NCBI GenBank assembly: GCA_950097015.1
Contig: CATNEN010000008.1
Location: forward strand, 2,604,001 to 2,668,000
Origin: Macrostomum hystrix
Lineage: Eukaryota; Animalia; Platyhelminthes
Reading direction: 5' to 3'
DNA: 64,000 nt
Part shown: one piece after another, positions 1 through 64,000 of the stretch
Numbering within the stretch: the stretch's first letter is position 1
Layout: every line of letters begins with the position of its first letter
The notes under the pieces: model-generated
Database searches by the model: none
The model's input: the letters and a program-made list of their open reading frames with translations, nothing else
Told to the model about the DNA's origin: nothing
Made by a program: the position numbers and the translations under genes

Positions 1-3000
1 ATCGGTTGTAGCCGCTGCATCCGCCGCCGCCGCCTCCACTGGAGTGCCGATGCTGCTGATGATGGTGATGCGACGAAGACAGGGAGCCGCTTCCGCTGTG
101 ATGACTATGGTGGTGATGGTATGGATGATGGCATGGCGGCGCGGTGACCAGGTCGAGTTCGTGCAGCAGGGTCTCGTGGCGGAAGGCTACCCGGATGCTG
201 GGCAGATTGGTTTGACGAATGTCGTTGCCCGGAACGCCCTCGAGCTGGTAGCCGGGTCCCAGCCAGCGCTGCTTGACATCGTGCGGAAAGCCGGACATGA
301 GCACCGAGTTCCGAGCTAGCTCGCACATGTCAGTGTTGCTGAGCTTCCAAACCTGGGCAGCGATGGAATACTCCTCCATTAGGGGCTCCTTGGTGAAGTG
401 GAACATCAGCGGATCGTCGGTGCTCAGCGTGACGCTGAGGCCGCGGGCCAGAAAGTCGGGCAGTGGACTACGGCTGTATGGCAGGAATAGGCTATTGTTT
501 GATAGCGGCGACATCGCAATTGGCACCTGGGCCAGGTAGTACAGGTACTGCAGCACCGGCGCCTAAATGATGAACGCAAAGGTGGAGATAAGATAAGATC
601 TGGTCAGGGTTAAATCGAACAAACCTTAAATTATTTATTTGGATCAAAGCCAAAGTAATAAGAGGTGATTTGCTCACGTGAGCCGGGTCAGTTAAACACA
701 CCACTCCAAAAAAGGCGATTTTTACACCTTAACGAGCTAGGTCAATTAAACCCACCTCCTCAAAATGATAACAGGGGATGGGATGTTCACACTTAAACAA
801 GCCAGGTGAATAAAACCCACCTCCTCAAAATGATAAGAGGCGATGCTCACACCTGGCTTAGCCAGATCAATTAACCGCCCCCAAATACTTGAATCATACG
901 AGTCAGGTCAATTAAACTCACTATCCAAACACTCACAGTTCCACCTCCCAAATTAAGAATCGATTTGCTCAGTTTTTCACACAATTTTCACAGTTGAATA
1001 TTTACCTATTGAAGAAGCACAATTTAAAACCACTCACCTTTCGGAGTAGCAGGCCGTGATTGATATTGTCAGCCAGCAGATAGGCCGTAGCCAGGTGATG
1101 CACAGGGCCAGCCTCACCGCAGTGCGGCCTCAGTGTGATTGGCTGCAGGCCGCGCTCCCTGCGAAGAGCATTCAGCGGCACCAGGTTGGCGTACATGTAG
1201 TACAGGTAGTAGGCGTAGGGCGGGTTCTTGTCAGCGTCTGTCCAGTCTGCTGGGTCAGGCGAGTCGCGGTCGAAGACTACCGGCTCCGGCTTGGATTCGT
1301 CATCGACAGAGTCGAGGCCAACGACAGACTGGAGGAAGGCGGCCAGACGCGGATGACCGGACGGATTGATGGTGGCTTCGAACAGGGGCCTGAGGTGCAT
1401 GAAGGAGAAGGTAGCAATAGATTTGCATCTCGGTCCTAAGCTGCGAGTATCGTTCACATTTCGGTTTCAGGCAGTGTACAGGACGGGTTCAAGGTTTCAG
1501 GCAGTGTACAGGACGGGTTCAAGGATTCAGGCAGTGTACAGGACGGGTTCAAGGATTCAGGCAGTGTACAGGACGGGTTCAAGGATTCAGGTATTGTACA
1601 GGACGGGTTCAAGGTTTCAGGTAGTGTACAGGACGGGTTCAAGGTTTTAGGTAGTGTACAGGACGGGTTTAAGGTTTCAGGTAGTGTTCAGGATGGGTTC
1701 AAGGTTTCAGGTAGTGTTCAGGATGGGTTCAAGGTTTCAGGTAGTGTTCAGGATGGGTTCAAGGTTTCAGGTAGTGTTCAGGATGGGTTCAAGGTTTCAG
1801 GTAGTGTTCAGGTCGGATTTTAGGATTCAGGTCATGTTTAGGACTGGTTTAAAGGTTAAGTAAGTTTTCAGATCGGATTGTATGTTGAATAAAATAGTGT
1901 TTTTAGGTTGATTTGTTGTACAGTATTTTAACTGTATTTAACTTTACCTAAATGTAAGGTAAATTAAAAAACCGCAGCACCAAAATTTATGGCCCCACTA
2001 ACCGAAACAGATTGTCCAAGAAGGTCTGGAAGGTTTCCAGCTGGCCGTGCCGCTTGTACACATCAAACAGTCGGGGCACCTGAATGATCCAGCGCACATT
2101 TTCGCCAAAGTCCAATAGTCGGTGCTCCGTAGCCCAGTCGGCCAGCAGTTGCCACTCATTGGCGCTCCGACCGTAAATTGATAGGCGGAGCTCGGCATTC
2201 TGATAGGTGGAGTCGCGCAGGTCCTGCATCACCTTTAATAGATATCGAACAAGTCATCACAAGGTCAACATACCATCCACTTCACTCCAACACCCGCCTC
2301 ACTCCAACACCCACCTCACTCTAACACCCGCCTCACTCCAAAACCCGCCTCACTCCAACACCCGCCTCACTCCAACACCCGCCTCACTCCACCTACCGCA
2401 GCGAGTCGATAAAAAATGATAATTCACCTCTCGCAGTAGTTGAGCAAAGAATCTTCCGCCAATGTAGTTGTCAGTTTTAAGAAACACCTCGCGCAGATGA
2501 TTCCTTCCCAAGGGATTGTACTTGGAATTAAACTTGTCAAAGCGTTGAAAGGTGTGCTTATCGGCGTGGACGTCAAGCATGTCGATGTTTAGATCGTAGG
2601 CTGTGATCTTCATGGCCTCGAAAATCTCTTTTAGCGACAACAGTTGACCAGATTTGTCAACGTAAACCTGAGAACAGTTTTTTAGAACACTTTTTGAAAT
2701 TTTTCGATAAGAAGGTTCCGCTTTAGACGGCAAGGTAATGAAAAAACAAGAGAACAATAAATGTAACTTTCATCGAATGGATCAAATAGTGAAGAGTGAA
2801 CAAAGAGAGTTAAGGTTTGTTCTTATTCATGCATCGGAAGATTCTTAGTGGTGAGTGGATTTCAATACCCAATTTTCGAATGTTTTTCAACCTGTGCAAA
2901 CCCGCATCATCACACCGTTGATAAGCTAGAAAATTTTTTAAATTGATTTTTTTTGATTTACTGAACTAGCAAGAAAAATATGTATTTTTGGTGAGGAAGT

Positions 3001-6000
3001 CAAGTACGTGACTAGTATCAGAGAGACAAATAAGGACAGAAGGGATTATTGAAGATAGGGCAAGGCATTTAGGAAATTAAATTCGCGATTCGCGCGATAG
3101 GCTGAACAGAATTTGACATCCTCGAGATGAGATAGAAAATCATTCAAATCAAGACAGACATGCGCTTTGAATAATGAAAACAATAAAAGTAAACACGACG
3201 ATATAGGACAAAATAAAATAATAACTATGGAAAATTCAGAACTCTTCATTGACAGCAGCGGAGGGGGGCGAGTGGGTCAGCGGCTAACGTCGCTGCCTCG
3301 CACTCCAAAGGACGCTAGTTCGATTCACCCTTCAAGTCACGATTAATTTCGGGGCTTGTTGGGGGGTTTGGACAGTAGCGACCGGCGGAGGTGCACCATA
3401 TTTCGTGCAATCAAAGCTTGAAATAATAGCTTCGCTCCTACCTTTCTGTGTGCCTGTTCTGCGTTGTGTGAGTTGAGTGCGTTGGCGCTGGGGCGTGAGA
3501 CCTTGGGGGGTGGCTGGGGGGCGGGTGTACACCGCCGCGCGCTTTCTGGACTTCCGTCAGCGCGATTGGATAAGTGTAAACTCATCACCCGCCCCCCTGA
3601 GGACTGATTTCTTATCAGCCTTCCGCCCCGGCTTGGTCTGCTATGTGCATGTGGGGCTGGGGTGGGGGACACTGCTGCCTATTCTGGGTGCCTCCTGCCC
3701 TCCCCGGCTGGTCTGTGCTGCTGTGTGTGGTGCCTGCTCAGGGGAGGCGGCGCGATGGGCGCAAAAGCGCCTAGTTCGCCGGTCTGGGGGCGTGCCGCTC
3801 CGTCGCTTGTGCGACAAGTGCCCCGGGCCCCCCTGCAAATAGATAGCTAGAGACAGCAGCGGAGAGACAGCAATGCATTGCGCTGACTGACAAGACAACT
3901 AAAAAAGACTGACAAGACACTCAGAACTGACTGACAAGACACCTAAAACTGACTGACAAGACACCCAGAACTGACTGACAAGACACCTAAAACTGACTGA
4001 CAAGACACCCAGAACTAACTGACAAGAAACCCAGAACTCACTGACAAGACACCCAGAACTCACTGACAAGAAACCCAGAACTCACTGACAAGACACCCAG
4101 AACTCACTGACAAGACACCCAGAACTCACTGACAAGACACCTAAAACTGACTGACAAGACACCCAGAACTCACTGACAAGACACCCAGAACTCACTGACA
4201 AGACACCAAGAACTCACTGACAAGACACCCAGAACTCACTGACAAGACACCAAGAACTCACTGACAAGACACCAAGAACTCACTGACAAGACACCAAGAA
4301 CTCACTGACAAGACACCCAGAACTCACTGACAAGACACCCTAAACTCACTGACAAGACACCCAGAACTCACTGACAAGACACCCAGAACTCACTGACAAG
4401 ACACCCAGAACTCACTGACAAGACACCCAGAACAAACTGACAAGAAACCAAGAACTCACTGACAAGACACCCAGAACTCACTGACAAGACACCCAGAACT
4501 CACTGACAAGACACCAAGAACTCACTGACAAGACACCAAGAACTCACTGACAAGACACCCAGAACTCACTGACAAGACACCCTAAACTCACTGACAAGAC
4601 ACCCAGAACTCACTGACAACGCACCCATAACTCACTGACAAGACACCCAGAACTCACTGACAAGACACCCAGAACTCACTGACAAGACACCCATAACTCA
4701 CTGACAAGACACCCAGAACTCACTGACAAGACACCCAGAAATCACTGACAAGACACCCAGAACACACTGACAAGGCACCCATAACTCACTGACAAGACAC
4801 CCAGAACTCACTGACAAGACACCCATAACTCACTGACAAGACACCCATAACTCACTGACAAGGCACCCATAACTCACTGACAAGGCACTCAAAACTGAGT
4901 AGCTGATAAGACACTGAGAACAGACAGACAGGAACAGAAAGTGGCAGAAGACAGGCAAACACGCACTAACCTTCTCGCCGGGGCAAGCCTTCAAGCAGCG
5001 CTTAATAAACCTGAGCAGGTGCTTCTGGTTCATGGCGGAGGCTGCGTGGATGTGGTTATCAACCTTGCGTATATTATAAAAGTCGCGATGCGGCACGAGC
5101 TTCTGTTCGGCGCTCTCGGCGAATTCGTTCAACAGCGAGTGCAGCTGGTGCTTGGACTGCAGATAGCTCAGCCGGCGAAAGCAGTAGCTTTTCAGAGGCC
5201 CGTCGGAGGTCAGGGCGATCAGAATCTTGTGATCGGAGAGGAAATTGTCCCGCTCGGCGTAGCGCACATTAGCCAGGCTGGAAGCCGAGTCAGCTGGCAG
5301 TAAGTGGAACACTCCGCCGCGCATCTCTATGGCGCAGACTGGCTGAAGGGAGCCGACCTCAGCTGGCTGCTGCGAGTCGACCTTGGCGAATGCCTGCTTG
5401 TGATTCGGCCAATAATTTCACATTTAGTCTTTTAAATATACATTTATAATAACAAAAACTTTTCAAATATCACTAGCAACAAAAAAACATCTCACACTAG
5501 AAATAAGACCATATCTGACACCCCTAATTGATCATCTCTGACAGCCTAAATTGATCATCTCTGACAGCCTAAATTGATCATCTCTGACAGCCTGAATTGA
5601 TCATCTCTGACAGCCTAAATTGATCATCTCTGACAGCCCAAATGATCATCTCTGACAGCCTAAATTGATCATCTCTGACAGCCCAAATGATCATCTCTGA
5701 CAGCCTAAATTGATCATCTCTGACAGCCCAAATGATCATCTCTGACAGCCTAAATTGATCATCTCTGACAGCCTAAATTGATCATTTCTGGCACTAAATA
5801 TATCTTGCCTGACACCCAAAGTAGACCATAAATAGACACCCCGCTGCCCGGACTCACTGACGGCTCCTCCGCCGTGGCCACCTGAACCTGAGACGACGCC
5901 GAGACTGAAGCACCAGCTGACAAAGACGCTGAAGCGGAGGCACCGTCAGCCGAGACGCGCCTAGCCAAGTATCTGGCAGCCGTGGAGCAGAAGCCTTGCC

Positions 6001-6607
6001 CGACTATCGCCATGTAGCCCTGACGAGCCTTCAACGCCCAGGCCAGGTGGCCGCAGGCATCAGCTGCGCTCTCATCGGACGCGGCAGCCGTAACCGAGCT
6101 CGGCTGCTCGTCCTGGGTGACGCGAATGCGTCGGAAATTTATCGATCGAGTGTGCCCATCGTCAAGGACCAGCTGCGGCACGGGAGGCGGAGGCGGTGGC
6201 GGTGGCGGAGGCAGCAGTTGGGCCGTCTGGTGCTGCTGTAGCTGGAAGTGCTCCATCTTGTGCAGATCGCTTTCAATTCGTTGGATAGGGAATTTGCTAA
6301 CTTTGAAGGGCGTAGCAGAATCTCCGCCGCTGCCGGCAACCCGGTGGAGAATCTCCGCTCCGAGAGATTCCATGAGCTCTACGCTCTCCAGCATCACTTC
6401 TTCATCGTCGCCGCTTTCGCTGCCACTTTCATCGCTGTTTGGCTCATCGCCGATGCCAGCCTGCAGCTGCAACGACTCTGGCGATCTAAGTCGACGACGC
6501 TTCATTTTTGAAGAGGCCGGGTTGCGTTCTTCGCCGCTGTTGCTACTGCTAGAGTCACCCTCGCCCTGACATTCTCGACCATTGTGATCATTATCGCTGC
6601 TGATCAT
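1..6607 (-). CDS. AMPD: AMP deaminase, 6 exons, 3' end beyond window edge
   Basis: Exons in transcription order: 6607-5858, 5393-4971, 2667-2428, 2232-2003, 1389-1038, 562-<1. All joins are GT-AG and frame-consistent. Family motifs: [89 protein letters not shown]. Start ATG at 6607 is inferred. Confidence 0.95.
1463..1860. repeat. 30-bp minisatellite (~13 copies) in AMPD intron 4
   Basis: Unit ttcaggcagtgtacaggacgggttcaagg(t/a); degenerates toward 1860. Confidence 0.95.
2281..2392. repeat. 17-bp minisatellite in AMPD intron 3
   Basis: Unit ctcactccaacacccgc, ~6 copies. Confidence 0.9.
3261..3851 (+). mobile_element. tRNA-derived SINE, family A, copy 1 (~590 bp)
   Basis: Head has A-box-like tgggtcagcgg and B-box gttcgattc, with an (atag)n tail. 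Flanked by TSD gacagcagcg (3251-3260 and 3852-3861). Near-identical inverted copy at 49773-50366. Confidence 0.85.
3890..4890. repeat. 22-bp minisatellite (~45 copies) in AMPD intron 2
   Basis: Unit agaactcactgacaagacaccc. Confidence 0.95.
5527..5790. repeat. 22-23-bp minisatellite in AMPD intron 1
   Basis: Unit gatcatctctgacagcctaaatt, ~11 copies. Confidence 0.95.
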
Positions 6608-7164
6608 TGTGTAGCTTCTTTTCGTTTATTAATTCTAAGATTTTTTGTTGCGTCGAATAGCTGAAGTGTAATGCGAAAAAAACTGTGTACAGCTTTTCAG
6701 TCCATGGACTGAAGAGTCCGCCACACCCACCTTAATTTCCAACCTAGCTAATGCTTCTACTAATTTTACAGCTGTGAACTGTAATACAACAAGTAATTGA
6801 GTGTTTTACTCATAGAAACAGTTATTTTCCCTTGGTAAAGATTCGAACTTCAGACCTCTCATTGATTCTAGCATAAACTTGATTAGATATGAAATAAACA
6901 AGAAGAACACAGTCAACAATTTTTTATGAAAAAAACAAAACAAAACTGAAAAATGCTGAACAGAAACGAAACTTATTTGCTTTTGATTTTGGCTGAATAA
7001 GACGTATTGGTAAAAAATAATAATACAACAAAATGCAACGATTACAACAAAAATAACTCAACTAGACAGACAGACTTAAAGGTAGTAAACAAAGAAAAGT
7101 AAAGTAACTTTAAAAAAACTGATAGCATTGAGGATGTTAATTTACCTCTATCGGACAGAAGTAA

Positions 7165-8005
7165 ATCCTGCTTCGATTCTAGCTTTAAAACCTGCTTCGA
7201 TTCCTTAGCTTCGAATCCTGCTTCGATTCTAGGTTCGAAACCTGCTTCGAATCTAGCTTTGACTACTGCTTCGATTCATTAGCTTCGAATCCTGCTTCGA
7301 TTCTAGGTTCGAAACCTGCTTCGATTCCTTGGCTTCGAATCCTGCTTCGATTCATTAGCTTCGAATCCTGCTTCGATTCTAGGTTCGAAACCTGCTTCGA
7401 ATCTAGCTTTGACTACTGCTTCGATTCATTAGCTTCGAATCCTGCTTCGATTCTAGGTTCGAAACCTGCTTCGATTCCTTGGCTTCGAATCCTGCTTTGA
7501 TTCTAGCTTCGAATCCTGCTTCGAATCTAGCTTTGACTACTGCTTCGATTCCTTGGCTTCGAATCCTGCTTTGATTCTAGATTCGAATCCTGCTTAGATT
7601 CTAGCCTTGACTCCTGCTTCGATTCTAGCTTAGACTCCTGCTTCGATTCTAGCTTAGACTCCTGCTTCGATTCTAGCTTAGACTCCTGCTTCGATTCTAG
7701 CTTAGACTCCTGCTTCGATTCTAGCTTAGACTACTGCTTCGATTCCTTGGCTTCGAATCCTGCTTTGATTCTAGCTTCGAATCCTGCTTCGAATCTAGCT
7801 TTGACTACTGCTTCGATTCCTTGGCTTCGAATCCTGCTTTGATTCTAGCTTCGAATCCTGCTTCGAATCTAGCTTTGACTACTGCTTCGATTCCTTGGCT
7901 TCGAATCCTGCTTTGATTCTAGATTCGAATCCTGCTTAGATTCTAGCCTTGACTACTGCTTCGATTCTAGCTTAGACTCCTGCTTCGGTTCTAGCTTAGA
8001 CTTAC
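7165..8005. repeat. Intergenic ~24-25-bp TCGA-rich minisatellite
   Basis: Variants of cctgcttcgattctagcttcgaat with higher-order patterning. Confidence 0.9.
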
Positions 8006-8285
8006 TGATTGGCAAATGCTGCAGACAAAAAGCTAACTGAAAAACTGCCTCGCTGCTAAAAAGCATACCAAAACCGCTAAAAAGCTTTGCAGTTAGATAG
8101 TAAAATAGACACAGATGAGATAGTTAAAATATGGCACGTAAAAAACATTTCTTTCGAAAGGAATCTTTTTTGAAGTTTAAATGGATGATTCTGGGATATG
8201 GCGTTAAAGGGAGAAACTACTATACTACTTCTATACTACTCCCATACTACTTCCTTGAGTAGGGCAGTTTGCACATAGCGGTTAT

Positions 8286-11200
8286 TCAATGAGAGGCAGC
8301 GGACCAGACGCCCAGGCGAGCACTACAGGCCGATTGCTGCTTGCTTCGGTATCTGTTGAGTGTTTCCAGCCAGCAGACTGTCGACACTGAGCCAGCCGCC
8401 GATTCGTCAATAAGTAGATGGCCGCGCTCGATTAGCGACTCGGCCAAGTCGGTATCGCCGGCGCTGGCATCGCAGACCGCCACCCGCCAGAGCTCCGGCT
8501 CGCTGAATTGTGTACAGCCAGCACCCTCGCTATTCAACAATTTGATTGTAAACTGTTTGCCAGAGTTCAAAGCCTCGCTAAGGGCCTGAAGAGACGCTGG
8601 CGCAGATGCTGGCAACTGCACCAGAGCCAGGCGACATGCGTGCGACAGAGGCGGCTGGCTGAGAAAAGCTGCGGGCAGCTCGGCCAGCTGACTGGCATTC
8701 GACTGCTCGTCGTTGCCAAAGTCAACGAAGCGAATGTCGATGTTAGAATCGAATTGGGACCGCCTGGGGTGCAGCAGGCGCGCCCTGTACCACAGGTTGT
8801 CCTGCGAGAAGCGGGCAGCAAGTAGGCCGCCCGCGACTGAGTTGGGATCGAAGCCTGAGCTCGAATCGGCTACCTGCATAGCGGCCTGTTGGGATTTGGG
8901 ATTTGAGACTTTAATACTCAATACTTAAGAAGGGAGAACATTGATAGGAGATGGAGAGAATGGGATCACAATGAAGGGGGGAAGGGGATCAGAATGAAGG
9001 GGGAATGGGATCACAATGAAGGGGGGGAATGGGATCAGAATGAAGGGGAGTACGGGATCAGAATGTAAGGGGGAATGGGATCAGAATAAAAGGGGAGTAT
9101 GGGATCAGAATGAAGGGGAATGGGATCAAAATGAAGGGGAGTACGGGATCAGAATGTAAGGGGAGTACGGGATCAGAATGTAAGGGGAGTACGGGATCAG
9201 AATGTAAGGGGAGTACGGGATCAGAATGTAAGGGGAGTACGGGATCAGAATGTAAGGGGAGTACGGGATCAGAATGTAAGGGGAGTACGGGATCAGAATG
9301 TAAGGGGAGTACGGGATCAGAATGAAGGGGAATGGGATCAAAATAAAGGGGAGAATGGGATCAGAATGAAGGGGAGAACGGGATCAGAATGAAGGGGAGT
9401 ACGGGATCAGAATGTAAGGGGGAATGGGATCAGAATAAAAGGGGAGTATGGGATCAGAATGAAGGGGAATGGGATCAAAATGAAGGGGAGTACGGGATCA
9501 GAATGTAAGGGGAGTACGGGATCAGAATGTAAGGGGAGTACGGGATCAGAATGTAAGGGGAGTGGGATCAAAATAAAGGGGAGTACGGGATCAGAATGTA
9601 AGGGGAGTACGGGATCAGAATGTAAGGGGAGTACGGGATCAGAATGTAAGGGGAGTACGGGATCAGAATGTAAGGGGAGTACGGGAACAGAATGTAAGGG
9701 GAGTACGGGATCAGAATGAAGGGGAATGGGATCAAAATAAAGGGGAGAATGGGATCAGAATGAAGGGGAGAACGGGATCAGAATGAAGGGGAGTACGGGA
9801 TCAGAATGTAAGGGGGAATGGGATCAGAATAAAAGGGGAGTATGGGATCAGAATGAAGGGGAATGGGATCAAAATGAAGGGGAGTACGGGATCAGAATGT
9901 AAGGGGAGTACGGGATCAGAATGTAAGGGGAGTACGGGATCAGAATGTAAGGGGAGTACGGGATCAGAATGTAAGGGGAGTACGGGATCAGAATGTAAGG
10001 GGAGTACGGGATCAGAATGTAAGGGGAGTGGGATCAAAATAAAGGGGAGTACGGGATCAGAATGTAAGGGGAGTACGGGATCAGAATGAAGGGGAATGGG
10101 ATCAAAATAAAGGGGAGAATGGGATCAGAATGAAGGGGAGAACGGGATCAGAATGTAAGGGGAATGGGATCATAATGAAGGGGAGAACGGGATCAGAATG
10201 TAAGGGGAAGGGGATCAGAATGTAAGGGGAGTACGGGATCAGAATGTAAGGGGAGTATGGTATCAGAATGTAAGGGGAGTACGGGATCAGAATGTAAGGG
10301 GAATGGGATCATAATGAAGGGGAGAACGGGATCAGAATGTAAGGGGAAGGGGATCAGAATGTAAGGGGAGTATGGTATCAGAATGTAAGGGGAGTACGGG
10401 ATCAGAATGTAAGGGGGAGTAAGCGATCAGAATAAAAGGGGAATGGGATCAGAATGAAAGGGGGAATGGGATCAGAATGAAGGGGAGAATAGTGTTATGG
10501 AGCTGGGCTAGAACTGATTGCCTAGAATCTAGTTGTCTAGTTAATCGAACTAAAACTGATAGAACTATGAATTGATTGCCTGACCTGTAAATCGGCGGAC
10601 AGTTGATTGATCGTGTCGCCGTCCTTCAACAGCTGCACAAAGAACAAGCCATCGGGCTTGACTTCGCAGACTATGCACAGCTCGGACAAAGGCGGCGAGG
10701 ATGACAGCTGGGCCGGAGGTGCAGCAGCCGCTGCCGCAGCTGAAAAGGCAGGCAAAGTATTCACGAGGGAACTCGTAGCCCAGTGCTTAGAGCTTCGGAC
10801 CAAGAGGACACAAGTTCGAACCTCAGCTCAACGGAGAAAATTTGTGTCATTGAGCCTGGATTCTCGAGTGCTCCAGTTTCAAAAGCTTGAAAATAGGTGC
10901 CAGCGTCCTCCCCAGTCCACGGACTGAACAGCTAGCTGGTACAGTCTTTGGAAGCGCCAAAATCGTACTTTTGAATCCCATTAGAAATATCCGAAAATCT
11001 AAGAGACCAGAACTTACAGCCGGCATTAGTGCCACCGCCGCAGGCCGGCAGGAAGCCGTTAGGTGCGATACGGCGAGCGAACCCCCGCTCGACAAGCACG
11101 TCGGCCAGACTGCGACCGTCCGGCTGCGGCAGAGCCATCTGGCCAATCAGATTGCCGCCGCTGTCGGAGCTGGAAACGAAAATTTTAACGTCGCGCTGAT

Positions 11201-14200
11201 GGCAGAGCTCCTTGGCGCAGTGGAGGGCCGGCTGCCAGCCGGACTCGCCGCCCACGCTTTTGTCTCGTCCCTTCGGTGGCTGCGGACAGGCGACACCGGC
11301 TAGTCGGAAGCCGGCCAGGAGGGCTCGGTCGGGTAGGAAGATACGAAAGCGATCGGCGGCAGCGACGAACTCGACGATGGCTGGCAAACCGGCGGGCCCT
11401 GCGGCCTGAAAGATTGTGAAACAGAATATTCTGCCAATAGCCCATTACCCAGACCCAGTCTGCTAATCCACTGCCATTATCCAGACCCAGTCTGCTAATC
11501 CACTGCCATTACCAGTCTGAACCTGCTAATCCACTGCCATTACCAGACCCAGCCTGCTAATCCACTGCCATTACCAGTCTGAACCTGCTAATCCACTGCC
11601 ATTACCAGACCCAGCCTGCTAATCCACTGCCATTACCAGACCCTGCCTGCTAATCCACTGCCATTACCAGACCCAGCCTGTTAATTCACTGCCATTACCA
11701 GACCCAGCCTGCTAATTCACTGCCATTACCAGACCCAGTCTGCTAATCCACCGCCATTACCAGTCGCAGCCTGCTAATCCACTGCCATTATCAGACCCAG
11801 CCTGCTAATCCACCGCCATTACCAAACCCAGTCTGCTAATTCACTGCCATTACCAGTCTCAGCCTGCTAATCCACTGCCATTACCAGACCCAGCCTGCTA
11901 ATCCACCGCCATTACCAGACCCAGTCTGCTAATTCACTGCCATTACCAGACCCAGCCTGCTAATCCACCGCCATTACCAGTCGCAGCCTGCTAATCCACT
12001 GCCATTACCAGTCTCAGCCTGCTAATCCACTGCCATTACCAGACCCAGTCTGCTAATCCACTGCCATTACCCAGTCCCAGCCTGCTAATCCACTGCCATT
12101 ACCCAGTCCCAGCATGCTAATCCACTGCCATTACCCAGTCCCAATGCAGCCAACGTCTCACCATCAGCTCCGGCAGTCGCCTAGCTGCCAACTGACCGCC
12201 GCGACACGCAAGATCTTCAACAACACGCCGTACACCATGCTGCGAAGCTGCGTAAACGCCTAGTCGCTGACTGCGGGCATCGGCTTCGGCAGTTCGCAGC
12301 GATGCAGTAGTAGGAGCGCTTGACTGACAATTCGAATCCGTTGCTAGGTAGGCTAGGCCAGCTCTCAGCAACGCCTCGGCCGGGTCGGATGTCGACGCCG
12401 ATTCGCCGACGATTCGAACAGAAGCCGGCAGGCAGTAGTTCGAGCCACCGCTAAGAGAGGCTTCGCCAGGTCCGACTAGTCGGGCAATAATTCTACGGCC
12501 GAGCAAGCGCGACCTCAGCAGTTCCCTGGCTTCTAATAAGTGCGGCACTTCAAATAGCGGCCGATGCGGCGCCGGTGATCCGGCAGGCATTGTGGGCGGC
12601 TGAATATGAGCAAGCCGCAGGTAAATAAACACTTCGCTAGTTGCAAACAGACTGCCAGGCCGAACTACTAGTCCGTTGCCATTGCGTATTTCTACAACTG
12701 TGCCATCGATTTGTTGACCTGGAGCCAACGCTGGGTGGTGCTGCTGCTGCCGCTGTCTCAACTCGGCCGTTGCTCCACCAGACCAGATCCAGCGAGCCTC
12801 AGCCCGAGCGCTGGCCTCTGCGGCGCGAAGACAATCGGCTAATTCGCAGGCAGCTTCGGAACAGCACGACGACGGAACGTACTCTTCGCGGTGCCTGGGT
12901 GAAGTCATAAAAAACTAACAATAAAAAATTCAATATTTCTCAAAAAAGTGAGTCCGCTGTCACATCACTCAATGCTTTCCAAGTGAGTCTACTGTCACTC
13001 ACTCATTTTTCAAGGTGAGTCGACAGTCAGTCCGTGTTTCCAAAGTGATTTTACTGTCACTCACTAATTTTCCTAAGTGAGGCTCCTGTCACTCCCTGCT
13101 TAATATATATGTTAGCCCGTAATCCAGGCCGCCATCGATTATACATTCTTAAAACTAAACTGCATTGCATATTATAATATTCGTTTTTCTACAAGATGCT
13201 ACATGCTCGAGTAGGAGCGTATCTGTTGCATTGTTTGTCAATATAGTAGTATATTGTTAAATAATTATATTTTTTATGACCTGTTAGTTATTAGTTACCT
13301 GTTCATTCGTACTCGTTAGTGACCTGTTCATACGTACTCGTTAGTGACCTGTTCATTTTTACTCGTTAGTGACCTGTTCATTCGTACTCGTTAGTGACCT
13401 GTTCATTCGTACTCGTCACTCCCAGCTTCCTAAATGAGTCTACTGTCACTCCCAGCTTCCCAAGTGAGTCTACTGTCACTCCCAGTTTCCCGAGTGAGTC
13501 TACTGTCACTCCCAGCTTCCTAAATGAGTCTACTGTCACTCCCAGCTTCCCAAGTGAGTCTACTGTCACTCCCAGCTTCCCAAGTGAGTCTACTGTCACT
13601 CCCAGCTTCCCAAGTGAGTTTACTGTCACTCCCAGTTTCCCGAGTGAGTCTACTGTCACTCCCAGCTTCCCAAGTGAGTCTACTGTCACTCCCAGCTTCC
13701 CAAGTGAGTTTACTGTCACTCCCAGTTTCCCGAGTGAGTCTACTGTCACTCCCAGCTTCCCAAGTGAGTCTACTGTCACTCCCAGCTTCCCAAGTGAGTC
13801 TACTGTCACTCCCAGCTTCCCAAGTGAGTTTACTGTCACTCCCAGTTTCCCGAGTGAGTCTACTGTCACTCCCAGCTTCCTAAATGAGTCTACTGTCACT
13901 CCCAGCTTCCCAAGTGAGTCTACTGTCACTCCCAGCTTCCCAAGTGAGTTTACTGTCACTCCCAGCTTCCCAAGTGAGTTTACTGTCACTCCCAGCTTCC
14001 CAAGTGAGTTTACTGTCACTCCCAGCTTCCCAAGTGAGTCTACTGTCACTCCCAGCTTCCCAAGTGAGTTTACTGTCACTCCCAGCTTCCCAAGTGAGTT
14101 TACTGTCACTCCCAGCTTCCCAAGTGAGTTTACTGTCACTCCCAGCTTCCCAAGTGAGTTTACTGTCACTCCCAGCTTCCCAAGTGAGTCTATTTTCACT

Positions 14201-15210
14201 CCCTGCGGCTCACCTGGCCAGTCCTTTTCGTACCAGCAGCTCGGAGATGCAGCCGCTGGGATGCGGCACCCAGCCAGTCAAGCGAAACCGTCCACTGTGC
14301 GACAAAGGCCGCTGTCTGCCAACACCAAAATCTTCGCCGTCACTGGAGACGTCGCACACGACTAGCCGCAGCCGTTTTTGCAGCAGGCGAGCTTCGACAA
14401 AAAATCGAGCCGCCTCGTGATAGGGCTCGCCTGGCAACGGTGCGGCAACGCCATAGAGACGAAATGAGACTAGAGTGGACGGCTGATTATTGTCGCCAAG
14501 TTGTACGCGCCAATTAGCAGCATCATCCACACGCTCTAGCACACCTGTGAGCACCTGGATGAGTTGGATGCGATTGCAATATATAGAGAGAATAGCTAGG
14601 TTAGCCTTCGGGAGCACAAAGGATTCTTTGAAATTCTTCCTTGCTCCTCTGCTTTGCTAAAGTCAAGTTGAGTCTCAAACGCTTTTAGAAGGACTTTAGA
14701 AGAACACCAACCCAAGATCAAGAGTTTATTGCCCTTCTATTTATCAGTGGAATAAACAAAATACGATATACAATCAGAGGATAATTTCTCTACCTGACCA
14801 GCACTGGGAGTCGTAACACTAGTAGCATTATTTGAAGTGCAGTTGCTGCCGCCCCAGATGCCACGTCCAGCTTGTCTGGCTTCAGCCTCAGGACCGGCTA
14901 GTCGACTGCAGGTTGCCAATGCCAATCCGGCCAGGACCAGTTCCGCGTTGACACTCATTAGACAGCCGTCAGTCTCTGATAAGTACAGTGTGCCAACAAC
15001 TGGATCTTGTTGCACATTAGATTCAACAGATAAAACAGCGTCCCTAGCAACCAGGCGACGGCGAAGATACTCTTGAGCCGCAGAGCAAATATATTTATTG
15101 TCGGGTGGGTGCAGGCCAGACAGGCGACAGTGCCACTCGGTTGGAAGGGCAGTTGGTGAGCTGATCCCATCAACTCGGGAGCGAATGATTAATGAGTCCG
15201 CTGAGGTAAC
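8286..15210 (-). CDS. SND1: Divergent SND1/Tudor-SN-like protein (SN-fold repeats plus C-terminal Tudor-SN), ~925 aa; 5' end unresolved
   Basis: Exons ~15210-14794, 14605-14214, 12894-12162, 11405-11018, 10826(uncertain)-10585, 8885-8286. SN-type signatures: VNAELVLAGLA..EAEARQAGRGIW, ISELLVRKGLAR..AEASARAEARWIW, EALLRAGLAY..AEADARSQRLGVY, IVEFVAAADRFRIFLP..LADVLVERGFAR. Tudor motif ARFSQDNLWYRAR..RFVDFGN. No in-frame ATG found immediately upstream of 15210. Confidence 0.75.
8960..10490. repeat. 24-bp G-rich minisatellite (~60 copies) in last SND1-like intron
   Basis: Unit ggggagtacgggatcagaatgtaa; source of the KGSTGSEC pseudo-ORFs. Confidence 0.95.
11444..12142. repeat. 31-bp minisatellite filling an SND1-like intron
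   Basis: Unit ctgctaatccactgccattaccagacccagc, ~22 copies. Confidence 0.95.
13285..14200. repeat. Adjacent 25-bp (~5 copies) and 30-bp (~26 copies) minisatellites in an SND1-like intron
   Basis: gttagtgacctgttcattcgtactc (13285-13415), then tactgtcactcccagcttcccaagtgagtc (13416-14200). Confidence 0.95.
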
Positions 15211-17768
15211 CTGTGTTACAATCGAACATTAGGTTAATTATAATTAATATTTTTACACTGTGCGAGGCGCACAAAATAGGCTCTTTAGCTTCAATGAAAC
15301 TAATTTACGAGTATGACATGCTTAAGAACACTGAGTAACTGTGTATTTAGTAGCTGTAAAACGAACAGCTGTAACAATATTTGTTGTTTTTAATAAAGCA
15401 GGCCTGTCTTGTCTGCATTTCAAAGTAATAAATATTCACGTTACTCTCGTAATATAATCTTTGTCCTTTTTTGCTCCTAAAATGCTTTCTATTTCTTTGT
15501 TTTCTTAGTCTTTTCTTCCTTTTTATCGATGTCAACCTGTTACCCATAATCTCTTACACGCGTAATTGTTAACCAAATCTCTTTTGAAATATCAAATGTA
15601 TCTAATAATACTTTCCTAAGTGATATATCCTAAGTTTCAAAGAGAAATACCTGCTGGATTTGTGACTGCTACTGGACTGAATTCTAGTTTACCTTCTAGT
15701 TCTAAAACGATAATATAAGATATTTCACACTTGGCCAATGGTTAAGATGTTTAGATTTTTGGCCACTGTAGGCCACTGTTTTGGGTGTCTTAGCAGAGAC
15801 TTTTTGAAAGCCAGGACCGCTGTAAATATGTATAAGTCCATGTACATGTATACTATCAGTGCTGATATTTTCTTAAGATCAGTAAAATGTTCATTGCCTG
15901 TTTTCTTCTTAGTTACTACTCAATTGTAGTCTCGAATTGGCTTTCAAGGGAACACATGACTAACAAGTAGAACTGAATAGACATGAGAGAGGCAAAAGTG
16001 GGGCAGAAGGAGCAAAACTATTCACCTTTTGTCTACTTTAAAAACTTGAAATCCAATGGAACTGTAGTGCTGCCCTCCTACACTCTCACCCATACATGCT
16101 CAACACCTGTCAACACCCAGAAAATAAATAATAACAAAAATAAAAAATAAGTTTTAAAGTTTGCTAACTTCCTAAAATATGGCAAGCTGTTCTTCAGTCC
16201 CTTTTAGCAGACTTCCCTCTAATGTGTAAACTTCCCTGAAGCTAGAATATTTTGTCCAAATGCAATGGTTTCATCTCAATATTCAATCAGATCTCAAATT
16301 AATGCACAGTCTGGAGCTTTAACATGTAACTTTACAGTTCATATAATTTCAATAATCTGATTGTACCTTTCCTAAATCTCAGTTCTTTTGGGATGATCTC
16401 ATAGCAGGAAGATGCTTGCCTTTTTACAATATGAATTCTCCTAGTCCATTGGTGCATTGGAATCTTCTTTTAAAATTGAATCATGTCAAGTTGCTAATAA
16501 ACTAGAAGCAAGTAAGTCATAATTTGGTTAAAAAATTAAGTTGTGTGGCCAGCTGAGATTCTAAGGTTGCATATCCAGTTACTCAGTAGAGTTTAGGTGC
16601 TAAAAATCAAACACAACAGAAGAGAGTTTAGTTATCAGTGTCATATCCCTTTTTGTCTAAATTGAAGAAATATTGTATAAGAAATAAAGCCTGAATTAAA
16701 CAAAAATTAAAAAGCTAGCATATAGTTATAGTATATATATACATAAATTTGAAGATAAGATCAAGTTTCAAATATAAGCATTATATTTATAAACAATACT
16801 ACTATTTTTTAAGATAGGCCTAAGTCTTTTTCATATTAAATATTTTAATTCAGTCATATCAATAGGGCCTAATCTAACAACAAGAATCTGATTTAACAAT
16901 CAATAGTATAGGATAATGAGGTTAGACATAAGTGACAGAAAAATAGACAAAAATACTTATCTGCTTCTTACTTCTTACCTGCTTGATTATTCCACAAATT
17001 TGGTTTGGGTTACAATTAGGATGCAACATGATTGGTGGATATACAAATTCTGCTATCCAAAAAACTAGGCACTAGAAGAACGTTAATACATTATCAAAAT
17101 GAAGCTCATCCACTCACAATAATTTATTTATTTTATTGCCAGGCCAGTAGCTAGCTACACCATAGCTACATCTAAAACTAAATGACAAATGTATATAAAT
17201 AGGCCTAGGTTAATGTCATACTGCTTACAGCACACAACAACTAATTGAAGGCCCAACCTAGAAAATATTGATAATGTACACACATCAGTATTCACAATTC
17301 TTTCATAATAGCTGACTTAGCTTTCATTTCCTGCACACCTCGCAAAATAATTTTGACATCTATGAAAAAATTCAAATGTATACGTAATTCTAAACTGTGT
17401 GCAGTGAAACAAATTTGGATGATATAAAAAGCGATCTTCAATTATTTATTTTTTAGGTTTCTTCTCATTCAGCTTGACAGGGTTGGAATGAGAAGCTTTC
17501 GCAGTTAGATTATATTATGACAAAGTCTCTTAAAGTGGCCATTGACAGTAAATAAAAATAATTCAAGTCGATAAAACAATTATCAATAATTTAAATTTTA
17601 ATTAGAAGTAGACTAAAATTTCAGCTTAGTATTCTACTTGCTCGAAGGCTATAAACAATTGCTATAAACAATCTATGCGTTGTGCCTTTATAATTGCACT
17701 ATACATGTAATTCAAGTAATGTGGTCCTTGTGTTAAAATGTTAAAAGGGAATTCTAAAATTTTGACAT

Positions 17769-18053
17769 TTGATTCATCCAGGATATTATAGCTGCAGCTG
17801 GCAAACCAAATGGGGCCTCGATTTGCTGGATCGCCCTCAAAGACTGAAAGGCAGTCTAAGGCAGTCCAAGGCTACCCTCGGTAGCGCCGCAGGTCAGGTC
17901 TTCTTTGACGTCAGTTACCACACTGCCTACATGAAGGTAGACGAACTGCACGTAAGCGTCGTTGCTGCCCGGCAGCGCCTCTGCCGAAAATTGCGGTCTC
18001 GATATCACCTGGCACAATTCGGCCAAGGAAAGGCCCTGAAGTTGACTGTCTGA
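17769..18053 (+). other. Isolated GC-rich ORF fragment of unknown origin, weakly C2-domain-like
   Basis: Coding-like composition inside an AT-rich region. GQVFFDVSY..ELHVSVVAAR loosely resembles the first strands of synaptotagmin-like C2 domains. No partner exons found. Confidence 0.25.
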
Positions 18054-18200
18054 AATTGAAATTGACTGTCTGGAATTTACCAAGGACTGCTACATGCAGA
18101 TAAGCAATTAAGATATTTATACAGCAATTACGAGTACTTTGGGGAGTATAGTGTTTACCACATGCAACCAACTACTGTTACTAGCGGCCTTGTTCTCTCC

Positions 18201-18553
18201 ATCATGAGAGAACCTCATGAGAGAATCATGAGAGAACCTCATGAGAGAATCATGAGAGAACCTCATGAGAGAATCATGAGAGAACCTCATGAGAGAATCA
18301 TGAGAGAACCTCATGAGAGAATCATGAGAGAACCTCATGAGAGAATCATGAGAGAACCTCATGAGAGAATCATGAGAGAACCTCATGAGAGAATCATGAG
18401 AGAACCTCATGAGAGAATCATGAGAGAACCTCATGAGAGAATCATGAGAGAACCTCATGAGAGAATCATGAGAGAACCTCATGAGAGAATCATGAGAGAA
18501 CCTCATGAGAGAATCATGAGAGAACCTCATGAGAGAATCATGAGAGAACCTCA
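18201..18553. repeat. 24-bp minisatellite (~14.5 near-perfect copies)
   Basis: Unit atcatgagagaacctcatgagaga. Confidence 0.95.
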
Positions 18554-19006
18554 CAGACCAAGGGAAGAAGTAATATATGTACCTTCGAATCGGTGTCGTG
18601 ATTCTGATCATTATAGATTTTGACATTTGACTTTGACATTCGATTCTCGGCTCTTCCTTTTGTTTTCTAACAAAACACTATCCATCTTTCCTTTTTTGCT
18701 GACTTTTCAGGTGAAATATTTTTAGAAGTATATATACGCTAATATACGAGTAATTAAATTAAAAGCCTTTAGACGAAATGTTTAGCTTGAGATACAAACA
18801 TAAAGATCAGCTTGATGTCCATCAAGCAGCTGGTGCACCGTTCTCTTTATTAAAATTGGTTTAACCAGCAAAATGCTGCCAGGTCTGCATCTGAATAAAG
18901 CAACAGGCATGAAACATTTTTTAAATTAAATAGAACAGACAACAGAAAACCATTCGAAGTTTCTAATATTCAATCTGGACCGAACTTGAAGGTTCGCGCT
19001 TGTTTG

Positions 19007-21799
19007 TCACAATGGTTCGTTTATGAGCAGCTCGTTGTTGTCCTTCGAAATCTTCTTGATATTAATGATGTCGGGCATCAGCCCTGGCTGGCAGTATTGA
19101 ATGAGGTCCTCGAGGTCCATAGTGCTATCTGAGCCGGCGCTCGACAATGATTCAATGTCCAGTTTGCTGGCTCCACCATGCTCTTTGGCTAGCCAGTCGC
19201 TCTGATTCATAGCGCCCCCGAAGCTGCTCAAGTGCGAGCCGTAGCAGTGGCTATCGCGAGTACCAACAAGAATGTCGTCCTGGCTGCCAGTTCCTTTACT
19301 GTAGACTAAATGGTAGCTAGTTCTGGCGCCCCAAGAGTTGGCGTGATTCTGGGACTGAGATCGAATTTTGTTGCCAAATGATTGATTTCTCTGCTCATTT
19401 GGTCTCTTGTTGCAGCATCTGCAGCTATTCTTCTTCACCTTCCCAGAACGAAAAGGTGACTGGTTATAATTTTGAGGTGTAATTCTGGATTCCTCTGACG
19501 TGTTTGATGTGTTCCTCTTCTTGGCACCTTTCTTTCCCTTTTCTTTTGATTCTTTTTTAGGCGATTTGCCATCTGATTTTTTTTCTTTTTTAGGCGATTT
19601 ACCATCTGATTTTTTTTCTTTTTTAGGCGATTTGCCATCTGATTTTTGTTCATTTTTTGGCGATTTAGAACACATTTTCTTGGATTCTCCTGATTCCTGT
19701 GATGCGTTCCTCTTCTTGGCATCTTTTTTCGCGTTTGATTTTGGTGTTATATTCGGTGATTCGCCATTTGATTTTGGTGATTTGCCATCTGATTTTGGTG
19801 TTATGTTTGGTGATTCGCCATTTGATTTTGGTGATTTGCCATCTGATTTTGATGATTTCTTTGGCGATTTGTCAGCACACTTGCTCTGAGTGAGACATGG
19901 TTTCTTTTTCGGTTTCGATGGGTCGCTGGCGCATTTACTTTTTGATTGGTCGGCGCCTTTATTTTTCGATTGGTCGGTGGCGCCTTTTTTTTTCGATGTC
20001 TTGTGCCCTGTGGATTGGTCGGTCGGTGGATGCAGATTGGCGTAGGTGTCAGCCAGTTCATCCAGATAGTCGCATGCCTCCTTCATTAATTCGGTAGAGC
20101 CGTCGGCATTCTGATTATCATTCAAGTGCAGAGCTTTAAAGGTATTATTTTTTTCAATAGTGTAGTTGTGCAAGAAGAGGTTAACAGCCAGTAGCTTCCT
20201 CATAGCTTCCGATTGGCTGCGAAAAAGCGTCGACGTCACTGTGCTGTTGCTAACCAGTGTCACAGAGAGCGGCGTCTCGGCTATGCCGCTGTTCGGCGGA
20301 GCCAAAGGCGGCAAATTGATGAGGCCGGCCTTGAAGTTCGCTGGCGCCCATTCCGCGAATTCTATTCGGCCACGTTCTCGTACTGAGTTCAGCGCCTGGT
20401 CAACGTCGACCGGCTTTGCAGCGCCACGGAAGATCAACACGCCAGCCATCTGCTTACCCTGGCGCAGGTCAAGGTCGACCAGCTGATTATCTGGCTCCAA
20501 CACGGCGGCTGAGATACCAGAGGCGCTAAGGCGCTCTTTGCCTACATTGGAGGTTGATACGAAAGGCGCACAGGCCAGGACGGTGTGCTTCAGTTGCCTG
20601 CGGAAGTTTTAATGGAGCGTTGTTGTTAAAACATTGCGCCAACTGCTGATTATAGCTCGTAAAATCATAAACAAAAAAGAAATTCATCTTAAAATCTTAT
20701 CAAAGATCTATAGCAACTTTTTAAATCTTAAAAAATACTTTAGGAGATATATGAGTGTTGCAAAAACTTTTTCTGTATAAATAAAATCTTAGAAGCTTAG
20801 AAAAGCGGTTCATTCTAAGCCGTAATGCAAGTCTACGTTCACAAACCTAAACGGCAGCATATTGGTGCAAAGCGAGGCAATGTTGCACGCTAAAGTTCCA
20901 TGAAATCGATCCATTGCTGTGAGGTTGCTGAAGCACATGGCCAGCATGCGGTTGATGTGCGCGAAGGTGGCAGTTCCGTTCATGCTTAGACCAGATCGGC
21001 ACACGCGGAACATGGCCGAGTTACTGGCCCAGAAAGACAGAAAGGTGTGGTCTTTAGACTCGTAGGTGTATAGCGCGGAGTTAATGAGTTCGCTGCTGCT
21101 CTGCAAGCTTGAGTTGCCGGCGATAACGCTGAAGTCGAGCACCTTAATGCGCGTGTCGAGTTCTTCCTTCAGGGCATTCAAGAACGACACGGCCAAGCCG
21201 CTGCCAGTGCCGCCGCTGATGCTGTGAGTGAGAATCGTCGTCGGAGTGAAGTCAGACTTTTCGGCCAGCCAGCGAAATCGTTCGACAGCCTCCGGCACGA
21301 GCTTTTTATTGAAGTACTTAAGACCGACCATGTAATTCATCTGGGCGTCCATGACGTCACTAAGGAGCTGCTGTTTGTTAAACAGATCGCGGTATGGGCC
21401 AGATCGAATTTCGTCTGCAAAACAGGTAGCAAGGATAGATTTGTCTCTTTAAGCACGTCAAATCGCCAAAATTTTCGGGGCTTTAAAGCAGAAAAGAATA
21501 TCCATTGCGCTCGAATCTAGCTTTTGATTGGTATCACAAAATCTGGAATGCTCACCTATGCAGGTCGGATCGGTGTCTAGAAAAATTGCTCTGGGCATGA
21601 AATGGCCACTCTGACTACGCAGGAACATTGCGTCATAGAAGCCATTGCCGGGACACTCTGTTTTGGCCGCGCCGCTCTTTTCGATGTTGTGCTCCAAGCA
21701 GAGCAGCTCCCATATGGCGTTGCCAATCTGAACCCCAGCCTGACCCAAGTGGAGGGTCAGAAACGGCCGGGCCTGTTTGGTGGATGCGCAATGACACAT
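19007..21799 (-). CDS. Highly divergent alpha-tubulin-like protein (~800 aa) with long basic C-terminal extension
   Basis: Exons 21799-21556, 21414-20847, 20597-19007 total 2403 nt, frame-consistent GT-AG. Motifs HLGQAGVQIGNAIWELLCLEH, PRAIFLDTDPT, HSISGGTGSG, LEPDNQLV..GKQMA..FRG, IEFAEWAP.NFKAG. The start could lie further upstream in the same frame (ATG near 21937). Confidence 0.85.
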
Positions 21800-22849
21800 T
21801 ATGTTTGGTGACACTAGACCCGCAGCCAGCGAGAGGCAATTCTGCCCATTCCACAGTCTCCTGAGCACAAATGCACACAGATACTGTAAGCAGGCATACG
21901 CACACACAGGTGTGTACATCTGCCCTGACTTTCTCATCGTCAGGCAGTGCACACTCTCACTGTGCCTTGGAGGTTGGCCCTCAATTGTGTTCACAAGCCT
22001 TCTCTCCGCGGCTGCGCCTCAAATAATTCGAGCTTAGGGGCCTTAGTGCCAGAGAGCAAATGCGTAAAACCAGTCTGCTACTAAGACCCTAATTGCAGGA
22101 TAGTTTAAAGCCATCATTTCAAAAGCTATTGTTTATACTCCCGATTAGAAGTTAACGCAGTGACTTACAGAATCCACGAAGGTCATAATGTGTAGCTCTT
22201 TATTTGAGTTTAGCTATGTTAGCTCTTCGCTCCTCTGTGACTGACTGATGGATAAGAAAGTAAGTTCCTGTTGCCACCACTATTCACGTGTGCGTTTCTT
22301 TGGCCATAGAAAACTTTGAAGTTTTCTATTTTTAGCGCTTGATAAAAAATCAACACTTTCTGCACTTTTCTTGAATTAGAAACGTTTAGTTTATCTCACA
22401 GATACTATAATAGCCACACAAAGCACACAAGCCACCCCACTGCCTTTCTTTCGTATAATATAGCTTCTGGATTCTTTACTTGCTACTGAGCTGAAAGTAG
22501 AAAAACGAAAAAGCAAGGACATTTGCGGAAGTGACCTATCTAGTTACATAGTATCTGTGGTTTATCTTCAATGTATAATAGAATATGACTGGCATGCCGA
22601 TAATGATTGACAGGTAGATAATAATTGACGTGTAGATAATGATTGACGGGTAGATAATGATTGACGGGTCGATATTGGCTAAAAAGTATTAATTTTAATT
22701 TCTGACATGTGAAAAACGACTGAACATTTAAATAATGACAAGTGGATAATAACCGACAAGTAGATTAGGATTGACATAAATAATTGTTGAAATTTAAATG
22801 GGACTTTTAGGTAGTTAGTGACTGATAGGTCAAGTTAACTGATCGAAGG

Positions 22850-23710
22850 ATATTGACAAGTAGATAATGACAAGTAGATAATGACAAGTAGATAATGACA
22901 AGTAGATAATGACAAGTAGATAATGACAAGTAGATAATGACAAGTAGATAATGACAAGTAGATAATGACAAGTAGATAACAACAAGTAGATAACAACAGG
23001 TATATAATGACAAGTAGATAATTACAAGTAGATAGGGAAAAGTAGATAATGACAAGTAGATAACAAAAGGTATATAATGAAAAGTAGATATTTACAAGTA
23101 CATAAAGGCAGGTAGATATTTAGAAGTAGATAATGACAAGTTTGATAACAACAAGTCGATAACAACAAGTAGATAACAACAGGTATATAATGACAAGTAG
23201 ATAATTACCAGTAGATAATGACAAGTAGATAATTACCAGTAGATAATTACCAGTAGATAATTACCAGTAGATAATTACCAGTAGATAATTACCAGTAGAT
23301 AATGACAAGTAGATAATTACCAGTAGATAATTACCAGTAGATTATGACAAGTAGAAATGACAAGTAGAAATTACAAGTAGATAATGACAAGTAGATAATT
23401 ACCAGTAGATAATTACCAGTAGATTATGACAAGTAGAAATGACAAGTAGAAATTACAAGTAGATAATGACAAGTAGATAATGACAAGTAGATAATGACAA
23501 GTAGATAATGACAAGTAGATAATGACAAGTAGATAATGACAAGTAGATAATGACAAGTAGATAATGACAAGTAGATAATGACAAGTAGATAATGACAAGG
23601 AGATAATGACAAGTAGATAATGACAAGTAGATAATGACAAGTAGATAATGACAAGTAGATAATGACAAGTAGATAATGACAAGTAGATAATGACAAGTAG
23701 ATAATGACTA
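22850..23710. repeat. 14-bp minisatellite
   Basis: Unit gacaagtagataat, with ccagtagataatta variants; degenerate copies from ~22600. Confidence 0.95.
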
Positions 23711-24769
23711 AAAAGTAGATCGTGATTTGACTTTCGAGCCGTAGATACCTGCTGAAAGGCAGATGAGACTGCCAGATAGATAGTGACTGACAGGTAAATT
23801 ACGCTGACAATTAAATAAATGATCGAAAACATAATAATGATAGACAATAATAGTAATAACAATAAGAGCCTACATATGGTTGCATAAAAATTTTTTCACC
23901 AATCTTCTCGATGAGAATCATTGAATATCTCGACGATCGTAATAATCAGATCGTAATATGTTGGTCCGTGTTCTGGATTTTTAACCAAACTATTGGTTGA
24001 ATATTTTGGGAGATACAGAAAATGTTGGTTTTTAGAAATTACCCGGGCCTTTTAACTTTTAAGGCAGACAGGTAGCTAGCTATAAATAGCTTCGAATAAT
24101 TTAGGATTCGAGACGAATAGTACAAAACGGAAATACAGCCTACAATTTAGGAGACAATAGATAAATATAATTGTAATAAAATAGGGCACACCTCCTTTGG
24201 ATAAACTGGATTGACGGGATTTCCGCAAGAAGCCAAGCAAAACACGACTGCATGCATCACAGGCTGCGTCTGAGGTTGCTCAATCGATAGTCTAATATCC
24301 ATCTTTCCAGGAAACCTTTTTCTAGATTGGACGCCAAGGCCCTGAGATAGAGAATTAAATATTTCTTGCATTATTAATCAACTGCATTATTTGTATTCAG
24401 AAAATTTGCATTGAAATTAAAATGCAAAGCACGGATTATACTCAGATGAATGTATGAATATATGAACATAAAAAGTTATCAGCTAATGTGAGCCAAAATA
24501 AAAAATTACTGTTGATAAAGTAGAAAATGATAACGTCGAGACATTTCAGAAAGAGTTAAAGTATATTTGGATCTGATTAGCATATCGATATCCAAAAATA
24601 AAATTTACTTATTGTGACAGATATGAGAGACTCAGGAAGATAAGCGAAATAGTTGAAAAATATCTCAGAAATATGTGACACAGATCTGAAAAAATCCGCG
24701 ATAGGTCTCAGAAAGATATGAGAAAAATTTATCTACAGCGATAACGGAAAGATCGGAGGAAAAAAGAGA

Positions 24770-25370
24770 AAGATCTGACAAAGATCTGACATAGATCTAA
24801 CAAAGATCTGACAAAGATCTGACATAGGTCTGGCATTGATATTACATGGAAACTGACATGGATCTGACATGGATCTGACATGGATCTGACATGGATCTGA
24901 CATAGATCTGACATAGATCTGACTTGGATCTGACATGGATCTGACAAAGATCTGACATAGATCTGACATAGATCTGACATGGATCTGACATGGATCTGAC
25001 ATGGATCTGACATGGATCTGACATGGATCTGACATGGATCTGACATGGATCTGGCATAGATCTGACAAAGATCTGACATAGATCTGACATGGATCTGACA
25101 TGGATCTGACATGGATCTGACATGGATCTGACATGGATCTGACATAGATCTGACTTGGATCTGACATGGATCTGACAAAGATCTGGCATAGATCTGACAT
25201 GGATCTGACATGGATCTGACATGGATCTGACATGGATCTGACATGGATCTGATATAGATCTGATATTGATATTACATGGATCTGACATGGATCTGACAAA
25301 GATCTGACATGGATCTGACATAGATCTGACAAAGATCTGACATAGACCTTACATAGATCTGACATTGATA
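24770..25370. repeat. 11-bp minisatellite
   Basis: Unit gatctgacat(g/a). Confidence 0.95.
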
Positions 25371-26319
25371 TGACAAAAATATTAGAAGTGTCAGGAAAAT
25401 AACTGATAAGGGTCCGAGATCTGAAAGACAAAGAGCTTAAAAATCGAAAATTCCAAATCAATATCTGACATATGTGATGTTAGTGTTTTGTTAATAAATA
25501 CATGTTTTAGTTATTTAACTGTGCATCGCGAAATAGAAAAAAAATTCATTGCTTCTCAGCAGATGAGAACGAGGAAAAATAAGGAGAGTGCAGAGAAACG
25601 GAGTTGGGATTGAGCGGACTGGCTGTCAAATGGGAGTCTGGGACAATTCTGAGTGTTCTCTGAGAGCAGCCTGGCACGAGACTCGACGGCTCCATATGAA
25701 GGTCTCCATTTTGTTCAGTTTCAATTGTTCCTGCTGCTGCTGCTGCTGGGGAAGAGGAAGAGGCTGGGGAGACCAGCCATTGGGGAATAGATCTTCCCCA
25801 GCGTCTCGTTTTTTTGTTTTTTTAGTCAGCTCAGTGAAGGAATTGGCAGGTTTGAGCATAGCGATGGAGGTGGGGAGAGCGACAACCCCAAGAGGCTGTT
25901 GAAAACGGCCCAATAAGGGGTGACGGAGGCTTTCATAGTGCGTCAACTAGGAACGGGGAACAAGTGGCCAATGACCGTCTAATCTATTCTTTTTCCCGTT
26001 TCTTCCTACCCTCCTCCCATTCTCTCTTGTTCTGGCCTCTTCGCACTGGGGAGAACTGGACTGGTGCAAGTGGGTTTAGCAACGACCTTAGCTTCAAAAA
26101 GGTTTCTTAGAGCTGAATTCTATTTACTGAATAGCTTGCGGAAAAAGTGCTACAGAAATACACTCAATCTGTTGCTTCTAGTACACAACAAATTGCTTAG
26201 CAGCACTCTATCTTGCTGCTGCGGGTAAGTACGACTGAAGTTTTTTGTACGCATATTAGAATTGAAAGGCTCGATTGAATAACGAAAATGAATAGCAACT
26301 GTTGCTTATAGACTGAATG

Positions 26320-26690
26320 ATCTATTATAAGACACGTGCTCATGGACGGAATGACCAATTTAAGGACATTCTGTGAGCTGAACTCAGTTACTCATAGACT
26401 GAATGACCAATTAATAACACACGTGCTCAAATACTAAATGACCAATCATCAGGTGCTCAAAGACCGAATGACCAAATTATAACACACGTGCTCAGAGACT
26501 GAATGACCAATCATCAGGTGCTCAAAGACTGAATGACCAATCATCAGGTGCTGATAGACTGAATGACCAATCATCGGGTGCTCTTAGACTGAATGATCAA
26601 TCATCGGGTGCTCATAGACTGAATGACCAATCATCGGGTGCTCATAGACTGAATGACCAATCATCAGGTGCTCATAGACCGAATGACCTT
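26320..26690. repeat. Degenerate 30-bp repeat in first intron of the calmodulin-like gene
   Basis: Unit gtgctcatagactgaatgaccaatcatcag; copies become more regular toward the exon. Confidence 0.85.
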
Positions 26691-26715
26691 CGGAACTGAC
26701 GACCTCCCCGCAGAG

Positions 26716-28390
26716 ATGTCGGAGCTGCAGAACACCCAGATGAACCTATCCGAAGAGGAGATCGCCGAGCTGCACGAAGCATTCCTCTTATTCGACAGGG
26801 ACGGCGGAGGCACCATCTCGGCCAATGAGCTGGGTGACGTCATGCGATCCCTCGGCCAGAATCCATCCGATGAGGAAATCAAACGGCTCATTGAACAGGT
26901 GGACGTTGACGGTAACGGCGAGTTGGACTTCTCAGAGTTCACTATTCTCATGATGATGAAGATGAACGACGGTGAGAGCAGCGTCCAGATTCGGGAGGCC
27001 ATTAAGGTGAGGCAGAATACGATAGGGCCATAGACAAAATATTAGCTGAGAATCAGGTTTTTTATACCCAATTTACCATGCACCACACGCCTTGCCTTTT
27101 GGGTCAGTGTGGCAGCCTCCACAGTCCACGGACTGAACAGCTGTACGCAGCCTTCGAAAACGCCGCGAAATAGCTGCGGCTGTGCGACCCTGTTGCGATC
27201 CTCCTATCCCATACATTGTATTAAGCCTCTGCTCAAACGTCATATAACCCGTTAGGCATCCGTGAGGTGAAGCATTGAATGCATAATTCCAATGTCAACC
27301 GATGCAGGTCGCGTATATAGAGCCACTTGTCATATCGCACTATGACGCTCAGCAATTGCCACAGTTTAGACTTTATTTTGTTTGTTTGAATGGCGCTCTT
27401 GCCACACAGATATGTCTGGGGAACTGAGTAGAGCATAGAGCTAAAGGCATAGTTTTTTTTATACATAGCACCCAGACAGATAGCACCCACCTCACGCCTT
27501 TCGCATCTCTTCATCGCTGCAGCCAGTTCATTCCCAAAACACTAGTACAGTTTGTTGATAGCAGAGTTATCAATTTTTACAGCAACTTTACCACCCACCT
27601 CACGCCTTGCGTACAGAATGTGGCCCACAAAACTGTCATCGATTTTTACTACCCAATTTATCACCCACCTCACGCCTTGTCGTAACAGTCTGTGGCCCAC
27701 AAAACTGCTATCGATTTTTACTACCCAATTTATCACCCACCTCACGCCTTGTCGTAACAGTCTGTGGCCCACAAAACTGCTATCGATTTTTACTACCCAA
27801 TTTATCACCCACCTCACGCCTTATCGTAACAGTCTGTGGCCCACAAAACTGCTATCGATTTTTACTACCCAATTTATCACCCACCTCACGCCTTGTCGTA
27901 ACAGTCTGTGGCCCACAAAACTGCTATCGATTTTTACTACCCAATTTATCACCCACCTCACGCCTTGTCGTAACAGTCTGTGGCCCACAAAACTGCTATC
28001 GATTTTTACTACCCAATTTATCACCCACCTCACGCCTTATCGTAACAGTCTGTGGCCCACAAAACTGCTATCGATTTTTACTACCCAATTTATCACCCAC
28101 CTCACGCCTTGTCGTAACAGTCTGTGGCCCACAAAACTGCTATCTATTTTTTACCCCTCACGCAAGTAAAACCCTTTCCTCCAATGCTTGTAATTCTCAA
28201 GGTTTTTGACGAAGAAGAAACAGGCAAGCTTCACGTTGACAAGCTGCGCCAGGTGATGGTCAACTTAGGCGATAAAATGGACCCGATGGAAGTTGACGAG
28301 CTCATCGCCCTGCTGGACATTGACCAGGATGGCAACGTGCAGACCGAGCAGATTGTTCAGGTGCTCAGCAGTGGCGCTGCGCCCGGCTGA
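26716..28390 (+). CDS. Calmodulin-like four-EF-hand protein
   Basis: Exons 26716-27006 and 28202-28390 (AAG|gtgagg ... ctcaag|GTT). [51 protein letters not shown]. Probable non-coding exon donor at 26225 (gcgg|gtaagt). Alternative ATG at 26683. Confidence 0.85.
27590..28150. repeat. 72-bp minisatellite (~7.5 copies) in calmodulin-like intron
   Basis: Unit begins cccacctcacgccttgtcgtaacagtctgtggcccacaaaactgc; the cccacctcacgcct motif recurs singly near 27487 and 29148. Confidence 0.95.
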
Positions 28391-29689
28391 AAACTTCTTA
28401 AAAAACCTAGTTTTCTACATTTCCAACCTTATTCATCTTTGAATTTTCATAATCTTAGAATTTTATTAATTATTTTAAACTCAAATTCTTAAGAATTCCT
28501 GATTCTCATGCAAAAATTGATGTAAGCTCAATTCGACACTTATAACAATGGTAGTAACATTTCTTGTATCATTTTTCCGAAGTAAGAAAACTTTTTCTAT
28601 AGTAGTTGACTCATTTATCGCCGCTTTTCTAGAGTCGGCATGCATAAAAGCACAAATCGTACGCATAACATGCTACTGGTAAGTAGAGTACGAGTACTTT
28701 GCACAACAAGATGAGACTTTTAAGATATGTAGATTTTCAATCGATGTTATGCTATTTTTATATGGTTAAGAAATTTTAGGTACCCAGTTTTAGTATCGTA
28801 AATTTACTTGCATATGTGAAAGTATGGCATATTTAAAAAATACATAAGACTTGCTGCTGTCTCAAACGTTGGTAGTGAATTCCTCACGACAGCAGTTTTT
28901 TTATTTAAATCATTAGCTTCTTATTTTTTTGTTTGACCATTGCATTAGATTTAGAAGAATGAATAAAAGAACCATCCAAGGTCATCTCACTCTAAAGTCT
29001 GGCCAAGCCAACAAACTTATCGATTTTTTTCTAACCCCCCATCAGGCACCCACCTCAAAGCCCTCTATCCCTGCAGAAACCCCAGTCCAAAATTCTAGGC
29101 GCAGTGTAAGCAGCTAGCTTATGGATTTTTTCTATCCCGTAGTAGCGCCCACCTCACGCCTTTATTTTACGAATTGTGTTTCCCGATTAACAAAAGCTAC
29201 TGTAATGAATGTCAATGCTTGCTCAAGTTTTTTACTTTGAAGCTATTGAATTTCTTTAAATCCCAACAATGAGCTGAAGAGAAAAACTCTTTCTGAAGCT
29301 TAAGTTACCAGGTCCGCTGTTTTCACAAGATTGAAGTAACTTTAAGCAGGACGCCACTAAGTCTCTACGTGATTATTTCGCATACTGTCTATTGTCAAAC
29401 AAGTGTGAGCAAACTTTATTGCTAAACTACTATGCCACATCGTGTGTGCTCTAGCCTATATGCTAGCAAACACGATTTTTGGGTTGCAAGGGGCAAACTT
29501 TCATCCTTCCTCTCTCTCTTTTAAGCAAACTTTAATGCTTCCTTTATTCTAAACTGGAAAATACTTCTACTGTTATGCAGGGAAAAAAAATCCAGTAAAA
29601 AACTTGCTATCCGTAAAACGGGTGTAGCTGTAGATGCGAAAGTTCAAGCTATAGTTGGGAATATAAGACTTGGAGCTCGGTTTAAGACT

Positions 29690-30076
29690 CTGTTGACACC
29701 TGTTAGACAGTAATGACACCTGTTTGACAGTAATGACACCTGTTTGACAGTAATGACACCTGTTAGACATTGATGACACTTGTCAAACAGTAATGACACC
29801 TGTAAGACAGTAATGACACCTGTTTGACAGTAATGACACCTGTTTGACAGTAATGACACCTGTTTGACAGTAATGACACCTGTTTGACAGTAATGACACC
29901 TGTTTGACAGTAATGACACCTGTTTGACAGTAATGACACCTGTTTGACAGTAATGACTCCGTTTGACAGTAATGACACCTGTTTGACAGTAATGACACCT
30001 GTTTGACAGTAATGACACCTGTTAGACATTGATGACACTTGTCAAACAGCAATGACACCTGTTAGACAGCGATGAC
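29690..30076. repeat. 20-bp minisatellite
   Basis: Unit gacagtaatgacacctgttt, ~19 copies. Confidence 0.95.
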
Positions 30077-30574
30077 ACCTATTATACTGTTTTGATTCCT
30101 GTTAGAATTTTATGATCTCTGTTAGTAAATACAGAAACCTAAAAGAGCTTGAAAAATCTGTTAATTTTTTACTCAATATTTGTTTCAATAAAAGTGCAAT
30201 GCCAGATATTATGTGCTAAAAGTTAGTAAAATAGACTCCGCGAGAAAAAAAATGTTAGATTTTTTTATTTCCGAAGTCACGAAGAAATAAATTAAAAGTG
30301 GCGATAAAAAGATTTTGATTGAAAGTCGATAAAAATAGAACTGGCTGGGTGCTTGGCCGATTGCTAGCCAGTTCATAAACAGAGCCTCAAGTCACTTGTC
30401 AATCAATTTCTCTCACTCACTTTAAACATGCTACTATAGCTTAAGGCACAAAGGTGGAGCCCGTAAGGAGCAAGGAAGTAGGAAATTATTTCAATATTCC
30501 ATGAACAGGGAACTTTATGAGGATTCCAGGACAGTCAGACTGTATAAGGATCTTAGAAAGCAAGTTTTAGAAAA

Positions 30575-32755
30575 GATTCCAGGAATGAGAGATTCGGTAA
30601 GGATTCCTGGAATGAGAGATTCGGTAAGGATTCCAGGAATGAGAGATTCGGTAAGGATTCCAGGAATGAGAGATTCGGTAAGGATTCCTGGAATGAGAAA
30701 TTCGGTAAGGATTCCAGGAATGAGAGATTCGGTAAGGATTCCAGGAATGAGAGATTCGGTAAGGATTCCAGGAATGAGGGATTCGGTAAAGATTCCTGGA
30801 ATGAGAGATTCGGTAAGGATTCCTGGAATGAGAGATTCGGTAAGGATTCCAGGAATGAGAGATTCGGTAAAGATTCCAGGAATGAGAGATTCGGTAAAGA
30901 TTCCAGGAATGAGAGATTCGGTAAAGATTCCAGGAATGAGAGATTCGGTAAGGATGCCAGGAATGAGAGATTCGGTAAAGATTCCTGGAATGAGAGATTC
31001 GGTAAAGATTCCAGGAATGAGAGATTCGGTAAAGATTCCTGGAATGAGAGATTCGGTAAAGATTCCAGGAATGAGAGATTCGGTAAGGATTCCAGGAATG
31101 AGAGATTCGGTAAGGGTTCCAGGAATGAGAGATTCGGTAAGGATTCCAGGAATGAGAGATTCTGTAAGGATTCCAGGAATGAGAGATTCGGTAAGGATTC
31201 CAGGAATGAGAGATTCGGTAAGGATTCCAGGAATGAGAGATTCGGTAAAGATTCCAGGAATGAGAGATTCGGTAAGGATTCCAGGAATGAGAGATTCGGT
31301 AAGGATTCCAGGAATGAGAGATTCGGTAAGGATTCCAGGAATGAGAGATTCGGTAAGGATTCCAGGAATGAGAGATTGGGTAAGGATTCCTGGAATGAGA
31401 GATTCGGTAAGGATGCCTGCCAGGAATGAGAGATTTGGTAAGGATTCCAGGAATGAGAGATTCGGTAAGGATTCCAGGAATGAGAGATTCGGTAAGGATT
31501 CCAGGAATGAGAGATTCGGTAAGGATTCCAGGAATGAGAGATTCTGTAAGGATTCCAGGAATGAGAGATTCGGTAAGGATTCCAGGAATGAGAGATTCGG
31601 TAAGGATTCCAGGAATGAGAGATTCGGTAAGGATTCCTGGAATGAGAGATTCGGTAAGGATGCCTGCCAGGAATGAGAGATTCGGTAAGGATTCCAGGAA
31701 TGAGAGATTCGGTAAGGATTCCTGGAATGAGAGATTCGGTAAGGATTCCTGGAATGAGAGATTCGGTAAGGATGCCTGCCAGGAATGAGAGATTCGGTAA
31801 GGATTCCTGGAATGAGAGATTCGGTAAGGATTCCTGGAATGAGAGATTCGGTAAGGATGCCTGCCAGGAATGAGAGATTCGGTAAGGATTCCTGGAATGA
31901 GAGATTCGGTAAGGATGCCTGCCAGGAATGAGAGATTCGGTAATGATGCCAGGAATGAGAGATTCGGTAATGATGCCAGGAATGAGAGATTCGGTAATGA
32001 TGCCAGGAATGAGAGATTCGGTAATGATGCCAGGAATGAGAGATTCGGTAATGATGCCAGGAATGAGAGATTCGGTAATGATGCCAGGAATGAGAGATTC
32101 GGTAATGATGCCAGGAATAAGAGATTCGGTAATGATGCCAGGAATGAGAGATTCGGTAAGGATGCCAGGAATGAGAGATTCGGTAAGGATGCCAGGAATG
32201 AGAGATTCGGTAAGGATGCCAGGAATGAGAGATTCGGTAAGGATGCCAGGAATGAGAGATTCGGTAATGATGCCAGGAATGAGAGATTCGGTAATGATGC
32301 CAGGAATGAGAGATTCGGTAATGATGCCAGGAATGAGAGATTCGGTAATGATGCCAGGAATGAGAGATTCGGTAATGATGCCAGGAATGAGAGATTCGGT
32401 AATGATGCCAGGAATAAGAGATTCGGTAATGATGCCAGGAATGAGAGATTCGGTAAGGATGCCAGGAATGAGAGATTCGGTAATGATGCCAGGAATGAGA
32501 GATTCGGTAATGATGCCAGGAATGAGAGATTCGGTAATGATGCCAGGAATGAGAGATTCGGCAAGGATGCCAGGAATGAGAGATTCGGTAAGGATGCCAG
32601 GAATGAGAGATTCGGTAAGGATGCCAGGAATGAGAGATTCGGTAATGATGCCAGGAATGAGAGATTCGGTAAGGATGCCAGGAATGAGAGATTCGGTAAT
32701 GATGCCAGGAATGAGAGATTCGGTAATGATGCCAGGAATGAGAGATTCGGTAATG
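30575..32755. repeat. 27-bp minisatellite (~80 copies), array A
   Basis: ggattccaggaatgagagattcggtaa, switching to tgatgccaggaatgagagattcggtaa after ~31920. Confidence 0.95.
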
Positions 32756-33349
32756 AATTGAAACAGAAATTATTTTTTTGTTGCTTTCAAATACTTTTTC
32801 AGCATTTGAGTACCCCGCCACCCACAATGTGTTTCTAAAAGTGTATATTTGCCATATCGGCCACTCACGCACGCATGCAAAAGAGAATAATTGGCAATTA
32901 ATAAGCAATTAACAAAACAGATTGAATGAAACAAGTTAAATTATTAAGCAAAGTCTTTACAATAGTGAGACTGAAATGAGCATAAAATAGCAGAAACGAG
33001 CCCAGACCTCACAAGTTGCTAGCTGGTCTGCACTCGTAGATGTTCAAATTTAACGGTTGCCATTCGCTCACTAAATCATGGACTCACTTTCACGCACTCA
33101 TCTAACCCTCTACTTCTCAAGCTGTTGGTTCTCATGAAAAACACTGCCGAGCATACCCCCCCTACCGGGGCATTTAAGTGGCCAGCTTCTCCCATTGTAA
33201 AGTTCTGCCCCAGTAGCCTATTTAAACTGCTGCCATTTGACAGCAACATAAACTGCAATAGTTTTTAGTTTTATATAATTGAACAAGTTTTCTAGCTAGA
33301 TATTTATACAAATTGGTAGCCAACAAATCAGCTGCATAAATCAAGTGTT

Positions 33350-33815
33350 TGAATCAATCGACTGACCGATCAATCAATCAACAGAAAAAATCAAGCGAAC
33401 CAACCAACCGAATCAATTATTAGAATCAACCAATCAAACGAATCAAAAAATCAACCGAATCAATCAATCAACCGACCGAAGCAATCAATCAACCGAATCA
33501 ATCAACCGAATCAATCAACCAATTCAATCAACCGAATCGATCAACCAAATCAATCAACCGAATCAATCAATCGAATCAATCAACCAATTCAATCAACCGA
33601 ATCGATCAACCAAATCAATCAACCGAATCAATCAATCGAATCAATCAACCAATTCAATCAACCGAATCAATCAACCGAATCAATCAACCGAATCAATCAA
33701 CCGAATTAGTCAATAAACCGAATCAATCAATCGAACCGATTAACCGAATCAATCAATCGTATCAATCAACCGAATCGATCAACCGAATCGATCAAACGAC
33801 CAAATCAATCAATCA
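33350..33815. repeat. (aatc)n / aatcaaccg microsatellite
   Basis: Directly visible; ends just before a candidate acceptor (ctgatcag, ~33837). Confidence 0.9.
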
Positions 33816-33852
33816 ACCGGCCTAATCACCTGATCAGCGCAGTCCCAACTGG

Positions 33853-34605
33853 ATGGCGTACACCTCGCGGGCAGCAGAGCGCGACTCACGCGCCTCCATC
33901 GCCGATCTGGATGCGGCCAGGCGGTTGGGCGAGAAGCGGCATCGCCGGCAAGTCGAGCAGACTCGCGGCGATCTCAAAGATCTCATCCTATCCAAGTACG
34001 TCCACCAGAGGCACAGCAGGAGTGTAGCAGCTGCCATCGCGACGGAAGATTCAAAGCCGAATGAGGCCTGGCCGACGCGCGAGGCTGCAGCGGCTTCGCT
34101 GTTCCCAGGCGGATGTCGGAACAGCCTATCACTCCGGCGACACGTGGCGGAGGAGAAGGCCCGCCTCGGATCTCGACTGTCACCGAGCAGACGCCGCAGA
34201 CAGCTGGTGGGCCGTCAGCGGCAGGCGCATCGAACATTCCCGGAACACATCGTCCAGGCTGGCAAGACCACCAGTGGAATTCTCAGGGACTTTCGACAAT
34301 TCAAAGGCGATCGAGAGGGCGAGACAGACGGCGAGGCCGAGGGAATCGAAGATCGACTGCAGTCGATATCATTGGCGGACTTTGGCAACAATGCCTGCGA
34401 GGAGTGAGTTAAAGAAACATATCTTGCTTTGTTTGCATTCTCAACCTGAGCAACAAATTTCACATACCCACATGCCTCCGATCTATCCCACATCTCTCCC
34501 ATCTATCCCACATCTCTCCCATCTATCCCACATCTCTCCCATCTATCCCACATCTCTCCCATCTATCCCACATCTCTCCTATCTAGCAGGCACATTCAAG
34601 AGTGA
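33853..34605 (+). CDS. Uncharacterised protein (possibly 3' exons of a longer gene)
   Basis: GC3-rich ORF 33853-34403, donor GA|gtgagt, acceptor ctagcag|G at 34590, TGA at 34603-34605. The frame is also open upstream to a candidate acceptor at ~33837. An alternative overlapping frame splices through the same sites to 34852. Confidence 0.5.
34481..34585. repeat. 20-bp intronic repeat (5 copies)
   Basis: Unit atctatcccacatctctccc. Confidence 0.9.
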
Positions 34606-35064
34606 ATTTCAGGCGAATGCATTGCACTGCATTGTGAATCGCATTCCCAGGCAATCCATGGCCTCATCTTCCTGGCTTGGCACCAGAACACGGCACCAAC
34701 AGAGGCAGCAGATGCAGCGACGTTGGCAGCAACAGCAGCAGCAGCAGGCCGTGATCGAGAATGCTAGAATTGTTAGGCAGAAGTTAGACAGAGCGTATCT
34801 GAGGTCCCAGGACTCAGACTTAGACGAAGGACTGTTAAAGCGTATTTCATAAACAATGCTTTTCTAATTCTTCAAAATAAGCAATTATTTGTATTTTAAA
34901 AGCTTTTGTCTATGTCTCTTCCTTCACAAAAATATATTTAAATACAACCTCAAGTCAGCCATTTTCGTCAAAAATGTTCTTGTTAACGAAGGATTGGAAT
35001 TGGAATTTTCCTAAAACTTATCAGGTCTTCTAAAAATGTTTACTTGTAAATAAAGTGGTGATAA

Positions 35065-36600
35065 GGATTCTAGGAAATTAAGATTCGGTGAGAATTCCAG
35101 GAAATTGAGATTCGGTGAGGATTCCAGGAAATTGAGACTCGGTGAGGATTCAGGAATGTTTGATTCGGTGAAGATTCCAGGAAATTGAGACTCGGTGAGG
35201 ATTCCAGGAAATTGAGATTCGTTGAGGATTCCAGGAAATTGAGATTCGGTGAGGATTCCAGGAAATTGAGACTCGGTGAGGATTCCAGGAAATTGAGATT
35301 CGTTGAGGATTCCAGGAAATTGAGATTCGGTGAGGATTCCAGGAAATTGAGACTCGGTGAGGATTCCAGGAAATTGAGATTCGTTGAGGATTCCAGGAAA
35401 TTGAGATTCGGTGAGGATTCCAGGAAATTGAGACTCGGTGAGGATTCCAGGAAATTGAGACTTGGCCAGGATTCCAGGAAATTGAGACTCGGTGAGGATT
35501 CCAGGAAATTGAGACTCGGCGAGGATTTCAGGAAATTGAGACTCGGTGAGGATTCCAGGAAATTGAGACTCGGTGAGGATTTCAGGAAATTGAGACTCGG
35601 TGAGGATTCCAGGAAATTGAGACTCGGTGAGGATTCCAGGAAATTGAGACTCGGTGAGGATTCCAGGAAATTGAGATTCGGTGAGAATTCCAGGAAATTG
35701 AGATTCGGTGAGGATTCCAGGAAATTGAGACTCGGTGAGGATTCCAGGAAATTGAGACTCGGTGAGGATTCCAGGAAATTGAGATTCGGTGAGGATTCCA
35801 GGAAATTGAGATTCAGTGAGGATTCCAGGAAATTGAGATTTAATGAAGATTCCAGGAAATTGAGACTCGGTGAGGCTTCAAGGAAATTGAGACTCGGTGA
35901 GGATTCCAGGAAATTGAGACTCGATGAGGATTCCAGGAAATTGAGACTCGGTGAGGATTCAAGGAAGTTGAGACTCGGTGAGGATTCCAGGAAATTGAGA
36001 CTCTGTGAGGATTCTAGGAAATTAACATTCGGTGAAGATTCCAGGAAATTGAGACTCGGTGAGGATTCCAGGAAATTGAGATTCCGAAAGGATTCAGGAA
36101 TGTTTGATTCGGTGAAGATTCTAGGAAATTGAGATTCGGTGAGGATTCCAGGAAATTGAGACTCGGTGAAGATTCCAGGAAATTGAGATTCGGTGAGGAT
36201 TCCAGGAAATTGAGACTCGGTGAGGATTCCAGGAAATTGAGATTCGGTGAGGATTCCAGGAAATTGAGATTCGGTGAGGATTCCAGGAAATTGAGATTCG
36301 GTGAGGATTCCAGGAAATTGAGACTCGGTGAGGATTCCAGGAAATTGAGACTCGGTGAGGATTTCAGGAAATTGAGACTCGGTGAGGATTCCAGGAAATT
36401 GAGACTCGGTGAGGATTCAAGGAAATTGAGACTCGGTGAGGATTCCAGGAAATTGAGACTCGGTGAAAAGAAAATAGAGATTCTGAAAGGATTCAGGAAT
36501 GTTTGATTCGGTGAAGATTCCTGGAAATTGGTATTCGGTAATGATTCTAGGAAATTAAGATTCGATCAGGATTCGAGTGAATTGAGATTCGGTAAAGTTC
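35065..36600. repeat. 27-bp minisatellite (~55 copies), array B, related to array A
   Basis: Unit ggattccaggaaattgaga(c/t)tcggtga. Confidence 0.95.
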
Positions 36601-37715
36601 CCAGTAATGTGACCTAGTATATGAACAATAAATTATTGAACATTTTACAAGACATCTACGTTCGAATATAAGTACTTTCTGAATATACTACTTGCCAAAT
36701 TGCTAAGTAGGAAAATTAGAGAAGTAGCTAGATAAGGCTAGCTTTCTCGTTAAAAGTTAAATCTATATTTTGCCACTTGTATGTAATTTTGCGACTAATG
36801 CAGCACTTGGTTTGCCTTCTGTTGCAGATCGTGATTAGGTGGCAGAGAAATCATATAATGTTGGCCGTTTCCATGGTGGTTACCTTTATTTGATCGCTTT
36901 GATAATTTTGGCGCAATGAATGCCAGCTAACTTACACAACCCTTACACACTCAACAAATTCTAACATTTCTTGTCCTTTCAGCTGTGCTCAAATTTCTAT
37001 AATAAGCATGCAGTCACAATGGAGTTTGAGTACGCCCGAACGCTTAGATAGAGTTTGAACACACCGATACCAGTTAGTTTTCAAAGAACTAGCTCAGACT
37101 GGATCTTGACAGCAGCTAGGTGAACTAACCTAACTGCCTACTCACTCACACACAGACTCAAGTTGAGCACACACTGACTGAGTTTGTATGCTTATTACCT
37201 GGAAGCGGTTATGTATCACCCGATACTTGCACAGCACATTAACAGTAGAAACCACGGGTATTAACATTTCAAACTCCCACTGCCACAAACTTTTCCCACA
37301 TACTTTTCCCACATAATTTCTGTGACACACACGTGTCAATCTATTCAGTATCCTGGTTGGCTCACACTCCATCAACAGGTGTTTGCCAAAATAAAATAGG
37401 ATTATTTTTTTCATCAATGAAATCATTCCCACCTTTCAGCGCCAAAATCCTCTCGCCTACCGTCGCATCCTGCGTTCTCCCATTCTCCCAGCCTCTCTTT
37501 TCCCAATTCAACAGGTGGAAAGTTGAAGCGGCGCACCCTGCCCGCAGAAGATCCTAGCAACGGTAGTTTGGCGTCATTGGCAACCGGGAAGCGCGATCTA
37601 GACCCATATATGCATTTATACGCTTGCTTCGCATTCTCGGCTTAATTCACAATGACTGCCAGATCTGCCAGAAAGTCAGTCGGACAGATCAACTGAGAAG
37701 TGTGAGTTCTTGAGC

Positions 37716-38794
37716 ATGAAGCGACCATACAATGCACCCGAGCCACCGTACGGTTATTATCCTGCGGCATCGATGCCGGTGGCTACAAAGAACTTGACCT
37801 ACTGCACTATTGGTGAGAGTGTCAGCGCGTTGGGGATACTAATTTTACTTGTGGATTGCTAGTCTACCCCATGGAAAGAACTAATTAACTTTCTTTTGGC
37901 ATGGGGAAAGAACAGAATGGATTGCTAGCCAATTCCATTAGCAAAGAAATAGTGAATCAAATATTAATTTCGCTTTTCAGACGACATCAGGGCATTTCAG
38001 GAGCGCATTCGATCCTCTGATCAAGCGAGGAAAAATGATGGCAACTTTAAGCAGCAGCAGCAGCAGCTCCCCACAGCTGACAGTCACGAAGAGGAGTTGG
38101 CAACGGATAGTGGTGAAAGTTTCGTTCGTCCAGTTGACGAATCGCCGCCACAGCCACAGCCACAGCACTCGAAACGTTGCGTCAGCGCAGCCAATCACAA
38201 TCGATCTTCAGTCGCAGACAGACTGCATAGCGATTTAAATCTAAATGAGACTTTGGCTGCGTGCCGCAGACCGAAGACAGCTCCAGCCCGAGTGCCGAAA
38301 GTAACAAAGAAGGTCATTGCAGGCGCTTCATACGATGAGGACCTGAGAGTACACGGTTGGAGAATGGAGGTTCATGGCGATCCGCTGGAGCTAAAGTGAG
38401 TGAGTGAGTGAGTGAGTGAGTGAGTGAGTGAGTGAGTGAGTGAGTGAGTGAGTGAGTGAGTGAGTGAGTGAGTCAGTCAGTGAGTGAGTGAGTGAGTGAG
38501 TGAGTCAGTCAGTCAGTCAGTCATTCACCCACTCGAACATGCTTCAGGCGGCCGCATCTGCCGCAGCTGCGCATGTTGAACATCCCGATTCCGGATTCGA
38601 AAGTGTTGCCTCCGCCGCCGTCAATACGCAAGTCGAATTCAACGGCCTTCTTTCACCAGACGGTGGCGACAGTAACGCTGAGCTTTGACATTCATCCGGC
38701 CTTCGCTTCTGAGAGATTTGCCAGAACTCGAGCTAGCCTGATGCGACAGGGAAAGTGGAACTTTGCCCCTAGAGACTTTGCCTTTATTTACTAA
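37716..38794 (+). CDS. Uncharacterised 252-aa protein, 3 exons
   Basis: Exons 37716-37812, 37981-38395, 38548-38794 total 759 nt; intron phases 1 and 2 match across joins. MKRPYNAPEPPYGYYP..DDIRAFQERIR..GWRMEVHGDPLELKRPHLPQLR..SFDIHPAFASE..FIY*. Confidence 0.65.
38396..38522. repeat. (GTGA)n/(GTCA)n microsatellite forming most of a 152-nt intron
   Basis: Starts exactly at the donor AA|gtgagt. Confidence 0.95.
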
Positions 38795-39344
38795 ATGAAA
38801 ACTGCCTGACCTGAGGGTTTGGTTGGCCTACAGATAACGTATCGTAGCAAGAACTTCAGCTTTAACAACAGAAAATCGTTCCTGTTTTTTAATTCACTTT
38901 AACTCTGTCTCTAGCATAGTAATTGTTCCGCCAGTTTGATCACCCAGTTATACTTGAAACGATTGATGTCGAATATGCTGACACAATCCTCAGCCAGGTT
39001 TGTGACAACAGATGCTCGAATAAAATGGTTGTATGACTTGCGGCAGCCAAGTCCGGCCAGTTCACAAAAACAGCTTCATGAAATTATTAAACGAATTCTT
39101 ACCTAACATGGGCGCCTTGTGGTACCTGTAGCCATCGCTGTCAGCACGGTTAAATGGTTTCGGCTAGACACATTCGACGCCAGTAGGAAGGGTAATCTTC
39201 GGAAACATTCACATCGTCCTTTGTCAGAATTCTCTATCAGAGGTCAAGCCACGTAACAGAGAAATGACTCCAACTTTGGTTGCATCAACTTGGAGACATT
39301 TGGAGACAACTTTGGTCGATAAATCTCGAACATGACCGCTGTTG

Positions 39345-39925
39345 CCAAGAGAACTAATGCTCCCCAGCAACAGAGAACTAATGCCCCCCAGCAGGAGTTA
39401 GCTAAATGTCTCCCCCCAGCAACAGAGAACTAATGCTCCCCAGCAACAGAACTAATGCTCCCCCAGCAACAGAGAACTAATGCTCCCCAGCAACAGAGAA
39501 CTAATGCCCCCCAGCAACAGAACTAATGCTCCTCAGCAACAGAGAACTAATGCCCCCCAGCAACAGAACTAATGCTCCTCAGCAACAGAGAACTAATGCC
39601 CCCCAGCAACAGAACTAATGCTCCCCCAGCAACAGAACTAATGCTCCCCCAGCAACAGAGAACTAATGCTCCCCAGCAACAGAACTAATGCTCCCCCAGC
39701 AACAGAGAACTAATGCTCCCCAGCAACAGAACTAATGCTCCTCAGCAACAGAGAACTAATGCTCCCATGCAACAGAGAACTAATGCTCCCCAGCAACAGA
39801 ACTAATGCTCCCCCAGCAACAGAGAACTAATGCTCCTCAGCAACAGAGAACTAATGCTCCCCAGCAACAGAACTAATGCTCCCCCAGCAACAGAGAACTA
39901 ATGCTCCTCAGCAACAGAGAAGTAA
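39345..39925. repeat. 22-25-bp minisatellite
   Basis: Unit cagcaacag(ag)aactaatgctccc(c). Confidence 0.95.
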
Positions 39926-40140
39926 TTCCCTCCAGCATTGACCATTTCAGCCGGACAGACAAATCTTTGAGATTTAGTAAAGTAGGATTTAAAAAATTAC
40001 ATTTACAATTACACTTCCTTGCGCGCCCTCAAAATTCCACATTGAACAACGCTGAGCAAGGGTATTAATGAACATTGACAACTGCAAAATTCTGTTAATC
40101 CCTATACTAAAATTCAAAACTATCTATATACATGTATATA

Positions 40141-41587
40141 CACTCAGCCACATTGAAAAGTTTCCACCCTAGCGCGCGAAGGGGCAACGTTTTGGTCTGT
40201 GGAGATATTCGTGGTTTGAGCCATAGACAAATATATAATCCGGAATCGACCGAAGCAAAGGAACAGCAAAGAAACAAAGTACGCGAGCATGGGTGACAAC
40301 TCGCCCAGAACAGGGTCAGTAACGCGTATAGCAGCCACGTGAGTGCAGCAGAGCGCTCACTCTCCGGGGCATCCCCAGAACCAGGCGTCGCAGAAAATCT
40401 TGCGGTAGTTGTTGCCATGCAGTAGACAGTGATTCGCGCAGTTGGGCAACATTTTGCGGCGGATTGTCGCGCCGAATCGAGCGCTTCAGGTAATCCCAAA
40501 CGTGCTCTATGGGATTCATGTCCGCTGATCGGGACGGCCAGCGCAAGGTTCGCAGGTGCAGCAGCTCCTTCAGATGCGCCACAGCGGCTGCGCGATGCGG
40601 TGGGGCGTTGTCGTCTTGGAGGACGCAGTTCCCCACGCCACCACATGAAGCATCAATGAAGGGCAGCAGGCGCGTCTGTAGAAGGTTGGCGTACGACTCG
40701 GCAGTCACAGTCGCATCCAGGAACACGAGCTCCGTCTTCGCGTGCATTGTGATGCCTGCCCACACGTGAATAGAAGCTGACTGGCTCTCAGAGTTTTGCA
40801 CGTGCTGCGGCAGCATCTCCTGGCGCGGCTGGCGCCACACGCGAATGCGGCCGTCGGCACGGAACAATCGAAAGCGGCTCTCATCTGTGAAAATCACTCG
40901 CCGCCACTGCTGCTGCCTCCAGTGGACCCTTTGCATTGCCCATTGTTCCCGGCTGGCCACATGGGTTGGGGTCAGGCGTGACCGTTTGCGCATCTTACGG
41001 GATCGCAGCCCCGACTCCCGCAATCGTCGTCGGATGGTTTGGGCGCTCAGGACATTCCCTCGCCTGCTTCTTTCAGCCCACATCAGCCGTAGCAGGGTGG
41101 CTGGCAATGTGGGGCTTCCCTTTACCATTCGCAGCAATCGCCGGTCCGCCCTCCTAGTTGTACTGCGCATATTGAGCCGCAGGCCGCGCGTGGCGTGCGC
41201 CACGCTGCCCGTTTCTCTGCACTTGATCTGCAGTTTGCGGATTGCTGTGTGTGACCGCCCAATTTGGCGAGCAACAGCTCGGATGGACATCCCAGCGTCC
41301 AGCATGCCAATGGCGCGCGCTCGTTCCAGGTCGGTCATTTGGCGAACCATTGCGTTCGGTTGCGAACGTGGATTTTAGACTCCTGTAAGATGCTGCTGTC
41401 TGCTCCATGTGACTGTTTCCTTCGACTTGTCTGGCGTCTATGACCCAAGTTTTTTAATTCTATGGCCCAAGTGCGTGTTGACGAAATCATCAATCGTCTA
41501 TGGCACAAGTCTGGCGACAAAAACCAGTTTTGAAACTCTAAATATACAACTTGCGCGAGGGTGGAAACTTTTCAATGTTGCTGAGTG
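40141..41587 (-). mobile_element. Full-length Tc1-family DNA transposon (1447 bp)
   Basis: ~30-bp TIR cactcagc(c/a)acattgaaaagtttccaccct at both ends, TA target duplication, single intact transposase ORF. Confidence 0.95.
40316..41350 (-). CDS. Tc1 DD34E transposase, 344 aa
   Basis: N-terminal HTH; VIFTDESRF, LQDDNAPPH, DMNPIEHVW, with 34 residues between the second D and the E. Confidence 0.95.
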   Translation of the reverse strand: MVRQMTDLERARAIGMLDAGMSIRAVARQIGRSHTAIRKLQIKCRETGSVAHATRGLRLNMRSTTRRADRRLLRMVKGSPTLPATLLRLMWAERSRRGNVLSAQTIRRRLRESGLRSRKMRKRSRLTPTHVASREQWAMQRVHWRQQQWRRVIFTDESRFRLFRADGRIRVWRQPRQEMLPQHVQNSESQSASIHVWAGITMHAKTELVFLDATVTAESYANLLQTRLLPFIDASCGGVGNCVLQDDNAPPHRAAAVAHLKELLHLRTLRWPSRSADMNPIEHVWDYLKRSIRRDNPPQNVAQLRESLSTAWQQLPQDFLRRLVLGMPRRVSALLHSRGCYTRY

Positions 41588-41861
41588 TATTATTATATAC
41601 TAAAAATGAAAATAAGATTGTCTTAAACTTCATCAATGCATGAAATTTGCGGGTAAAAATGTGGAAATTTGCGGGCACTATGTTAGAGATAGGGAGAAAG
41701 TTGAGAAAGTCTATGGTCGAAGGCTATTTTTTCGGTGGATGGGCAAATCTTTGTGCCATAGACGAAACACTCGGATTAATCGAGAGGACGGGGCCAGGGA
41801 GCCGCGTTTTGAAGCAACGATTCTAGAAATTTCTGTCTGTCTAATCAACTGCTGACTACGA

Positions 41862-43190
41862 ATGTTGAACTGTGCGAATCTGCCCGACCAAATTATCAGT
41901 GGTCTGTCAACAGAGGAGTTGAATTGGGTGTCGTCAGAGTCAGCAACCCGCTATTTGGAAGAATTGAGTGTCGAGTTCGCTCGACAACTAGACACTGAAG
42001 AGATTCAGGACCAAAGCGAAGATGCGCTCGAGGAACTTAAAGAAATTGAACGAGAAGGAATCCCGAAGTCCTCTAAAAGACAGATGCCGGACGCTGTGAC
42101 GAGGTTTCAAGCGTTTTTGACTGATAAGCAATTGTCATCAGATCTGATGCGAGTACCTCCTATAACGTCGTACTATTTTGAATGACTATCTACGTCTCAA
42201 TAGGTTCTTCAATATCAAACGTCAAGGAGTAAACATTATCGGAGATCCAGTGTTTACCGCTGCCAATCGGATGCTAGTGTCCATGGTCCAAAAATACAAG
42301 CGCGCAAACCAGCCAAAGGTCCGAGATGAGTTCGCTGCCATCGAGAAGATCGATCTGGTCAAAATCATGGCCTACTTTGATCGGACAAACGGTGGAGTAC
42401 TGCAGCAGGAGGTAATATTCCATCTAATTTACTATTTCGGACTACATGGACGAGAGACGCTCCCTTTGCTAGACAAAGCAAGCTTCGTTTTTCAAAAGGA
42501 CTCCGAAGGCAGAGAGTATGTCGCTCTAAACCATGAAATTATCAGCAAGAATTCAAAGGCTTCGATAAAACCCAGCGAGTTCCAGGATGCCAAGAAGGCG
42601 CGCATGTACGCTACGGAAGGCTCGACGTATTGTCCCGTGTCGGCTCTGCGCTTGTATCTACAGCGTTTGAACGAACTGCGGATTGAAATCCTATTTCCGA
42701 AGCCGAAGCTATGAATGTTTCTAAAGGCCTAGCGGACAAACGTTGGTACGGCGCTACGCGACAAGTGGGCAAAAATGCAATTCACCAACTAATGAGCACT
42801 CTGCGTCCACTAAACTGGCCCTCTCAAAGCGCTATACCAACCATTGCATTAGAGTTACACACGTGACGGTACTAAAGGAGAGCGGCTTCTCAAACGCTGC
42901 CATCGCGGTTAACACTGGCCACAAGAATTCAGCGAGCGTAGAGCGCTATACGCACAATGAGGCGCGATGCCGACTTCCGTGCGTTGCCATTAGCGCTGAG
43001 CGTCGAGACAAGCGCCTCCCAGGTCTCTATCCGTCGTGTTGGTCAGGATGGTGAAGTGGCGATCAGTGAGACAAGGGCTATGGAAACCAAGTATGGAGAA
43101 CGGCAATCAGAGCCGGCTGCAATCGTCGTGAACTTCAACGGGACCTTCCAGAATTGCACGTTTCATCTAACTGGAGTTGGTAAGCGGTAG
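41862..43190 (+). pseudogene. Frameshifted Crypton-like tyrosine-recombinase gene
   Basis: Consecutive ORF pieces carry LQQEVIFHLIYYFGLHGRETL, RMYAT..CPVSALRLYL, WYGATRQVGKNAI, YTNHCIRVT, NTGHKNSASVERY (the R..HxxR..H..Y set). At least four frame changes. Confidence 0.75.
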
Positions 43191-43914
43191 CTTGGAAAAA
43201 GTAAAACGTTGTTTGATTGAATGAACTAAACTAAAAAGCCGAAAGTTGTTGCGTTACTGTTACGAAATTACAAAAGTACGAAAGCGTAAAAGAAAAGAAA
43301 ACAAAAATAATCCTATAAAAGAATAATTTCTTTTGAAATATAAAAGCATACTTGGTTGCAACTTGTTTTACCATTTGACTACGAAAATTCGAGACGAAAT
43401 TTCATTAATTGATACCCCGAAAAGGGACACTTGAGCTCACAAAAGTTAATGACAATCTCGCTAATAAATATAACGTTCCCGGTTCTCAAAGCGCCAAATG
43501 AGCCATTCAGTGTGAGTAGAGTCAGGAAATTGCCTCAAAGCAGTAAAGTAAGCCACAGGTAGCAGGTAGGCGATTCTAACAACGTCAGTAATTGTTGGCT
43601 CACGGCAGGCTTGGCAAGGACTGGAGGAGGTCAACGGTTGCTAGGCTAGATTAGCTGAACGGGATTTGGTGCCGAGTAGCCCATGAAGGGTTGGCGGGCC
43701 TTTTCCGCCTATTCATTCACGCGTCATCGCCTTCTTTAGTGCGGGTGGGACACGATATGGTTGGCATGGCAGCTGGCTCATTGCTAACTGCACTTTTCTG
43801 CCACGTCAAGCGAAACAGTTGATGGGCCAAGAAGCAAACAAATCACTAGCTTACTAGCGGCAGAATGAAAGACATCGAGATGTTTGCTAATTTTTTTACT
43901 AGATCAGAAGGAAA

Positions 43915-44870
43915 CAATTCTGCATGGGGGAAAGACTGGATTGCTAGTCCATCCCATGGATGAAGGAATAGAATGGATTCCTAGTCCATCCCATGGATGA
44001 AGGAACAGAATGGATTGCTATTCTATCCCATGGATGAAGGAATAGAATGGATTGCTAGTCTATCCCATGGATGAAGGAATAGAATGGATTCCTAGTCCAT
44101 CCCATGGATGAAGGAACAGAATGGATTGCTAGTCTATCCCATGGATGAAGGAATAGAATGGATTGCTAGTCTATCCCATGGATGAAGGAATAAAATGGAT
44201 TCCTAGTCCATCCCATGAATGAAGGAATAGAATGGATTCCTAGTCCATCCCATGGATGAAGGAATAGAATGGATTCCTAGTCCATCCCATGGATGAAGGA
44301 ACAGAATGGATTGCTATTCTATCCCATGGATGAAGGAATAGAATGGATTGCTAGTCTATCCCATGGATGAAGGAATAGAATGGATTCCTAGTCCATCCCA
44401 TGGATGAAGGAATAGAATGGATTCCTAGTCCATCCCATGGATGAAGGAATAGAATGGATTGCTAGTCCATCCCATGGATGAAGGAATAGAATGGATTGCT
44501 AGTCTATCCCATGGATGAAGGAATAGAATGGATTCCTAGTCCATCCCATGAATGAAGGAATAGAATGGATTCCTAGTCCATCCCATGGATGAAGGAATAG
44601 AATGGATTCCTAGTCCATCCCATGGATGAAGGAACAGAATGGATTGCTATTCTATCCCATGGATGAAGGAATAGAATGGATTGCTAGTCTATCCCATGGA
44701 TGAAGGAATAGAATGGATTCCTAGTCCATCCCATGGATGAAGGAATAGAATGGATTCCTAGTCCATCCCATGGATGAAGGAATAGAATGGATTGCTAGTC
44801 CATCCCATGGATGAAGGAATAGAATGGATTCCTAGTCCATCCCATGGATGAAGGAATAGAATGGATTGAA
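43915..44870. repeat. 37-bp minisatellite (~25 copies)
   Basis: Unit ggattgctagtctatcccatggatgaaggaatagaat. Confidence 0.95.
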
Positions 44871-44904
44871 AGGAGACAAATGAATAGAGATAGAAATGAA
44901 CAGA

Positions 44905-45490
44905 TCAGCAAGGAGAGAAGAGAGAGGAGAGGGACAGAGATCGAGAGGGAGAGCAGAGAGAAAAGAGGAGAGAAGAGAGAGGAGAGGAGAGAAGAGAGAG
45001 TAGAGGAGAGAAGAGAGAGGAGAGAAGAGAGAGTAGAGGAGAGAAGAGAGAGGAGAGAAGAGAGAGTAGAGGAGAGAAGAGAGAGGGGAGGAGAGAAGAG
45101 AGAGTAGAGGAGAGAAGAGAGAGGGGAGGAGAGAAGAGAGAGTAGAGGAGAGAAGAGAGAGGGAAGGAGAGAAGAGAGAGTAGAGGAGAGAAGAGAGAGT
45201 AGAGGAGAGAAGAGAGAGTAGAGGAGAGAAGAGAGAGGGGAGGAGAGAAGAGAGAGTAGAGGAGGGAAGAGAGAGGGAAGGAGAGAAGAGAGAGTAGAGG
45301 AGAGAAGAGAGAGTAGAGGAGAGAAGAGAGAGTAGAGGAGAGAAGAGAGAGTAGACGAGAGAAGAGAGAGGGGAGGAGAGAAGAGAGAGTAGAGGAGAGA
45401 AGAGAGAGTAGAGGAGAGAAGAGAGAGGAGAGGAGAGAAGAGAGAGTAGAGGAGAGAAGAGAGAGTAGAGGAGAGAAGAGAGAGGGGAGG
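44905..45490. repeat. Almost pure-purine (GA-rich) low-complexity tract
   Basis: Variants of agaggagagaagagagagt over ~590 bp. Confidence 0.95.
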
Positions 45491-46264
45491 AGATTGTTAT
45501 TTTTTGTACAATTCTTTGTCTCGTGCACTTCATCTGAACTCAGCTCTGTGTTGCATATATCGAACGTGCGTACACTAAGTTTGTGCGTACTTGCTTATTC
45601 AAACAGGCCTCGTGGAAAGAGTGCCTTGGACACAGAGGACAGAGATGTATGACAAACCACGCTAGCCTCTTGGGGGGGCGCGTTGTGAGATCCAGAAATT
45701 TCCAGCATCCAGCCAGACCCAATTCTAGATTGGAGTAGATCGGAGCGGGTAGACTGTCACTGTTCTCCCATTCTCTGCCCCCGCCCCGATTCAGTAAAGG
45801 GTATTGCCATGCGATGAACAATCGCGGGTCCGCACTGAGGCCGATTGTACCCGTGCGCTGCTTTTCAGAATCCTATTGTTCTGTTCGCCTGAAGCACCCC
45901 TCACACCGCTGTCTGTCTCTCCATCTCTCTCACAATATCTACCAACTGCCATACGCGCCTCCCCTAGCCGCTCACTCTGGCGCAGCACCCACCCACCCCA
46001 CTTGCTCACCAGTAATTTTCTTTCATTCTTTTTGATCAGAGTCCACTCCAAAAAAACTCGTCTCCCCTTTGGCCTTCCCCACGTTCCTTCCAATCTGTCC
46101 ACCCGCGTCTCATCGTTTTTTTCGACATCGTCTCTCCTGCACCAACCGTTTATCTCGCCAACTCAAAACCTCTCTGAGTGCCACACCCCCATCTACGTAT
46201 TAAAAGCGCGTTTGTACCGAATACAGTAACCCAGTAACAAAACACAGAGCTGGATTGAAGCAAG

Positions 46265-47699
46265 ATGTCAAACTCCGTTGCTGCCCGAGACTGCAATGTG
46301 AGCAGCAAATTCAAGACATATTCGGTAAGCTGTTTGATCATGCTAGCCTAACCATAGAGTAGATTTCCGTCTGTGCATTATTTCATGGTGTGCCTTATTT
46401 CAACTTGCATCGTTTGATTGAGACGGTTGCAAGTGTTGCGAATGATGTGGATTAATAGGTGAGATAATTTAAAAAGTGAGGTGGATTAAGGGACAAATGG
46501 ATTAAGCAGTGAGCCGATTAAGAGGTGAGGGGATTAAGGAGAGGAGAGTTAAATTCAGGAGAGTAGAGTAAGATGCCTTGACACGTGAGAAGGATTAATT
46601 ATTGAGGTGTCTTGAAGAGTAAGTTGGATTAAGGACTGAGGTGGATTAAGGATTGAAGTGAATTAAGGACTGAGGAGGATTAAGGAGTGATGTGGATTAA
46701 GGAGTGAGTTAAATTAAGGACTGAGGTGGATTAAGGAGTGAGGTGGATTAAGGAGTGAGGTGGATTAAGGACTGAGGTGGATTAAGGAGTGAGGTGGATT
46801 AAGGAGTGAGGTGGATTAAGGAGTGAGGTGGATTAAGGAGTGAGTTAAATGAAGGACTGAGGTGGATTAAGGAGTGAGGTGGATTAAGGAGTGAGTTAAA
46901 TGAAGGACTGAGGTGGATTAAGGAGTGAGGTGGATTAAGGAGTGAGGTGGATTAAGGAGTGAGGTGGATTAAGGAGTGAGGTGGATTAAGGAGTGAGGTG
47001 GATTAAGGAGTGAGGTGGATTAAGGATTGAGGTGGATTAAGGACTGAGGTGGATTAAGGAGTGAGTTAAACTAAGGAGTGGGGTGGATTAAGAAGTGAGG
47101 TGGATTAAGGAATGTGGTGGATTAAGGACTGAGGTGGATTAAGGAGTGAGTTAAACTAAGGAGTGGGTGGATTAAGAAGTGAGGTGGATTAAGGAATGTC
47201 GTGGATTAAGGACTGAGGTGGATTAAGGAGTGAGTTAAACTAAGGAGTGGGTGGATTAAGAAGTGAGGTGGATTAAGGAGTGAGGTGGATTAAGGAGTGA
47301 GGTGGATTAAGGATTGAGGTGGATTCTATTCAAATATGGTTTGCTTTACGCTCAGCGTGAGTTATTTAATGCACAGTAGTTAACGCAAACTATTTTTTTC
47401 TTTGCCATCAGACTGGAAGACTGGGTGAAAAGATCAAGGCGAAGCTGCACAGACTTTACTACCAGTACCTGCTGATCACGGCAGCCTCCACGCTGGAGCC
47501 ACTCGAGGTGGCCATTTTTAACACGATCATCCTGTTTATCATTGGCGTGAGCTGTTTCTACGGCAGTGCTATGGTGGCGCACTTCTTCATCTCGACTGCG
47601 GCCCACCTGCCAGACGATTGGCAGCAGGTGCTGCCCGGATGGCTGCAGGCAGCCGCCGGCAGTGCCATGCAGGCCGCCAGGGTGGGTGGCGAACTTTAA
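46265..47699 (+). CDS. SPTSS: Serine palmitoyltransferase small subunit (ssSPT), ~115 aa
   Basis: Exons 46265-46324 (TCG|gtaagc) and 47412-47699 (ccatcag|ACT). LYYQYLLITAASTLEPLEVAIFNTI matches the SPTSSA/B YYQY..LEPWE..FN signature, followed by a hydrophobic segment. Confidence 0.85.
46620..47325. repeat. 17-bp minisatellite (~40 copies) in SPTSS intron
   Basis: Unit aggagtgaggtggatta. Confidence 0.95.
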
Positions 47700-47979
47700 G
47701 TCTTTATCCACTAGTTCTTTGTCCATTTTCTAATAAACTACGGATCACAGATGAGCCTTGCATAGAAGCCCTGCATTTCATTGTTAAGAATCTAAATGGC
47801 ATAGCTCTGTGCTCACGATTGTGTAATGCACTTGGATAGAGGAGAGACGCTAGCTGGTGTACATTGCTTCTTATTCAAGGTCAGTTAATAGCAGAAGCGT
47901 ACATAGCCGTTACAATGACAAGATAATATTTCCCGACAATGTACACTCCAGCCGTCGGTTTGGGGTTGAGGTCGTAGAT

Positions 47980-48906
47980 CAGGGGTCGGCAAACTCCGGC
48001 CCGCGGGCCAGATGCGGCCCTCGAAGCTCCCAAATCCGGCCCGTTGACCCTTCTGACATCTACAGTGTCCTGTTTCATCTCTCTCGTGTCTAATCTCTCC
48101 CGTGTCTAATCTCTCCCGTGTCTAATCTCTCCCGTGTCTCATCGCTCTCGTATCTAATCTCTCCCGTGTCTAATCTCTCCCGTGTCTCAACTCTCCCGTG
48201 TCTAATCTCTCCCGTGTCTAATCTCTCCCGTGTCTAATCTCTCCCGTGTCTCATCGCTCTCGTATCTAATCTCTCCCGTGTCTAATCTCTCCCGTGTCTC
48301 AACTCTCCCGTGTCTAATCTCTCCCGTGTCTAATCTCTCCCGTGTCTAATCTCTCCCGTGTCTAATCTCTCCCGTGTCTCATCGCTCTCGTATCTAATCT
48401 CTCCCGTGTCTAATCTCTCCCGTGTCTCAACTCTCCAGTGTCTAATCTCTCCCGTGTCTAATCTCTCCCGTGTCTAATCTCTCCCGTGTCTCATCTCTCC
48501 CGTGTCTCATCTCTCCCGTGTCTAATCTCTCCCGTGTCTCATCTCTCCCGTGTCTCAACTCTCCCGTGTCTAATCTCTCCCGTGTCTAATCTCTCCCGTG
48601 TCTAATCTCTCCCGTGTCTCATCTCTCCCGTGTCTAATCTCTCCCGTGTCTAATCTCTCCCGTGTCTCAACTCTCCCGTGTCTAATCTCTCCCGTGTCTA
48701 ATCTCTCCCGTGTCTAATCTTTCCCGTGTCTCATCGCTCTCGTATCTAATCTCTCCCGTGTCTAATCTCTCCCGTGTCTAATCACTTCCGTGTCTAATCA
48801 CTTCCGTGTCTAATCTCTTCCCTGTCTTTTATACAGTCAATGCGGCCCGCTGTCGTCTTTTAGGCTCTCTCTTTGGCCCGCCAGCAAATAAGTTTGCCTA
48901 CCCCTG
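47980..48906. mobile_element. Non-autonomous hAT element (Buster/Charlie-type) with internal 16-bp minisatellite
   Basis: 16-bp TIR caggggt(c/a)ggcaaact; 8-bp TSD tcgtagat (47972-47979 and 48907-48914) with central TA; subterminal ggcccgc motifs; ctaatctctcccgtgt array at ~48065-48825. Confidence 0.9.
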
Positions 48907-49772
48907 TCGTAGATTGATCAATGTACATTCTAGATTACAGAGCCACAGGGAAGGAAAGTTAGAATTTTCGACCAGTGTACATATTCAAAGGGTAAGAGAT
49001 TGATATACAATGTACATTCCGTTTCAGCTCAGCTCCGTGGTTTCAATCTTTTTTTAGAGAATGGGCTAGGCTGCTTACGTTTCGACTGAAGTATGATTGG
49101 ATCCTGTGGAAGTGACAGTACATTTTACTGCACGAGACAGCTTTCAGTTTAGGGAAATGACGGCCTCAACTTATAAGCGCAATTCCCAAAAAGGCGACCA
49201 GGTTGCCTATTGTTGTCATCTGATCTTAGTTTGTTTGGCCAGAACAACCATGTGTGCCAAGCCATGCATTTAAGAGGTCGAACGCTCGAACGGTAACTGA
49301 GCTCTTAAATGCTGTCGGATCGTATATAGTAGTTTGTTTTACTAATACCGCGTTCATTTATTAAATAGAGTGTTGCTTTCTGTGGCGCGATGAATTCAAA
49401 TTACTGTACAAACAAAAGTATCGCACTTTGTACTAGCAGTGTGCGTTTGAAAATTTGCAGGGCTGACACAATTGCGACAGGTAAATGGAATACTGTACAG
49501 TATACGCAGATAGCCCATTTTTTGGACGCAGTTAAATTGAAATTGATGTCAGAACTGACTCGATATTTTAATTACGAAATCACACGTTTTTTTCACAATT
49601 TCTGCTCTGAAAACGCACTATTTTCTTTCGTTTGCGCGCTGTCATCTTCACAAAACCAGAGAACTGTCTGAGATGAGAAGAGCAAGTCAGCTGCAACTCA
49701 GATCCTTGATTTTTTCTAGATTTCTTCCTTCTCTACCGCAATGCAAAAAGTTTTGAGTTCTTTGCTGACTAA

Positions 49773-50366
49773 TCTCTATCTATTTGCAGGGGGGCCCGGG
49801 GCACTTGTCGCACAAGCGACGGAGCAGCACGCCCCCAGACCGGCGAACTAGGCGCTTTTGCGCCCATCGCGCCGCCTCCCCTGAGCAGGCACCACACACA
49901 GCAGCACAGACCAGCCGGGGAGGGCAGGAGGCACCCAGAATAGGCAGCAGTGTCCCCCACCCCAGCCCCACATGCACATAGCAGACCAAGCCGGGGCGGA
50001 AGGCTGATAAGAAATCAGTCCTCAGGGGGGGCGGGTGATGAGTGTACACTTATCCAATCGCGCTGACGGAAGTCCAGAAAGCGCGCGGCGGTGTACACCC
50101 GCCCCCCAGCCACCCCCCCCCCAAGGTCTCACGCCCCAGCGCCAACGCACTCAACTCACACAACGCAGAACAGGCACACAGAAAGGTAGGAGCGAAGCTA
50201 TTATTTCAAGCTTTGATTGCACGAAACATGGTGCACCTCCGCCGGTCGCTACTGTCCAAACCCCCCAACAAGCCCCGAAATTAATCGTGACTTGAAGGGT
50301 GAATCGAACTAGCGTCCTTTGGAGTGCGAGGCAGCGACGTTAGCCGCTGACCCACTCGCCCCCTCA
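49773..50366 (-). mobile_element. tRNA-derived SINE, family A, copy 2
   Basis: Inverted, near-identical copy of 3261-3851 with its own 11-bp TSD ttgctgactaa (49762-49772 and 50367-50377). Confidence 0.85.
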
Positions 50367-51304
50367 TTGCTGACTAAAGTTTTTCCTATGCGATTCTATT
50401 TGCTGCTTCAGCTCACAGCCAATTGTGAATGCCACTCAATTTTTGTAGAATTCCTATAGCTTCTTAGAATGTCTTGACTTGGCTTTATTTTACTTAAAAA
50501 TATTGGTCTTGCTAAACAAATAAATGTCTGCTCTCAGACGCATCATAGAGCATATCTCGAATACATGCCAAATCTCGATCTTTCGCAAGGAAATTGTAAC
50601 AAAGGAGAGCACTGGCACATATTTTGTGCAAAAAGCACGACTTCAAAACACGCTATGAATCTTTGCTGCTTGACTATGGATTTATTTGTTCGGTTTAAGA
50701 GACGATGTAATAAAATTAGTACAAGTATGCTCCAATAATATAGTTAGTATACCATGAGTATATGAGGGTGTGGTCTGTGTATATCTGAAATCGAATGGTA
50801 AATAGATTCTGCTCACAAACCGCATACCAACCGGCTTTACTAACCCAACAAGGGAAAGCTCGAATGAGTAAGTAACAAAGGTCATGTATTTTGATTGGTG
50901 TTTAAAACTGAATTAGCCGTTTGGTTTTGTGAGTTCATTTATCGATTTGTCGATTGTTAGTTGGTATGCGGTTTTTTTTACAAAAAGCTAACAATATTTG
51001 ATAGTTGTATGTACTAAAATACGAGTATATCGATAAGAGAGCATTCGTTGTCATGGCGTACATAAAAAACGCGCAATGAAAAAAAAGTTGCTACCATTAA
51101 AGGCGAGTTTACTTACAATATTTTGATAGATAATTATCAAAATTTTGTTCTACGATAGTACAGTGCACAATTAAGTAGGGCAGCTTTGGATAAAGAAAGT
51201 AAGTTGTTCATTGCGCTTGCAGAGGAAATGATGACTTTTTACAAACTATAGTTATGAAAGGTTACTGGAGGCTACAACCCCCTGGAGTAACCAAGTATAA
51301 ACTA

Positions 51305-51378
51305 GGGGGTTGTAGCCTAGTGGTGAGAGCGTCGGACTCACGACTTGAAGCTCGGAGGTTCGATTCCCGACTTCACTA
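51305..51378 (+). mobile_element. tRNA-like SINE head, family B (not a functional tRNA)
   Basis: gggggttgtagcctagtggt (A box) ... ggttcgattccc (B box). Acceptor and anticodon stems pair poorly. Homologous to 59441-59510. Confidence 0.6.
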
Positions 51379-51744
51379 GAACAATTCCTTTATCAAAAAA
51401 GCACATCCCACCACAGTTGCGGTCTGTGGTCTAGATTAAAAAACTTTAATGTTCTAATAATCAGTTATGAGCTTGAAACATTATTAAAATATAAGTAAAG
51501 CACAATAACTCAGATAAAAAAGCTAGTAATGAATAAAATTTTTGTAACGCTTAAAATAGATAAAAGCCAGTTATTAAATTCGATATTTGATTTCTTAAAG
51601 AAAGCGTAAACTAAAAGGAAAAAAATTATTTTTAGCCCACGTCTCCCAAGGCAATGTTCTTTCTAAATTATTTAATTAAAGTTCTATTTCATACAAATGT
51701 TTACATACACTGTGATTTATTTGACAAAAAAACCGTTGCAATTA

Positions 51745-52713
51745 CGAGGTGCATTCACAAAAGTTCTTTTCGGTCCTTTGGCATTGTTTTGTAAATGACA
51801 CACAGAACAAATTTTTTTCAAATGCTGCAAGTTTAGTTTATGGCCTAAACCTTCCTGAGTTTTTAAGCCTTAGCTGGTGACTGTGTCTGAGCTACAAGCA
51901 ATTTTTTAGGCCACCCTTCTATTTCTTGGCCATGGCAGAATCTTTTTAAAAGCAAGACGTTCGGAGCTTGATGAAGTTCCAATTCCTGCAAGGAAAGAAA
52001 CCTCCGGAGATGTTTAGAGAGCTTCAGCAAGTGTTTGGTGACAGTGCACCAACTGAACAGACTGTTCGAAAGTGGTTCCAGTTGTTCGCTGAAGGCAGAG
52101 AGAGCGTCGAGGACAACGACCGCTCTGGAAGACCGATGACTGCCACCAACGAGACCGAGGTGAAGAAAGTGCAGGAGCTCCTCTGAGCTCCTGATCGGCG
52201 ACTGACTTGCGAAGAGCTGTCAGAAGATGTCAGAGTGTCAATTGGCAGTGTGCACACCATTCTGACAGAGCGTCTCAACCTGCAGAAGAAATTCAGCAAG
52301 TGGGTGCCACACCTGCTGACAGGTGAGCAGAAGATGCAACGTGCTCTGGCCGCCACCAACCACCTGCGCCGTTTCCAGCGAGAAGGAGAGAATTTTCTTT
52401 CGTCCGCCCTACTCGCCCGATTTGTCACCCTGTGACTTCTTCCTATTCCCATCTGTGAAGAAGCACCTTCGGGGCATTCGATTCGACAGCGTCAAGCCCA
52501 TCAAAGCTGCTTGCCAAGGTGCGGTGCGTGAAACGGACGCGAGAGGCGTGGGTACTGGAATCAGAGGTCTGGTGCATCGCTGGCAGAAGTGCAAGGACAT
52601 TGGCGGAGAATATGTTATATATGAATGACCTAACCTTGTTTTCATTGTTCCATACGTTTTTTGTTAATTTTTTCTGAGCACCGAAAAGAACTTTTTGAAT
52701 GCACCTCACCTCG
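51745..52713 (+). mobile_element. Internally deleted, defective mariner (969 bp)
   Basis: TIR cgaggtgcattc(a)aaaagttcttttcgg, TA flanks. Transposase remnants with stops (WVPHLL, PYSPDLSPCDFFLF); most of the catalytic core is deleted. Confidence 0.9.
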
Positions 52714-53010
52714 TATTATCACAGTTCAACTTTCAAAGACTCCCTGTATAATCTGTATGCGATAATTTTCTATGGTAAGAGTATTTAAAAGTAAAAAATA
52801 TTAAACAGTCCAAAAAGGACAAAGCTGTGAAAAGTTCACAAAAACGCAACAAGTAGAAAAAAAGTTTTTAAAACAATTACACATTAGGACTCGACTTGTG
52901 AAGAAGATACATATTGACTAGTACATTCAACTAGCTACTAGTTACAATAAAAAAGTGACTTTGTTATAAACAGATTATAACACACTGTTTAAACTGATTG
53001 TAAAACATTA

Positions 53011-54330
53011 CGAGGGGTGGTTATTAAGTTCTCGGAAAAAGTAATTTAGAAAGATGCTAGGGACACGAAATTTTACTATGTTGTAGGGATGGCTATTCAA
53101 TGCTTGCATGCAAAATTTCAGCTCAATCGGCCATAATGATGCGCCGCAGTGGCCAAAGTTCCACAGAAAACATAATACCCCTGCCTCAGCTCACCGAACG
53201 TGACAGGCGGGTAGCCATTCTGGTGCAGTTTCGCCTGGGCAGCACTGCGGCTGCGTGTCACCAGACGCTTCGTGCGGCCCTTGAGGATCAAGCCCCGTCC
53301 CAGTCGATGGTGTACGAATGGTTTGCGCGCTTTCGCTGCGGCTCGGCCTCCCTGGACGACGAACCTCGCGAGGGTCGTCCAATTTCAGCCATCTCGGACG
53401 GAGTTGTCGCTGCTGTTCGACGCCACGTCGACGAGGATCGGCGAGTGACAACTCGTTGGTTGGAGCAGCTCGTGGGGGTGTCGCATTCAACCATCATCAA
53501 GATTCTGCACCAACACCTGGGCATGCGGAAGCTGTCTGCTCGCTGGGTGCCCCACCAACTCAGTGCAGATCAGATGCGAGCCCGCGTTGAGTTCGCCGAG
53601 CTGATGCTGGCCAAGTTCAATGGGGGAGCTTCAAAATCGGTGGACAACATCCTCACTGCTGACGAAACTTGGGTCTATTTCTACGACCCCGAGACCAAAG
53701 AGCAGAGTCGTCAGTGGGTGACCAATGAGGAGGATGCCCCGCTGAAATTCCGCCGAGAACGCAGTGTCGGCAAAGTGATGGCGGCCATTTTCTTCCGTCG
53801 CTGCGGGATCCTGCCGCCCGTGCTGCTGGATCACGGTGCCACGGTGACCGCAGAATGGTACACCACAATCTGCTTGCCGCAGGTTCTTCAAGCGCTTGCG
53901 CAGGAGCGGCCAAAGATGCATGAGAAGGGCATCTTCCTCCACCAGGACAACGCTCCCGCTCACAGGGCAAGAATGACCCAGGAATTCCTGCAGGCGACAC
54001 GGCTCGTCCAGCTGCCACATCCGGCATATTCGCCGGATCTCGCGCCTGCCGACTTCTTCCTCTTTCCCAGGATGAAGAAGAACCTGAAGGGAAAGCGCTT
54101 TAATTCGAGGGAGGAGCTCGCGGTTGCCCTGCAGACTGAGCTGGACTGCTTCACCAAAGTTGACCTGAGGGGATGCTTTGATGCGTGGTTCCATCGCTTG
54201 CAGAAGTGCTTGGATCTGGATGGAAGCTATGTTGAGAAGTGCTAGTAGGACGACCTTTCAGTGTGTGAAAACTCAGCCAAATCCGATAATTTTAAGGACA
54301 CTTTTCCGAGAACTTAATAACCACCCCTCG
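53011..54330 (+). mobile_element. Full-length mariner transposon (1320 bp)
   Basis: Perfect 29-bp TIR cgaggggtggttattaagttctcggaaaa, TA duplication, intact ORF. Confidence 0.97.
53100..54245 (+). CDS. Mariner DD34D transposase
   Basis: WVPHQL, ILTADETWV, HQDNAPAH, YSPDLAPADF; 34 residues between the second and third D. Confidence 0.95.
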   Translation: MLACKISAQSAIMMRRSGQSSTENIIPLPQLTERDRRVAILVQFRLGSTAAACHQTLRAALEDQAPSQSMVYEWFARFRCGSASLDDEPREGRPISAISDGVVAAVRRHVDEDRRVTTRWLEQLVGVSHSTIIKILHQHLGMRKLSARWVPHQLSADQMRARVEFAELMLAKFNGGASKSVDNILTADETWVYFYDPETKEQSRQWVTNEEDAPLKFRRERSVGKVMAAIFFRRCGILPPVLLDHGATVTAEWYTTICLPQVLQALAQERPKMHEKGIFLHQDNAPAHRARMTQEFLQATRLVQLPHPAYSPDLAPADFFLFPRMKKNLKGKRFNSREELAVALQTELDCFTKVDLRGCFDAWFHRLQKCLDLDGSYVEKC

Positions 54331-54599
54331 TATGTCAGTAGTAAAGAAAACCAAAAATTTCTAAATGACATTGTTGAATACGTAATTGTGAAGAAAATAA
54401 ACGTTTTTAATAACATACTCTAAATATAATGCTATATTTGCCAGATAACTTACTGTAAGTAATATATGCTAAGTAATAATACTATACTAATTGGACAGAA
54501 ACGACGGAAAATTCTTGGGGTGGAGTGTAGCGATAAACGACAAACGTAATCGTACTACATAATTAATTTTCAAGTTAAACACATTGATTTATCTAAGCT

Positions 54600-55610
54600 A
54601 GCTTGAATAAACTAGCACCCAGCAACAGCAAGTAGTTCTCATCTGGCATTCATCATTAAATAGTTCTCATCTAACCTCATTTCTCATGGACTAGTTCTCA
54701 TCTAACCTCATTTCTCATGGACTAGTTCTCATCTGACCACATTTCTCATGGACTAGTTCTCATCTGACCCAATTTCAAATAGACTAGTTCTCATCTGACC
54801 CAATTTCAAATAGACTAGTTCTCATGAGACCTCATTTCACTTAGACTAGTTCTCATGAGACCTCATTTCACTTAGACTAGTTCTCATGTGACCTCATTTC
54901 ACATGGACTAGTTCTCATGTGACCTCATTTCACATGGACTAGTTCTCATGTGACCTCATTTCACATGGACTAGTTCTCATGTGACCTCATTTCACATGGA
55001 CTAGTTCTCATGTGACCTCATTTCTCATGGACTAGTTCTCATGTGACCTCATTTCACATGGACTAGTTCTCATGTGACCTCATTTCACATGGACTAGTTC
55101 TCATGTGACCTCATTTCACATGGACTAGTTCTCATGTGACCTCATTTCACATGGACTAGTTCTCATGTGACCTCATTTCACATGGACTAGTTCTCATGAG
55201 ACCTCATTTCACTTAGACTAGTTCTCATGTGACCTCATTTCACATGGACTAGTTCTCATGTGACCTCATTTCACATGGACTAGTTCTCATGTGACCTCAT
55301 TTCACATGGACTAGTTCTCATGTGACCTCATTTCACATGGACTAGTTCTCATGTGACCTCATTTCACTTAGACTAGTTCTCATGTGACCTCATTTCACAT
55401 GGACTAGTTCTCATGTGACCTCATTTCACATGGACTAGTTCTCATGTGACCTCATTTCACTTAGACTAGTTCTCATGTGACCTCATTTCACATGGACTAG
55501 TTCTCATGTGACCTCATTTCACATGGACTAGTTCTCATGTGACCTCATTTCACATGGACTAGTTCTCATGTGACCTCATTTCACATGGACTAGTTCTCAT
55601 GTGACCTCAT
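54600..55610. repeat. 31-bp minisatellite (~32 copies) with internal inverted repeat
   Basis: Unit gactagttctcatgtgacctcatttcacatg. Confidence 0.95.
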
Positions 55611-55953
55611 CACTGCACAGGAAAATTTTCAGACTGTAAAAGTTGGGAGTTGGAGTGGAGTTGCTGATTACGCATCTTGACAGATCTGGAATCTAAACAT
55701 TTAGGCAATTTGATAAAAGAACAGAGGGCTTGGCAATAGTCTCTGCTACGCATTATAAACTTTCTGAGTTCAGGACTAGCATAATGCACTGTATAAAAAG
55801 CATTAGATTCCGGATCCAAAGTAGAAAAGCTGCGCTCTGTTTAAAGTTTCCATGGAAACCTTAAATTACTAAATCGAACTACGAAACACAAAAACGGTTG
55901 CCATGGAAACTGATTCAGAAAGCAGTTGTCATCAGTAAGATTTGTCCGCGGTC

Positions 55954-58900
55954 TTACTGCATGCTTGCCTCGATGAATTCCAGAAATCGGCGTGCGTACA
56001 CCTCGGGTCGAACTGTGCTCAGCTGGTTCTCATTCCCGTAGCCATGCTTCATTGACTTGTAGGTCTGGGCTGTCCTCTTGCGCACGCCGTACTTGGTGAG
56101 GATGCCGATGAGGCCAATAAAGTACACGTATTGGCCGCCGATTGAGGGTACCGCGAATTTCTCTTCCGGCGCGGCCGAAGTAGCTTCGTCATCGTCGTCC
56201 TCATCGTTGGCTGAAGCGGAGGCGCCGGCGCCAGCTGCGGCTGCGGCAGCTTCCTCTGGCTCGCTGTCGCCGGCGTCAGGATCGCCGGTTGCGTCAACGG
56301 CAGCGTCGTCCGGTTCGCCAAGTGCCTCGTGTCCTACCTGCTATATTATAATTACAAAAGAACTCACCAATCAGAACCAAACAATCAGAACTGCCCAATT
56401 AAAACCTACTAACAAAAACCAACCAATCAGAACAGATCAATTAGAACCTACTGATAAGAACCAACCAATCAGAACTGATAAGTTAGAACCTACTGATAAG
56501 AACCAACCAATCAGAACTGATAAGTTAGAACCTACTGATAAGAACCAACCAATCAGAACTGATAAGTTAGAACCTACTGATAAGAACCAACTAATCAGAA
56601 CAGATCAATTAGAACCTACTGATAAGAACCAACCAATCAGAACTGATAAGTTAGAACCTGCTGATAAGAACCAACCAATCAGAACAGATCAATTAGAACC
56701 TACTGATAAGAACCAACCAATCAGAACTGGACCAACTAAAACCGATCGACAATAATCGATCAATTAGAGCTGATCAGAAACAATCAAGTGAAGATGACCA
56801 ATCAGTAGATTAGAAATATTAAGCTGTACACAATAAATTAGATTACGAAACTGAAGCCGTATTAAAGCAGCTGGCAAGACAAGCGGATTCAATGACAAAC
56901 ACGAACCTCGGCCTCGCCAATCTTCGATCGATCGTGCACCCCAACTAGCAGCGAGTAGTCCATGAGATTCTCGCGCTGCAAGAATTCAGTGTCCGACCTC
57001 AGCGTGGAAATCAGGCGAGCCTTCTCGGCCGGGCCAACTTCGATACGCTCGCGGGCGGTGACAAAGTCGACATCCTTGTAAGTCGGCAGCTCCTTGCTGC
57101 GCTCTTTCTCGCTGGCCTCCCGATCGATTGTGCTGCCCTTTAGGTCGTACTTGCGGTGGATCTTGTAGCGCGGGCTGAACACCGATCTGTCAGGAGTGTT
57201 GCGAATGCGATTGGGGTGTCAGAAACAAAAATTGTGTGTCAGAAAAACTATATTTGGGAATCAGGAATGATACTTAGGTGTCAGAAATGATTTTTGTTTG
57301 TCAGGAATGATGTTTAATTTCATTATTTAGGTGGCAGGTATGATGTTTAATTTCATTATTTAGGTGTCAGGTATGATGTTTAGGTGTCAGGTATGATGTT
57401 TAGGTGTCAGGTATGATGTTTATGTGTCAGGTATGATGTTTAGGTGTCAGGAATGACATTTGGGTGTCAGGAATGATATTTGGGTGTCGGGAATGATATT
57501 TGGGTGTCAGGAATGATGTTTCATTTCATTATTTAGGTGTCAGGTATGATGTTTAGGTTACAGGAAGGATATTTAGGTGTCATGAATGATACTTGGTTGT
57601 CAGAAATTATATTTGGGTGTCAGGAATGATACTTAGGTGTCAGGAATGATACTTGGGTGTCAGGAATGATATTTGGGTGTCAGGAATGATACTTGGGTGT
57701 CAGGAATGATACTTGGGTGTCAGGAATGATACTTGGGTGTCAGGAATGATACTTGGGTGTCAGGAATGATACTTGGGTGTCAGGAATGATACTTGGGTGT
57801 CAGGAATGATACTTGGGTGTCAGGAATGATACTTGGGTGTCAGGAATGATACTTGGGTGTCAGGAATGATACTTGGGTGTCAGGAATGATACTTGGGTGT
57901 CAGGAATGATACTTGGGTGTCAGGAATGATACGAGCGCATACACAGGCAAGGTTTCTAGCACCCAATTATTGCGCTTCGCCTGCAAGAAATCATTGTCAT
58001 GGGCTAGCAAATTTTTCAGTCCCTTGGAGACTCGCCGCCTAGAGATTAATTGGACACGCACAAAGCAGTTTTTCTTCATCGAAATTGCAGCATGAACCAG
58101 CAATATTCAGGCGGTGGGTGGGTGGGTGGGGGGGACAACAGAAATCAGAGAGATGCAAATTGGGATTTAGCAATAGGAGAAGACGGAGATTATAAAATTG
58201 AGGATTACGAGATCCTATTTGGGAAAAGAAAACAAAGATGGGGCACGCTAGGATTTAGATTATCCCCCGACTGCTTTCGGTTACATAGGGAAGCAGGGAG
58301 TGTGCCAAACATGCACAGACACACATATTTTTTTATGCAGAAGATGCACGCATGATAAGATCTGGGATCCACTGGTGGTAGCGATCTGCTCCATAAAGAG
58401 GACTTCATTTGCCTGAGCACATCGCTTCTCAAAGAGAGATAGGAGAATAATAAAATATAGAGAGGCCGCCGCTGGGAAGATGGAGGTAAGGAAGGAAGTA
58501 TGAAATATTGCAGACGGGCCGCAAACAGACAGAGTGTTCCACGCAGGGACGGGAAATGCCTCACTAGAAATAAGCAATTTTTCAGTCAGGGCAGGTGGGA
58601 CTAAATAATTTGAAGGGTCTGAGAGACAGCATGATTCTGTCCAAATTTTAAGAAAACACACTCACACAAAGAGAAGGATGATGAGGAATAGAATTGGATT
58701 TGAGTTATCACGGTGGCTTCCGGACGTGAAGCAAGTTAAACGACGGAGATGCAAGAGCTCTTGTGTTTGTAATTATAACAAAAATAGAGTCTAATTATAG
58801 AAGATTAATTGCTCAACTAATATTTATGATAGAATGTACTCAATAAATAAATATATAACACTGTGGCTAGTTAAAAAACTACCTGGAAAATGTTAACTAA

Positions 58901-61900
58901 ATGGGAGGGTATCGTGGCGTAACGGTAAAGCGTCCTAAAGGGGATGTAGCCAGTACGGGGTTGTAGCCTAGTAAGGGGATGTAGCCTAGTACGGGGTTGT
59001 AGCCTAGTAAGGGGTTGTAGCCTAGTAAGGGGTTGTAGCCTAGTAAGGGGTTGTAGCCTAGTACGGGGTTGTAGCCTAGTAAGGGGATGTAGCCAGTACG
59101 GGGTTGTAGCCTAATAAGGGGATGTAGCCTAGTACGGGGTTGTAGCCTAGTAAGGGGATGTAGCCTAGTACGGGGTTGTAGCCTAGTAAGGGGTTGTAGC
59201 CTAGTAAGGGGTTGTAGCCTAGTAAGGGGTTGTAGCCTAGTAAGGGGTTGTAGCCTAGTAAGGGGTTGTAGCCTAGTAAGGGGTTGTAGCCTAGTAAGGG
59301 GTTGTAGCCTAGTAAGGGGTTGTAGCCTAGTAAGGGGTTGTAGCCTAGTAAGGGGTTGTAGCCTAGTAAGGGGTTGTAGCCTAGTAAGGGGTTGTAGCCT
59401 AGTAAGGGGTTGTAGCCTAGTAAGGGGTTGTAGCCTAGTAAGGGGTTGTAGCCTAGTGGTTTGTCGGACTCACGATTGGAAGGTCGTGAGTTCGATTCCT
59501 GACTCCACTAACTCAAGACACTAGCTCCACATTGCTTCAGTTTAACGAGGTGTAAAATGTGTACCAGCATCAGCTGGGGTAACTGAGGGTGGGTCTGGCG
59601 TACCCCCCAGACTATGGAGCCATCAATGCGCCGCGTGTAGCCTAGTAGCCACAGCTGCGGCTGTGCTGTCTCTGCTGCACATTTTGCCTAATTGGAGCAG
59701 GAGTAATAAACAATAAATTCATAACAGTGATAACTCACCGCATCATTAGCAGGTAATAATCGGTATCCTCCACTGTGGCCCTGTACATGGCCAGGTACTG
59801 AGGCAATAGGGTGGCAGCTCCGCATTCCACAATATAGCCATGATAGGCCTGTAACACCTGGTGCACCTGTTCAACCTCTTCGCAGGTGATTAATCTGAGT
59901 ACGTAGCGCCTATTATGGGCGCAGAGGAATCTGGCGCCGGCCCGACCCAGCGAGCTGTCCCAGTGGGGCTGGCGCCGGGTCCAGCTGGACAGCAGATCGG
60001 CAGTCTCAGCTACGCCGAATTTGGCTCGCAACTCGGCGAACACAATCGGGCAGTACTCCTTGAACTGGAAGCGGCTGGGCATGCTGTCTCTGGTGTGGAC
60101 GATGGCGCAGAGGAACGGGCACAGTGAGAGCGGAGATTTCTCCCCATGAGGATAGCGAAAATCTCTCAGTTAAAAATGATTTCAGATGCGTCCGATGTGT
60201 CGAAAAAAAAACATTTCTTCTCCGAATGTTCTTCTAAAATAAGTACTCCGATAATCTTCTGGCATTCCGTCCCAAAAAATTTTCGCACTCCACAGAAATC
60301 ACTGGCAGACAGGCTAATTAGACTCTCTATTGAAGCATGTCGAAACCAGACCAACAAGAAAAATGATGCCGTGCCGCAATGCCTGCTGGATTGGTCCAGC
60401 CTAAATTAATTTCCCATGATTAGAAAGTCTATGCCACCAGTGCATTGCAAAAGCTAGATTTTCTCCTATCAATTAAAGACTGACATTTTTTTTCAAGCCG
60501 AGTTCAAAGGCAAATTACTTCTTTACTGAACTGGCTTGCTGTTCCAGATCTTGACAGATCTCCACATCTCATTGATCAGTCATTACCCACTCTCCACATC
60601 TCATTGATCCGTCATTACGCACTCTCCACATCTCATTGGTCAGTCATTACCCACTCTCCACATCTCATTGATCAGTCATTACCCACTCTCCACATCTCAT
60701 TGATCAGTCATTACCCACTCTCCACATCTCATTGATCCGTCATTACGCACTCTCCACATCTCATTGATCAGTCATTACGCACTCTCCACATCTCATTGAT
60801 CAGCCATTACCCACTCTCCACATCTCATTGATCAGCCATTACCCACTCTCCACATCTCATTGATCAGTCATTACCCACTCTCCACATCTCATTGATCAGT
60901 CATTACGCACTCTCCACATCTCATTGATCAGTCATTACCCACTCTCCACATCTCATTGATCAGTCATTACGCACTCTCCACATCTCATTGATCAGCCATT
61001 ACCCACTCTCCACATCTCATTGATCAGCAATTACCCACTCTCCACATCTCATTGATCAGTCATTACCCACTCTCCACATCTCATTGATCAGTCATTACCC
61101 ACTCTCCACATCTCATTGATCAGTCATTACCCACTCTCCACATCTCATTGATCAGCCATTACCCACTCTCCACATCTCATTGATCAGCCATTACCCACTC
61201 TCCACATCTCATTGATCAGTCATTACGCACTCTCCACATCTCATTGGTCAGCCATTACGCACTCTCCACATCTCATTGATCAGCCATTACCCACTCTCCA
61301 CATCTCATTGATCAGTCATTACGCACTCTCCACATCTCATTGATCAGTCATTACCCACTCTCCACATCTCATTGATCAGTCATTACCCACTCTCCACATC
61401 TCATTGATCAGTCATTACCCACTCTCCACATCTCATTGATCAGTCATTACCCACTCTCCACATCTCATTGATCAGTCATTACCCACTCTCCACATCTCAT
61501 TGATCAGTCATTACGCACTCTCCACATCTCATTGATCAGTCATTACTTTAATTCTGAATGGAAAACAAGAAACTACTAATAAAAGACATAAAAATGAAGC
61601 TAAGCATCCTGAATACACATTCCAACTACATATTACATGATGAGTCCTTGACGGTTGGTTTGAATAATAAGGTAAGCTAAATCTACAGGAAGTAGACTAC
61701 AGAGCTCCTGTCCTGGTTCAAAGACTTGATTTATTTACAAAGTAGATAAATTAATTTGTAGTAACCTACTTTTTGACCCTGTTCACAATATCTGTACACA
61801 AAAAATTGACAATTTGTTTTGATTTTTAATTCTTGATTTTTAACTCAAGCCTAAATAAACAATTGAGAATTGTGAGATAAATCAAAGCTTTTGTGAAGCT

Positions 61901-62233
61901 CAGGTGAATTAAGGTCTAAAAACTCACTTATTGAACAGATGATTGTCCACTTTGACCTTCAGATAGCTTTTGAAATCGTCAGGCAGTAGCATAGTGCGTT
62001 TGTTGACATGGTTTAACTGTTCAAACTGACAATTGAAATTTCTTTTATTAAATCATTTATGTATCATAGCTACAAATGGAGAGCATATTTAAGCAATTAT
62101 TCTTTCCACATATGCTTACAGAGTAGCTAATGCCCCACATGATGACAGACTTCAGTGGTTCATTTGCACGAAAGAGTTTAAGCTTCTGGCGAACACCCTT
62201 GACTTTGCGACTTTTCTTCACATGGATGTCCAT
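55954..62233 (-). CDS. PIP4K2: PI5P 4-kinase type-2-like protein (probable pseudokinase)
   Basis: Exons 62233-62120, 62025-61928, 60089-59739, 57186-56907, 56337-55954, all GT-AG and in frame. [62 protein letters not shown]. Confidence 0.93.
56360..56735. repeat. 42-bp minisatellite in PIP4K intron 4
   Basis: Unit gataagaaccaaccaatcagaactgataagttagaacctact, ~9 copies. Confidence 0.9.
57270..57930. repeat. 20-bp minisatellite in PIP4K intron 3
   Basis: Unit gggtgtcaggaatgatactt. Confidence 0.95.
58938..59460 (+). repeat. 18-bp tandem array (~29 copies) of a SINE 5' end / A box
   Basis: Unit ggggttgtagcctagtaa matches the first 16 nt of the family-B head at 51306. Confidence 0.9.
59441..59640 (+). 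mobile_element. tRNA-derived SINE, family B, with CORE-like central domain
   Basis: Head ..gtcggactcacga..gagttcgattcc followed by caagacactagctccacattgcttcagtttaacgaggtgtaaaatgtg. This resembles the CORE-SINE consensus CAAGTCACTT..CTCAGTTT..TGTAAAATGG (recalled, not computed). Confidence 0.6.
60560..61546. repeat. 32-bp minisatellite (~31 copies) in PIP4K intron 2
   Basis: Unit ctctccacatctcattgatcagtcattaccca. Confidence 0.95.
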
Positions 62234-64000
62234 AACTGGCTTGAGGCTGCTATGATTAAAGAAAAGTTGCAAATTTTTCCTTTATTTTTATGATAACAGT
62301 TGCCAAGCAGCAACGGTGATCTGGTTACACTGCTGGAAAATCAGATATAACTAAAAAGTAAATTAAAGGTGTCATATAAAGTACATATAAACTGTATTGT
62401 TTAAATGTACTTAAAAGTCTAATAAATGATAAGCCTAATCTGTACATTATACCAAGGAAATCTACATATAACTCCATCCTCTCAACATTCAAAAAAAATA
62501 TATATATGTCCAGATTAAATTATTTAAATTAGCCATACTTCATTAACAAAAGGACTTCCATAAAAGTCAGAGAATCAAATGAACAAAGACAATTTGGTTG
62601 CCTGCTACTAAAGAGATTCACAATATGAAATACAATTAAAAATGGGAAAATATATTTGCTTTATTAATTATGTTTTAGATACAAAATAGATACAAAAAAG
62701 CAAAATTCATATGGATAGGCAAGATATAAATAAAGATTTTTTCACCCTTAAGAATTATCTTTTTATTCATGAATTCGAACTTTATTTTTTTTATTTTTAC
62801 TTTAATTCTAGCATTATCTATAATAATAGAAGTTATGCTTATGCTTATGCTTATGCTTATGATTTTTATGCTTATTAGTACATTTTAAACCATGTTTTTT
62901 AGTTATAGAGTGCATTAAAGAGAAAAAAACAAAAAAAATGAAACAGATGGTTTTTGTAATCCACTTGTTATTACACCAGGTTATAATTTCAACCATCAAA
63001 AAGAAAATAAGAAACTTATATCGTTCAAAACCTAAGGGAGTCTATTTCAGAGTAGAATATTAGTATAAACCGTTTAAATAATCTAACGTTCTTAAATAAT
63101 GTACAGGTCAGATTGTTTAGGTTAGAGAACACATTAATATTAGATTGGTTTCCAATGTTTTCTCGGTTTGTTCTCTGAATTTTTTATTCCGTGCTGTGTA
63201 CGCAAATTATAAATATGATTGCATAAAAATTAACGCGTTTACTTCAAGAAATACTTTAATTTAGTTTTAGGGAACTGGGATGTTCTCATTTAAAGCTGCT
63301 TGTAAAGTTTTGTTAAAATGAGTTTCTTGCGTTGTGTTTCGTAGCCGGTGAAATGAGAAGCCAGTGTCCAATATGACGTTTTTGAATAGATTGCAGTTGC
63401 TACTTGCTAGGATCCCTTTTTAGTATACTTCTTGCATTTTTCATGCAATCTCCTGAACTTTATGTTACTGAGATCTCTCATCTGCTGTGACCTGAGCCAT
63501 TTAGTTAATATAATTATTTTTTATTTAGACGAAACAATACTTTGTCAGACCTTATGAGACGGTTTGAATAAAATTCATTTGGACTTAAGAATCAGTCATT
63601 CTAACTCAGTTCCTCTGTTTCTTCTGGCTTGTCATGGTCTAAGCAATTTTTTCATATTGTTTTTCGCAGCCAGACTTGAAGAACATATATAATATTCTTG
63701 CACACCGAGCGTCGGAGCGTAGACGAACTCTACAGCGATAATTGAAACCTTTGTTCGATGCTGTATTTTCGAGAATTCATTTTTTAAGTTCCCAATTATA
63801 AACTTCATTTCAAGGTTCATTGACGCATGAGTTCAGTTCCAACGCTGGTCATGAGACCAGCGTTGATCAATTTGGCTCGAATTCTCGAAAATGATGGAAT
63901 TGCAACTGAGAGATTGATCGATAGATATCAACGAAAAATGGAGCTAAATTTTGAGAAGCATGAAATCCCGAAGGTGATGGTTATGAGTGAAAACTGAAAT

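Follow-up and report, generated by a model that had tools for sequence, protein, structure and literature searches.

A minus-strand gene in the analyzed window, the whole 64,000-nucleotide stretch taken from the Macrostomum hystrix assembly Machtx_v2, encodes a protein of 797 aa composed of a 456-aa α-tubulin-derived core and a 341-aa tail. The gene is real, expressed and selectively maintained. Weighing the evidence presented below, we lean slightly toward the interpretation that it is a divergent, Macrostomum-restricted α-tubulin paralog in which the core, a variable linker and a conserved C-terminal end work together much as the corresponding parts of FtsZ do. Across two Macrostomum species, a tubulin-derived protein has kept a tail of 340–380 residues with a conserved end of its own and has lost the residue that drives GTP hydrolysis in microtubules.

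Gene structure and transcripts

The gene has four coding exons and three introns, with the following features (all on the minus strand; positions are those of the window):

Upstream of 22186, to about 22240 (−): 5′ UTR
22169–22186 (−): exon 1, coding portion, MTFVDS; the overhanging ends of RNA contigs whose alignment stops at 21772 are identical to 22169–22198; donor GTAAGT
21773–22168 (−): intron 1, 396 nt, GT..AG; contains the ATG at 21799
21556–21772 (−): exon 2, N-terminal tubulin segment including loop T1 (GQAGVQIGN), α-tubulin residues 2–75; from spliced contigs
21415–21555 (−): intron 2, 141 nt, GT..AG; joint 21414/21556 in RNA runs X2, X5 and X9
20847–21414 (−): exon 3, GTPase domain including loop T4 (SGGTGSG), α-tubulin residues 76–263; PDB phmmer E 1.6e-28 and residue mapping
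20598–20846 (−): intron 3, 249 nt, GT..AG; joint in X2, X5 and X9, boundaries from sequence
20033–20597 (−): 5′ part of exon 4, encoding the tubulin C-terminal domain, α-tubulin residues 264 to about 436; Pfam Tubulin_C 64.8 bits, PDB phmmer E 7e-20
19418–20032 (−): central part of exon 4, encoding tail residues 1–205, the variable basic linker rich in Lys, Ser and Pro, with four SPKK
19913–19997, 19736–19869 and 19550–19666 (−): tandem repeats within the linker
19010–19417 (−): 3′ part of exon 4, encoding tail residues 206–341, the conserved C-terminal region; BLASTP of tail against tail, and alignment
19007–19009 (−): stop codon TGA
Downstream of the stop to at least about 18785 (−): 3′ UTR; X2 and X5 contigs over 18900–19579 extend >100 nt past 18900

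The initial annotation had placed the upstream end of the gene at 21799. In the RNA contigs, however, 21772 is spliced to 22169, the end of an exon farther upstream, and the ATG at 21799 falls inside intron 1. The start codon is instead the ATG at 22186 (−), nine codons downstream of an in-frame stop, and the first residues are MTFVDS from exon 1 followed by ARPFL from exon 2. Intron 1 also holds a dispersed, highly expressed repeat at about 21804–21900.

Spliced RNA contigs with GT..AG joints were recovered in runs of three studies. A 1602-nt RNA contig joins exons 2–4 and 210 nt of the tail, confirming that core and tail are carried on one mRNA. The remainder of the tail is tiled by RNA contigs without a joint; its 3′ part is covered at equal depth in run X5 and at about 15% of the core depth in run X2. 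One RNA contig finishes at 19739 with a poly(A)-like stretch; together with the depth in X2, this suggests that part of the transcripts may terminate inside the linker.

The tubulin core and its relatives

Database searches were run exon by exon, with the Macrostomum lignano protein as a stand-in for the full-length core; the joined exons served only to derive coordinates and composition, to make alignments and to build the tree. The complete α-tubulin-like fold described in the initial annotation is borne out by these searches. Matches to Pfam PF00091 score 48.4 bits (exon 2) and 40.6 bits (cut-off 33), and the match to PF03953 scores 64.8 bits (cut-off 26.6). The best 60 PDB matches per exon are all α-tubulins (E 1.5e-16 by phmmer for exon 2) and are colinear over residues 2–75, 76–263 and 264–411. 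The core scores 216 bits against the α-tubulin of M. hystrix and 149 bits against its β-tubulin. The α-specific 8-residue S9–S10 insertion is present in exon 4 (LAPPNSGIAE aligned to VVPGGDLAKV), followed by an H12 equivalent, and is absent in the species' own β-tubulin.

With canonical α-tubulin (TUBA1B and the M. hystrix genes L003–L010) the protein thus shares the Tubulin and Tubulin_C domains, T1, a GGTGSG-type T4 and the S9–S10 insertion, but it lacks the MREC motif, K40, N101, D251, E254 and the short acidic EEY tail of those proteins. The genes L003–L010 are intronless. In the residue mapping, the T1 loop is unchanged, T4 has the sequence SGGTGSG, and the T6 motif, E183, N206 and N228 are kept. 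Changes at the nucleotide site include N101 to M and Y224 to F. The protein begins with MTFVDSARPF, a shortened loop without Lys at the K40 position takes the place of the K40 loop, a small insertion precedes H12, and the interface loops T5, T7/H8 and M-loop are strongly diverged. The T7/H8 region in exon 3 carries N249A, D251N and E254S; the catalytic pair D251/E254 is N and N in M. lignano. The role of E254 has been described (PMC7018511, PMC8764682). The core has lost the residues with which α-tubulin sets off GTP hydrolysis in the neighboring β-tubulin.

A predicted complex of the core of the M. lignano ortholog with M. hystrix β-tubulin scored 0.50, compared with 0.00 for the best of three controls, although this score may reflect solved tubulin dimers already familiar to the model. 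In this prediction the pLDDT is at least 77 for the partner and 77–78 for the core, and at least 71% of contacts recur between runs, which lends weak support to a pairing of the core with β-tubulin.

These properties bear on the possibility that the protein does not polymerize but is a soluble scaffold or regulator with a tubulin fold, for example one that sequesters β-tubulin or a tubulin cofactor, with the tail serving localization. Such a role would suit a core only 32% identical to canonical α-tubulin, further removed than β-tubulin is from α-tubulin (41%), in which residues N101, Y224, D251 and E254 as well as the K40, M and T5 loops have changed and whose predicted complex with β-tubulin is weakly supported. 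Nonetheless, the nucleotide-binding motifs T1, T4 and T6 and a colinear fold have been kept over a long divergence, and the core is predicted to be folded and is placed against β-tubulin well above the controls. We therefore regard a non-polymerizing protein as unlikely.

The gene appears to belong to a family of very divergent α-tubulin paralogs that is restricted to Macrostomum. In the tree it forms a clade with a sister family (L002/Mlig033756) with support of 100/100; the tree alone left this clade unplaced relative to β-tubulin. Members of the sister family (Mlig033756 and the M. hystrix contig 1 paralog L002, L022) likewise consist of a core, a linker and a conserved end and carry the same derived core substitutions. 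Their core is 44% identical to that of the present gene and has an insertion of roughly 100 residues before H12, and their tail is unrelated, with its own end motif HPAIxEAxxIL; a comparison of the two tails gave no significant similarity. The sister tubulin of M. hystrix has a Lys-rich tail segment, and its M. lignano counterpart is acidic and Gln-rich, which suggests that basic tail segments may reflect a species-wide compositional trend in M. hystrix. Two other long-tailed α-like tubulins, P0009 and P0027, form a separate group with 49% identity to α-tubulin, and a C-terminal motif in common with them was not supported.

The variable linker and the conserved end

Beyond the tubulin fold, from ...DELADTYANL at 20033, the reading frame continues uninterrupted for 341 more codons to the stop at 19009–19007, as had been described initially; the two alternative frames on the coding strand contain 9 and 18 stops. 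The short acidic (E)EY tail is replaced by this 341-aa extension with a pI of 9.8, in agreement with the earlier statement that a Glu-rich tail and terminal EEY are missing. Lys and Ser make up 18% and 17% of the tail, and its net charge is +34 overall and +42 over the first 240 residues. The earlier description of the tail as basic holds for the overall pI but not for the last ~100 residues, which are acidic, hydrophobic and non-repetitive.

The Lys/Ser-rich internal repeats and four SPKK motifs reported initially are genuine and correspond to coding minisatellites (54 bp × 2.5, 33 bp × 3.5 and 24/27 bp × 3), each with a unit length that is a multiple of 3. In total the tail contains four SPKK, seven SPK and 13 S/T-P sites. 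In 20,000 composition-preserving shuffles SPKK occurred 0.12 times on average and never as often as four times. Three of the four SPKK are not independent, because they lie inside one 33-bp × 3.5 tandem array. At the DNA level the repeat units in the two SPK-bearing arrays match at 91–94%, which points to a recent expansion of near-identical tandem repeats in the M. hystrix linker. A search for copies of the tail elsewhere in the M. hystrix genome found none, so nothing points to gene fusion or to a mobile element.

The ortholog in M. lignano is Mlig018576 (PAA78082.1, UniRef A0A1I8HZ98), with a core 64.5% identical to that of M. hystrix; its public label is "hypothetical protein" or "Tubulin domain-containing protein". 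In the M. lignano genome a single open frame in the last exon covers the tubulin C-terminal domain followed by a 381-aa tail, so that an open tail is present in a second species. The NCBI model of Mlig018576 finishes in the wrong frame, hiding the conserved end, and the genome comparison corrects this public gene model. Only residues 206–339 of the M. hystrix tail are similar to the M. lignano tail (BLASTP E 8e-28, 40% identity over 148 columns), residues 1–205 having no similarity to it by BLASTP. The M. lignano linker is acidic or neutral, with a net charge of −7 to −17, and contains no SPKK. Comparison of the two species indicates that the linker of about 205 residues is free to change in sequence, length and even charge, and that in M. 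hystrix coding minisatellites have inflated it into a basic Lys/Ser/Pro-rich SPKK stretch. The basic linker is therefore unlikely to be the conserved functional element.

The conserved end comprises the last ~135 residues, is non-basic and was not picked out in the initial annotation. Its conserved blocks are, first, a di-Cys in a basic context and then NHANSWGA, SQDDxLVGTRD and a terminal DSxxDLxxxIxxCxPGxMP...K...NE. Searches with it gave no Pfam match and no usable ESM Atlas match, and AF2 applied to the two-sequence alignment predicted no fold (pLDDT 35). Word-based protein searches with the last exon (whole, region 1–190 and region 395–529) returned no matches, which is a weak test of absence given the low-complexity words, the identity of about 30% and a cluster representative without the conserved end.

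Between samples, the whole gene shows 11 synonymous and 2 non-synonymous differences (P 3e-6). The core contributes 3 and 0 of these and the tail 8 and 2, compared with a site ratio of 210:813 in the tail (binomial P 1e-4; P 0.005–0.02 on securely anchored sites only). The sole indel between samples is an in-frame 24-nt allele at 19944 in the linker. Eight of the ten tail differences are located in or near repeats. The small number of non-synonymous differences in the Lys-rich part of the tail argues against entirely unconstrained drift of the linker within M. hystrix.

The initial annotation went on to propose that the SPKK repeats are a functional module, either an H1-like binder of the DNA minor groove or a MAP-like cross-linker, switched by CDK and tethering microtubules to chromatin or bundling them in sperm. 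The motif counts and the charge of the first 240 residues fit such a module, as do an SPKK count far above compositional expectation and the mainly synonymous differences within repeats. Repeated SPKK in a Lys/Ser-rich disordered stretch also recalls the arms of histone H1 and sea-urchin sperm histones. Several findings weigh against the proposal: (i) The Lys-rich segment 1–205 is repeat-built and has no detectable counterpart in M. lignano, whose linker is acidic and lacks SPKK. (ii) A single recent tandem array accounts for three of the four SPKK. (iii) The sole Pfam match of the last exon is Tubulin_C, with no linker-histone or MAP domain, and the globular H1 domain is missing. (iv) A Lys-rich segment also occurs in the sister tubulin of M. 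hystrix, hinting at a compositional trend. We consider a DNA-binding or CDK-switchable module improbable, and the case illustrates that function should be read from SPKK-type low-complexity repeats only with an ortholog for comparison.

A decaying or neutral locus, that is, a tubulin pseudogene or read-through into repetitive 3′ sequence with an accidentally open tail, would accommodate the extreme divergence from canonical tubulin, the low-complexity, repeat-built tail and the lack of relatives in word-based searches, but it is highly improbable and largely refuted by splicing and good expression in three studies, by the 11:2 ratio of synonymous to non-synonymous differences, by open frames of 341–381 codons in two species with ends 40% identical, and by the other frames being full of stops.

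Comparison with FtsZ and other tubulins

The interpretation we favor, a maintained α-tubulin paralog with a variable linker and a conserved end, draws on the organization of FtsZ, in which a tubulin-fold core is followed by a disordered variable linker and then by a conserved peptide that docks membrane anchors. The M. hystrix protein resembles FtsZ in having a folded core, a variable, putatively disordered linker (tail residues 1–205) and conserved residues 206–339; the likeness is one of analogy, and docking by the M. hystrix protein is putative. Unlike FtsZ, the protein is eukaryotic and α-tubulin-derived, and its end spans about 135 residues in several blocks and has no sequence relation to the FtsZ peptide.

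In the proposed mechanism, the core would occupy the α position, paired with β-tubulin, and without E254 would make or cap hydrolysis-poor, stable microtubules. The tail would stick out from the lattice, with the conserved end docking a partner or membrane, and in M. hystrix the basic linker might contribute a non-specific electrostatic attraction to acidic surfaces, for example tubulin tails or lipids. A more specific version would have the FtsZ design re-invented: a hydrolysis-dead α-like subunit in, or capping, stable (e.g., cortical or sperm) microtubules would use its long tail to anchor these microtubules directly to a membrane or partner. The anchor would consist of the terminal docking blocks and the di-Cys/polybasic element, which is a candidate site for palmitoylation and lipid binding. 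In this version the switch in linker charge, from acidic in M. lignano to strongly basic in M. hystrix, would be part of rapid reproductive evolution. We view this version as quite improbable.

If incorporated into microtubules, the protein would amount to a naturally occurring "E254 mutant" that carries its own adaptor, and hence a natural experiment on lattice stability and on the limits of re-purposing tubulin tails. Because RNAi and transgenesis exist in M. lignano, its function is directly testable. Tubulin tails are usually short and acidic and bear the "tubulin code". C. elegans TBA-6 and the Tetrahymena α-like and β-like tubulins are cell-type-specific isotypes whose non-acidic or unusual tails escape the glutamylation/tyrosination code. 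These isotypes have short tails and near-canonical cores, whereas the M. hystrix protein combines a ~340-residue tail with an extremely diverged core.

Gene model and transcripts

Three open stretches on the minus strand of the window pass the curated cut-offs for Pfam Tubulin, Tubulin and Tubulin_C. We aligned Logan contigs from four sequencing runs to window positions 18900-21900 and found spliced forms in three of them (X2, X5 and X9, each from a different study). Contigs from these three runs skip 21415-21555 and 20598-20846, and because both skipped stretches are GT..AG joints on the minus strand, the runs hold RNA. The spliced contigs depart from the window at 21772, right behind a cag acceptor, and their letters beyond this point match 22169-22198 exactly, next to a GTAAGT donor. 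Thus, the true start is the ATG at 22186, nine codons downstream of an in-frame stop, and not the ATG at 21799 proposed in the initial annotation, which falls within intron 1. The gene product begins MTFVDS followed by ARPFLTLHLGQAG, and the full model has 2394 coding bases and 797 residues. The joined model was used in local scripts only; database searches were run with the exons. Within intron 1, the summed RNA-contig depth at 21804-21900 is 10-50x higher, and many diverging contigs extend past either edge; this segment looks like a dispersed, widely transcribed repeat.

In X5, exons 2-4 and the first 210 nt of the tail are joined on a single 1602-nt contig, an X2 contig spans 19822-20599, and the remaining tail is tiled by RNA contigs that are broken only at repeat k-mers and contain no splice joint within the tail. 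Transcripts therefore neither splice nor stop after the core, and spliced RNA contigs from three different studies establish expression. In X2, the 3' contig (18900-19579) has a depth of ~15% of that of the core (90 vs about 600), and one RNA contig stops at 19739 followed by 19 non-templated A, so some X2 transcripts may end inside the linker (tail residues 1-205). The 19739 end may be an assembly artefact, or it may represent internal polyadenylation within the coding linker, which would lead to a non-stop mRNA. The depth of the 3' tail is similar to that of the core in X5 and X9.

Thirteen coding sites differ between the window and contigs from other samples. The tail, with 210 synonymous and 813 non-synonymous sites, has 8 synonymous and 2 non-synonymous differences; the core has 3 and 0, respectively. 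The sole indel between samples is 24 nt long and in frame. Under a binomial model that does not include mutation bias, the tail gives P = 1e-4 and the whole gene 3e-6; P = 0.005-0.02 when only securely anchored contigs contribute sites. This is a real, expressed gene under purifying selection, and the tail belongs to the protein. The low non-synonymous count suggests that the M. hystrix linker is not entirely neutral.

A divergent alpha-tubulin core

In PDB searches, the three exons are colinear with alpha-tubulin residues 2-75, 76-263 and 264-411, and alpha-tubulin accounts for all 60 of the 60 best matches for each exon. The core is 31.7% identical to canonical alpha-tubulin and 26.7% to beta-tubulin from its own genome (alpha vs beta, 41%), and the alpha-specific S9-S10 insertion is present. 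Thus, the core is alpha-derived yet has diverged further from alpha than beta has. Retained elements include T1 (GQAGVQIGN), T4 (SGGTGSG), E183, N206 and N228; substitutions are N101M, Y224F, N249A, D251N and E254S, and the M. lignano orthologue, Mlig018576, has N at both D251 and E254. MREC and K40 are missing, and both the T5 loop and the M loop are rewritten. In alpha-tubulin, E254 triggers hydrolysis of the GTP bound to the neighbouring beta subunit, and lattices of E254 mutants are hyperstable (PMC7018511, PMC8764682). When the M. lignano core was modelled together with M. hystrix beta-tubulin, the predicted complex scored 0.50 vs 0.00 for the best of three controls, although this may reflect memorised tubulin dimers (partner pLDDT at least 77; agreement between runs at least 71% of contacts); the prediction hints weakly at pairing of the two.

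An exhaustive HMMER search with the last exon identified two close relatives. Both, Mlig018576 and Mlig033756, come from M. lignano and are 56% and 42% identical, respectively, over the tubulin part. The other matches are ordinary tubulins at about 30% identity. The M. hystrix genome (Machtx_v2; 42 contigs, 220,453,370 bases; Wiberg et al. 2023, PMC10468722) contains about 20 canonical alpha-tubulin genes and one closer paralogue, L002, which is 42% identical over exon 3. In a maximum-likelihood tree, the gene pairs with Mlig018576 (95/96) and L002 with Mlig033756 (100/100), and both pairs form a single clade (100/100) on a long branch. Because each paralogue pairs with its M. lignano counterpart, the duplication predates the split between the two species. 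The tree alone leaves the long-branch clade unplaced relative to beta-tubulin.

Composition and conservation of the tail

The last stretch continues past the H12 equivalent (...DELADTYANL) for 341 stop-free codons, up to the TGA at 19009-19007; over this length, the two other frames of the coding strand contain 9 and 18 stops. Lys makes up 18% of the tail and Ser 17%; the tail has a net charge of +34 and a pI of 9.8 and contains four SPKK motifs, seven SPK motifs and 13 S/T-P sites. Composition predicts 0.12 SPKK motifs, and none of 20,000 shuffles reached four; a single tandem array holds three of the four. Coding minisatellites of 54, 33 and 24/27 bp make up much of the tail, and its last ~100 residues are acidic and hydrophobic, without repeats. 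The open frame, composition, SPKK excess and repeats together confirm the original observation of a tubulin fold running without a stop into a long basic SPKK-repeat tail. Two further arrays flank the gene: a perfect 24-bp x14.7 tandem array (100% matches) at 18201-18553, ~450 nt downstream of the stop codon, and a 14-bp x46.8 minisatellite upstream at 22849-23500. A locus so rich in minisatellites fits a linker built from repeats.

We compared the tail between two species, M. hystrix and M. lignano. For the M. lignano orthologue, the UniRef model (P0153, 790 aa) has terminal blocks clearly common to the M. hystrix tail; the NCBI models (P0001, P0151) end differently because the same DNA is read in another frame. 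At the genomic locus (NIVC01000708.1, Mlig018576g4), the frame is open from 7638 (QLKHP), where the last exon begins, to 9383 and includes the conserved blocks, placing the end of the core and a 381-aa tail in a single exon, as in M. hystrix. An open tail frame is kept in both species. The public NCBI models PAA78082.1 and PAA47215.1 have shifted-frame ends and are missing ~250 residues, among them the conserved C-terminal region.

Similarity in a tail-versus-tail BLASTP (E = 8e-28, 40% identity) is limited to M. hystrix tail residues 206-339, and the Lys/Ser-rich, SPKK-containing residues 1-205 find no counterpart in the M. lignano tail, in which SPKK is absent and the net charge is -7 to -17. 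Conservation thus falls on the C-terminal ~135 residues and not on the SPKK region. The conserved element comprises a di-Cys in a basic context (CCNKRP in M. hystrix, CCRKRN in M. lignano), NHANSWGA and SQDDxLVGTRD, a variable stretch, and a terminal DSxxDLxxxIxxCxPGxMP...K...NE. Having no Pfam match, Atlas neighbour, second copy in its own genome or confidently predicted fold (pLDDT 35), it resembles a series of short linear motifs. The basic linker of M. hystrix arose by a recent repeat expansion specific to its lineage.

The combination of a folded tubulin core with a conserved end, joined by a spacer whose length, charge and sequence are free, recalls bacterial FtsZ, in which the conserved end docks membrane anchors. 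By this analogy, we infer that the tail may be a flexible tether with its end as a docking element. The core would occupy the alpha position without activating hydrolysis and so favour stable microtubules. The basic linker may add electrostatic stickiness. Nothing supports the histone-like DNA-binding role initially suggested for the tail; a putative sperm role is plausible for a fast-evolving Macrostomum gene.

Other alpha-tubulins with unusual tails

The sister paralogue and one further alpha-tubulin gene are located in the M. hystrix genome as follows.

L002/L022: contig 1, 19,828,000-19,836,500; sister paralogue, orthologue of Mlig033756, N-terminal exons present
L022:4011-4478, minus strand; further exon of L002/L022 with a Lys-rich start and an HPAIVEAARIL end
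L012: contig 5, 128,816-132,376; alpha-tubulin, 64% identical to canonical

The L002 core exon carries a roughly 100-residue insertion ahead of H12, and the HPAIVEAARIL motif of the L022 exon is common to the M. lignano C-terminus. The tail of the sister family varies: it is partly Lys-rich in M. hystrix, acidic and Gln-rich in M. lignano, closes with a conserved HPAIxEAxxIL motif and is unrelated in sequence to the tail described here. The family repeats the layout of core, variable linker and conserved end.

Alpha-tubulin tails in the M. hystrix genome are unusually diverse. L012 retains the catalytic E254 and has a large H1-S2 loop insertion and a Lys/Gln-rich tail (...KKDNKQKLLQKKKPQKQQQQQRQ), and the tails of alpha genes L019-L021 end EEEIEE..KD.., without a terminal Tyr. 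P0009 (Logan SRR33002330, L014) and P0027 (UniParc UPI0005FF00AD) form a separate alpha-like group whose identity to canonical is 49%, whose T7/H8 region is altered and whose very acidic, Asn/Glu-rich tails of 250-500 residues end SLMEELIRITAEI. There may have been more than one origin of long-tailed alpha-like tubulins. The canonical alpha-tubulins (L003-L010) are about 20 intronless open frames. Most of these start with RECIS and lack a genomic ATG before it, in keeping with a flatworm and with an initiator AUG that comes from a spliced leader or a tiny upstream exon.
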